Below, one piece after another: positions 1 through 64,000 of a stretch of 64,000 nucleotides of DNA. Each line of letters opens with the position of its first letter. The stretch's first letter is position 1. This stretch comes from Stegostoma tigrinum (Eukaryota). The notes under the pieces were generated by a model. The model saw only the letters and a list, made by a program, of their open reading frames with translations, had not been told where the DNA came from and searched no databases. The DNA is taken from positions 20,401,291 to 20,465,290 of the forward strand of contig NC_081390.1 of assembly GCF_030684315.1 (NCBI RefSeq). The letters are read 5' to 3'. The translations under genes and the position numbers were made by a program.

Positions 1-52
1 CATATGAATTGGCAGAGTGTGAGGTGCATCACTGGGTCAGTTTAATATTTAC

Positions 53-342
53 CCAGGACTTAAATTGTTTATTAAAATTTCTGCTGAGTAGCTACTAACA
101 GAAGCTGAACTCTCTGAATTTTCTGACGTTGAGGATTTTTTGAAGGGTTCCAAGCAAAGATGAAATTGCCCATTGGAGTCTTTAATTCCGGGGGCAATTC
201 CCATAGAGTCTGGTGACTCTGGGATTCCGCAGGGTCCCAATGTGCTACACCAAGGCAGACTGCTCCAACATCTCTCAGTCCATTGAGATATTTAGGGCAT
301 AGAGTTATGTTTATACGCACAGCAATTCAGCCAGAGAAACCC
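53..342 (-). other. Candidate exon of an unidentified downstream gene (5'UTR plus possible first 50 codons from ATG at 204)
   Basis: Long polypyrimidine acceptor tttctctatttctcccttccttag| at 343/342. Donor GG|GTAAAT at 53/52. ORF MGIAPGIKDSNGQFHLCLEPFKKSS... runs to the donor. A GTAAGT donor at 890 could supply an upstream exon. Confidence 0.3.
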
Positions 343-508
343 CTAAGGAAGGGAGAAATAGAGAAATATACTGAGGGCTTGGGAGGGATTAAGGTGGGAG
401 CAGGTTTTGTAGACACAACGGTACAAACACTGATATAGACCCATTAGGCTGGTTGGACAGTTTCTCTGCTGTGTACTAAATACAGTCCTTTGGGTCACCC
501 ATTTGTGT

Positions 509-769
509 GTGGCATGATGGCTCAGTGGTGAGCAAATGCTGCCTTGCAGTGCCAGGGACCTGGGTTCAATTTCACTTTTGAGTGATTGTCTTTGTGGAGT
601 TTTCACGTGTGGGATTCCTCCAGGTGCCCTGGTTTGCTCCTATAATCCAAAGATATGCGGGTTAGCCATAGAATTACAGGGACAGGGTCTGTGTGGGATG
701 CTCTTTGGAGGATTGGTGTGAACCTAACGGGCCAAATGGCCTGCTTACACACTTTGAGGATTCTGTGAG
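509..769 (+). mobile_element. tRNA-derived V-SINE/HE1-type SINE
   Basis: A-box tggctcagtgg, B-box ggttcaatt, V-domain and CR1-like tail. Confidence 0.75.
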
Positions 770-1559
770 TTCCCTCACAACTCCATGAAGCATTTTGGGA
801 CAATCAGCACAGGAAAAGATCAGTTCTTCAGCAGTGAGATTTTCTACCCAGACCATTAACAGTAAAATGCAGCATTAAGAATCAACTTACAGCTTTGTTT
901 TGGGGTGGGGAATCATTGAGAATTATTTATACATCTGCTACACACAGACAACATCCCTATCACAAGCTATTACAAGTTGAAATTGAGTGTGAATTTCAGA
1001 TTCTATCTGACTACCATTCGCTTATTACAATGACTGGAATAAATGTGAAAGATACCAGACATGCATTTAGCTATAATTTGATTTGCATTCTGACATGTTC
1101 AAACTCCTGTTAATTATTAACAGTTCCACTTAGAGTACGATCTGGAGATGCAGTAATGCGTAACAGCACGAATAAAAAAAAAGAACTGCTTCTTGGCTTC
1201 TGGTGAGTGTGTTTGTACTCAATTATAACTGACAGCTAAGAGACAAGCTAATTTTCTCCATCATAATTCAAGTCTGAGCTGATGTGTCTCTTCTAGACTG
1301 CAATGTGGTTCATGCTTGCAGATGACAATTAACACTTGGAGATATTTTCCCATGTTGGAGGCATCCACAGCTGCTCAAGTTGTTGTTTTAAAACACACTT
1401 GGAAGAATTTTGAACTCTGCAAATAAACAACACCAGAATTAGGAGGAGGAATAGGCCATTCAGCCCCTGAAGCATGCTGCGCCCTTTGATAGGATCATGG
1501 TAGCTCTGATTGTGATCTCAGTGCCACTTTCCTATGAGTCCCTATAACCATTGTCAAAC

Positions 1560-2308
1560 AAATACCTACAAAGAACAATACAGCAGGAGAACAGGCCCTT
1601 CGGCCCTCCAAGTCTGTGCCGACACATTTTGCCCTTCCATGCTAAAACTGTCTTACAGGATCCCTATCCCTCTATTCCGTTCCTATTCATGCATTCATCC
1701 AGGTGCTTCTTGAAAGCTGCTGTTATGTCAATTTCCACCACTTCCTCTGGCAGTGTGTTCCAGGCACTCACCACCCTTTGTGTGAAAAACCTGCCTCGCA
1801 CATCTCTTTCAAACTTACCCCTCTGCACTTTCAACTTGTGTCCCCTATAAATTCACCCCTCCACCCTGGGAAAAAGCCTCATACTCTTTACTCTACCCGT
1901 GCCATTGACAATCTTATAAACTTCTATCAGATCACCCCCACTCCCAACCTCCTGCGTTCCAGTGAAAACAAACCCAATCTATCCAACCATTCTTCACAGC
2001 TGAAATCCCCCATAGCAGGCAACATCTCTACCCTCTCCAAACCATCCACATCTTTCTGGTGAGACAGTAGGAACTGCTGACACTGGAGAATCTGAGATAA
2101 CAAGGTGTGGAACTGGGTGAACACAGCAGGCCAAGCGGCATCAGAGGAGCAGGAAAGCTGACATTTCAGGTCTGGACCCCAGGAAAGCTGACGTTTCAGG
2201 TCTGGACCTGAAACATCAGCTTTTCTGTTCCTCTGATGCTGCCTGACCTGCTGTGTTCCTCCAGCTCTACACCTTGTTATCACATCCTTCTAGTACTGTG
2301 GTGACCAG
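1560..2308 (-). mobile_element. CR1 LINE 3' fragment (interrupted by a pLTR)
   Basis: Minus-strand translation QKDVDGLERV..EEWLDRLGLFSLERRRL is the CR1 ORF2 C-terminus. Confidence 0.8.
2061..2280. mobile_element. Fold-back Penelope pLTR insertion inside a CR1 fragment
   Basis: Inverted arms, internal tandem duplication of aggaaagctgac.tttcaggtctggacc, and TSD cacatc(t/c)ttct(g/a)gt. Confidence 0.85.
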
Positions 2309-2948
2309 CCTCAAAAAAGGTAACATCAAGAGTCCAATACACCTCTTCTTCCAAAGAAAAGTCATCTCATCATTTTGTAATGTAAATTCTGCAGTGATAT
2401 CTACCTGAGTTCAGTCAGCTTAATGGGCAGGATGTCCCATCATTGAATGATATTGGATTAACCACATGAGATTGTGGGATTTCATCATCTCACGATTGCA
2501 GGTTGTCAGGCTGAATTCAATAAATCTCACCACTTGTGGCTGGCAAAAGGAAAATATCCACAGCACTACTTCCACTACCCTCTTTCTGCTCCCTCCCCAA
2601 TCATTATTGCTTTTCCATTCTCTCCTAATCAGCATGCACTATAGCCTCGGCTTAAGCTATTGAGATAAATGTTATAGACACGACTTATGAAAGGTTTATC
2701 ACATAATTAAAGGATTTGATAGGATGAAAACAAAGAGAGATGCTATTTCCTCCGACAGCAGACTCCACAACATTGGCACATTGTCGTGTACTGGCTGTGT
2801 ATTGTTGACTGTGTATACACAAAATACATTGTTGTGTATTTTACATGTTTGATTGGACTCAGAACAATGCAGCCATTATATTGGTTTCTAAGTGTGCAAC
2901 AGATTTACTGGCAAGACTTCTAAAAAATCCCTTCAATAATAAAACATT

Positions 2949-3267
2949 GAATCCCTGTAGTAAGGAAGCAGGCTATTCAGCCCATTCAGTCCACACCAAG
3001 AGCATCCCATCCAGACTCTTTCCCTGTAACCCTGCAATTCCCATAGCTAATCCACCTAGCCTGCACATTATGGATCAATTTAGCATGGCCCATCGACATA
3101 ACCAGCGCATCTTTGAACTGTGGAAGGAAAGCAGAGCACACAGAAGAAACCAATGCAGATACGGGGAGAATATGCAAACTCCACACTGACAGTTGCCCGA
3201 GGCTGGAATCAGACCCAGTCCTTGGAGCTGTGAAGTAGCAGTGCTAACCACCTAGCCACCATGCCAC
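2949..3267 (-). mobile_element. V-SINE/HE1-type SINE
   Basis: Reverse complement of the same SINE consensus. Confidence 0.8.
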
Positions 3268-4857
3268 TCCAAAATGTATCCACCAAGCTTAGTTCAGCTC
3301 CCAGCAGCTTTTCTATTTCTTTTGCTCAGATTCAATCCTCAGGTGTAATCAGTCAAGCACAGCGAGCATAGATCGGTAATCAGATTCAGAACAATTAGAC
3401 CATGGATCATAGAAGGCAAAACTGTAACATTTGAACTAGGAAGTAATTCTTCAGGCATAGGGTTGTGGAAATCTAGAACTTTCTTCCTCAAAAATCAGTT
3501 GGTGCTGCGCTGGGGGCATCAACAGAAAAGTCCGAAACTGAGATTGATGGGTATTTGTTGAGCAAATGTGTTAAAGCAACAACAGTAAGGCAGGTAGATG
3601 GTGTTTAAAAAAAAACAGCCATGATTTAATAAATGGGGGAACCAGCTTAAACAGTCTGCATCTCATTACCATGTTCCACCAAAGAAGTGTTATCTTTAAA
3701 AGGTATTTCTAACCTTTATGCAGGCTGGATGGAGGCATTACACTATCCCTCTCTCGCACCATTATGCAACTTTAAAAAATGCCTTTATTAATAGATGTCT
3801 GATCTTTAGAAAACTCAGATTAATACAATTAGTGTCTGACTCAAACAGCACTCTGGATAATAGATGAGCATCTCAGGCAGGAGTTAACATTACCTCAGTG
3901 TTTGGCAATGGGCATTTTAGGAGATATTAAAGGATCAATGCTTTGAAAGTTTTTATTGCGGGAAGCATTAGTCATGGCTATTGCATTGCTCAGTTTTACT
4001 CGCTGCTGCAGTAAATTGATGGAGAGTATTAACCTCCACTATACACAAGAGCAGAAAAAGATAGGAGCAGGAGAAGGTCATTCAGCCCACCGAGCTTCTG
4101 CGAGGTTATAAAAGATCGTGGCAGATCTGATGTTTTGTTAGGTTGAAATTCCTGCCTGCCCTCCCCTTGACTCATGTGTCTGTTGAACTCAACACTTAAT
4201 AAATTCCACATCCCAGCTTCCGCTGGTGTTTATGAAGAGAATTCCAAACACGAATGACTCTCTGAGGAAGAAATTGCTCCTCATCTCCATCTCAGAAAGT
4301 TCTGAAACCATACCCTGTAGGTCTAAACCCCAAAATGAGGAGAAACAATCTCTCAGTCCCCTCCATATTGTGGCCTCCTGTTACTGTATGACCATCTCTC
4401 AGCTCCATTAAGCATGAGCCCAATCTATGTTGGAGAAAGAAAGAACAGGCCCTCATGTTTTGTTTATTTGGCCTCACAGAGATTTCAGTGTAACTTACAG
4501 CAATTAAGCCATTTGAAAGGTAGTCTCTGTTAGCATTTCGAGAATTGGAACATTCAGCTGGCAAGTCCCCAAAAATATAAAATGTGATAATAACACCCAT
4601 TTTAGCATTCTTGAAAGGTGAAAATTCCCCAAATGTTGCCATAAGGTCTTCCACAGGTATCAAATTGATGATTTGACACCTTCATCTAAAGCCTCATGAC
4701 GTGCACTGGTGTGTTAGCCTACAGCATATGTTCAAGAGCCTGGAATATGAGGTGAACCCATAATCATCAAATGTGTTGTGAGATTGCTACCCAAAGAACC
4801 ACACAGATGTTAAGGAATTGGTTAGACAGTCAGCACCATGGACAAGATCACTTGGCC

Positions 4858-5222
4858 AGCAGCGGGTGTCTCAATGTGGACTTTACCAGTTTCAAAATCT
4901 CCCCATGTCCCAGCCTCAACCCAAGACCAGCCCTCCCTCTCATCCTGGCCTCCTTGACCTGACACAACCTGCCCATCTTCTCTCCCACCTATCTGCCCCT
5001 CCCATCTCGCTGACCAATCCCCACCACTGCCAACCTGCGCTCACCTATCACTATCCCACCTGCCCTCCCCAGTCCCACCCCTCCTCTCTGCATTGTTTTC
5101 TGCACTCCCTTCCCCCTCCCCCATTTCTGAGGAAGAGTCGGGACCCGAAACGTCAGCTTTCCTCTTCTTCTGATGCTGCCTGGCCCGCTGTTCTCATCCA
5201 GCTCCACACTGTGTTATCTCTG
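4858..5222 (+). mobile_element. Penelope-like 3' end/pLTR
   Basis: NVDFTSFKISP tail shared with 8059-8688. Hammerhead-like ctgaggaagagtcgggacccgaaacgtc. Confidence 0.8.
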
Positions 5223-6368
5223 GAATTTAAGTTCATTCAAGTGGTCTGAGTTGTTCTAGCAATATATCTATTTTCATGCATATTCTAGTAGCTCTGGATA
5301 GAGATGGGTGAAGGATGATCCTTTAGAGCTGAGATGAAGAGGAATTTCTTCAGCCAGAGGGTGGTTAATCTGTTGAGCTATTGCTGTGGAGGCCAAGTCA
5401 TTTAAGACAGAGATAGACAGGTTCTCGATTAGTAAGGGAATCAAGGGCTACAGGGAGAAGGCAGGAGAATGGGATTGAGAAACATATCAGTCATGATTGA
5501 ACGGTGGAGCAGACTTGATGGGCTGACTGGCCTCATTCTGCTTTTAGATCTTGTGATTGTATGGTCTATAGAGGCTCCAACACATCCATCACATTTATTC
5601 CAACTCATGGGTGATCAGGAATCTCCTGTGGTCTCAAAGCCCACCATTTTGTCTTCTTCTGGTATTCAGGGCGATACCTGTCATAGTGTGTGGTATCTGT
5701 CAAGGACCTAAGACTGTTGTTGTTGTGAGGAAATGGTTGAGTTGCAGTGACATGGTTCTGACTGTCTGGGAGGTTGTCCCACATTATAACTAGCTGTAGG
5801 TGTATGGATATGGTGTACTGGGGGATGGACAATCCATTTGGTCATATCATGGACATCCTTGTTCAGCGAGTCCTCGGCTAGGGGTCAAACCCAGATCTGG
5901 TGCTTCAGGAGTGGGCACTCTACCCAATGCACAGCAAGACCTGCCCACCTCATCTATAGACCTGAGGTAACATCGTGTGAAATAGTTTACCTGTCTTGAG
6001 TAATAGGTAACTGTTGTCAGTTTTGGGACACCAGGGCCATAATTAGCTCAAAATTTGATTTTTGGTTTTTGTTTTCCGATTGGTTCTTTGTTCCAAAAAT
6101 TAGGTGACAGAAATCCCCAGCTTATTCAAGCGAAGTACACCCATTGTCAGGAGGACATGGACTGCAGATATCTGGCAAATGAACGAATTGGACAGTGAGG
6201 AGAAGTTGATTTCAAAAGTCAATGAAATGGTAGCTGGAACGCACTGACTGAAGGGTTCACCAGAAACAGATGAAAAAATAGTGCCTCCGAAGTGTCGTCA
6301 CTGTTGTAATGGAGGAAACATGGCAACCAATTTCCACACAGCAAGCTCCCAGTAACAGTAATATCTAA

Positions 6369-6641
6369 AGGTGGCATGGTGGCTCGGGGGTTGGCACTGC
6401 TGCCTCACAGCACCAAAGACCTGCGTTCAATCTTCACCCTCGGGCAACTGTCTGTGTGGAGTTTTCACGTTCTGTGTGGCTGTACTCTGGTTAAGTCCAA
6501 CAATACAAAGGCATGCAGGTTAGGGTGGATTGGCCATGCTAAATTGCCTGTAGTGTTCAGGGATGTGTAGATTGGTTTGGTTATTGGGGGTGAGCTTGTT
6601 GGGCTGAAAGGCCTGTTCCCGCACTATAAGAATTCTATGAT
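6369..6641 (+). mobile_element. V-SINE/HE1-type SINE
   Basis: ggtggcatggtggctc...ggattggccatgctaaattg...ggcctgttcc. Confidence 0.8.
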
Positions 6642-6894
6642 ATTAAGGACCAGATCATCTATTTTCATGATATTTATTGAGGGATAAATATCAGGCAGAA
6701 TATTGGGGATAAGATCCCTCCCCCTCAAAGCAATGATGGGACCTTAGTTTAATATTTTCCTCCAAAAGATGGCTCCTTCAACACTCCCTCTAAGCACTAC
6801 CCTGGATGTTCGTCCCCAAGAGTTAGATTTGAAAACTCAGCCCCGATTCAAATGCAAAAGCGTTACAAACTGAACCACAGCCACCTCCGACTTT

Positions 6895-7234
6895 GGGCAG
6901 AACAGTGGCTCAGTGGTTAGCACTGCTGCCTCACAGCTCCAAGGACCTGGGCTCAATTCCAGCTGCATGCTGTGTGGAGTTTGCACATTCTCCCTGTGTC
7001 TGTGTGGGTTTCTTCTGGGTGCTCTGGTCTCCTCCCACAGCCCAAAGGTGTGCAGGCTAGGATGAATCGGCTACACTGAAGTGTCTAGGGAGGTACACGT
7101 CTAGGTGGATCAGCCTTGGGGAAATGCAGGATTAGAGGGATGGGGTGGGTTTGGGCAGGATGCTGTTCAGAGGGGTGGTGCAGACTCAATGGGCTGAATG
7201 GTCTGCTTCCACACTGTAGGGATTTTATGATTTT
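6895..7234 (+). mobile_element. V-SINE/HE1-type SINE
   Basis: gtggctcagtggttagcactgctgcctcacag...gtggagtttgcacattctccc...ccacactgtagggatt. Confidence 0.82.
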
Positions 7235-7699
7235 TTATTTATGTTCAAAACTTAGAACAGCAACTTTCAAAAAGGAATTGGATGTGTATCTGAAAAGGAA
7301 CATTTCACCAGCTTATGGAGAGAAAGCAGGACTGTGGGAATAATACTCTTTTCTAGGAGCTGTTGGCTCCTTCGACGCTGCATCATTAATTAATTCAATG
7401 AGAAAAACAGCGAAAGAAATTCAGTTTGACATCCTGAAGTAAATTGCGCACAAGGTTATAATCAAAAAGTGGAATGTTGGACTAAATACGGCTCTCTTTT
7501 CTAAAAGGTAGCACAGACATTTCTATACTTCTATACGTATTTCAGGGACTTTGCTCACTTTTCTTTGATTGATTTGTTAGGACATTATCTTGTATTTTGT
7601 CCTGTACTGTCCTGTAGCTGTTGGGTGACTTTTAATGCAGCTGGGAAACACAGTGTGATTTCTGTCCTCTCAATGTGAGAAGACAACTCCATTTAATGA

Positions 7700-8835
7700 G
7701 AGTGATAATGGGAACTGCAGATGCTGGAGAATCCAAGATAACAAAGTGTGGAGCTGGATGAACACAGCAGGCCCAGCAGCATCTCAGGAGCACAAAAGCT
7801 GACCTTTTGGGCCTAGACCCTTCATCAGAGAGGGGGATGGGGAGAGGGTTCTGGAATAAATAGGGAGAGAGGGGAAGGCGGACTGAAGATGGAGAGAAAA
7901 GAAGATAGGTGGAGAGGAGAGTATAGGTGGGGAGGTAGGGAGGGGATAGGTCAGTCCAGGGAAGACAGACAGGTCAAGGAGGTGGGATAAGGTTAGTAGG
8001 TAGGAAATGGAGGTGCGGCTTGGGGTGGGAGGAAAGGCTGGGTGAGAGGAAGAACAGGTTAGGGAAGCAGAGACAGGCTGGGCTGGTTTTGGGATGCAGT
8101 GGGGGGAGGAGATGAGCTGGGCAGGTTGTGTGATGCAGTGGGGGGGGGAGGGGACGAACTGGGCTGGTTGTGGGATGCAGTGGGGGAAGGGGAGATTTTG
8201 AAGCTGGTAAAGTCCACATTGATACCATTGGGCTGCAGGATTCCCAAGCAGAATGTGAGTTGCTGTTCCTGCAACCTTCGGGTGGCATCCTTGTGGCACT
8301 GCAGGAGGCCCATGATGGACATGTCATCTGAAGAATGGGAGGGGGAGTTAAAATGGTTCACGACTGGGAGGTGCAGTTGTTTTCTGCGAACCGAGCGGAG
8401 GTGTTCTGCAAAGTGGTCCCCAAGCCTCCGCTTGGTTTCCCCAATGTAGAGGAAGCAACACAGGGTGCAATGGATACAGTATACCACATTGGCAGATGTG
8501 CAGGTGACCCTCTGCTTAATATGGAAAGTCATCTTGGGGCCTGGGATAGGGGTGAGGGAGATGGTGTGGGGGCAAGTGTAGCACTTCCTGCGGTTGCAGG
8601 CGAAGGTGCTGGGTGTGGTGGGGTTGGAGGGCAGTGTGGAGCGGACAAGGGAGTCACGGAGAGAGTGGTCTCTCCGGAAAGCAGACAAGGGTGAGGATGG
8701 AAAAATGTCTTGGGTGGTGGGGTCGGATTGTAGATGGCGGAAGTGTCGGAGGATGATGCGTTGTATCCGGAGGTTGGTGGGGTGGTGTGTGAGAACGAGG
8801 GGGTTCCTCTTTGGGCGGTTGTGGCGGGGGCGGGC
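7700..8835 (-). mobile_element. Penelope-like element, 3' part: GIY-YIG endonuclease + pLTR
   Basis: ORF 8059-8688 contains CxxC, NVVYCIHC..C..LYIGETKRRL..F.EH and PV..HFN, typical of PLE GIY-YIG. pLTR has a mutated hammerhead at about 7801-7828. Three internal gggctgg..gggatgcagtggggg repeats. Confidence 0.9.
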
Positions 8836-9802
8836 TGTGAAAAATACAATCTTCTTTCAGCGGATAATGGTTCTGTAACAATATTTTTTGATAGCTATTT
8901 CTCTTTGAATGCAAACATATTCATTGAGTTGTTAAACCAACTCAGGCAAACCCATGTAAAGGGATGGTTTGTGCAGATGTCTGCCTGGATACACCCAGTT
9001 CAGGCTCATACATGTTCCATGCTGCAAGACTTGTGTTGCAACACTTCGTATCATGTTGCACCAAAAAGTTACAAACAATAAGATATTAGACGCTACACTA
9101 ATTTAATGAGTAACTGTGAAAATATTTGGCAGCCCTGCAAAATCTAACATGGTTGATGTCATCATTAGATTTTGTCAGTGCATTCGCCAACTTGACAGTC
9201 TTTGGTGGTATTGAGTCTGAGCATTGCTGTCCAAAAGACACATTTTATAGAAGTTTTCCATGTTGCGCTGATCGTGACAGTTCACGACAACACCAATGCA
9301 ACAGCAAGAACAACATTTACACTGCTTGGGAGGAGAGTGCTGGCTGAACATACTTGACAGCCGTGCTACCTTTGTCCAAGCCTTGCTCATCTACCCCACC
9401 ACAGCGAGCTGACCTACACCTCGGCTTTAACATTCTCATTCTCATTTACAAATCTCCCCAAGGTTTTGCATGTCTCATACCCCCAACAATGTGCGTACTC
9501 TCCTTGAGCCCTAAAACCCTCTGAGATCCCTGCTCCAAATCTGACTCATTGTGAATGTGTTTTTGGCTATGACATTGCAACTGTGTCTTCATCTAGCTAA
9601 TGCCTAAGTTCTGGAATTCCCTTCCTAAATCTCTCTCTCACTCTTCTGTTTTTAAACACTCTACATAAGAACTGGGAGCAGGAGCGGGTCACCTGGCCTC
9701 TAAAACATGCTCTGCCAGTCAGTAAAATCATGGCCAATCTGACCAGACTTTAACGCTACTTTCTTATGAGTCCCGATAGCCCTTGAACATCAAGGACCAA
9801 CC

Positions 9803-9990
9803 TAAAATAAAACAAAGAAATGCAGAGGCTGGAAACCTGAAACAAAAACAGAAATTGCTGGAGAAACTCAGCAGACCTGGCAGCATCTGTTGAGAGAGAA
9901 ACAGAGTTAACGTATTCTGTGGAAATGTTAACTGTGCTTTCTATCCACAGATGCTGCCAGATCTGTTGAGTTTTTCAGCAATTGCTGTTA
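9803..9990. mobile_element. Older fold-back pLTR-type repeat (similar copies at ~37165-37330, ~39010-39100, ~47095-47300)
   Basis: gctggagaaactcagcag...acagagttaac and its inverted copy. Confidence 0.65.
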
Positions 9991-10554
9991 AGAATCCATC
10001 CAGCTTAGCTTTGATTGATTCAGCAATTACTTCTCTCGTGTGAGAAGGAATTCTAAACACCAGCAACTCTCAACAAGACGTTCGTGAACCAGATGAGTTC
10101 AATTCTACAATAATCAATAATAGCTGATGCAGACACCATTACTGAAATTAGTTTTGTGATTCGGACTTTTACTAACTGAATTCAAATTCACGATGAGATT
10201 TGGACTCATGTCCCCTGAGAATTAATTTAGACCTTGGGATTACTAGCTTAGTAACAGCACTGAAACACTAGAGTTGTCCTCTACGTCTCAGGAAGCCTGG
10301 TGGAAAGTAAACGTCTCTGGTTTGTATATTTTACCAGAAGGAATTGTGGTCTGCAGGCAAGCTATTGATGGAACACTCGTATAAAACCAATTAATGTCCT
10401 TTAGCTATCATCTGAAACTCTGCTTCCCTTGCACTATGTCCTGTTCACCCATCACCCCTGTGCTCACTGTTCTAGCTGCTTCCCACTTGAGCAAAGCCCA
10501 AATTTAAAGTTCTCATCAATCATTGCAAAGCATTCCATGGCACCATCCTTTCCT

Positions 10555-11085
10555 AACGATACAGGGCATTGGTGAGGCCACATTTGGAGCACTGGATATA
10601 ATTTTGGGTGCCCTAAAGTGGCAAAGCAGCCAAAAAGACTGGCAAGGAGGTTACTGAAGGTTTGAGTTATAAGGAGGGGCCAGATAGGCTGGAACGTCTT
10701 TAGCCTGGACAGTAGGAGGCTGCGGGGTGACCTTACAGAGGTTTATAAAATCATGAGGGGCATGGATAGAGTAAATAGGAAGGGTTCTTTTTCCTCTAAG
10801 GGAAGACAGTCCAAACCTAGAGGTGTAAGGCGAGAGGGGAAAGGTTTAAAAGGGGCCTGATGGGTAACTTTTTCACACAGAGGCTGGGGGTGTATGTGGA
10901 ATGAAGAAGCGGTAGAGCTGGGTACAATTACAATATTTAAAAGACCATTTGGGCAGATTCATGGATCGTAAGGGGATATGGGCCAAACACAAGCAAATAG
11001 GACCAGTTCGGTTTATGGTTGGCACAGATGAGTTGGGCCAAAGGGGCGATTTCCATGCTGTATAACTCAATGAATCTATGACTTT
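10555..11085 (+). mobile_element. CR1 (HER1-like) 3' fragment
   Basis: ttggtgaggccacatttggag...ggggtgaccttacagaggtttataaaatcatgagggg. Confidence 0.8.
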
Positions 11086-12564
11086 ATCTCTGTAACCTTC
11101 TCCAGGCCAGCATTTCTTGCCCATCCCTAGTTGGCCTTGAGGAGCTGGTGGTGAGCTGCCTTCTTGAACTGCTGCAGTCCACCTGCGGTGGGTTGACCCA
11201 CAATGCCATTAGGGAGAGAATTTACAACTTTCCTTAAAATCTGGCCTAGCACAGCCTCAGTTTTTGTCATTCTGCCACTGGGAATCATGTCTTGGGCTGC
11301 AAATTCTCTCCCTAAACTTCTCGGATTCTCTATGCTTCTTTAGGATGGTGTTCGAATCCTATATTTCCAACCATATTTTTGGTAAGCTGCTTTAATGACC
11401 CCCTAACAGTTTGATTTCAAGTACTTTCTAAAGGTTGTGAAACTTGATATGTCATAACAGTAAAAGCTATCGGTTTAGTGCTGGAAAGTGGGACTCATGT
11501 AGATTTAAAGTTGTTTCTTGTCAGTGTAGACCTGATGGGATGAAGTGCCTCCTCTGCAGTGAATGAGTCTGTGATTAGTTCAATAGCCCGCCTGCAAACA
11601 CTTTCTACATCAAAAGTCCTATGTAAACATTGTTCAAGCAAAACGTGTCTTATATATATTTGTCTATCTATAAAATATCTATATTTATCATTCCAGTGTG
11701 TTGTAGACATTTTGGCACTATCACCATTAAAATGGGTGTTTTTATTGACCAAATTAAGCTGTCATTGTTATATAGCCCAGACTGCAGTGTTCAATTCCAT
11801 TTGAACTCAGATGTGAGAAAGTGCATGTGTTCAACTTGAATGTCCTGAACAGTTGCAGATAAATCACAGCTGCATGAAGGGTTATTATTAATCCCATGCA
11901 AGATTGAACGGAGATCAATTCACTGTGCTTACATCAAAAGCCAAGATTTTAATTCCACATAATCCTGATAATTTGAAATGCCTCCTTGCTCAGAGATCCA
12001 AAAGGTCCACAGGGTTGAGTTAAGTAAATTGCCTTACAAAACATGGGCTTGGCCACAATTATTGCATCATTTTAACAGATGACTTGAAGTTGCTTGATTC
12101 AGGTTAAGAGAAATTGACTGTATTCATAATAAAAAACAAGTGAATACAAAAGATTGGATTTTACAGCCATCCACTTGGTATAAGTTGTTCCAGGAAGGTG
12201 GAATGGTGTGTAGGCAGAATATAGCGGTCCGCAAGGCCACTGTATTCTGGTCCACACCCAATAGTAAACAGTATGTGGGGTGGAGAGGCACAAGATCATT
12301 TTCTAAATTTGAATATTTTAACATCATTTTCTAAAGAAACACTAGCATCAGATGAGTTGTTAACAAACCAGTAGACCCGTAGTGTAATGGAATTGAGACC
12401 CTGGAGCAACCCCTTGTGATGTTGAATTGGAACTGGACACCAAGCAAGTTTTGTTTTGGGTTTTTTTTGTGTTTTTGATTTTAAAAGACCAAAAAAAATG
12501 AATCAAAATAAAAATTGTATGCTACTGAAACGTAATAATTGTAAGAAATCTGGAAGTAATTGTG

Positions 12565-13035
12565 AAACTGGATGGGGTTCAGGAAAGATTTACAAGGATG
12601 TTGAAAGGGTTGGCTGGTTTGAGCTATGGGGAGAGGCCGGATAGGCCAAGACTATTTTCCCAAGGATGGTCGGAGGCTGACGGGTGGCCTTATAGAGGTT
12701 TATAAAATCACGAGGGGCATGGATAGGGTGAATAGACAAGATATTTTCCCCAGGTGGGGTAGTCCAAAACTAGAGGGCATAGGTTTAAGGTGAGACAGGG
12801 GAAAGATATGAAAGGGACCTAAGGGGCAAATATTTCATGTAAAGGATGGTATGTGTATGGAATGAGCTGCCAGAGGAAGTGGTGGAGGCTGGTACAGTTA
12901 CAACATTTAAAAGGCATCTGGATGGGTATATGAATAGGAAGGGTTTACAGCAATGTGGGCCAAATGCTGACAAATGGGACTAGATTAATTTAGGATACCT
13001 GGTCTGCATGGACGTGCTGTACAATTCTTTGACTT
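12565..13035 (+). mobile_element. CR1 (HER1-like) 3' fragment
   Basis: Same family as 10555 and 57715. Confidence 0.82.
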
Positions 13036-13575
13036 TAAGTCTAGAAACGAGCCTGAATCTCAGGAGCAGCTGAAAGATCAACACGGCTTTCAGTCTTGCA
13101 TCTTAAAGCTACCTGCTGTGTGTCACAGATGGGGTTGCAAATGATGAATATTGGCTTTCAAACCCACATTACTCCCCTCCCATGGAAAATCCAACCCCAC
13201 ACCTTGACATGTAACCTTGGCAATCAGGACACAAATTAATCCACAATTCCTCTTTTTAGCCTTTAATTACATGTGTTAACTAACAAAAAAAAAGCTGGAA
13301 GTTATGTGGGGGCGGAGAAAGATTTCAGGCAAAGCGTAATGCAGGAAAATGCCATTTGGTTCATCCACTCTGTGATAGCTAAAGTTTCACAACTAAACAT
13401 TTCCCTACGGTGTAATCCCCAGGGAACGAAAAAGCACAGAAAAACCAGTGGCCAATACAGGAAGTAAAATATTCTATAAAGTTCTTCAGCAATCATCTTA
13501 CGTGATCTAACTCTGGTCCAGGAGACCAGCTCAAGCAATTGTAAACTGATGTCCCACTGTCAGACGGCAGGGCAC

Positions 13576-13911
13576 GAAATCCCTACAGTGTGGATGCAGG
13601 CCATTCAGTCCATCAAATCCACACCAATCCCCCAAGAGCATTCCACCCAGATCTGCTCACCCACCCAGTAACCCTGCATTTCCCATGGTTAACCCACCCA
13701 GTCTACACATGCATGGATGCTATGGGCAATTTAGCACAGCCAATCCACCTAACCTGCACATCTTTGGACTGTGGGAGGAAACCAGGGCACCTGGAGGAAA
13801 CCCACGCAGACACAGGGAGAACATGCAAACTCCACACAGTCACCCGAGGGTGGAATTGAAGCCAGGTCCCTGGCGCTGTGAGGCAGCAGTGCTAGCCACT
13901 GAGCCACTGTG
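13576..13911 (-). mobile_element. V-SINE/HE1-type SINE
   Basis: Full-length reverse copy. Confidence 0.85.
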
Positions 13912-16900
13912 CTGTCTGTATGCACTAAAACTCAAGAGCTTCAAAATGAATGATATGGACGGTGAGTTGTAACTTTTTCACTGATGAATTAGAGAAGGAT
14001 TTTATTGCTAAGATCACCACCACCTAATAGGGAACCAACGTCACTCAATTGCCCTTTAAATAACATCTGACGAATATCGATGCATCAGTTGCTATAATTA
14101 AACCCTGTAAAGGCCACAGTTGATTTAATAATGGGACTCACATTTCCTAATTACTTTTTCTTAAGAATTCTGTTGACTGAGCTAACATTTTTTCTGAAAT
14201 CAATTAATTGTTGGCTTAATTAAACAATTACATAGTTGCAGCCCTGAACTTTGAGAAATCTATCACGCAGAGTACTGAATGGAACCATTAAAAAAATAAA
14301 ATTGGAACTTCTAAAAAAAAATTATTGATTGGGTGTGGGTTTTGCTGGCTGGGCCAGTTTTTATTGCCCGTCCCTAGTTGCCCCTTGAGTGGCGCTGGTC
14401 AGTTGCCTTCTCGTCCTGCTGCAGTCCATGTGCTGTACGTGGAATAACAATGCCCTTATGGAAGGAGCTACCAGATTTCAACCCAGTGACACTGGAGGAA
14501 CTGCGATATATTTCTACTGTCCTCCAGGTATGGGATAGGGGGAGCTCTGAGTAAAGCAATTGCTTTAGGAATCTGGTTTTGGGACCGTACCCTGGCCAGC
14601 ATAGGGGTCTTTCCGAAGGGGTCAGCCAATCCCAGCAGCTCAAGCGTAACCTCGGCTTGAATTCACGGAAGGAGGAAAGTTCATTTGGGAGGACACTGAG
14701 CACAGTTAGAATCGGGGTCAGGAATGTGCAGAGGCTCAGTCGGCTTCAGTAAAGATCACTAACCCCTCCCGAGAAACACCTCAGCAATAAAACGCGCGAG
14801 ACAGTCTGTAATAATGCCAAAGCTACATCGTTGTACGGCCTCTGAAGGGATCATTAAGAAGAAAGATTATGGTGATTAGAGAGAAATGCAAACAAATTGG
14901 CATTCAGAATATCGCTGGAGAGACTAATGCTTTTGGAAAGGAAGTAAATCTTAAAACATTTGAAAAATACACAGTAAAATCTGTCTTCATTTGGAATAAC
15001 ACTCCATCATCATTGCATGCACCAGAGCTAATTTCAATATAAATTTGCTGTATTCCTAAAGAGATCAGGCATTGACTTATGTGGAAGAACATGTAGGAAT
15101 TACAAAGTACAGCGGAAATTCTGTGATTCAGTTTTATATCTATGTGCTCCTTAATGTAGAGTGTCAAGACACTGCAATATTTTAGTTAATTTTTCTGCAG
15201 TTTCGTAGTCTGTATTATTTAATGTTTTAACCAGGTGTATTCTTGTATAAATAGTGCACCTTCTTCAATAATCAGAAGTAGAATTTAGCACAGAGCTACA
15301 ATTAAACCTTCCTGTCTAGACTCGGAGTATAATCTATTTTAGTTCCTTCAATTGTCTTCATGAATGCCTTTATATGCTCGTGTCTATTGCTTCTACATTC
15401 AATATAACCTCCTGAAGAAGGGGTAAAAATAGACAGACAGTCATCTTTTAAGAAGTCAGAAAATGTGACAGGAAACAGCCTGTTTTCAAAAATTATACTT
15501 TTATTTGTAAAAGATGTGAATGTTCATTATGTGGCAGTTCCAATTTGATGTCACAAAGTTCAATTCACTTTAAAGTCTCTCAGCGCAGTTTCAGAGGTAT
15601 TTTACTATCCTTACAAATTTACAATGTTAAATTTATAATGCGCATTCATTATAACACAGACTCAGGTGTTTTATTTGGGGGAGGGAGGGGAAACATCGAA
15701 ATGAAAACAGATAAAGGCGAAAGGGATGTTGCAGAAAACCAGATACTGAGCAACAGCAGTGAAGGCAGTTCATCTGTCTAAGTACATTCATCTATACAGG
15801 GGCCCCGTTCTCCTCATTCACTGTGTGAACCTTGTGCTGCTACATTGTGGAGCCCTGGAGACCCTACAAAGGCACAACCTTCGCTGACCCAGAAGCTGTT
15901 GCTGCTGAGCTATAAACTGTTCCTGCTAATTGTGTGTGCGATGCTTGGGAGCATGATCTGGAGGACTTGGCCATACCCACACACAGATAACAGTTGTAAA
16001 AAGTTCAGGGCCCTTTCTACGTAGCATCGGTGTCTTGCTGGTCAGTGACCAGGTATATCCTTTCAAAATGCAGCTTCCCCATTAATGTATTCAATTGGCA
16101 AAACGTGACAAGTAGAAACAAACTGCCAGGAAATAAGAGAGCGCGTTCGGGGTGTGGAATGCATTGCCAGAGAGGGTAGTGGAGCTGGCCTAGTTAGGGG
16201 CATTTAAGCGGCTATTGGATAGGCATATGGATGATAGTATAAGGTAGGGGTGGAGGTTAGATAGACCTTAGGTGTAGGGTAAAAGTTCAGCACAACATTG
16301 TGGGCCAAAGGGCCTGTACTGTTCTACGTTCTATTAAAATTCACTGTTCAATATTTGACATATTGTGTTCTACCCATAGCCACACCTGAACCTGCTGTCA
16401 TGTTTCCATTGTTTAACTGCCTGGAATCTGGAATGAGGCAGCGAAAGATTTTCACAGATTTAGTCATACAGTTGGACAGCCTGGAAACAAATTCTTTGGT
16501 CCAACTCCTCCACGCCAACCAGATATCATGAATTAATCTAGTCCCATTTGTCAACATTTATGGGAAGGCAATGGTCCAGAAGTATTATCACTGGACTATT
16601 AATCCAGAGACCCAGATAAATATTTTCTTAGCCCTTTCAAGTTGTGCACCATCCTTCCTATCGCAGGGAGAGCAGAACTGAACACGGTATTCCAAAAGTG
16701 GCTTGACCAATGTCCTGTACAGCCACAACATGACAGCCCATCTCCTATACTCAAAGATTTATGAGAGTTTTACTGTGAATCTTTAGCTTAGCACAAACAC
16801 CAAAATTCTATCTTTCCCTTCTGAATTATTTCCTTAATCCAGAAACTAGCTCTCTACTGGGGAAAACAACCTCGTACCTTTTTATATAAAAGTCAGATAA

Positions 16901-17116
16901 GAAATACTATGCTTCAGGGGCACTATAAACCAAACACCAGAGGTGAGAAACTTGGGAGAGGAGGAGTGCAGAGTGGGGAAGAGGAGAAGGAAGGGAGGGA
17001 GGGGGAAATTGGATCAAAATACTCAAAATTATATATTTATGAATGGAATGAATAGCAATGCCAACTGTATAGGCAAGTCACAATGACAATTTTCACACTA
17101 CTGCACAGAATCAAAA

Positions 17117-18355
17117 TTATCACCATAGTTTTGTGCATGGGAAATTGTGTCTCATAAACTTGACTTGAGTTTTTTGAAGAAGTAAAGAAGAGGGTCGAGG
17201 AGGGCAGAGCAGTGGACATGATCTATGGACTTCAGTAAGGCATTTGACAAGCTTCCTCATCGTTAGATCACATGGAACACAGAACTAGCCATCCTGATAC
17301 AGAACTGGCTCCAAGGTAGAAGACAGAATGTGGTGGGGGAAGGTTGTTTATCAGGGTGTAGGCCTGTGACTAGCAGTCTACTGCAGGATTGGTGCTGGGT
17401 CTACTACTTTTTGGCATTTAAATAAGTGATTTGGATGTGAACATAAGAGTTGTGAATAGTAAGTTTGAAGACGACACCAAAATTGGAGACAGTGAAGAAC
17501 GTTACCTCAGAGTATAACAGCTGAGGAATGGCAGGTGGAGGAGTTTAATTTAGATAAATGTGAGGTGCTGCATTTTGTAAAGGCAAATCAGGGCAGGACA
17601 TATACAGTTCATGGTAAGGACCTGGGGAGTGTTGCTGAACAAAGGGACCTTGGAGTGCAGGTTCATTGTTCCTTGAAAGAGGAGTCACAGGTAGATAGGA
17701 GAGCGAAGAAGGCATTTGGTATGCTTGCCTTTATTGGTCAGTGTAGAGTATGGGAGTTGGGAGGTCATGTTTTGGCTGTGCAGGACATTGGTTAGGCCAC
17801 TTTTGGAATACTGCATGCGAGTCTGGTCTCCCGCAGAGAGAGAATCGGGAGGATGGATGGAAGGATATTGTAAGACTTGAAAAGGGTTCAGAGAAGATTC
17901 AAAGATGGTGCCAGGGTTGGAGGTTTGGAGCTACAGGGAGGGGGTGAATAGGTTGGGCTATTTTCCCTGGAGCATTGGAGGCTGATGGGTGACGTTATTA
18001 GAGGTTTGTAAAATCATGAGGGGTTTGGAAAGAGTAAATAGACAAGATTTCTTCCTCAGGTAGGGGAGTCCAAAACTAGAGGGCACAGGTTTAAGGTGAG
18101 AGGGGAAAGACTTAAAAAGGGAGCTAAGGGGCAACGTTTTCTTTCAGAGGGTGGTGCGTGTATGGAATGAGCTGCCAGTGGAAGAGGGTACAATTACAAC
18201 ATTTAGAAGGCATCTGGATGGGTACATGAATAGGAAGGGTTTAGAGGGACATGGGCCAAATGCTGGCAAATAGGACCAGATTTATTTAGGATATCTGGTC
18301 AGTGGGGACAAGTTGGACCCAAGGGTTTATTTCTGTGCTGTATGACTTTGACTGA
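17117..18355 (+). mobile_element. CR1 (HER1-like) RT plus 3' end, degenerate
   Basis: DFSKAFDK and FNLDKCEVLHF...RDLGVQVH.SLK remnants. Confidence 0.85.
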
Positions 18356-18489
18356 AATCCATGATATCTAATGAATTTTCTCTATGGAAAAACAGTTCAA
18401 AAAATGCATCTTATGAGGAACTGGAAAGCAGTAAAGAAACAATTGAATCTGGTCATAGAGCCATAGCACCAGGTGAGGAAACCTACAAC

Positions 18490-18820
18490 AGTTAACCAAG
18501 TACAACTGAGACAGAAGCTTCAAATCTAAATTTAAAAAAGGTCCCTAGCTGAGGTCATATCACATATTTAGAGCCTGTGCTAACACCTGGACCGATCTCT
18601 GAAGTTGCAGAACAATTATTGCATTCATTGTATATCAATAGGAGGACTTGCCCTCTCCTCTGGGATCTGCGAGAAAGTAGCCAGCTAAAATAAATAGTAA
18701 AATATGGTTTTATAGTCTTGCATCATTCATTCAAAGACGTCAGTCACGAAATCATTGCAAGATGTGCTTGAAATATTGAATTTTGGCACGAGCGACTGAA
18801 TGAAGGACAAACCTTGACAT
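18490..18820 (+). repeat. Local duplication, copy A
   Basis: Roughly 92% identical (hand count) to 21732-22066; offset 3240 bp. Confidence 0.92.
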
Positions 18821-20293
18821 GTTAATCAATCTCAAAATCAGAAATGTTTACAACAAGGATAATGCCAAATAACTTTGCCAGTAATGGGTTACCCACTAAC
18901 TGCCTCGATTTACATCTTGAATACACTCCATAACTGAGCTTTCACAGCTTGTTGGGTGGAGAATTGGAAAGATTCACAAGAAAACAGCTTTTCCTCACGT
19001 CGGTTCCAAATGACTGGTCCCGCATTCAGAAAATGTGATCCTAGTGAGTTTTAAATGTTTTTAAGGGGTGTGGATGTCACTAGCTAGGTGCCATTTGCTG
19101 CCCATTCCTAGTTATCCTTGAGAAACTGATTAGGAGCCGAACCACGGCATCCCTGGGGCATGGGAACGGAACGATGAGCCAAGGAAACCATCCTCTTGAG
19201 CCAAGTCCCTTCATAAAAGTATTAGATATTAGATCATGGCTTTTCTGTATCTTAACTTCATTTACATAACTTGGAACCATCACTCCTAAAACTCTAGCCC
19301 AAATAAAATCTTATCAGTCTCAGTTACTGAAATTTTCAATTGATGCCCAGTCCCAGTGGGTCTGGTGTAGAAAACATGAATATATAAGTCTGCTATTCTG
19401 TGATTGGAATGGATGTGTCATGAGGCACATCAGAGGTGACCTCTGATTGTTTGAAACTATTACCAAATGAAAAGCGAGAAGGAACAAAAAAAAAGAGCCT
19501 TTTCTTTTAGCACTAGCAAAACAAAACAATTGCTTAAATGCTGTCAGATACGATGAAGTGCTGGTGTATTGACCAAGTTTCAGCTCTACACAGAACAGAA
19601 GCTGAAAACCTCATTGTAAAGCTCCTTTATTTTGGCCTTTGCGTTTATAGGCAACAAGTCACGTTTCCACAGTAACAATGCTTGGCATGTCGAGGCAGTG
19701 TCTCTTATTCCCATGTGTAACAGTGGGGTAGTTGTGTAATCTTCAGCTATTGTCAGAGGAAAACTTCTTCAATATCATTTCTATGGTGCACACGGTCGAA
19801 TGAATGACAATAGCTCAAAAAAGATTAAAAAGGTAATGTTGATTCTAAGGCATCAGCTTTTCAAAAAAATAAAGCACCTTTGTTATATTTCATTATACCC
19901 AAGAAACTGCTTTTGTGCACACAACCTTCTAGCGAGCCACTCGTGGTATCAATTATTAGATTTCACTGAGCTAAATATCCTAAATACGTTACATTTCAGA
20001 ACTGGTGCATTGCTGCGCATTGTGCAGGACTAATTATTTTCAAATTACTTAAATGGAGAAACTTTAGTGTCAAGTATTTAGAACTATGGTGCAAATTGGT
20101 AAATGTGGTGCGATCGTACTTTGAGCATTAGGACAGCTTTGCACAAAAGGGATTGCTGCGCCCGTGTGCATGAGAATTGATGCATTGTGCTGTAAATGCT
20201 GTGATGGAACACCCCTGACTTGTCTGAATGAGGGCAGCTCTAACCTGAGAGAAACCCGACACCATCCAGGACAAGCAGCAGTCTGAATGGCAA

Positions 20294-20434
20294 GATAATA
20301 AAATGTGAGGCTGGATGAACACAGCAGGCCAAGCAGCATCTCAGGAGCACTCCTGAGATGCTGCTTGGCCTGCTGTGTTCATCCAGCCTCACATTTTATT
20401 ATCTTGGAATCTCCAGCATCTGCAGTTCCCATTA
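20294..20434. mobile_element. Short fold-back Penelope pLTR insertion
   Basis: Perfect palindrome around ggagcactcc. Perfect TSD agtctgaatggcaa. Confidence 0.88.
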
Positions 20435-20667
20435 AGTCTGAATGGCAATCTGTCAAGCCCCCTGAAACAGTCAGTCATTCTCTCCACTGATGTGCAGCAG
20501 AGTATGTAACATTTACAAGACGACTGTAACAACTCACCAAGGCTTCCAGGCCCTGACCTCTACGGAGGACAAGGACAGCAAATGCATGGGGACACACCCA
20601 GCTGAAAGATCCCTCCCAAATCACACATCATCCTGAAAAATATTGTTATCTATTGTGCAAAGAAGCG

Positions 20668-20838
20668 CAAAGTGTGGGGCTGGATGAACACAGCAGGCCA
20701 AGCAGCATCTTAGGAGCACAAAAGCTGACGTTTCGGGCCTAAACCCTTCATCAGAAAAGGGAGCTGGGGGAGAGGATTCTGAAGTAAATAGGGAGAGAGG
20801 GGGAGGCCTCCCCCAGCATCTGCAGTTCCCATTATCGC
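20668..20838 (-). mobile_element. Penelope pLTR fragment with intact hammerhead core
   Basis: Minus strand reads ctgatgaagggtttaggcccgaaacgtc; followed by an inverted pLTR end. Confidence 0.82.
20727..20754 (-). ncRNA. Minimal hammerhead ribozyme core
   Basis: CTGATGA-aGGGTttagGCCC-GAAACGTC. Confidence 0.65.
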
Positions 20839-21634
20839 TGTTCTTTGCACTGTTGCAGGAACGTCAGACCAGGAGTAGACCATTCAGCCCATTGATCCTG
20901 CTCTGTTATTCAGTACGAATGTGGTTGACCATCTACTTCAATGTATTTGTCTGTCATTATTTTTATATCCCGTTACGTCACCCTGCTAATCTTTACTTTA
21001 ATCATACTCAATGGCAGTTTGCACAGACCTCTGGGGTAGAGATTTCCAAAGATTCACTCTGCCACTAGTAAAAGGAAGTCATGATTTTGGTCCTTAGTGA
21101 TTCCCCCTTGATCGGTGTTCAGGACTCCTTTCAGAAGTAGAAAGGAATTGCACATTTTACAGGAAGCTACCCGAGTCCCAGACAATTGCTTCCCAATACA
21201 AAATTTCAGGATGGGAGTAGTTAGCAAAATCGGGTACATTGCTCTTTGTCCCAGAGCATTTTCAACTTTCATTTTAAAACAGAGTTAAGAGAATTAAATT
21301 GTAAAGTCTCTCCTTGATATGCTGAGTTTATAGACCAGCACCACTTGACTTCCAGAACTCTGAAAAGTCAATAGAAACATAGCACTTCTAGAACCACTGC
21401 CAACATACCTCCAGGCCGAGCCAAATTTTGAAATGTTATTCCCTGGTTCTCGACTCCCTAACCAAGGGAAATGTCTTACCTGCATCCACCCTCTAACCTT
21501 TTCAGTATTTTGTAGGCTTTAATAAGCTCACCTCTCATTCTTCAAAACTCCATAGAATACTGGCTCCGTTTGCCCAATCTCTCTCCTCCATTAACACAAT
21601 AAAGGTCTGCCAGGCAACTCACTGAAGGTGTATA

Positions 21635-22097
21635 AAAACTGGAGGAACTGCAGATGCTGTAAATGAGAAACAATAACAGAAGTTGTTGGAAAAGCTCAGT
21701 AGGTCTGGCAGCACCTGGGAAGAGAAATCAGAGTTGACCAAGTACAACAGAGACAGAAGCTTCAAATCCAATTTAAAGAGGTCCCTAGCTGAGGTCATAC
21801 CACACAGTTAGAGCCTGTGTTAACACCTGGACCAGTCTCTGAAGTTGCAGAACAATTATTGCATTCATTGTAGATCAATAGGAGGACATGCCCTCTCCTC
21901 TGGGATCTGCGAGAAAGTAGCCAGCTCAAATAAATAGCAAAATATGGTTTTATATTCTTGCATCATTCAATCAAAGATGCCAGTCACGAAATCATTGCAA
22001 GGTGTGCTTGAAATATTGAATTTTGGCATCTCTGAATGAAGGACAAACCTTAATAGATCTTGACATATTTCGGGCTTGGTGACCTTTCCTCAGAACT
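21635..22097 (-). mobile_element. Penelope pLTR split by a ~330-bp genomic duplication
   Basis: pLTR halves at 21635-21738 and about 22067-22097 (tttcgggcttggtgacctttcctcagaact). Confidence 0.75.
21732..22066 (+). repeat. Local duplication, copy B
   Basis: Direct copy of 18490-18820, located inside a pLTR. Confidence 0.92.
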
Positions 22098-23933
22098 TGC
22101 ACCTTTGAGACACTGTCAGAGAGTGACTTTTTGACCTTTAAGTAAAACTTCACAGGCTAACCAAAACCCCATGGCTTTTATTTTGAAATGCAACTTCCAA
22201 AAATTATAAATATGCACTATATACCTTTCATTATAATTACAACAATGTCTGCACCTCAACAAATACTTATTTTGCTGGCACATACTTTGGGATGTTCCTG
22301 AAAAAGACATGTTCGTAAGTTTTTCTAAATTCACTTCTGCGATATGGGGTCATCGGCTGACCAGCATTTATCGCCCATTCCTAGTTGTTCTAGAGAAGGT
22401 GGTAATAAGCTTTGTTCTTGAACCATTGCAGTCCGTATGCAAAATGCCTACAGGGAGGGAATTCCAGAATTTTGGCCAGGTGGTGATGTATCTCCAAGTC
22501 AGGATGGTGAGCGGCTGAAGGCGGGAGTGGTGGTGTTCTCATATAGCTGCTGCCCTTGTCTTTCTAGATGTAAATGGTCACGGGTTTACAAGGCGCTATT
22601 TAAGGATATTTGGAGAACAATACTCTGGTCTGTAAGTTTCAAATAATCACCCCACTTCAGAGGTTGCATTTCAAAGGGCCAGAAATATGAACAAAAAGTG
22701 AGGAGAGAAAGCAAATTGCCATTACATGAGGGGCTGCTCGGAATTGGAGCCAGAAATTTTCATGCACCTCCCAAATGCGCACTTACTACAGCAACAGTAG
22801 TTAGCTCCTGATAGACGGATGTTAACACACAGCAGTGAGAATTAAAGAAAAAGCCTAACAACCATTAAGTATAATTAATCTTTCTAGGAGAATGAGAGAG
22901 TCAGGGATACATAGCACAACATGCCTGGAAGAATGCAAAAAGTATCTCACTGCCTCACGGGAGATCTGCAAGTAAGCTGTAAAGCCAATGAGTTCAATTT
23001 CAATTCTCCCTTAAGTACTAGAATATACACAATAAATGAACCTAAAGATAAAACAGACCGTTTTAAAAAAACTTTAATAAATGTCTGTCAGTCACGAAAC
23101 ATTTTCTTGAGCAGTTATGACCATTCATTTAACAGACAATTTTAGCTTGAGCTACAACTATCGATTGAATTTTAACCACTTAAAATGTTGAAAGATGCTT
23201 TTAGCACATTAGCAAGAGATAATCTGCAGTTTTGCTATCTCCCCCATCTCCCCCTCTAATATTAAGGTTTTTTTGTAAGTTGTAGGATTGCGTGAATACC
23301 TTTTGAGCGCTCAGCAGGAAGTATTTTGGGTAGGTCCTTAGATTGTTGAAGGGTTTCTAGAAGTGCTATGTTTCTACTGACTCTTCAGAGTAGAATCTGG
23401 AAGTGGAAGTGGAAGTGGTTTGCTGGTCAATAAACTCAGCATAATCACGGAGAGGCCTTGGGAAAAATTGCTTTAGAGAATTATATTGTAAAGTGCAAGT
23501 TGTAAGTGCTGTAGAACAAAGAGCAACATACCCAATTGTTAATTTACTGCCATGCTGAAATTTCATAGAGAAAAAAAAAATTGTCCAGGACTTAGTTTCC
23601 TGTAAAATGCACATGGGTTCCTGCATCAGAAAGGAGCCCTGAACATCAATCTCGGGCATCAAAGCAACACTCAACTCCACATGTCCACTGCCAGCAAGAG
23701 TGACTAGGTTATAAAGTGGCTATTTGGCCCTTTGAGGTCATGTTGGCTCGTTGCAGATCAAATTTGTCCTATTCATCTGCTCTATTGTTGTAGCCCAGCA
23801 AAGTTGTTTTTACGCAGTGAAATATTTTTCTTCACATCTTCTGTTATCTCATCCAAAACTGCTAGAACTTGCACCCAAAGTCCCTAGGGACCATAGCGCT
23901 ACACTCTAAATTAGACAGATGGCTGGTGGTGAG

Positions 23934-24215
23934 TTTTAGATTAGATTAGATTAGATTCCCTACAGTGTGGAAACAGGCCCTTCAGCCCAACAAATCCACA
24001 CCGCCCCTTGAAGCATCCCACCCAGACCCATCCTGCTATAACCCACACACCCCTGAACACTAGGGGAAATTTAGCATGGCCAATCCACCTAACCTTCACA
24101 TCTTTGGACTGTGGGAGGAAACCGGAGGAAACGCACGCAGACACAGGGAGAATGTGCAAACTCCACAGACAGTCGCCCGAGGCAGGAATCGAACCCGGGT
24201 CCCTGGCGCTGTGAG
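23934..24215 (-). mobile_element. V-SINE/HE1-type SINE, young, with (AATCT)n tail
   Basis: (ttaga)n tail; CpGs retained in the B-box region. Confidence 0.88.
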
Positions 24216-25994
24216 CTGAGGGTCACCGCGCTTCAGGTGAGGAGAGGGGTTGAGAAGGCAGGATCTTCATGGTGATGTCAGCCAGGACTGAAACCCTGCC
24301 GTTGGCATACTGCATCACAAAATTATACCTTTTACTATGTCCTAATGGAAACAGTTTCTTTATCATAAACTTACACACCACAATTAAATCGCTGCTAAGG
24401 TTCCGGTGCTCCAAGAAGATCAGCTTCACCAGCCTCACCCTTTAGCTGAAATCCCTTATCCACGGAACCAATTGTGCTAAGCTTCTTCTGACCCTACACA
24501 TCCTTCCTTAGGTGTAGTGACCAGAATTGAATATAATAGTCCACTCCTAACCAAGTCGGTGCTTTAAAAGTAAAAAGTTCAGCATATCTTCCATTTTCTA
24601 AACCTGGGAGGAGAATAACAGAACCATCCCAAGTTACAACTGGTACAAATTATTACCCTCTCGAGGTATGCTGCTGCACACCCAGAGAAACCTCTGCTCT
24701 GAACTTGACTTTTCTCCATTCTTCACTTGTCCTTGAAGGCAAGTCAAAAACTTCTTAGAAAAGTGGAGATTGGAATCAGCTGTTAGCATGAGTAGTCTAT
24801 GGGGATGGTGACTGCTGTAATGTAGGAAACTATATTAGAGAGTTACTCATTCACAGGATTTATGTTCAATTTGTGATCAAGCTACTTGTACTCACTGAAT
24901 GTTGCTTCTCCAAGTTGATGTAGTTGCGAGGTCTCAGGCATGAACATGTCCTAGGCTCAGAAAGAACTGTATCAATGCTGAATTTGCAGCCAGATCTACA
25001 GATCAAGGTTACTGCATCTCATCTTAAGAGCACAATGATAACTAAACTTCAAATATAAGCACAGCCAGAACAGTGGAAATACATATTTGATTTTGCTTAC
25101 AAGGTATCTAGTACATGTTTTAAATATTCCACCTCTACATACACAAAGAGCTGTTCGAGATATTTTAATTTACCTTACTCTGCTGATAGATTGCTAAAGT
25201 GCCATTGAATGCAAGCTGCACGCATTTCCTTTCAAGGATGGATGGATTGTAAAGGCTTATAATGGTGCACAGCATGGACAATAGGGTACCTGAGCCTTCA
25301 ATTATTGGACAAATACAGACATACCTCAAATTGGCATAATCCACAGTAAAGATGCAAATATTAGGTGCCTTTTACAGAATTTGCAGCACAGAATAAGGCT
25401 ATTCAGCCCAGCTGGTCCCTGGCAGTGCTTGTACCTCTTAGCTGTCTTCCAAATCTATTTCATGTCTGCATGTTCTGCAATTCCCCTTTACCACATGCAC
25501 TTATGGTAATTACCTCAACTACTCAACACAGGTTCCATTTTCTAATAATACATGGGCTAAAAAAAATTCCTCAGATGTAAAAAAAAAATTGGATTCATTG
25601 GCTATATTAATTTCCTAGTTTTTGACTTACCATACTGTGGAAATAAAAAAAAAGAAGGGGAAATATTTTCTCTCTAATCTGTTCCATCTTCATTTTTAGT
25701 TCACTCTTGAGCTGAGTTTTACAGCATGGAGGGACCCACTGTGTCCACACTGGTGCCATTTTCCAGCACTTCACCTGTGGCGTACTATGCTATAGCACTG
25801 CGAACAGCTCTTCTAAATGTTACTTAAATATTGTGATGGCTCCAGCATTCACCACCTTTTCAGGCAGTAAGTTCCAGATACCCACCACCTTATGGCAGTA
25901 AAACTAGCCTGTTTGCGATTATTTTTTCCTCAATTGGATTAGGAAAATGAAATATCTTTATTTGTACTGAGAACCTAACAGGATAGAAGATGTG

Positions 25995-26090
25995 AGATAA
26001 CAAAGTGTGGCGCTGGATGAACACAGCAGGCCAAGTAGCATCTCAGGAGCACAAAAGCTGACATTTCAGGCCTAGACCCATCAGAGAGGG
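25995..26090 (-). mobile_element. Penelope pLTR fragment
   Basis: Same sequence as the 7735-7830 pLTR; degenerate hammerhead. Confidence 0.8.
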
Positions 26091-26598
26091 TAGATGTGTC
26101 AGGACCCATTTGACATTCCAACCAGTAGGCCCTGAGAATTGTTCAGGAATGCTAACTTCCAACAGGCAATTTCCTAACTGTCTTGGGCCCTCGAAAACAG
26201 ATGTCTGTTTCAGTCACTATCAGGTATTTTGGTCAGTCGAGTTACTTAATCAGTTAAGTACAGAGGAAATGTTGGATAGAAGAGTCCCAGTGTAACATCT
26301 GACACCTTGCCCCTCTGACTCCAACCTCTCAACCAACTCCCTGTCTAGATCTAATCACCATACATGTGTCATTCTAGATTTGACTGTTTGGGAGGGGCTG
26401 TCAGGAAAGCTGGACTAGCCAACTTACCCAGCTGCTCTTCCAGCTACTTAATTCACCAAGTGTCTGAATAGCTCTGAATGACCCAAGGCTCTTTGGAGCT
26501 TGTGAATAAAGACTTAACCAGCAAATGAACAAAAAAAAGGGCAGAATGTCTTGCTGGGCCAATCCTGTGGTATGAAGCAGTACCTGATTTAAGGCAAG

Positions 26599-26640
26599 AA
26601 CCAAAAGAACTGTGGTTGCTGTAAATCAGCAACTTTGTTT
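26599..26640. mobile_element. 42-bp Penelope pLTR micro-insertion
   Basis: pLTR terminus aaccaaaagaactgtggttgctgtaaatcag plus a short inverted piece. Perfect TSD tgatttaaggcaag. Confidence 0.7.
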
Positions 26641-28244
26641 TGATTTAAGGCAAGTTCTGCAGTTCTGAAGAGTATGGGACTCAAAAGTTTCAGCTAATAA
26701 TACAACATTTGTTCGAGATGGAAAAGTAGGAACAGAGCTGCAATTCGGTGATTGCCTCCTCACAGTAAAGTTTTAGACCAATACTGAAACAAAGCCTAGG
26801 CAGTAAGATGCTACCTTATGTAACCAAAAGACTGCTGCATGTTAGGGATCCTTGACAGCATGGTTACAACTTAAATACATAAAAGGTCATAGCAGAAAAA
26901 GTTTGAAAGGCCTCAAAGAACAAAATAGAACAGAAAATTGCGGTGTGCACACGTTAGAATTCAGAGAATGGTGGAACCTGAGAAATGCACAATATAGTGG
27001 ATCACAATATCCTGGTGAAACTAACAGCATTAATTCAGCTGTGACCACAAACTGGTTTACCGATACACATGTTTCAGTGAAATTCAAAAATCTTTATTTT
27101 TCATTTTTAAAATTGATCTTATGTACATGAATACTTTAAAACAACTTCCTTTTTTTCTCAATTGTAATTTAAAAAAATAGCAAGTCCTCAGTCACTGAGA
27201 ACAAGGCTATTTCTAATAATGTCAACCTGTACTTCACACCACAGTAAGCTCATTAAAGAGCACATATGACAAATACGCATAAAATTAAAGTGAAAGTAAC
27301 AAAGAAGAAAATAAATTAACTAGCCAATGTTTGAAATTGTAATAATTCTATATTGTGAAAAATATTCAATACTGTCAGTGTTACAATTTATAAAACACTA
27401 GTATTTGAAAATCTAGTTACTGTAGCTTATGAAACTGCCTGGATCTTTCTTCCAGTTTTGCTTAGGCTCTACTGGCCAATGGCCTCTTCCTACATGAGCT
27501 GGAGGTCAGGGATGCTAAATCACTAGTGTGGTGGTTAATTCTATATCCAGATATTCAGGAGGAAGAAAATTATTCCCCTGTTACCAAATGCAGCCATGAC
27601 ATTACATTTCATAACAGATTACATTATCCACAGCATAGGCATTAGCAAAAATTGAAAACCACTGGTGTACAAAATAAAACCAAAACAGGAAAAGAAATCA
27701 GTCCTACATGGATGAAAACAATAATAGTGACCTGCCTAGTAAACTTGGAGGTATTCCCATGTGCTAGAAAAAAAAACAAAATTTATTTGAGCAATATAAT
27801 GGTAAAATACCAAGGAGGCATCGAGTTGTAAATTTTTGCCTATGGGAAACATTCTGTAATCAGTGAGATCTAGAACTAATTACGACTCACTGATGTACCT
27901 CTGGTTAGAAACCAAAATCTTTCAAATCAACCTCCATTCAGCAGGCAAAGTCCAAGGCACATATACTCAAAATGATCAGTGCTTGCATTTACAATGAGCC
28001 ATGCAAATAATTTGAAGTAATTCTTTGGCATCCACTTATTAAAATTAATTCATCCCATTCTGAAAATGTGAATTGCTTCAAAAGCACACAAATTAAATTC
28101 AGCTCCTCCACCCATTTGTTCAACAAAAAGCAACTGTACTCACAAAATATTCCAACATTCAGGCCCCCTTTGTGCGAAAACTCAAATGCTTATTTTAACA
28201 AAATGTGTTATACATCAGAAATTAATGTTATATTCCATCAACAT

Positions 28245-28436
28245 TTTAGATTAGATTGGATTCCCTGTAGTGTGGAAACAGGCCCTTCGGCCCAACAAGT
28301 CCACACCACCCCTTGGAGCATCCCACCCAGACCCATCCCCCTATAACCCACGCATCCCTGAACACTATGGGCAATTTAGCACGGCCAATCCACCTAGCCT
28401 GCACATCTTTAGACTGTGGGAGGAAACCGTAGCACG
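28245..28436 (-). mobile_element. V-SINE/HE1-type SINE, 5'-truncated
   Basis: 3' half with (ttaga)n tail. Confidence 0.82.
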
Positions 28437-31157
28437 TGAAAAATAAATGGATCAGTAGTTGATTCCATAGTTAGTAACCCAACAGTGAGGTACAATGCCT
28501 TCATTAGGAGGTAACTTTTATTCTACTATTTCCCACCAATAAATAGGATAATTACACAAATTGAAGAAAACTGTTTAATGGGAGGAGGCAGCACTTTCAA
28601 TTTGAAGGCAGAATGGTTGTGATGCTATGAACATTTAACAAAACATCACGCACCACATATTCTGAAAACGACTGACTTCTGCAGTAAACACAAGTAATAT
28701 TCACATCAATCACACCATATACATTTGGTCCCACGCTTGTGTCCAAATGCAGTTTCTTGAAGTAATTTAAGAAATTCCGCTACCCATAGGAGGACCTTTT
28801 CAAAAATCTTAATAATTTCAAACAATAACTAAGAAATGTGATTAGAGTGCAAACTGCTTGTGTCAAAAATAGCCAAAAACACTCAACACACCAGAATAAG
28901 CCTTTTTGATTTATGGAGTTAATAAATCATACCTCAATTGCAAGATTGATATTTCATAAAGCTTGGGAAATGACTGAAAACCTGAGATAAATTGAACTGC
29001 TGAATTTTCAAAGAGAGCTTTGGTCTCCCTCAGGCACCAATTAACCCTGCTCCAACATGTACACTGCTCAGTGATTGACAGTGCCAAAGTAACCCTGAAG
29101 CACTGTACCCCAGTGACCAAATGATAAACTATCAAGTAACCTTGAAAAGACAGAGGATGCATTTCCAAGTTAGCACATAAATGAATCTTAAAAACAAAAG
29201 GTCTACAATGGCAACTCTCAAGGTACCAACACAGACAGCACACCTCAAGAACATATTAATGAACATGATTTTTATAGCATCATCTTCCACAATCCTTCGA
29301 TTGTTATAAAAGTCAGATAGGTTTCCCTGGTGTGTTAGACCCATATGCAGCACATTTCACGCTTGGAAACTCTTCTGCTTTTAAATTATTGAATGTATTA
29401 ATTCTCCAAACATTCAACACTTGGAATATATTAAGAATTTTTTTCTGACATCACAGATTTCTTTGCCACGATTTATTGTGGCAACTGCTTCTTACCATAA
29501 ATACACATCTGCACTAATGCAAAAGGCTTACGCTAGCTGTTTCAATTACAAATGCATATGAGTATGTAGTGAAAATAAAATAGAAAGCACTGGTTTCACA
29601 TGAGGACTAAATTATAGCAGTGCGTCATAGCTTCTTCACCCCTTCACCTCAAGTACTCCATGACCTGCAGACTACACTTGATCTTACCTCAATGTGGAAA
29701 TGCCAGGCAGATCAGCTTGTGGTACACAAATCAAAGGAGGAGGTATGTTGAGCTTATATAAAACGTTCGTTGGACCATGTTTTAACTGCAGTATGGTGCA
29801 GGATTCTGATCGCCATGTTGCAGAAAAAGTTACAAAAGAAAGGGTACGAGCTAAAACAAAAGATTCACAAGGATGGTAGAAACAAAGCACAGATATTGGG
29901 GAATACTGTTCATTTTAGGGCCTCTTCTTTAGGAGAAGAGGATGAGATGTACTTAACAGAGCAGTTTAAAACTAGGAATAAAGCTTTTTTTGTTCTTTCG
30001 TGGATGTAGGTGCCGCAGCACAGCCAGCACCGGTGGCTCATGCTCAATTACCTTGAAGTTAGGTCATTTCAGAGGGAAGATAGCAGTTAGCGTCATTGCT
30101 GCACATCTGGAATCAAATGTAGCCCAAAGCAGGATTTTCCCCCTCCTAGAACACATTAGTGAACCAGATGGAATTTTACAACAATTGATGACAGCAGCCA
30201 TGAAACTCTTTATAAACTCTGGTTTAATAATTGCACTCAGTCATCAGCTGTCACGTTAGAAGTGAACACCGCATTAGAGCATTACCTTGGGTCTCTGGAT
30301 TACTGGTCCAGTTGCAGTACTACTGCACGACCATCTCCTTCAAATGTAGAGAACATTCCACTTTTGGAGATTTGTTGCGAGGGAACACAAATAGAAGATA
30401 ATCACCTCAATTCAAATGGGAATTCTGGAGACTCTATAGGTATTGAGGCCAGCAGGTCAGACAGCAATCGAGAAGCAGGCAATGTTTGAAAACCCTTCAT
30501 CAGGATCAGAGAAACTTTTTCATTTAGAAAGTGGTGAGAATGTGGAACTCAATGAAGTGAACAGCATAAATGTTTTAAAGGGGAAGCTAGATAATCACAC
30601 AATTGATAAAAAAAGCTTATATTGATAGAGGGTTAGGGCTCATATAGAACAGAAATCTGCTGGACCAAAAGACGCATTTATTTGCTGTAGGGACTACATA
30701 AAATTCCTGTGGTTAAAAATCTTTAACTCTTTTGAAAGGTACAAAGAATAGTAAATTTAACTTGATATAAACATCAAATGTAATATTCAGTGACATTTAA
30801 AATATACATCTCTCTATATTGCAATTGGAGAGAAAAGCCTTGGCTTACAGCTTTTGCCCGATTGTAGGGAATAAATATGTATGAAACTTGTCTTAGCACT
30901 TCCTATCTTCAATCTCAAACCATGTTTCATAAATTGAAACCAGTTTTGAATTTTCCATTTAACACCATTTTTGGCATACTGGAAACAGTATGCAAGATTA
31001 CTGAATCCTAGAAAAGTTATAAGAACTGGTTTTCAATAAAAAAAATCTTTATATAAAAGTAAGGATCCAAAAATCTACATGAGAATTGCATTCACAAAAT
31101 GCAGTCTAAGTGGTAGTGTTTGGCTAATGCCCTGATTCTAAAGCAGCAGTTCCACTG

Positions 31158-31302
31158 TCAGTGTCTGTTCCTCTTCATTATCAGTTGATGAACGTAATCC
31201 CATAGTTTACTTGGGTCCGTCTCATTTTGGTGAATCATATTGCTCAGAGCTTCAGCTTGGTCAAGGCTCTGCCAGTAATCTTGATGCCACATTTCTTTCC
31301 AA
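31158..31302 (-). CDS. FUT11: FUT11 last coding exon
   Basis: Acceptor ctttccttgcag|T completes the Ser codon. Reads (S)[47 protein letters not shown], matching the FUT11 C-terminus. Total CDS 1467 nt = 488 aa. Not in the ORF track. Confidence 0.95.
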
Positions 31303-33039
31303 CTGCAAGGAAAGAGTTAAACAAGATTAGAATGTTACGGCAGGGGGAGATTTGACAAGAAATAGTTTGATTGGTAATCCTGCAGAACAATCCTAAAACT
31401 GCAGACAGTAAAGTTTAAGTCCACTGCACTGAATTAAAACATAAATAACTCCAGGGTTTTTGTCCTCGGTCTGATCTGGAGTAGATTGAGGAGCTTCCTG
31501 CTATCAACCCTACATTTGCCCATTGCTAGTCTGAGCTGGTAACCACATCACTGATTTGAAGAATGAGCAAAAATTTGACTGTCAATCAATATTTTCAATG
31601 GCGACGAGAAATGGAAGAAACAATTTCCCAAAGTGGGAAGAAGTGGTTTGCCACAATGCTCCAATCATTCCAGATGTGGAAGTCTTGATGGTTCAGCTGG
31701 TTTTTCTGCATGACAATTTTGTATGTTCAATACTGCCTTTTAAAAAAGAAACATCTATGAAACTCCAGTCTTGTACTAGAGCCACCCATTTTTATAAATA
31801 ATTGAACTATTTTAATCTCCTATGCACGACTAGGAGTAAACAGGTTCTCACTACATCTAATTCATTTATAATTAGAGTAGCATGATGTATACTAGCCTCT
31901 TGCATGATGTTAATTGTAATTGCTCTACTACTGGTGGCCGTATCTTCACCTGCACGAGCATGAAACCATAGAATTCCCTCCTTAAATATGTTAGTTCCTC
32001 CTTTGTGATGTCCTTTAAAACCTCTGACTAAAAACTTTGTCTTATCTGTCCCAATGTTAGTGACAGCATCTAATCCTGTCATTTAATATTCCAGGAAGCA
32101 TCTTGAAAGGTTTACTTTTGATTCTCAGATTATCTTCTTAATTCGGAGTTGCACTACTTTATTTTTGTCTATATTGACCTGTTATCTCCATCTACCTGCC
32201 TGTCCTGATGTAGTCGCTTCTCATTCCTTTTATTTTAAAAGCATACAGATACTTTCACTCAAATGGCAATGACTCCCTATAATAAATTGTCTAAGCATAC
32301 TTCAAGACTTTGAATGACAGTGTGCAATTTAAGATTTTGCCTCCAAATTATTTGAACTGCATTTTCTATGAATGCAATGAATCATCCACCCTTCTGTTGT
32401 ACACTAACACACAAAACTGATTTTTTTTGGAAAAGTACTTTCAGAATCTTCAAAATAAACTAAGCATTATATAATGCAATTAGAATTTGGCACTGCAGTA
32501 AATTTGGATTATCAGTAGAATAGGTACAATAGCATTTGATGAATGCAGTACCCAAGAGCACTAGAGACAGGAGCAGGACATTCAACCCAAATGCTTTATG
32601 CCAGTGTTTATGCTCCACATGTGGAGCAATGTGCAAAGGTAAGGAAAAGACTTATCAAATTTACCTCATGCTTATCAGCTTCTTCAATAAATCTTAAGTG
32701 GCCCCTGTGACAATGAATTTTACGCCTGAATTACTGTCTGGGTAGAGAAAGTTTCACTCAAATTCTCTGCTAGATTTCATGTTTATGGCTTCCAGTGATT
32801 CCTTTCACAAGTAGAGACACGCGCAGTATTATTCTATTAAATCCTTTATAGTATTTATCCCTCAACTTTCTCATTTCTATAAAAGAACAGTCTTCTATAT
32901 TCAATCTTCCTTGATAGGTTTGACCTGTCTGAATTGGTTCCATTTCAACTGTTCCTTACACCAGCTTCAGTGCCTCTACTCTAACTTAAAGTACAGATCA
33001 TAACTATGCAGAGATATACAAGTGTGTTTGTTTCCTTTG

Positions 33040-33695
33040 ATTTTTTTGTTTTTTGTTACCTCCATGACAAGACGACACTATACAGCTGGACAACACCAGT
33101 CACCCTGCTGTACATCAGAGATGACCACAAGACTACTTAGACCCCTAGGTAGCACGCCAACCAAAAAACACCCTGCGACAGCTATTGACGAATGCAAAGG
33201 ATCCCATACCCACGTGTAATGAAAGGTAATAAAATACCATGCAAGGACTATGAAAAAAATTATGGGCCAAACTGGAAGAAAACTGACCAATAAAAAGATA
33301 CACGAACTCGAACTAGCCACCAAGAGACACGATCAATTCTCACTAGTCTCAATGCACACAGACAAAGAAGGACACGAATTCGACTGGGGCAATGCATCTA
33401 GCCAAACAAAGACATGCCAGGGAATTCCAGGAGGCCTGGCATTCCAACCGGAATTCTGTCAATAAACACACTGAACTGGGCCCAATATACAAACCACCCA
33501 AAAAGACAGAACCGGAAGTGATGCCAACCGAGGTATATAAACAACAAGTGGGACGGAACACCAACGCTTCACAGGAGGTGCACTGACGACATTACCGAGC
33601 AGGGTAATGAAACGTCTGCAATCAAACACACTGGCTCAGCGAGCAAGTCTACATCCTCATCCACAAACCGGGCTACAAATCTTCTCAAAAACTTT
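33040..33695 (+). mobile_element. Penelope-like element, second family (degenerate GIY-YIG + hammerhead), in FUT11 intron 2
   Basis: Frameshifted GQTGRKL..IHE..LATKRHD..SLVS.H...H.FDW and AREF.EAWHS...NKH, followed by a hammerhead core. Confidence 0.8.
33583..33616 (+). ncRNA. Minimal hammerhead ribozyme core (second PLE family)
   Basis: tgca-CTGACGA-cATTACCgagcagGGTAAT-GAAACGTC-tgca; 6-bp stem II and 4-bp stem I. Confidence 0.65.
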
Positions 33696-36600
33696 CTAGA
33701 TCTTCGCCAACATTTGGGCTGTTATACAATTAGTGTTCCTTATTATTTTACAGGCATGTAAAACGACACCACTTCTATATTTAAAATATCATTTTTTAAA
33801 TTTAAAAATCACAATTTTTCACAGAAAGTGTCAAAATTTAACGCTTAGCCACACAAGAATATTTGGACAAGTCACCAAAAGCTTGAGGGACTTCAGGGAC
33901 ATCTTAAAAAGGAGCAGAGGTAAAGAGGGGGAAGAAGAGATTCAGTTGGAGTTCAGGCAAAGTGGAGGTAGGGTTGCCAAAGGCTGAGTAATAAAATACC
34001 ATTCACGAGGCCACGATTGGTTTTAGGGTAGGAGACCTTGTAAGAGCTGGTGGATGCTACCGACAGGACTGTAGTAGTGGAAGGATTTCTAAAAGTAAAC
34101 TTTTAGAGAGCTCTGAGAAACTATAAAGATAGCCATTGTGCAGCAGGATAGTTAACGTTTAATTGACTCGCATAGGAAATCACACATGGGCAAACAAGCG
34201 GGAAACTGGGAATACTTTGACAGTATTCCACACTGCTTTTGAGTCTGTCTCTTGCTTTGATGTGTTTCAATCAAGGAGAGAAAAAAAAAATCAACACTTC
34301 ATGAACCAAGCTAACAGGGTGACTTTGTAACGAGGAATGAAACTGGGCAGAGCAAAGTAGACTGGAAGGTTTCCAATTGATTTTATTACAGGACGGGCAA
34401 TTTCTTTAAATGGACGTTTTACACCAAAATGAAATCTGGCTGCACTAAGTGGTGGGATGACTCAAGATTCTGAGCATATCAGTGCAGAGTTTCTAAAATT
34501 GCCAGCCATACATCTCAAAAAATACCGACAAGCTAGGTTTAATAGTATGTTGCAGTGGAACAACACGTCATTTCATCTGAGAAAAAGCTTTCTTCGAAGA
34601 AAGCAGGCCTCAAATTCATACATTTTGGCAGCCATTGCATAGCTATTTCCTACCTTTTAAAAAAAAAAGGTCTTTGCATTTAATCCTCTTCTACCTTATT
34701 AAAGGCCCTATGCTGCTACATCCTGGCTACTGTGTAAGGGAAGGCTTGCATTGAAATAGAATCTTACACAAACTCTGACCACACCAAGCTGTTTCATAAT
34801 CAATGAAATCCATAAATACCAGTATTTAAGCAGGTAGAAAGAAGATGGGTGCCAAACAGATGGCCTTTGGGAAAACAAACTGCATGGTGCCAAGTATGCC
34901 ATAGAGCAAATTACATATGAATTTGCAAGCCTTCTATGAACTTCTGTTTTGCAGAATCACAGTGCACAAATTGTGACTGACTGCCATAACAAATCACCAT
35001 CTGCAGGATCAAAACCATAGAACTCTCGATCCCCTCATCAGTCTATCCAAAATTTTAAAAAATCAATAGTATTTTCAACTTTACATCTTGCATGACAATA
35101 TCAATTCTCTTGATTTATCATTTTATGTATGTTTTGGTACATTTGGTAAGTTAGGCCATTTCCTGTATGTCACTCCTCAATTTTATATAGAAGCATACTC
35201 TAGATCAAGGTCATTTTACAAAAACGTATCCTGTATTTATAGTCAATTCTATTAACCAACCACGCTATGCTTGATCCAGCAGATCTATCCATACTCTAAC
35301 TCAACCTTTGATACATTTTCAATAAGATTGAGTGTTGACACAGCTATGGCCTATAACCCCAACAAGAGTAACCATAATTCTGTTGCATAGAATTATCAAC
35401 CATCTTACCGATGCATTCTTCATATTCGAATAAGCCATTGCTATTGCTGAAAGAGAGTACAATGCTTTCTTCTGACACTTGAAACCATTCAGCAAAGTTT
35501 GGGTTTTTTAAAAAACCCTTCTCATCAAAACCATCTTTGCATGGCTAAACAATGATCAACATAATAAATGTTGTGGATCAAGTGAAGTAACAATTTCCTC
35601 GAAAGCACCTCCCAAATCCACGTATGACATCTATATACACACCAGGAACACCACCACCTGCAAGTTCTCTTCCAAGTCAGCGTGAAAGTTCCAATATAAC
35701 TGTGTCAAGGCATAAACATACCACATATTTGATCAGAGTGCCCTGGGATGCTTTACTTTAGGATTGCTATAAAAGTTTTTTTTAAAAATTGCAATCTGCA
35801 GGAATAGCTTTCCAACAGTTTCATATTGAAGGTGCCTAACAAAAACAAACATCTATTGGTGCAGTCCTTATTTGCCTATTCACATCTATTATAACCTTGA
35901 AAACCTCCCACTATATGCAGTTGCCACGTAATTGTTGTATGACTCCATGGCTGAATTTCAATTGTAAAATGAACTGCACAATATATCAAAGCAAATTAAA
36001 AATACCAGAAAACATGTAGGTCAACATTGGCACATGTACCAACTCACCTTAGTTTCGTGCAGTTTAATCCATAACTCTTAGTATTATCAGCAACTCCCTA
36101 TTGCCTCTTTTCAGCATGCCAAAGTTCAAAACCAAGCTTCTAATTCAAACTCTCCTAATCTCCCATTATTTCTCTATTAAACAAGGAAAATGTTTCATTA
36201 AGTTTCAAGCTTAAAGGATCTAAAACATCAACAAAATTGTCAGTTAAAAATTGACAGCTAGCTAAACAGCTCATATTATCGTAATGTCCTTAAGCACCCA
36301 CTCCTTGCTTGATCTTGCCCTGGACAGATCATATCATCACACTTTACATCACCAGCTGCAGTAGGTAAACCAGAAGCCTCATTACATAATTCATGCAAAT
36401 ATCTGCTAACATGATGGGAATAGTTACAACTGGACTGAAACTTTTGAAGCAGCTGAGGTTACCACTGCCAGTAAGAGACAATGTAGGATCACAGATGGAT
36501 CTGAACAAGGGAAGGTCATTCAGCCCACTGTGACTGTACCTGGTGGTCAAGCCTACATTCTCCCCACAGCTTGTATCCTTGTGACTGACTGAGATACACA

Positions 36601-38112
36601 TCACTGCTTTTAACAGAATGTAATCTGGCTCCCATCGTCTCCTGCTGTTGTCGTTTCAGCAGTGTAAATCCGCCCATAGAATCCTTTTAAACAGAAGTTC
36701 TCAACAAGGATCTGCAAAAATTGATAAGGGGTGCAAAGAATATGCAGAAGTAAGTCTTGGGCAGTCTGTCCACACCTTTCGCCAATCAATTTTACAAAGA
36801 ATTTTCTCTTAGGGGTACTATTCAATTCATGCAATGGGCAGAGAGTATTTCACCCATTCACAGGCACAAAGAGGCTTACAGCTGTAGTATGCCTCTCATC
36901 CAAGGTTTAACCTGATAAATAGCACAATCCTCAAGTTTCCCATTAAGAAAGCAAAATAAAAATAATGCATATACTGAATTGCACATTAAATTTTTAAACA
37001 AAAGCAACATGTTCTTTTACAGAGGGTAATGGAGTTTGCTGTAAGAGTATAGACCTCAGATGGGAAAATGTTGACAATCCAGATCTGGGCACTGCCCAAG
37101 ACATACTAGGGTTAAATAAAACAACAAACTGTGGAGGACAGAGATGTGAAACAAGCAAAATAAATAAATAAATAAAATCGCTGGATAAAGTCAGTTGATC
37201 TGCCAGCATCTGTGAGGAGAAAAGTTAGCTTTCGATTCCAGAGACTTGAAATTAGGTCACTGGGCTTGAAATTTTAGGTGCTTTCTCTCCAAGATCTGCT
37301 GAGTTTTTCCAGCGATTTGTTTTTTGCTTGTTATATGCTACTGCAAGTGTGCTTTTCTACATCTTTGCCTTTGTTCCTATAATTTCCAAATTCTGTCCAC
37401 TCGCAATTCCTCCCCATCAAACCCATTTCTAATTAAGGATATCATATTGTAATGAAGGTGTGAATTATCTATATTTTAATATAATTTAGAGGCACGTGAG
37501 TTTTGGCTTGGGTAGCTGAAGGGGCTAAACTATCAGCTTGTCCGTGTTTCTTAGGGACCCACTTGGGGCGCAACGGTGGTGTCCCTACCCTAGATGAGGT
37601 GGCTTCGGTTCAAGTCCAACCTGCTCCATAAGGTGCGTAGTTACATCTCTTGAATGGGTTGAACAGAAAAACAGGTTACATTTAGAAAAACTGTTTCTGC
37701 AGGACAGATGATCTGGTGATAGAAAAGAAATATTTGGGTGCGTGTAAGAGTTCTGGGTGTTAAAAATAAGTGTTTCTGTTGTCGTGGTGATGTGTTTTAA
37801 AAAACATAGTCTGAGAGATAGTTCTTGGAGGCTCATGGGAAATTGTTTCCATGAAGCGCATTTTATCAGGGGACAAAGTCAACAGTTGTGAATTAGGCTC
37901 CCAGTTTAGACTGTCAGACATTGATTTCTTTTTCAGTTTGGGAAAGATCTACAGTATGGGGTTAATAAAAGTAGCTTTTGGATTTCAGTTTGGCAGTTCT
38001 ACAGAAGACTTGGTCAAAGCTGGCTGTATGAACCAGGTGTACTGCTGAAAAGAGATCATTTAGAATGGTTAAGAAATAAGTTCCTTAGCATAAGCTGACA
38101 ATGTTGACTTAC

Positions 38113-38738
38113 CTGTCATTTTCAGGAATCTCATCAATACTTCCATACCCAGGGACTGGAAGTGGACAGCCCATATGATTGTAGGCAGCTATTCTAGGGG
38201 CTGGCAGTTTAAACTTATCTGGCTGCTGTCTGTGAGCTTCCTCCGCCTGCAGTCGTCCATTTTCCTTCTCACAAACAAAGCACTCAAACCCATTTAAATA
38301 GTTAGGCTTGTTAATATCGTTCACACCCCATTCCCTCTGTTCTAAACTCTCCACAAGCAGAGTGTTGCTGATGCCACCTGGCTGTTTATACTCTAGATAC
38401 TTCAAATACTCGTCGTCATTTTGGTCAAGGAAATTTATATAGTCTGCCAAATCCTTCGGTGATTCAAAGTCATCAATTAGAATTACAGAATGTGAATTGG
38501 GCATCCAGTCTTGTACCACTGGGGAGCCACGATAGATTGGCACAGCTCCCAAGTGCATGGGGCGCCACAATTTCTCAGTCATATAATCGTCACATATCGC
38601 GTTCTCCATGGCGAGGTGAAATTTATACTGGCTTACGAAAACCATGAACTCTGCATCTTCGGTTGTGGCTGTTAGCGTGTCGATCAATCGATCATGAGGC
38701 AGGTTCTTGTTTTGCAGACACTGACCATAAGAATCAAT
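38113..38738 (-). CDS. FUT11: FUT11 coding exon 2 (contains the alpha-1,3-FucT motif)
   Basis: Acceptor TAG|ATT. Reads [11 protein letters not shown]...[34 protein letters not shown]...IPEND. Donor AG|GTAAGT, 626 nt, phase 2. Confidence 0.97.
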
Positions 38739-39107
38739 CTACATGTGACAGAAGGAAACAAAGTTGAACTACGGTCAGTCAATGAGCATCTCAAGGGTCA
38801 TTTTACATTAGAGTTGAGGTAAAAGAAACGGATGTCCGGTTTATCAATAGTAGAGGTGAAATCTGGGCAGAATAAAAAATAACTAACGGTGGATAGCTCT
38901 TACCAATGGAAGAACAAAAAGGCATTTTTTTGGCTGTAAAAGAAGACAGGTATATCAGGAATACGCAGAGGGTGATCAGATATCCTGCTTTCAAATGACA
39001 ATCCTACTTCTTCAGAAACAAAAACAGAAGTTGCTGGAAAAGCTTAGTGGGTCTGGCAGCATCTGTGAAAAAATAAAAGCAGAGTTAACATGTCAGGTCC
39101 AGGTCTG

Positions 39108-39465
39108 GGGTATGTGATGGCATAGCAGTATTACTGCTAGATTATTAACCCAGGAGACCCAACTAATGTTCTGGGGACCTGGGTTCGAATCCTGCCATGG
39201 TAGACGGCAGAATTTGAATTCAATATTAAATCTGGAAATAAGAGCCTAATGATGATCACGAAACCATTGCCGATTATCAGGAAAAGCCCATCTGGTTCAC
39301 CAATGTCTTTTAGGGAATGAAATCTGCCATCCTTACATGATGTGGCCAACATGCAATTCCAGATCCACAGCAGGGGCGTTGACTCTGAACTGCCCTCTGA
39401 GCAATTAGGAATGGGCAATAAATGCTGGTCTAGCTAGTGACGCCCACATCCCATGAATGAATTTT
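39108..39465 (+). mobile_element. Second tRNA-derived SINE family (partial copies at ~16562, ~46805, ~10080, ~30040)
   Basis: B-box gggttcgaatcc; tail gggcaataaatgctgg..gacgcccacatcccatgaatgaat. Confidence 0.7.
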
Positions 39466-41383
39466 TAAAAACTGCCTTGGTTTACACCTTTTAGTTAAGG
39501 TCTAAACCATGGCTGGAGGAGAAAGTATATGAAAATTCTTCCTGCTAAACAATTTTCCACTACACACAGTCAACCTGTATCCCTCACTCCCATCACCCCC
39601 TTGACACTATTAAGAGTGGTATCACTAACCTCTTGGCACCACTGTGAAGAAGTCTTTAAATAATCCACATAATAGTGTTGCCACCATGGCTGGACATATT
39701 ACAGCTCTGATCAAAAGTCACTGTACTTGAAATATTAACTCTTCTTTCTTCTTACAGATGCTGCCCGACCTGCTGAGTTTTGTCAGCAATTTTTTTTTGG
39801 CTTTCAGATCTCCAGTCTTATGCTTTGGTGTTCTGGAGATGCTATCACATGATCTCCCATCAAACACTACCACCCTCAGACACCTGCCATTGGTCAGCCA
39901 ACATGGTATCTATCAAAGAACTCTGTCTTTTAATTGTGTCCCAGTTTTGTCTTTCGCCAATCTGGTCACCCTAGTTGAGCAAAAACTCAATTTCACACAA
40001 AATCCATGCTTATGGTGTAAACACAAGTTCAAACACAGTTAGTATCAAAACACTAATTTAGAACAGTTACTTTCAGTCAGCCAGTCACTGTTAACACTAG
40101 AAAATTAATGTAATCATGAGGTACTTTTGGCCACCGAACCATAAGGATCCTACTAAAGCATTGGAAAATGAACAGAACAGTAAACTGTAGTGATTGTAAC
40201 AAGGTCAGCCAGGTAGACATCATAGAATAAGAATTCCCTGACTGGTACTGTTAATCTGGCTCATCTGGTCATTTTAGTCAAAAACAGAGATGACAACAAT
40301 GCCCTCAGTTCCTTTGTCCAGATCATTAATGCATTGCAAAACACTATGGCCCCAACACTGAGACCCGCGGAACTCTACTGATCACCAGATGCCATCCTGA
40401 AAAAGACCCCTTTACCCCCACTCTGCCTGATGCCAATGGGACAATTCTCTGTCTATGCCACTACATTGCTTCTAATACCACAGGCTCTGGTCTCCTTTAG
40501 TAGCTCCCTGTGCTGCACCTTGTCGAAGGCCTTGTGGCCTTGTCTGGATGGCAGATAAACTACCAAACAAAACCTTAAACAAGGTATGATGCTCTTTATT
40601 GCTACAGAACTTAAACATCCAATATTGAGAAAAACACAAATAGGATCTATTAGACTAAAAGACACAAGATTCAATGTTTAAATAGAAATGGAGTTTGAAT
40701 GGCAAACAAAAACTGCAACAATACTGCCGTGACAATCAGCATCGAATATTTCAAAACAGCTTTAATGTTATCGACAGTTGACTGTACTTAGTTCTGAAGT
40801 GAATGTTGTGATTTCTCCTCTTATTTGTAGATTTACACTGCCACCTACTGTAAAGTTACATTGCGTCTTGCACCCCTTCAAGTAGGCTGGGTATAATTTA
40901 CTACTTTGGATGAACTTTCACTAATGTTAGGACAGTACCAGCTCTACAGTGAAGATCTGTCTAATCTTCCCTCAAAGTTTAAGAAAAAAAGGTGCATTGC
41001 AAATTCATATAAACTAAAAGTAAGCAATCATCCCCTTCAAGCCTAGTCCAATTTTACATTTTATTTGGAATAATTTTGTCCCCAAACTCCAAAATTCATC
41101 AAATGCTTCAAGCAACAGGCTCATTTTCATTGCATGAGGAGAGAAGAGTAATGTTCTCTGGAGGATTTTCATTAAAAAGATGAATACAATTCATAAAACT
41201 TCCACTACAAAAGTTACATCAGATACAACACATTGTCTGAAATTAGATCTATATTTAGTTTTATTACTACAGGTAGTCAGATTACTCCAATTCCCTATTT
41301 TGCTCTTTCTTGAGGAACAGCAAGATATAGGCTGCATTTATCACATTGCTGAAAAGCTAAAATTATAAGTGAATTTCTTTTTT

Positions 41384-41691
41384 CAGAATCACTACAAGTG
41401 TGGAGGCAGGCCAATTTGGCCCATCAGGTCCACATCAACAAGCCCAAAAAAAAACAATTCTATCCAGACCGGCTCCCTCACCCTATCCCTGTAGCTTTGC
41501 AATTCCCAAGGCTAATCTACCTAACCCTCACATCTTTGGGCTGACAGAAGTAACCAAAGCACCTGAAGGAAACCTTCATAGACATGGCAGAAGGCATGCG
41601 TGGAACTTGCACAGTTGCCAAAGGTGGAATTGAACCCAGGTACCTGGTGTTATGAAGCAGCTGTGCTAACCACTGAGACACTGCGCCACCC
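41384..41691 (-). mobile_element. V-SINE/HE1-type SINE
   Basis: Diverged reverse copy. Confidence 0.75.
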
Positions 41692-41984
41692 ACTAACTGG
41701 AAGAATTCTGAAATTGACTGAGATTTTTCTACTTTTCTTGTAAAAGGGGGAAATTGTTTTTATCCATAGCCAACCAAGGTCTTGGTTTTAGAAATTAACA
41801 GACAATTAAAGTTCTCCAAACACAAACAAATAGTGCAGAAGAACAAATTCTTGCATATTTCTGGTGGAACAAAGCAATAACATACTATCAGTTTCTTTGG
41901 GCTATTTTCTCCTGCGTAGCACCTAGCCAAGTATATTCCCTCAAGTAGCCAAAGTTTAACAGGAGAGCCCCGAGGTATAATTTC

Positions 41985-42530
41985 AAGAAAATTCATTGCT
42001 CCTGTCATGGGTGCCAGACATTTGGTCTTGTTTACTATGCCTTTGACACACGCAATGACTTGGCCTCCACAGCCCTCTGCAGCAATGAGTTCCACAGATT
42101 AACCACCCTCTGGCAGATGAAATTCCTCCCCTCAGTTCTAAAGGGCTGCCCCTTCACTCTGACCTGTGCCTGAGAATACTAGACTCTTCTACTAGGGGAG
42201 TCACCTTCACCATGTCTGTTCTATTCAGGCCCCTCAGTAATTTCGAAGTTTCAATCAATCAAACTAAACACCAAGTACAGACTCAGAGTCCTCAATTGCT
42301 CCTCATACAGCACGCTTGTCATCCCTGGGATTATTCTTGTAAACCTCCTCTGGACCTCACCTCTAACGCCAGCATTTTTCCTTAGATACAGGGCCAGATA
42401 CTGTTCACAATATTCCAAATGTTATCTGGCCACAGCCTTATACACTGTCAGTACTACATGTCTGCTCTTGTATTCTAGCCTTCTTGAAGTAAATGCTAAC
42501 ATCGCACTTGTCTTCCTGACAGTCAAGTGA
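41985..42530 (-). mobile_element. CR1 3' fragment (others at ~4050-4400, 5320-5570, 16145-16333, 21290-21590, 40280-40535, 59278-59520, 62840-63225)
   Basis: gacttggcctccacagccctctg..gagttccacagatt..accctctgg..gaaattcctcc, a CR1 3' signature. Confidence 0.72.
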
Positions 42531-42978
42531 AACCCAACCATCACTCTAACTACCCTAGTCCCCAATTACTTCAGCCTTCACCCCACCATTCACTTTAGCA
42601 CTTATTACTGACTTGCTTTACTCATTTAACCCGTGACCAATTCCCTAACGCTAAAAGCCCTCATGTCTGTCCGGGCCAATGATAATCCTCCCCTTATTCA
42701 CACCCATCAGCCGCCAAAACTCACTGGTGTCACCATCCTCCAATCACTCCCTCACATCCTTTAAATCCGTCGCTCACTCCCTCACTATTAAATCCACTTG
42801 AATCTCCGTTTGCTCCCTTGCCCTTTCTCCCCACCTTCCCCAAACCACTCAAGATCCTACGCACCCAGGGCCTTGTCTACATATTCTTTCTAGTAACACG
42901 TTCACTGTCCCCCTCATCATCCAGCAGCCAGTCCATACCACAAACCTTCGTCTAAGTACACCCCTCTCATCCAGCACA

Positions 42979-43016
42979 AAGCCCAGACTGGCATCCCAAG
43001 CCCAGACTGGCATCCC
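42979..43016. repeat. 19-bp perfect tandem duplication
   Basis: aagcccagactggcatccc x2. Confidence 0.9.
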
Positions 43017-43169
43017 ACCCCCACAACCCACTCCCCCCACCCAGCGCATACCACCCTCCTCCTCCTCCTCCCTCTACTCCCACCATCACCAGTTTCCCAC
43101 CCGTCCCTCTGTCCGTGCCTTCAACACCCCCTCCAACCTCTGACCGCTCCTGCCCAGTCCCTGCCCCTC

Positions 43170-43905
43170 ACCCCCCGGTAGCCCCTGTCCGGTGACCCTC
43201 ACGCACGCCCGCCCGCGCCCCCCCAGTAGCCCCTGTCCAGTGTGGCGCCCCCCCCGGCAGCCCCTGTCCAGTGTGGCGCCCCCCCCCCCGGCAGCCCCTG
43301 TCCAGCGTGGCGCGCGCCCCCCCCCCCCCCCAGCCCAGCGTGGCGCGCGCCCCCCCCCCCCCAGCCCAGCGTGGCGCGTGGCGCGCGCCCCCCCCCAGCC
43401 CAGCGTGGCGCGCGCCCCCCCCCCCCAGCCCGGCGTGCGCCCCCCCCCCCCCCAGCCCAGCGTGGCGCGCGCGCCCCCCCCCCCCCAGCCCAGCGTGGCG
43501 CGCGCGCCCCCCCCCCCCAGCCCAGCGTGGCGCGCGCGCCCCCCCCCCCAGCCCAGCGTGGCGCGCGCGCCCCCCCCCAGCCCAGCGTGGCGCGCGCGCC
43601 CCCCCCCAGCCCAGCGTGGCGCGCGCGCCCCCCCCCCCAGCCCAGCGTGGCGCGCGCGCCCCCCCCCAGCCCAGCGTGGCGCGCGCCCCCGCCCCCCCAG
43701 CCCAGCGTGGCGCGCGCCCCCGCCCCCCCAGCCCAGCGTGGCGCGCGCCCCCGCCCCCCCAGCCCAGCGTGGCGCGCGCCCCCGCCCCCCCAGCCCAGCG
43801 TGGCGCGCGCCCGCGCCCCCCCAGGCGCGCGCCCCCCCAGCCCCCCCCGGCGCGCGCCCCCCCAGCCCCCCCCCCCCCTATCCAGTGTGGCGCCGCCCCC
43901 CGCCC
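43170..43905. repeat. GC-rich minisatellite (~30-nt unit) in FUT11 intron 1
   Basis: About 16 units of C(n)agcccagcgtggcgcgcg(cg), flanked by divergent agcccctgtccagtgtggcg units. Confidence 0.95.
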
Positions 43906-43911
43906 CGGTAC

Positions 43912-44607
43912 CTGTAGGTGCTCCATCAGCTGGCGGACATAGCGGTCCCGGTCAGACGCCACGGGGCAGTGTGACTGCAGGTAGAGGACGGGGGCGGTGC
44001 CGAGGCGGCGGAGGTGGTTCTTCCGGCGGAGGGAGGTGACGGGCGGGTGGCGGAGGTAGCCGGCGGCGGGCAGCCACTGGAGGGGCAGCGGGTAGTCGGA
44101 GTGCCGGCGGAAGGTGGCGGTGTAGTTGAAGAGGCGGATGGCGGCGGCCTGAGACAGCAGGTAGTTGTTCATCGGCGACTCCTCGTGGAACAGGGCCCAG
44201 GTCTGGCGGCTGCGGCGGGGCAGTGGAGCCCGGTCCGCTCGGAAGTCGGTGCCGTAGAAGAGGACGGCGGCCGTCCGCCGGTGACCGAGGGCCCGCTTGC
44301 TGCGGGTGACCAGGCAGGAAGCGCGGGGGGCCGGGCCCGAAGAGGCCCAGCCCGGGATCGGACCGCACTCGATCCGCTCCGACGTCCTCCCTCCGCCGGG
44401 GAAATGCGGGAACAGATCCTCGCTCCACCACAGCAGCACCGGCAGCTCCCTGTCTCCGGGCCGCCGGCTGCTGCCGTTAGCCGCGCCGAACTCCATCCCC
44501 GATAGCGCCGAGGCCGCCTCGAAAGCCTGGGCCTCCCGCCGGCCGCCAACCCGCGGCAGTGAGACCTCCAGGAGGAGGATGAGGGCCGCGGCGGGAAAGG
44601 CCGCCAT
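43912..44607 (-). CDS. FUT11: FUT11 (POFUT4, GT10 fucosyltransferase) coding exon 1
   Basis: ATG at 44607. Translation contains [49 protein letters not shown] and LYLQSHC..DRDRYVR, matching the FUT11 N-terminal half. Donor CAG|GTACCG at 43912/43911, phase 0, 696 nt. Confidence 0.95.
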
Positions 44608-44721
44608 GTCCGTTTAACGGTCGGACTTTACGACACGTTCACAGCAGGAGGTCGAGGCCGCTGCTGTCCCTCACTTTCCGGCAGAAGGTCGACCAATCGC
44701 TCCTTTCCGTCTCTTTGCGCC

Positions 44722-44812
44722 GCTCTGAGGGAGGGTCACTCGATCCGAAACGTTAACCCTGATTTCTCTCCACAGATGTTGCTGGAGCTTCCGGGCAATT
44801 TCTGTTTTGGTC
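44722..44812 (+). mobile_element. Penelope pLTR fragment in the FUT11 promoter
   Basis: ctgagggagggtcactcgatccgaaacgttaaccctgatttctctccacagatgttgc matches the 55101-55200 pLTR. Confidence 0.75.
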
Positions 44813-44932
44813 GCGGCTCTCCCCCGTTTTACGACAGCTCGCTGTTCCACTGTACGCCTGAAGGTCAGTCAGCATGGGCGCCACTTTACGATAGAAGGTC
44901 ATTCCCCCTTTTCCAGTCGGGTAACTTTCAGG

Positions 44933-44965
44933 TGCTGATTGGTGGGTCAAGATAACCAATCAGCA
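44933..44965. promoter_or_regulatory. Inverted pair of CCAAT boxes
   Basis: tgctgattggt-N11-accaatcagca, a perfect 11-bp inverted repeat about 330 bp upstream of the FUT11 ATG. Confidence 0.45.
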
Positions 44966-46878
44966 GCCAGAACAGATTCAACCCCTCAAGTGCCTTGTTG
45001 GTGTGAGCAGAGAACTCCAAATGCTTTCTGCAAGATAAAATTGGATTAAATTAGAGTAGTCTTATCCAGTTGCAAATCTGTACAATTTTTTCTTTTTCCA
45101 GATCTTGTTGAGGTTTTGTTTCAGATTCCCAGCATCTGCAATTATTTGTTTCATTTTAAGGTTTGTTTTTCCTCTGTTCCAGAGTAGACTAGCAGAAACT
45201 GTTTCCCCACTCGTTAAGGGATTGAGAGACAGAAGGCATAGAGTCGTAGAGTTAGTGATTTCCAAAAGAAGCAAATGTGCTGCAACAATTTCACAGTGCT
45301 TGGTTTGTGCCTGAAAGCACTGCCTTGACATGTCACAGAGGCAGGTTCAAGAAGGCATTAGATATTTGGATAGGAACATTACACAGTTAGAAGGAGAACA
45401 CAGGAGAATGACAGTGGGTGAGATGCTCATTTAGAGATCTAGTGCAGACACCATGGGCTGCAAGGCTATGACACTCCTGTCTTACTGAAATTTGGTTTGT
45501 TAGCATGACCATTCAATTTTGGTCAGTTCTCTGTGTATGTTCCAGTCCCTCCCAGTGCAGGTTACCTTGTTCTACTTTGCGCATGTCTGATTTAGGGCAC
45601 ATACTTTCAATCATGAACTTGGCCTCAATGGCTGACATTTCCTCCCTTGCCTTAGGACTTTTCCTATCCAACTGCGAGCCTAGAGCCTCACTAGACTGTG
45701 GTCTTAGACAGCTGAGAGTTGACAAGTCCAGGCATAGCACTTTCCTGCAAGTGACAAATATTGTGCTAGAATCCAGTTCTGAATGAAAGCTGACACTGAT
45801 TTCAGTTTCACAACTGTAGAAAATAATGGAGTATGGAAGAGACTGCAAAACTCATTTATTGTCTTTCAAATCAGTAGCATTACATAAATTCTTGTATTAC
45901 TTCAAAAATAGCAAATTATTGCTGCAGGAAAACAAGGCTTGGACCAAATATTTGCTTCTGGCATTAGTTGAAAATACAGGTTACAAGATGAGAAAAGACC
46001 AAGGTCCCTTCAGATGCCTCCCGCATCCTGGTGGTCATTACTTTGTTCCTTTAAGACACATCTTGAAGCTTATCCCTTTGACCAAGGTTTTGGTCACCTG
46101 ACCTGATATCTGCTTGTCTCAATCAGTTACCCAGCTGCATTGTCCCCCTCCTTTTAAGGTTTATTGCTTAGCTCCTTGCTTGAAAGGCGTCTCAATGTCA
46201 GACGTGTTTGGCAGAGATTGAGTGTAGAAACCAAGTCATATTTCATCAGTTATGCCCTTAAATGTAGCATGATGAGGAGCAGTCTTGGGGAGCAACTCCA
46301 TTGCGGGCACCTGGATGAGGGAGGGAGATATCAGTACGGGGGCGGGGGGTATCAGTGAAGGTTCTGATGCTTTCCCACAGCTTTTCTGTACTTAATCTGT
46401 CACCTCTGGACCCATCCCAGTCAATTCTGTGGTCTAAGCATGTAGAAGGTTGCTGTGCTATCAGGAACAGCACGGATGTATTGCTGAGTGTAAACGCCTT
46501 TAGCTACCTGCTCCATCCTTTGAAGGCAATGAACTGCTGTTGGTATTTCGCTATCAGTCCTTGAAATGTTTTACATTGGAGCTTGAGCAGCAATTGTTGG
46601 GTAGATCAGAGTTGTCCAAACACAGATGAGCCACAGTTCTGGCTGTAGTGACACTGTGTTAGCTGTGTGACCTCCCACCTTTGTGGCAAACTCCTGACAC
46701 ATTCCCAGCAAAAGTAGGATAGGGAGATTCACTTCATAAACATCTACTACCATTGTTCAATTGCTTAAAAAAAACATTCAGCATAATCCTGGATACTCAC
46801 ATGGGGTATTCTTGGTGTGGTGTACTGGTAATGCTGTTGGAACTAGTAATCCAAAAGGCCAGACTAACTTTCTAGGGA

Positions 46879-47051
46879 GAGATAATGGGAACTGCAGATG
46901 CTGGAGAATTCCAAGATAATAAAATGTGAGGCTGGATGAACACAGCAGGCCAAGCAGCATCCTCTGATGAAGGGTCTAGGCCCGAAACGTCAGCTTTTGT
47001 GCTCCTGAGATGCTGCTTGGCCTGCTGTGTTCATCCAGCCTCACATTTTAT
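46879..47051. mobile_element. Short fold-back Penelope pLTR insertion inside a SINE
   Basis: Inverted arms aataaaatgtgaggctggatgaacacagcaggccaagcagcatc. Intact hammerhead core. Perfect TSD taactttctaggga. Confidence 0.9.
46964..46991 (+). ncRNA. Minimal type I hammerhead ribozyme core
   Basis: CTGATGA-aGGGTctagGCCC-GAAACGTC: conserved core, short stem II, palindromic ACGT stem III, GUC triplet. Confidence 0.7.
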
Positions 47052-47754
47052 TAACTTTCTAGGGACATGGGTTCAAACCTCACTCTGGAAATAAATAGAG
47101 AGCACTAGAGAAACTCAGCAGGTCTGACAGCATCTGTGTGTAGAGAGAAAAAAACAATTAATATTTCATGTTCAATCTGACTCCTTCAGAACTGAACTTC
47201 ATTTTGGATTGGAAACATTAACTCTCTCCACAGATGCTGTCAGACCTGCTGAGTTTCTCCAAAATTCCTTGTTTGCTTTGAATTTCCAGCATGTTTTTTT
47301 TTGCATTCATTCAGTGGATGAGGAATTATTGCCCAGAGGGCAGTCAAGTGTCAACCACATTGCTGTAGGTCTGGAGTCACATGTAGTTTGGACCAGGAAA
47401 AAATGGCAGTTTGCTTTCCTAAAGGACATCGGTGAACCTGCAGTATTTTGCTTTTGCTACAGCTGGCTGCGAAAACTGAATTCCATAAGAAAACTGAAAT
47501 GAAAAGTTGGCTAATGGCAGCCATGTGACTGCTGTTGATTGTCGTAAAGGTTAATCTGATTCACTGATATTCTTTGAGGGAAGGAAATCTGCTGTTCGTA
47601 GCTGATATAACTCAGCCCCACAGAAACATGATTGATTCTTAACTTCCTGCAGAGTGTTTGAAAATGGATAATTAAGTTCACATGAATAAATTTTTACGAA
47701 AAATCATTTTAAGAGAAAATGCCCTAAAAGTTTCATGTAGGTGGAGTTACACTG

Positions 47755-48011
47755 TGAGAGTATTAGAATCACAATGCCAATGCAAAATAACTGCACAGAG
47801 GCTGGTAACCTGTCACCAGATCCCCTGCTAATTTACATGGGTACAGTACATGGACACTGAGCCAGATCAGAAAAGCCCCTAGACTGAGGAACCTTGTTTT
47901 TTTAAAAAAAAACGAAATGTGCCAAGACTCCCTGATTGGGTCTGTTAACCTGGGCCAATCAGGGATCTCATTGTCAGTGAGATCCACCCAAACCTGCTTC
48001 CAATCACGACA
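47755..48011 (-). mobile_element. Short LTR-like repeat (related fragment at 40186-40265, +)
   Basis: On the minus strand it begins tgtcgtgattg, like tgtagtgattg at 40186. Internal palindrome ccctgattgg..ccaatcaggg. Confidence 0.45.
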
Positions 48012-49150
48012 CAAAGTATGGTGTCTTACTCATTTTTTACTTATTAATCAGAAGTCTGTGTCTGTATTCCTGGTGTCCTGCGTTTTGCCAGCAGCTAATA
48101 CATTGGACACACTCGGTTTGATGCAGTCATTAGTACAGATTTCTTTCTGTTCTCTTCTCCAAGCCACTCCCCTACTGCAGAAGATCCGATCAGATGTGGC
48201 AGTTCCTAATTTTCTGCCCTCAGGGCATTCAGATTGCTGACTGGGAATGGCACCTTGACATTTTGTGTGGCTTCATCTAACACTAGATGGTGCTACAGTC
48301 CAATGTTTCACCATCCGCGTGTAACGATGGTACTCGTTATTTCAGTATGTTTATTGTTACTGTGGGCACTTTGGGTAAAAAAGGAGGACATAGCCACGTG
48401 TAAGGAGGTGATAAAATTTGCAGTATCTTGCATTAAAGGACCATATCTGTAGCGTTTTTTGTGGGACCATTTTTGCATTTATGACATTGTACACGCATGA
48501 GCTTAAGCTTATAAAACAGGTACATAGTGAAACCTGTCAGTTATGGGCACGAGGGATGGGGATCAGTTGACTTAATCTGTAAGTTCTCTCATTGTGCAAA
48601 TGGCCATTTGTATATGCAGTAAATTTTTATACACACATGTCAGTAGAATGTGGATTTGAAAATGGCCAATAAATTCTCTGCATTTCTGAGCTGGAATTTT
48701 TTCTTGCAGACAGCCACCACTACCTCCTCAACGATAATAAAGGATGGACAATAAAAGTTGGTCACAGATATTGATGCTCATATCCCATTAATGTATATGG
48801 AAAGCTCAACCATCCAGGATGGTTTATCATGGAATCCAGCTACTTCTGAAATGATGTTGGGCTTTTCCTTCTATTCCACTTCTCTATTCCACCTGGGAAT
48901 TCCTTGCTGTAGAAGATGTAGCTTCAATCCCAAGATTCTTCCAAGAGGATTAAGTGATTGACCCAGCAGAGAATGTCTTCCTGAGATTTGCATTAGGAAA
49001 GCTGATATGGGAATTTAACCTTCCAGTTAAGGGAGTTTAGCACCTTATTGTTCAGAACACTGTGTGTAGACACTGAAGTTGACAAAGCAGGGGTTGACCA
49101 TTAGTGCGAAGATATTCTCGGTAGTTGGCTGGATTTCTGTGGATCCCAAT

Positions 49151-49303
49151 TCACATTGTTCCCTCAAGCGAGATTTCAGGGGTATGCCTGATCCTCCAGA
49201 TCAGTATGACCGCCGGCGGCAGTATAATTAGCAAACTCATTATGAGGATAGTCGCCAGGATAACCAGGATGATGACCCAGACTTCTAGCACGTAGGCCGA
49301 CAT
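49151..49303 (-). CDS. Small integral membrane protein, SMIM3/NID67-like (50 aa)
   Basis: MSAYVLEVWVIILVILATILIMSLLIILPPAVILIWRIRHTPEISLEGTM*. A at -3, in-frame TGA 4 codons upstream. Strong acceptor tccttcatccatcttgtgttttgcag| at 49355/49354. Similar to the recalled human SMIM3 core [39 protein letters not shown]. Confidence 0.85.
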   Translation of the reverse strand: MSAYVLEVWVIILVILATILIMSLLIILPPAVILIWRIRHTPEISLEGTM

Positions 49304-49728
49304 CTTTGACTTTCAGCTTTTACAGCATCAGCATCCGAATGATCTAGTAGCACCCTGCAAAACACAAGATGGATGAAGGATGGCATTGGACATCATCCTG
49401 ATTGCCCCTCAGCTAGGCATTTATAAACTGGCTGCTGATGTGAATGATCTGATTTTTAAAAATCTATATTCATTTTCAGATGCTACAGTCAAATTTCCTA
49501 TTGAAAATGAAACGTGTTTTTCCAATCTACTGAAATGTCCTTGAAGTAGCAGTATATTTGCATGTGTCTATTGTCTTCAATGAAGGGAGGTCTTGTGGTG
49601 GAGGGGGTAGTGTCCCCGCCTCGGAACCAGAAGCTCCAGCTTTAAATCTCACTGCGGGACTGGGTGCCAAGATGGGTGTGTTTGTAACCTAGGTAAACAG
49701 GCAAATGACAAGTTTCAGATTTTTCTTT

Positions 49729-50001
49729 GGGCAGCACGGTGGCTGAGTGGTTAGCTGCTGCATCATAGCACTAGGGACCCAGGTTCAGTTCCACCCTGCG
49801 GTGGCTGTCTGTGTGGGTTTCCTCCCACAGTCCAAAGATATGCAGGTTAGGATGGATTGGCCATGCTATTTTGCCCAGAGTGTTCAGGGATGGGTAGGCA
49901 AGGTGGGTTATAGGGGGATGGGTTTGGGTGGGATGCCCTGACGGTCAGTGTGGATTTGTTGGGTCAAAGGGCCTGTTTCCACACTGTAGGGATTCTATGA
50001 T
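49729..50001 (+). mobile_element. V-SINE/HE1-type SINE
   Basis: gggcagcacggtggctgagtggttag...ggcctgtttccacactgtagggattctatga. Confidence 0.8.
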
Positions 50002-50989
50002 CTTCCATGCCAATGGGGCAGGTAGTAAGAGTGGAAGATGTTCCTCGTCAGCTCATGCAGTGGAATTAAAGTTAGGCCTCTACCGGCAACATCCGGGCTA
50101 CAACGTGCATGTCAGAATGCATTTGCCATCGCAACTCAGAACTCCTGGGGAATTGGCTTGTTTGGCTGGATTGCTGCAATGCACCAGCTTGGTGCCAGTA
50201 GCACAGGGTTTGGGGTGAATTTGGGACTTGCCTCCCTTGCTGTCTAAGTGCTGGAGGTTGTGATGCTGTGGTTGAACCTGCCTTTTGATTGTGAACCCAA
50301 CCGGAGAAAGCTGGTGGTTTCAAAATGTATTTGTTTTAATGGGATGATTGAGCTGTAGCTGATGTTAGTCACTGGCCCAGCATTGTGATAGAGCTGAATC
50401 AAGGCAATCTCACTAATGTGGTTGTAGTTAATAAGCTGCATGTTTACTCAGGGTAATTTAATGCCATTAAATGGCCATCTTTTTTTCTAAATTGATACTT
50501 CCCCATGATGTAACTTGCTCATTGTTTTAACATACGTTTTGTTTTGTAAGAGCACACAAATTGTGGTCACATTTGAGTGTTGAAGAGAGTTTTTAACATT
50601 TATAACATCTCTTGGATGCATCTCAAAATGCCTTGCACCCAACTGTTACCTTTGAAGGGCAGCTGTTGTTCTCATTTTCTACTCCGTGGCTTAAACCCTC
50701 CCTGTCACTGTAGTCTCTACTCCAGCCCTGCCACCCTTTAATATATTAGTGGTCTTTAATTCTGGCCTGTTGTGCATTCCTGTTGGAATTGGCTTTCAAT
50801 TATCCAAAGCCCTGGAATGCTCTCACGATGCCTCTCTATATCCGTACATTGCTTTGCTTCCTTAAGACCCTCATTAGACACTATCTCTTTGACCGAGCAT
50901 TTGTTCATCTGACTTAAGCTCCTTGTGGAATGTTTCGGTGAAGCACCTTGGGATATTTAATTATGCTAAAATGACTGTACAAAAATACC

Positions 50990-51538
50990 GTGGTGCAGAA
51001 GGCCATTCAAGAGGGGGGAGCAAAAAGACAGGTACTTGTTATGGGGGATTCTATTATTAGGGGCACAGATGGTATCCTATGCAAGCCGGATTGGGAGGTC
51101 CGCATGGTGTGTTGCCTGCCTGGTGCCAGGGTGGGCGACGTCTCCGACCGGGTTGAAAGGATATTGGAGCGGGAGGGGGAGGATCCAGTTGTCGTGGTCC
51201 ATGTTGGGACTAACAACGTAGGCAAAGCTAGAGTAGAGGACCTGTTCAGGGATTATCAAGCACTAGGAAAGAAATTGAAGTACAGGTCCTCAAGGGTCAT
51301 AAGCTCCGGATTACTGCCTGAACCACATGCCAATTGGCGTAGGGAAAAGAAAGTTAGGGAAGTAAACACGTGGCCAAGGGATTGGTGTGGGAAAGAGGGA
51401 TTTCATTTCATGGGGCATTGGCATCAGTTTTGGAACCGGGAGGATCTGTACCATTGGGACGGTCTCCACCTGAACCGATCTGGAATCAGTGTTCTAGCGA
51501 AAAGGATAAATAGGGTGGTCAGTAGGACTTTAAACTGA
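50990..51538 (+). pseudogene. CR1 ORF1 SGNH/GDSL esterase domain
   Basis: Motifs GDSIIRG, CLPGA, VVVHVGTNN and DGLHLN are the SGNH blocks known from CR1/L2 ORF1 esterases. Confidence 0.85.
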
Positions 51539-51557
51539 GTCGGGGGGGGAAGGGAAA

Positions 51558-54300
51558 GTGAAAGAGACAGGGAGTATGGAGTTAAATGGAAGGATAAGCA
51601 ACAGGATAGCATGTGTACAGGTGGGTTTAAGCTCGAGACAGACTAGGAATACAACAAAAACGAAGGATAGCTTAAGACATTTTAGGATTTCCAACCTCTC
51701 TAATAATGATAAAAAAGTTAGCATTAAGGCACTTTATCTAAATGCTTGTAGTATTCACAACAAAGATGAATTAACAGCACAAATCCTCTTGAATGATTAT
51801 GATGTGGTAGGCATCACAGAGACATGGTTGCAGGGAGTTCAGGACTGGCAGTTAAACTTCCAAGGAGTCACAACATATCGAAAAGACAGGGAGGTGGGCA
51901 GAGGGAGCGGGGTTGCCTTGTCAGTTGAGAATGAAATTAAATCTACGGCACTGAATGACATAGGGTCAGAGGATGTGGAGTCTGTGTGGGTGGAGTTGAG
52001 GAACCACAAAGGCAAAAAAACTATAATGGGAGTTATGTACAGACCTCCTAACAGTGATCAAGACCAGGGGCACAAGATGCACCGAGAAATAGATAGGGCA
52101 TGTCAGAAAGGCAAGGTCATGGTGATCATGGGGGACTTCAACATGCAGGTGCACTGGGTGAATAATGTTGCCGATAGATCCAAAGAAAGGGAATTCATGG
52201 AATGTTTGCAGGATGGCTTGTTGGAACAGCTTGTGATGGAGCCCACAAGGGAGCAGGCTTTTCTGGACTTAGTGCTATGTAATGAGCCAGACTTTATAAA
52301 AGACATTAAAGTAAGTGAACACTTAGGAGGCAGCGATCATAATATGATAGATTTCAGTCTGTAGTTTGAAAGAGAGAAGGCAAAATCAGATGTAATGGTG
52401 TTACAGTTAAATAAAAGTAATTACAGGGGCATGAGAGAGGAATTGACGAAAATCGACTGGAAGCAGAGCCTAGCAGGGAAGACAGTAGAGCAACAATGGA
52501 AGGAGTTTCTGGGTGTAATTGAGGACACAGTACAGAGGTTCATCCCAAAGAAAAGAGAGATTATCCGGGGTGGGGTTAGACAGCCATGGCTGACAAAGGA
52601 AGTCAGGAAATATATCAAAGAAAAAGAGACAGCCTATAAAGTAGCCAAGAGCACTGGGAAATCAGAAGATTGGGAAGGCTACAAAAACAAACAGGATAAC
52701 AAAAAGAGCAATAAGGAAGGAGAGGATCAAATATGAAGGTAGGCTAGCTAGTAATATTAGAAATGATAGTGAAAGCTTCTTTCAATACATAAGAAACAAA
52801 CGAGAGGGAAAAGTAGACATTGGGTCATTCCAAACTGATGCTGGAAATAGCTGAAGAACTTAATAAGTACTTTGCATCAGTCTTCACAGTGGAAGACATC
52901 AGTAGTATGCCAACAATTAGGGATAGTCGGGGGCAGAGTTCAGTATGGTAGGCGTTACAAAAGAGAAAGTGCTAGAAAAGCTAAAAGGTCTAAAAATTGA
53001 TAAATCTCCTGGCCCCGATGGGCTGCATCCTAGAGTTCTGAGGGAGGTGGCTGAGGAAATAGCAGAGGCTTTGGTTGTGATCTTTCAAAAGTCACTGGAG
53101 TCAGGGAAAGTCCCCAGATGATTGGAAAATTGCTGTTGTAACCCCCTTGTTTCAGAAAGGATCAAGGCAAAAGATGGAAAATTATAGGCCGATTAGCCTA
53201 ACCTTGGTTGTTGGTTAAATTCTAGAATCCATTGTCAAGGATGAGATTTCTAAATTCCTGGAAGTGCAGGGTCAGATTAAAACAAGTCAGCATGGATTTA
53301 GTAAGGGGAGGTCGTGCCTGACAAACCTGTTAGAATTCTTTGAAGAGGTAACAAGTATGTTAGACCAGGGAAACTTAGTAGATGTTATCAATCTAGTTTT
53401 CCATAAGGCATTTGATACGGTGTCTCACGGGAGGCTGCTGAGCAAGGTGAGGGCCCATGGTGTTCGAGGTGAGCTACTGGCTTGGATTGAGGATTGGGTG
53501 TCTGACAGAAGGCAGAGAGTTGGGATAAAAGGCTCTTTCTCGGAATGGCAACCGGTGACAAGTGGTGTCCCGCGGGGTTCAGTGTTGGGGCTGCAGCTGT
53601 TCACCTTATATATTAATGATCTGGATGAAGGGACTGGGGGCATTCTGGCAAAGTTTGCCGATGATATGAAAATAGGTGGACAGGCAGGTAGCACTGAGGA
53701 GGTGGGGAAGCTGCAGAAAGATTTAGACAGTTTAGGAGAGTGGTCCAGGAAATGGCTGATGAAATTCAACGTGAGCAAATGTGAGGTTTTGCACTTTGGT
53801 AAAAAGAATACAAGCATGGACTATTTTCTAAACGGTGAGAAAATTCGCAAAGCAGAAGTACAAAGGGATCTGGGAGTGTTAGTCCAGGATTCTCTAAAGG
53901 TTAACTTGCAGGTACAGTCTGTGATTAAGAAATCGAATGTAATGTTGTCGTTTATCTCAAGAGGGTTGGAATATGCTTCTGAGACTTTATAAAGCTCTAG
54001 TTAGGCCCCATTTAGAATACTGTGTCCAATTTTGGGCCCAACACCTCAGGAAGGACATACTAGCCCAGGAGCGTGTCTAGCGGAGATTCACATGGACGAT
54101 CCCTGGAATGGTAGGTTTAACGTATGATGAACGGCTAAGGATCCTGGGATTGTACTCATTAGAGTTTAGAAGGTTGAGGGGAGATCTAATAGAAACTTAC
54201 AAGATAATGTATGGTTTAGAAGGGGTGGACGCTGGGAAGTTGTTTCCGTTAGGCGGGGAGACTAGGACCCGTGGGCACAGCCTTAGAATTATGGGGGCGT
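51558..54300 (+). pseudogene. CR1 ORF2 (AP endonuclease + reverse transcriptase) with stops and frameshifts
   Basis: APE motifs GITETW, YRPP, GDFN, LDLV and SDH. RT motifs QHGF..GRSCLTNL, KAFD, GVP.GSVLG and FADD. Premature TAG at 52362 and further frameshifts. Confidence 0.9.
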
Positions 54301-54737
54301 AAATTTAAAACTGAAATGAGACGACATTTCTTCATCCAGAGAGTGGTGGGCTTGTGGAATTCATTGCCACGGAGTGCAATGGAGGCTGGGCATTAGATGC
54401 CTTCAGGCAGAGATCGACAAATTCTTGATCTCAGAAGGAATCAAGGGCTACGGGGAGAGTGCAGGGAAGTGGAGTTGAAATGCCCATCAGCCATGATTTA
54501 AATGGCGGAGTGGACTTGATGGGCCGAATGGCCTTACTTCCACTCCTATGTCTTGTGGTCTATAATCATTTGTATTGCGGGAAGAAAGACATTGCATCAG
54601 AGCTTTACATCGTACACTCATCAGGTCAGTTTGCAAGAAATACCAAGCTAAAGAGAAAACAATCCTGTATCTGTACCGCATAAGAGGAGCGCTGATTGGT
54701 GGGCAACTGGATTCTGCCCAATATGAATCCATCTGTT

Positions 54738-55235
54738 CAAAAACAAAGTTGCTGGAAAAGCTCAGCCGGTCTGGCAGCATCTGTGAAGGAAAAGACAGTT
54801 AACGTTTCAGATCCAGTGACCCTTCCTCAGAACTGATGGTGACTGGGAAAACGTCAGTTTGTATGCAGAAAAGGAGGTGGGTGGGGTAGGGATTAAACGA
54901 TAGGATAGAGCCCACAGAGAGAAAGGATGGCAATTGGACGAAGGAATTGATAACAATCAGGCTGGGAGGGTAAATATTCTTTTGTCTGTCCAACTGTCTC
55001 CTTTCTCTCTCTTTGGGCTCTATCCTATCGTTTACTCCCTACACCACCCACCTCCCTATTTCCTGCATCTAAACTGACAGTTTCCCTGCCACCATCAGTT
55101 CTGAGGAAGGGTCACTGGATCCGAAACGTTAACTCTGTTTTCTCCTTCACAGATGCTGCCAGACCTACTGGACTTTTCCAGCAACTTCTGTTTTTGTTCC
55201 TGATTTACAGCATCCGCAGTTCTTTAGGTTTTTCT
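54738..55235. mobile_element. Penelope-like pLTR inverted pair with two hammerhead cores
   Basis: Left arm is the reverse complement of the right arm. Cores at 54801-54830 (-) and 55101-55130 (+). 14-bp TSD with 2 mismatches. Confidence 0.85.
55101..55130 (+). ncRNA. Minimal hammerhead ribozyme core (GUU triplet family)
   Basis: agtt-CTGAGGA-aGGGTCactgGATCC-GAAACGTT-aact; stem I agtt/aact. Confidence 0.65.
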
Positions 55236-55360
55236 TGAATACATCTATTAGTGAAATTAGTTGTTGACATAACCTGCAACAAGATTCTCCAAACAGCAAC
55301 TAATTAGTCAAAAGAACCAATTAATCTTTGTTTAAACTTGAGAGCGCTCTTTATTCAGAG

Positions 55361-55866
55361 GGGTGGTGCCTTGGTGGCCCAGTGGTTAACATTGCTACCT
55401 CAGTGTCAGAGACCTGGGTTCAGTTCCAGCCTCAGGTAGTTGTCTGTGTGGAGTTTGTATGTCCACCTGGTGTCAATGTGAGTTTCCTCTAGGTGCTCCA
55501 GTTCCTACCTACAGACAAAGATCTGCAAGTTCAGTGGACTGGCCAAGCTAAATTGTCTGTGGTGCGCAGGCTAGATGGATTAGAGTATAGAACAGTACAG
55601 CCCTTCAGCCCCTGATGTTGTGCTGACCTATTATTCTAATCTAAGATAAAACTACTCTGCATACTCCAACATTCTACTATCCTCCATGTGCCTATCCAAG
55701 AGCCACTTAAATGTCCCTAATGTATCTGACTCCACTACCACTGCGGGCAGCGCATTCCACACGCCCACTACTCTCTATGTAAAGAATTAGGGAAATGTGG
55801 GGTTATGAGGATGTTTGGTCTGGATGGAGGATGGGTGCAGACACCCTGCACTGTAGGGATGCTATA
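55361..55866 (+). mobile_element. V-SINE with an antisense CR1 3' fragment inserted (~55585-55788)
   Basis: SINE head and V-domain, interrupted by tagaacagtacag..cccttcagccc..cattccacacgcccactactctct. Confidence 0.7.
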
Positions 55867-57714
55867 CCATCATTCTTTAAAGATGTCACCAACGTTCTTT
55901 TAATCAGAGTCTTCTGGATCAGTGTATCTGAGCTGCTCCATTTTAGTCTGTTATAACTTCACTTCAGTAAAGATCACAGCAGTGAGAGTCATACATTACT
56001 CATTCATACTCAGGGAACTTATCATCCCTTTCTCTCAGTGCCTGCATCAGCTCTTTCTACAATTAGATCATGCTGCTGTCGTCAATGTTTTCTGTACAAT
56101 GCCATCCTGTGACATTGACGCTGTTGAGTGATTCTGTTTAGAATGGTCAAGCCAGAAATCCTGGAGAACTGCTTTTTGGAAAAAACATCACTGCATCCTC
56201 ACTCCAAATTACTTGGCATTGATAAACGCCCTTGTTCCCAAACCTGGAAATGCAGGCTGTTTGCTCGTGCATGTTCGTGTGTCTGAGTAAGCACGATCGA
56301 ATACATCTCAAAACATTATCACTGCAGTGCAGAATACTGACTTTATAACTCTGCAGCAAAAGAGCAATCAATCAGAATTTCTGGCGATGAGTGCAATTAT
56401 ATTAAAATGGAATGAGTGTCACTACTTCAGCAGAGAACACTGATTTAATTGAACATGACGTTCAAGGAATCAAGCAGCGTTTCTATCAAAAACAGTTATA
56501 TTCACATAATTAACCACCTTGGAATTGGTATATAAATGAATTAGATGCATACCCTTGTGGATTAGGACTCAGGCTGTTGAACTAATCGACAACGAATAGG
56601 CAATAAGAGTTTTTTTTAAATAATTGAGAAAACCTTTTTGTCAAAGTAGGATTTACTTGGGTCAGTCATTGTGATATAAAAATTTTCACCCTTGTTTCAA
56701 AATCTCTCCATGTCATCCTCCTCCATCTCTCCGTAACCTTCTCCAGGCCCTGAGATCCTCCAAATCCAGAATTTTACACATGCCCGATTCACGGCTGTGC
56801 ATGCCCTAGACCCTAAGCTTTGGAATTCCAGCCGTAAGCCACCCTGTCTTTTTTAAAAACATTAATTCATGGCATGTGGCTGACACTGGCTGTGTCAGCA
56901 TTTCTTGCCCATCCCTAGTTGCCCTTGAAAAGGTGGTGGTGTGCTGCCTTCTTGAATTGTTGCAGTCCAGTGCTGTAGGATGACCCACAATGCTTTGAGG
57001 GAGGGAATTCCGGGATTTCGATCCAATGACACTGGACAACCAGCGACACATTTCCAAGATGGGACCGGGAGTGGCTTGGAGGGGAACTTGCCAGTAGTGT
57101 TATTCCCATATATCTGTGCCCTTAGTCCTCTAGCTGGTAGTTTTATGGCTTTAGAAGATGCTGTCTAAGGAGCTTTGGTGAATTTCCACAGTCCTTACTG
57201 TAAATAGTACACACTGCTGCTACTGAGCATCACTGCTGCATGCAGTGAATGTTTGTGGCTGCTTCGTCCTGACTTTCTGCCCGTCTCTCCTTGTTTACCT
57301 CTCCTTAAACCTATTTCTTTGATAAAGTCTTTGGTCACCTTTCTTATTTTCCTTTCTTCATCTTTCTGTCAAACTTCACCTGAAAACACCGCTGATTGGC
57401 TGTCCAGGCAGTGAGGTACAATTTACCCAAGCAGGGTCACTGGCTGAAATGAAACTATGTGCCTAATGTTTTTTACTTTTGCAGATACAAATCTCACCTC
57501 TGGTGTAAATGGATTCTGACCGTCTATAATACAGTAGCCGTAGTGTCACTTTCTCATTAGAGACGGATTACTAGTGTTGAGTTCACCCTGAAGGTTACTT
57601 TATCTCAGGTAAGGGAATAAGCTTGGGAAGAAGGGACTTTCAACATATACTCAGCAAATTTAACTCATGCTGTTAGTATCACTCTGCATTACAAGCCAGC
57701 CATCTATCTAGCGC

Positions 57715-58270
57715 ACTTTTGGAATATGGCATTCAATTCCAGTCATCCTGCTGGAGGAGTGATGTTGCTAAACTCGCAAGGGTGCAGAAAAGGACTTACA
57801 AGCATGTTTGCTGGTGTTGAAAGGCTTGAGTTACAGGAAGAAGCTGCACAGGCTGGGGTTACTTTCCCTGGAGTGTCGGAGGCTGAGGGGGTGACCTTAT
57901 TGAGGTTTATAAAATCATGAGGCTCATGGATAAGGTGAATATTTGAGGTCTTTTCCCCAGTGTAGGAGAGTCCAAAACCAGAGGGCATAGTTTTAAGGTG
58001 AGAGGGGAAAGATTTAAAAGGGACCTGAGGGGTAACCATTTCATGCAGAGAGTGATACATGTATGGAATGAGCTGCCAGAGGAGGTGGTGGAGGCTGGCA
58101 CAGTTGCAACATTTAAAAACATCTGGATGGGGACATGAACAGGGTTTAGGGGGATATGGGCCAAGTCCTGGCAAATGGGACTAGATTAATTTAGGCTATC
58201 AGGTTGACATGGACAAATTGGACCGAAGCATTTGCTTCCATGCTATACAACTCTGTGACTCTATAACTCC
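57715..58270 (+). mobile_element. CR1 (HER1-like) 3' fragment
   Basis: gaggctgagggggtgaccttattgaggtttataaaatcatgagg...ggaatgagctgccagagg. Confidence 0.82.
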
Positions 58271-59525
58271 CCCAAACTGTCAACATAGCAAAGACAAAGC
58301 TGCTGTTACAAAATCTGTATTGAGAACTTGGTCAGATTATCAATCAGTCTTGGATTTACAGCATAATATATACAACAGAAAATCACATTCTCCAGCTGAT
58401 GGGATTGTGGCTGTTCTGCATACTGTTTACATTTGCCTGTCACCTTGTTTGTTTCAAAACCCTGGACGATATGTAAAATCTGTGAAAAAATTTCCTGAGA
58501 TATAAGCTTAAAATTTTGAATAAAGATGATTGTCAAATGAAGAGGTGCTTGAAATCACAGGAAGAAATGAAAGTCTAAAGAGAAATATCCAGAACAGAAA
58601 ATGCAAGCATTTGGCCATTGGATCATGGATGAAAAGTCACAGAGATCTCTTCTGGAGAGCAACAGCAAGAGGTGTTGAGCTGGGTGTTGCTGGATGATGG
58701 ATGTCACAGAGTGGCTATAGACAGGCTACAGTAGATGTGTGAGGATTGGATGAAGACAGAGAGGCCTAAGACACCATGACAGTAGATCTCTCCCAACAGC
58801 AGCAGCATTATAGTCCCACAATCAATTTACCAATGCGATCTCTATAAAGTAACTGGTAAATCTATTCTCACTTTGCTGCTGTGCTTATCAAGCCCTGTTA
58901 TGTATATCTCCTCCCCTGATGTTGCTGATTGTTTCGTCATTGCTTCTTGCTTTCGCTCTAAACTGCAGAGTTTTACTCATTCTATTTCCCAGTTCACCGT
59001 CCGCTTTGTGTTCCATTCCATTCTCTTGATTTTCTCTTCATTTTCAGCTATCACTTCTCAATTGCCTAAATTCCATTTCTGCCCATTTCCCTTCCTTAAA
59101 AAAAACTCAATCCCGTTCTCCATCTCAATCTGCTGTAATAATGATGCTTGCAGTGCTAAAGTTTCTGAAATGCTTCTTCTCGGCCATGACTTCATTTCCA
59201 TTGCTCTCAAGGCTGTCCACTACATCCATCACATTCACCTTGATGTTTACTTATACTCCCTTTCCTTCTGTTATGCGAACCATAGGAGCAGAAATAGGCC
59301 ATTCAGCCCATCAAGTCCACTCTGCCATTGAATGAGATCACGGCTGATCTAATAAACATTGACTTCGCTTTCCTGTCTTATCCCATAACCCTGATTACCT
59401 TACTGAGTACAATTCTTTCTGTCTTCACCTTGAATATATTTAACAACACAGCCTTGACGATCCTCTGCAGTAAAGAATTCCACTGATTCACCAACTTCTG
59501 AGAAAAAAAACTCGTATCCATCTCA

Positions 59526-60648
59526 GATAAAGTGTGGAGCTGGATGAACACAGCCGCCAAGCAGCATCAGACGTGCACAAAAGCTGACGTTTCGGGCCTA
59601 GACCCTTCTTCGGAAAAGGGGGAGGGGAAGGCAGTTCTGAAATAAATAGGGAGAGAGGGGGAGGCAGATTGAAGATGGACAGAGGAGAAAGGTGGAGAAG
59701 AGACATACAAGTTAAAGGGGCAGGGATGGAGCCTGTAGAGGTGAATATAGGTGGGGAGGTAGGGAGCAGATAGGTCAGTCCGGGGAGGATGGACAGGTCA
59801 AGGGGGTGGGATGAGGTTAATAGGTAGGAAATGGGGGTGAGGCTTGAGGCAGGAGGAGGGGATAGGTGAGAGGAAGGACAGGTTTGGGGAGGCGGGGATG
59901 AGCTGGGATACAGTTGCGGGGGGGAGATTTTGAAGCTTGTGAAGTCGTCATCAATACCATTGGGCTGCAGGGTTCCCAAGTGGAATATGAGTTGTTTATT
60001 TTGGTTTGCAATTAACTGCACCTCCCAGTCGTGAATCATTTCAACTCCCCCTCCCAATCCTCAGATGACATGTCCATCCTGGGCCTCCTGCAGTGCCACA
60101 GCAATGCCACCCGAAGGTTGCAGGAACAGCACCTCATATTCCACTTGGGAACCCTGCAGCCCAATGGTACCAGTGTGGATTTCACAAGCTTCAAAATCTC
60201 CCCTCCCCCCACTGCAACCCAAAACCAGCCCCGCTCGTCCCCGCCCCCCTAACCTGTATTCCTCCCAGCTATCTCCTCCTCCCACCTCAAGATACACCCA
60301 ATCTCCTACCTACTAACCTCATCCCTCCCCCTTGACCTGTCCGTCCTTCCTGGACTGACCTATCTCCTCCCTACTTCCCCACCTACACTCACCTTTACTG
60401 GCTCCACCCCTGCCTCTTTGACCTGTCTGTCTCCTCTCCACCTCTCTTCTCCCCTGTCCGTCTTCAATCCGCCTCCCCCTCTCTCCCTATTTATTTAAGA
60501 ACCCTCTCCCCCTCCCCCTTTTCTAAAGAAGGATCTAGGCCCAAAACATCAACTTTTGTGCTCCTAAGATGCTGCTTGGCCTGCTGTGTTCATCCAGCTC
60601 CACACTTTGTTACCTCGGATTCTCCAGCATCTGCAGTTCCCATTATCT
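59526..60648. mobile_element. Penelope-like element with inverted pLTR arms (~1.1 kb fold-back)
   Basis: 59526-60000 is the reverse complement of about 60125-60610. GIY-YIG tail HFNSPS..DDMSILGL. Flanked by a 13-15 bp direct repeat. Confidence 0.88.
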
Positions 60649-61528
60649 CTCATATCCATCTTAAATGGGCATCACTTTTCTGATATTATGGCCTCTGATT
60701 CTTGACACTCCCAACAGGGAAACAACCTCTGCACATCCATTTTGTCAAGCCCTTTTGGAATCCAAACGGATCCTTTGCCTTATCCTTGACCGGATTCTTC
60801 TTCACATGTGCTTGAAGCAGACTTTCTGGCTAAGTGTCAGGGTATTGTTCACCAGAACATGGCAGGGTGCCACCTGATGTATCACTTGTGTGCAGAACGT
60901 TTCACTGTTTTCAATGTATTGATGGAAAATAATGTGTTCCTGCTAACTGTTCAAAGCAAATTAGTACATTTACATCAGACACGAGGAGATAGAAGTATAT
61001 TTAATGACTAAACGTTTGATTTCATTGCAGTTAAAGTGTTTGCTTGGTAGACATTGCTCTTGTGTTGAAATGAAAGGAAAAGCTGTCACTGGTGCAGTCA
61101 AGTCGCTTTCAATCTGCCACCTTCAGAAGTGTCCTTACAAGGCAAAGAAATTGGGAACACATCTGCCCTCTGGTCACTCGGTAATGACTCAAGAATTCAC
61201 ATTAAGATTGTTTGCGTGAAGACCAGCAATCTCACTTCAATGTGATGTGCAAGTCATACTACATTACCTAATGTATCCTCAAGGTGGCACTGCGGGTCAA
61301 CAGTAGCTTTGCATTCTCTAGAGACTTTAGTATCATCACGTACCAAAATGTTTTACATAAGTGTGATGAGACAAAATTAGGCACCACTCCACGTAAGGAA
61401 ATGTTAGGACAGGCCATCAAAAATCTGTCAACGAGATCGAGTGAACATAGGAAACAGAAGCAGGCAATTCAGATTTTTAGTTTATTTGTTTCAGCAGTGG
61501 TAGGCCTGTATCTTAACTCCACTGACCT

Positions 61529-61823
61529 CGAATCAAATCGAATCCCTACAGTGTGGAAACAGGCCCTTTGGCCCAACAAGTCCGCACAGAATCTTGGACC
61601 ATCCCACTATATCCCACCCAATCTACACCACCCCCCCCCCGAACACTACTATTTAGCATGGCCAATCCACCCTAACCAGCACATCTTTGGACTGTGGGAG
61701 GGAAACCGGAGCACCCGGATCAAACCCACGCAGACACGGGGAGAATGTGCAAACTCCACACTGTCAGTGGCCTGAGGCTGGAATTGAACCTGGGTCCCTG
61801 GCGCTGTGAAGCAGCAGTGCTAC
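61529..61823 (-). mobile_element. V-SINE/HE1-type SINE
   Basis: Reverse copy with V-domain. Confidence 0.83.
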
Positions 61824-62691
61824 CTCTTCAGTTCAATAAACCTTGTGAAATTAAAAGCAGTCAATATCATCCTGACAGTTTCATTTTCCAAACTTTCTTC
61901 AGGGAGAACGTTCCACATTTCTACAAACTTTTGTTCAGAGAAATTCGTCCCTGTAATAGCTCCTGAAATAGCTAGTCTGAATTTTAAAGTTGTACCTGAT
62001 GTTATAGAGCTCCCCCAGTTGCTTGGTTAGTTCAGTTGGCTGGATGTCTGGTTTATGATATAGATTGATACCAACAGTATAGGTTCAATTTCTGTGCTGG
62101 CTGAAGGTACCATCAGGGATTCTGTTTCTGAATCTCTCCCCATGTCTGAGGTTTTGATTCTCTTAAATGAGAGTCCAGTGCTTGGGCCTGGTAGGACTCT
62201 GGTAACTTTCTGGACATCCCCCCCCCCCCCCCCCAGGAAATAATCTTCATTTACCCTGCCTTATCAAACGCCCCTCAATTTTTCACCCTTTGTCTGTACT
62301 CAGTGGAACAAAAACCTCATCAGTACAATCTGCCTTACTCTAAAGGAGATACAGAGTTGGAAAGAGGCAGCAAGCAGTGCTGTTACCACAGACCGCAGTA
62401 ACACACAGCAACTCAAGTCCCTCTAATGCTGGAGTTGTCACAAAAGTTAATTTCTTTTTCAACAAAATCCCCAAACTACATGATGCTCAGTACTTACCAC
62501 GAATCCCAATTTATTACATGTTGTTAGACTCCAGTTACAGGTAAGCGATTGTAAACTATTGTCATATAAGATGACAAGTTAAAAATTTAAACCCCCTTTA
62601 TAAACTCACAGGCAGACAGAAACAGCAAAAGAAAATGTATCGGTTTAGGAAAATACTGAAAAGAAAAGCCCAGTATTATATATATTATATG

Positions 62692-62831
62692 GACCCTTTT
62701 CTGATGAAGGGTCTAGGCCTGAAATGTCAGCTTTTGTGCTCCTGAGATGCTGCTGGGCCTGCTGTGTTCATCCAGCCTCACATTTTATTATCTCGGATTC
62801 TCCAGCATCTGCAGTTCCCATTATCTCTGAC
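62692..62831 (+). mobile_element. Penelope pLTR fragment
   Basis: ctgatgaagggtctaggcctgaaatgtc core. TSD cccagtattatata at 62669-62682 and 62832-62845. Confidence 0.85.
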
Positions 62832-64000
62832 CCCAGTATTATATAGTGATTAGTAAGAGAATCAAAGGTAACAGGCAGAAGGCAGGAGAATAGGGTTGAG
62901 AAACATGTAGGATCAGAGATATACAGCATGTAAACAGACCCTTTGTCCAACTCGTCCATGCTGACCAGATATCCTATATAAATCTAGTGCCATTTGGCCC
63001 ATATCCCTCTAAACCCTTCCTATTCATGTACCCAACCGGATGCCTTTTAAATGTTGTAATTGTATCAGCCTCCACCACTTCCTATGGCAGCTCATTCCAT
63101 ACATGCTCTATCCAATGTGTGAATTGCCCCTTAGGTCCCTTTTATATCTTTGCCCTCTCTCTGTCATGATGAAATGGTGGAGGAGACTCAATGGGCGAAT
63201 TCTGCTCCTATGGGTTATGATTGTTCCCTACTGTGTGTTGGTAGGATCTGTCGGGTTGGTTGATGCCAATCTGAAGCTCTTCACCTTTGTCTGAATGCCT
63301 CTACTAGTTTGCAAGAAGTGCACTGTGGCTGGATCACTGATAAAAAAAGTCTCTGCAAATTCAATGTCACAGTTTGCATTAACCGCTGAAGGAATACGAG
63401 CTGGTTTTCCCATTTAAAATGTCTTCTGCAGAGACCTGGAGACAGAGTTTTTTGGCTGCTGCAGACCTGCTGATTTCTCTTCAGGTTTGACAAAACTTCT
63501 ATCAGTCTTGCTTATAGCCCAAGTTGTTCAGCTCACTGACAACCAATCACACAGCGGTTGGCAGGCAAATGATAATTATCGTTGGTAGACAATAAACCAA
63601 ATGGCTTCACTTGTAAACACCTCCTTGGCTCCAGTTTGTCTGTAAGTTGCTGGAGCTCACTACTCTTACAAACAGGATTCACAACAGCTATCACACTCTT
63701 TCCTTTCTAAATACACAGCTATATTTGTGAATCCATTACTCAGTTCTTTCTCATTTTAGTCTCCAGTTTTAAAAACCAAAATAAAAAGATGCACAGTCTT
63801 TATTACCTCTGAACTAGAATCCCACAGGTTCAGATCCCACTCCAGGACTTTATTGACATGGTGTGTACAATCCTTCCGATACACCTGTGGTGGATGGTGA
63901 GAGTGTGGAGAGTCTTCCTGTCAATCATGCTCAATAGAAAGAGATGCCTATCACATCTGGCAACACCTTCCGGGGGAAGAAGAATCATCAGAAATAGTCA

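Follow-up and report, generated by a model that had tools for sequence, protein, structure and literature searches.

A conserved 50-codon SMIM3 paralogue beside a FUT11-type gene in Stegostoma tigrinum, probably derived from early vertebrate genome duplication

In a stretch of 64,000 nucleotides of Stegostoma tigrinum DNA (hereafter the window), the minus strand carries a 50-codon gene that is almost certainly a real protein-coding paralogue of SMIM3, older than the split between sharks and tetrapods. Its frame runs from an ATG at 49303 to a TGA ending at 49151 (49151..49303, 50 aa plus stop) and lies entirely in the last exon. Our whole explanation, that this is a spliced and conserved SMIM3 paralogue, likely born by whole-genome duplication and likely encoding a single-pass accessory micropeptide, is a probable one. 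What is new is an ancient, unnamed member of a known family, whose tetrapod members (clade B below) are already in databases as uncharacterized proteins. No description of a SMIM3 paralogue was found in the literature that we searched (subscription journals lay mostly outside it), and the database entries of clade B gave neither a gene name nor a paralogue description. Duplicates retained in sharks and absent from humans are a familiar pattern, and the gene does not represent a new kind of system.

The preliminary description of this DNA had claimed an intact 50-codon open reading frame, a hydrophobic stretch of about 30 residues followed by WRIRH, a Kozak A at position -3, an upstream in-frame stop and a strong splice acceptor 51 nt before the ATG. 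All of these are present: the hydrophobic run covers approximately residues 8-36, in-frame TGAs stand upstream of the ATG at 49303, and the pyrimidine-rich acceptor ends in TTGCAG at 49355, with the exon starting at 49354. Among 1069 ATG-initiated frames of at least 40 aa (264 kb, the window plus upstream DNA), this frame has the highest hydropathy over 19 residues (3.42, the next being 2.71). The by-eye alignment with SMIM3/NID67, a 60-aa single-pass protein encoded at human 5q33.1, is borne out by a match to Pfam Smim3 (PF17307) of 39.5 bits (E 4e-10), for a curated cut-off of 25, and PF17307 was the sole family found for this protein in a scan up to E 1. The frame is thus more than chance, given its top hydropathy and its passing of the curated cut-off. 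We dropped a longer N-terminus reached by a frameshift (a D-A-V string lying upstream in another frame), since the Met of the window protein aligns with that of 10 of the 11 tetrapod rows. No Pfam match was obtained for 134 non-repeat frames of the window (most of those in 1-38 kb), and no Rfam match in 44000-64000.

The paralogue stretch is contained in none of the runs recorded as RNA, and the transcript evidence comes from three runs (X1, X2 and X3) of two other organisms, which are presumed to be RNA and were compared with DNA runs, among them X4 and X5. A contig of X1 (609 nt) aligns to 49007-49356 with 26 differences and no gap, followed by 231 loose bases that do not continue in the genome at this place. 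The acceptor with its pyrimidine tract (49355..49380, minus strand) is where this contig leaves the genome, whereas the DNA contigs X4 and X5 run on through the junction at 49355. The first 30 loose bases match, with 1 mismatch, a site 4.4 kb beyond the window that adjoins a GTTAGT donor. In this single contig from a related species, the acceptor at 49354/49355 is joined to that upstream donor, which gives a GT-AG intron of 19,050 nt whose in-window part is 49355..64000 on the minus strand. The upstream exon, which is non-coding, is absent inside the window and is located just past its end (G000 C49:20469694 and up, L012 position 4404, minus strand). The intron also contains a LINE in pieces (50975-53992, plus strand), with frames for a GDSL-esterase-like ORF1, an endonuclease and a reverse transcriptase.

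The last exon opens with 51 nt of 5' UTR (49304..49354, minus strand), covered by the X1 contig and including the in-frame stops and the A at -3. It holds a short out-of-frame upstream frame of 4 codons (49320..49334, minus strand), within which a second ATG, at 49328, is not shared by X1. The modelled leader has four upstream ATGs, each closed by a stop before the main ATG, and translation from the main ATG, after the non-coding exon and these short frames, would proceed by leaky scanning or re-initiation. On the other side, the 3' UTR (47600..49150, minus strand; contigs of X1, X2 and X3) measures at least 1.55 kb in the related species. The AATAAA at 48350..48355 of the minus strand, noted earlier, is there, with related-species contigs on both sides of it. 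It may be a proximal polyadenylation signal at most, since contigs of X1 (47600-49019) and X3 (47724-48183) lie beyond it, so that the 3' UTR can exceed 1.5 kb. At 49007-49019, the 3' UTR of organism A carries an insertion flanked by a 13-nt duplication (the joint is seen in X2, loose ends in X1), whose loose letters resemble a common repeat of the shark genome.

The frame is kept by the X1 contig. Comparison with the window (22 of the 26 differences are listed) showed 9 in-frame differences, 6 of which are synonymous and 3 non-synonymous (A17V, R39K and M50T). The resulting dN/dS of about 0.16 (binomial p 0.011; when transitions are weighted, 0.016-0.022) is that of one contig and 9 sites.

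In the shark genome, the Smim3 cut-off was passed by 2 of the 30 scored candidates, the window gene and a 60-aa frame on contig C15. Six further matches fall below the threshold, and a weak third match on C17 was discarded as a repeat frame with a stop. All three candidates retrieved with the C15 copy are cartilaginous-fish SMIM3-like or NID67-like proteins (67-76% identity). The preliminary description had left room for a second, closer SMIM3 beside DCTN4, RBM22 and MYOZ3, and the C15 copy is indeed found beside DCTN4-, RBM22-, MYOZ- and NDST-family genes (SMIM3 at 9.107 Mb, DCTN4 family at 9.166, RBM22 family at 9.215, MYOZ at 9.24, NDST at 9.77 and CaMKII at 10.55). The DCTN4-family match is weak (E 1.4e-4) but was the sole hit. 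The mouse Cd74-Nid67 interval contains Ndst1, Dctn4 and Rbm22 (PMC3504201). The canonical site is taken by the C15 copy, and the window gene is not the SMIM3 orthologue.

The window protein shares 40-47% identity with cartilaginous-fish SMIM3 and 40% with the C15 copy, compared with 48-54% with clade-B proteins of frog, snake, bird and marsupial origin. The Cys of the LLCP motif is missing, as stated in the preliminary description. However, this is not diagnostic, as G-P replaces C-P in the C15 copy too, canonical though it is, and in three named SMIM3 proteins of cartilaginous fish. Outside the coding sequence, the two shark copies showed no similarity beyond short matches. In both of them an acceptor-like site stands just before a one-exon CDS, at 51 nt in the window copy and at a predicted 47 nt on C15, which fits duplication at the DNA level.

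Among 1.84 billion representatives searched with a profile there were 47 hits, 8 of which carry the L-(P/L)-(P/A) motif and the I-S-L-x-G tail of the window protein. With three cluster members added, and a 698-aa, unrelated-looking cluster member (P0049) left out, clade B comprises 11 rows beside the shark: Xenopus tropicalis, three snakes, four birds, koala, Tasmanian devil and one unnamed record. The 10 rows of known source are all labelled uncharacterized or unnamed; kakapo LOC115607976, koala LOC110201596, Xenopus A0A6I8RYF3 and snake A0A670Z2X3 ("uncharacterized protein") are tetrapod members. All 8 clade-B proteins that we scanned pass the PF17307 cut-off (27.4-42.1 bits). From the aligned start to the stop, the length is 50 residues in 12 of 12 rows including the shark, with a Met at the start in 11, and I44, S45, L46 and G48 are invariant in all 12. 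Several of the database models have unshared N-terminal extensions before the conserved Met. The exact shark sequence occurs in neither the database entries searched nor the ESM Atlas, where an automatic "SMIM3-like" cluster (54 aa, 55 members) that may be clade B was the top match for shark and snake queries.

The window gene resembles canonical SMIM3 in its Pfam family, in the residues L6, W9, I11, L13, I15, M22 and R37, invariant across both clades in a set of 26 rows, in a Pro near 29-30, in the basic residues past the helix and in a CDS contained in one last exon behind an acceptor. In contrast, it belongs to a separate clade, its product has 50 aa instead of approximately 58-61, and the P-x-H start found in most canonical rows is lacking. 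The product has L-P-P where canonical proteins have C-P or G-P; W or L stands at the canonical invariant Y36, and the I-S-L-x-G tail is invariant. The window gene also sits by FUT11 and ZSWIM8, whereas the canonical gene sits by DCTN4 and RBM22.

Profiles built without the shark rows sort the two copies in opposite ways, the window protein scoring 70.0 bits with clade B and 40.8 with the canonical profile, and the C15 copy 64.5 bits with the canonical profile and 41.5 with clade B. Likewise, with a bird-like clade-B member as query, E is 1.9e-10 for the window locus and 1.0 for C15. In an unrooted tree of 53 rows and 50 columns, whose bootstrap is not fully settled, the two clades split at 100/100, and the window row stands at a path length of about 0.28 from clade B and of 1.38 from the canonical clade. 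As the window row joins between the groups in this unrooted tree, the constrained AU tests (27-row subset) are the informative ones. They reject grouping of the window row with C15 (p 0.004) and with the cartilaginous canonical rows (p 0.026), which places it outside canonical SMIM3, and they reject an all-tetrapod clade (p 0.001). Both clades are present in Xenopus tropicalis and in Naja naja. Since both contain shark and tetrapod rows and the alternative groupings are rejected, the duplication predates the shark/tetrapod split; with no jawless or invertebrate outgroup in the tree, it is dated by a minimum age only. Among the 31 of the 47 hits whose sources were looked up, none was a jawless or invertebrate Smim3 member.

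The gene had been described as kept in sharks. The clade is wider than that, with members in marsupials, birds and snakes and in a frog. The 10 named clade-B rows include no placental and no ray-finned species, though canonical rows from both groups turned up. This is weak evidence of loss, since the profile is four-fifths canonical, the clustering of the representatives was at 50% identity and genes of 50 codons often go unannotated. No homologue came up when the window protein was used in a word-index search, and the Tasmanian devil protein retrieved only itself there, missing even other marsupials, so that this search says little about placentals.

On contig C49, which contains the window, the order is CaMKII (19.47 Mb), a ZSWIM8-like gene (20.11), FUT11 (20.44), the paralogue (20.45-20.47) and a Sec7/PSD-like gene (20.63), followed farther on by a SEC24A/B-type gene (22.6), MYOZ (26.55) and a SEC24C/D-type gene (26.67). 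The neighbour whose start lies within approximately 3 kb of the paralogue 3' end is a family-10 fucosyltransferase gene, and we infer the name FUT11 from the nearby ZSWIM8-like and CaMKII genes. The upstream neighbour has Sec7-domain exons, of PSD/EFA6 type by eye, at about 20.633-20.648 Mb on the plus strand (L028 8157-8974, L030 2403-2492). A table row of PMC4256931 gives MYOZ1, SYNPO2L, CAMK2G, NDST2, SEC24C, ZSWIM8, FUT11 and CHCHD1, and no SMIM gene, for human 10q22. In the shark, FUT11 does not abut the SEC24C/D-type gene, and 6 Mb separate them. No NDST2 was found at its expected place on C49, between the CaMKII gene and the ZSWIM8-like gene; an NDST-family gene on a separate contig (G000 C327:2523-61435) is a candidate NDST2.

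C49 and C15 have the CaMKII, MYOZ and SEC24A/B-type families in common, as does C1, at the level of families, with subtypes judged from the neighbours. C1 bears further CaMKII, NDST, SEC24 and MYOZ copies, so that C15, C49 and C1 look like paralogous segments, a term that we use in the sense of PMC1197285, in passages that do not name this region. The immediate neighbours of the two SMIM3-type genes differ, being FUT11 and the Sec7/PSD-like gene for the window copy and DCTN4 and RBM22 for the C15 copy. For the nearest paralogous pairs, the distances on C49 and C15 are 1.0 and 1.4 Mb for CaMKII and 6.1 and 0.14 Mb for MYOZ. The SEC24A/B-type gene of C49 (C49:22598526-22605111, L034) is a third one of its type in this genome: in two of its exons, identity is 53-59% with the copies on C15 (30.7 Mb) and C1 (54.5 Mb), and between those two copies it is 79-81%. 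To our knowledge, the human genes of this type are SEC24A and SEC24B only, and the C49 gene may be another retained duplicate on that contig.

The age of the gene, the paralogous contigs and the fact that each copy has an acceptor just ahead of its one-exon CDS favour an origin by early vertebrate whole-genome duplication, which is the probable one. The preliminary description had named the gene a genome-duplication sister of SMIM3; the separate old clade and the paralogous contigs agree with it, whereas the genome duplication itself stays an inference, the tree being without outgroup. An ancient duplication of the single gene or of a small segment, with a paralogous chromosome reached by chance or by later rearrangement, would yield the same gene at the same age. 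We regard this as unlikely, although no paralogous pair is directly adjacent, the region has been rearranged, as seen from the 6 Mb between FUT11 and the SEC24C/D-type gene, two copies only were found in the genome, and the tree lacks an outgroup. Against it, the contig that carries the paralogue is, of all contigs, one that shares the CaMKII, MYOZ and SEC24A/B-type families with C15, the paralogue lies about 1 Mb from a CaMKII gene as SMIM3 lies about 1.4 Mb from its own, and both copies have a predicted intron just ahead of the CDS. Far less credible is a SMIM3 orthologue that has moved, or a duplicate or retrocopy of recent, shark-only origin. The Pfam family, the one-exon CDS and the 40-47% identity to cartilaginous-fish SMIM3 would suit such a copy, but a canonical copy sits in canonical synteny on C15, the window protein is closer to tetrapod clade-B proteins than to the SMIM3 of its own genome (48-54% versus 40%), the AU tests give p 0.004 and 0.026, and a 19-kb intron is present; together these largely refute it. 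It is likewise highly improbable that the gene is a relic with transcription but no translation, or that it belongs to the FUT11 unit as a non-coding upstream part. The upstream ATGs of the leader and the distance of about 3 kb or less from the 3' end to the FUT11 start are compatible with such a reading, which is opposed by the length of 50 residues, fixed from shark to koala, by the Met aligned in 11 of the 12 rows, by the synonymous excess and by the lack of any indel in 350 nt.

For the protein of this paralogue, hydropathy and AlphaFold2 predict a single membrane helix (residues 8-36, 49196..49282, minus strand) with Pro-Pro at 29-30, followed by the basic residues R37 and R39; the AlphaFold2 model has one helix at 2-40 (mean pLDDT 83) and a disordered tail. 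The helix would be inserted without a signal peptide, so that the N-terminus lies outside and the basic tail lies in the cytosol, given the acidic residue ahead of the hydrophobic run, the basic ones behind it and the established positive-inside rule. A one-sided face of conservation was sought on the helix and not found (p 0.36-0.88); the conserved residues occupy more or less two sides, an arrangement that would be compatible with packing inside a larger complex. A profile search of the PDB for related solved structures gave one designed peptide only (E 0.58). By analogy with KCNE/minK, FXYD and phospholamban, which are similar in size, in having one helix and in their short tails, this single-pass micropeptide might pack against a larger membrane protein and regulate a channel, pump or receptor through its conserved helix residues. 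The likeness is one of function only, as the window protein has no Pfam match to those families, PF17307 being alone up to E 1. Such a role as an accessory subunit is a tentative proposal that falls a little short of probable. The same channel-regulator idea is offered for SMIM3, as an analogy only, in PMC9783723; there, SMIM3 knock-down lowers PI3K-AKT signalling in leukaemia cells, SMIM3 staining is mainly nuclear by immunofluorescence, which counts against a membrane accessory model, and SMIM3 function is stated to be not yet explored in depth.

The helix could instead serve mainly as an anchor, the protein being a membrane-tethered adaptor or a trafficking tag that acts through its cytosolic I-S-L-x-G-x-x end (residues 44-50, 49154..49174, minus strand). 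We consider this rather doubtful. The four invariant tail residues and the fixed stop in 12 of 12 rows, the accessibility of a tail modelled as disordered and the G-A-V or G-I-V ends of 13 of 40 canonical database rows are in line with it, but six helix positions invariant across both clades (26 rows) go beyond what a plain anchor needs, and the last residue varies (V, I or M in clade B, Thr in organism A). A C-terminal signal that is strictly hydrophobic does not fit well with the Thr50 of organism A. Within the accessory-subunit reading, the clade-specific tail might give clade B a partner or trafficking route different from that of SMIM3. A broader picture is somewhat less likely than not: a second vertebrate SMIM3, sister by genome duplication, exactly 50 residues long since before the shark/tetrapod split and with an invariant cytosolic tail, would have been kept in sharks, frogs, snakes, birds and marsupials and lost in placentals, and would tune a transporter or receptor now served by human SMIM3 alone.

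SMIM3 has almost no mechanism on record. With so old a sister clade, the helix residues important to both copies can be recognised, as can the tail residues peculiar to one clade; these are targets for mutagenesis, and frog or chick could serve as models. Outside placental mammals, SMIM3 knock-outs could be buffered by the clade-B copy. The gene is also a case of long conservation missed or mis-modelled owing to a length of 50 codons.

Elsewhere in the window, a 265-aa frame at 8059-8856 (minus strand), without Pfam match at E 0.001, resembles by eye a retroelement endonuclease fragment. At the start of FUT11 intron 1, a GC-rich, tandem-like repeat (43086-43950; GC 0.83 in 43001-44000) produces long spurious frames on both strands. 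In the ESM Atlas, a cluster labelled "hypothetical protein" (70 aa; 81 members, from chordates) with no common Pfam family ranked fourth, at 0.91 versus both clade-B queries, and is possibly a more distant relative.
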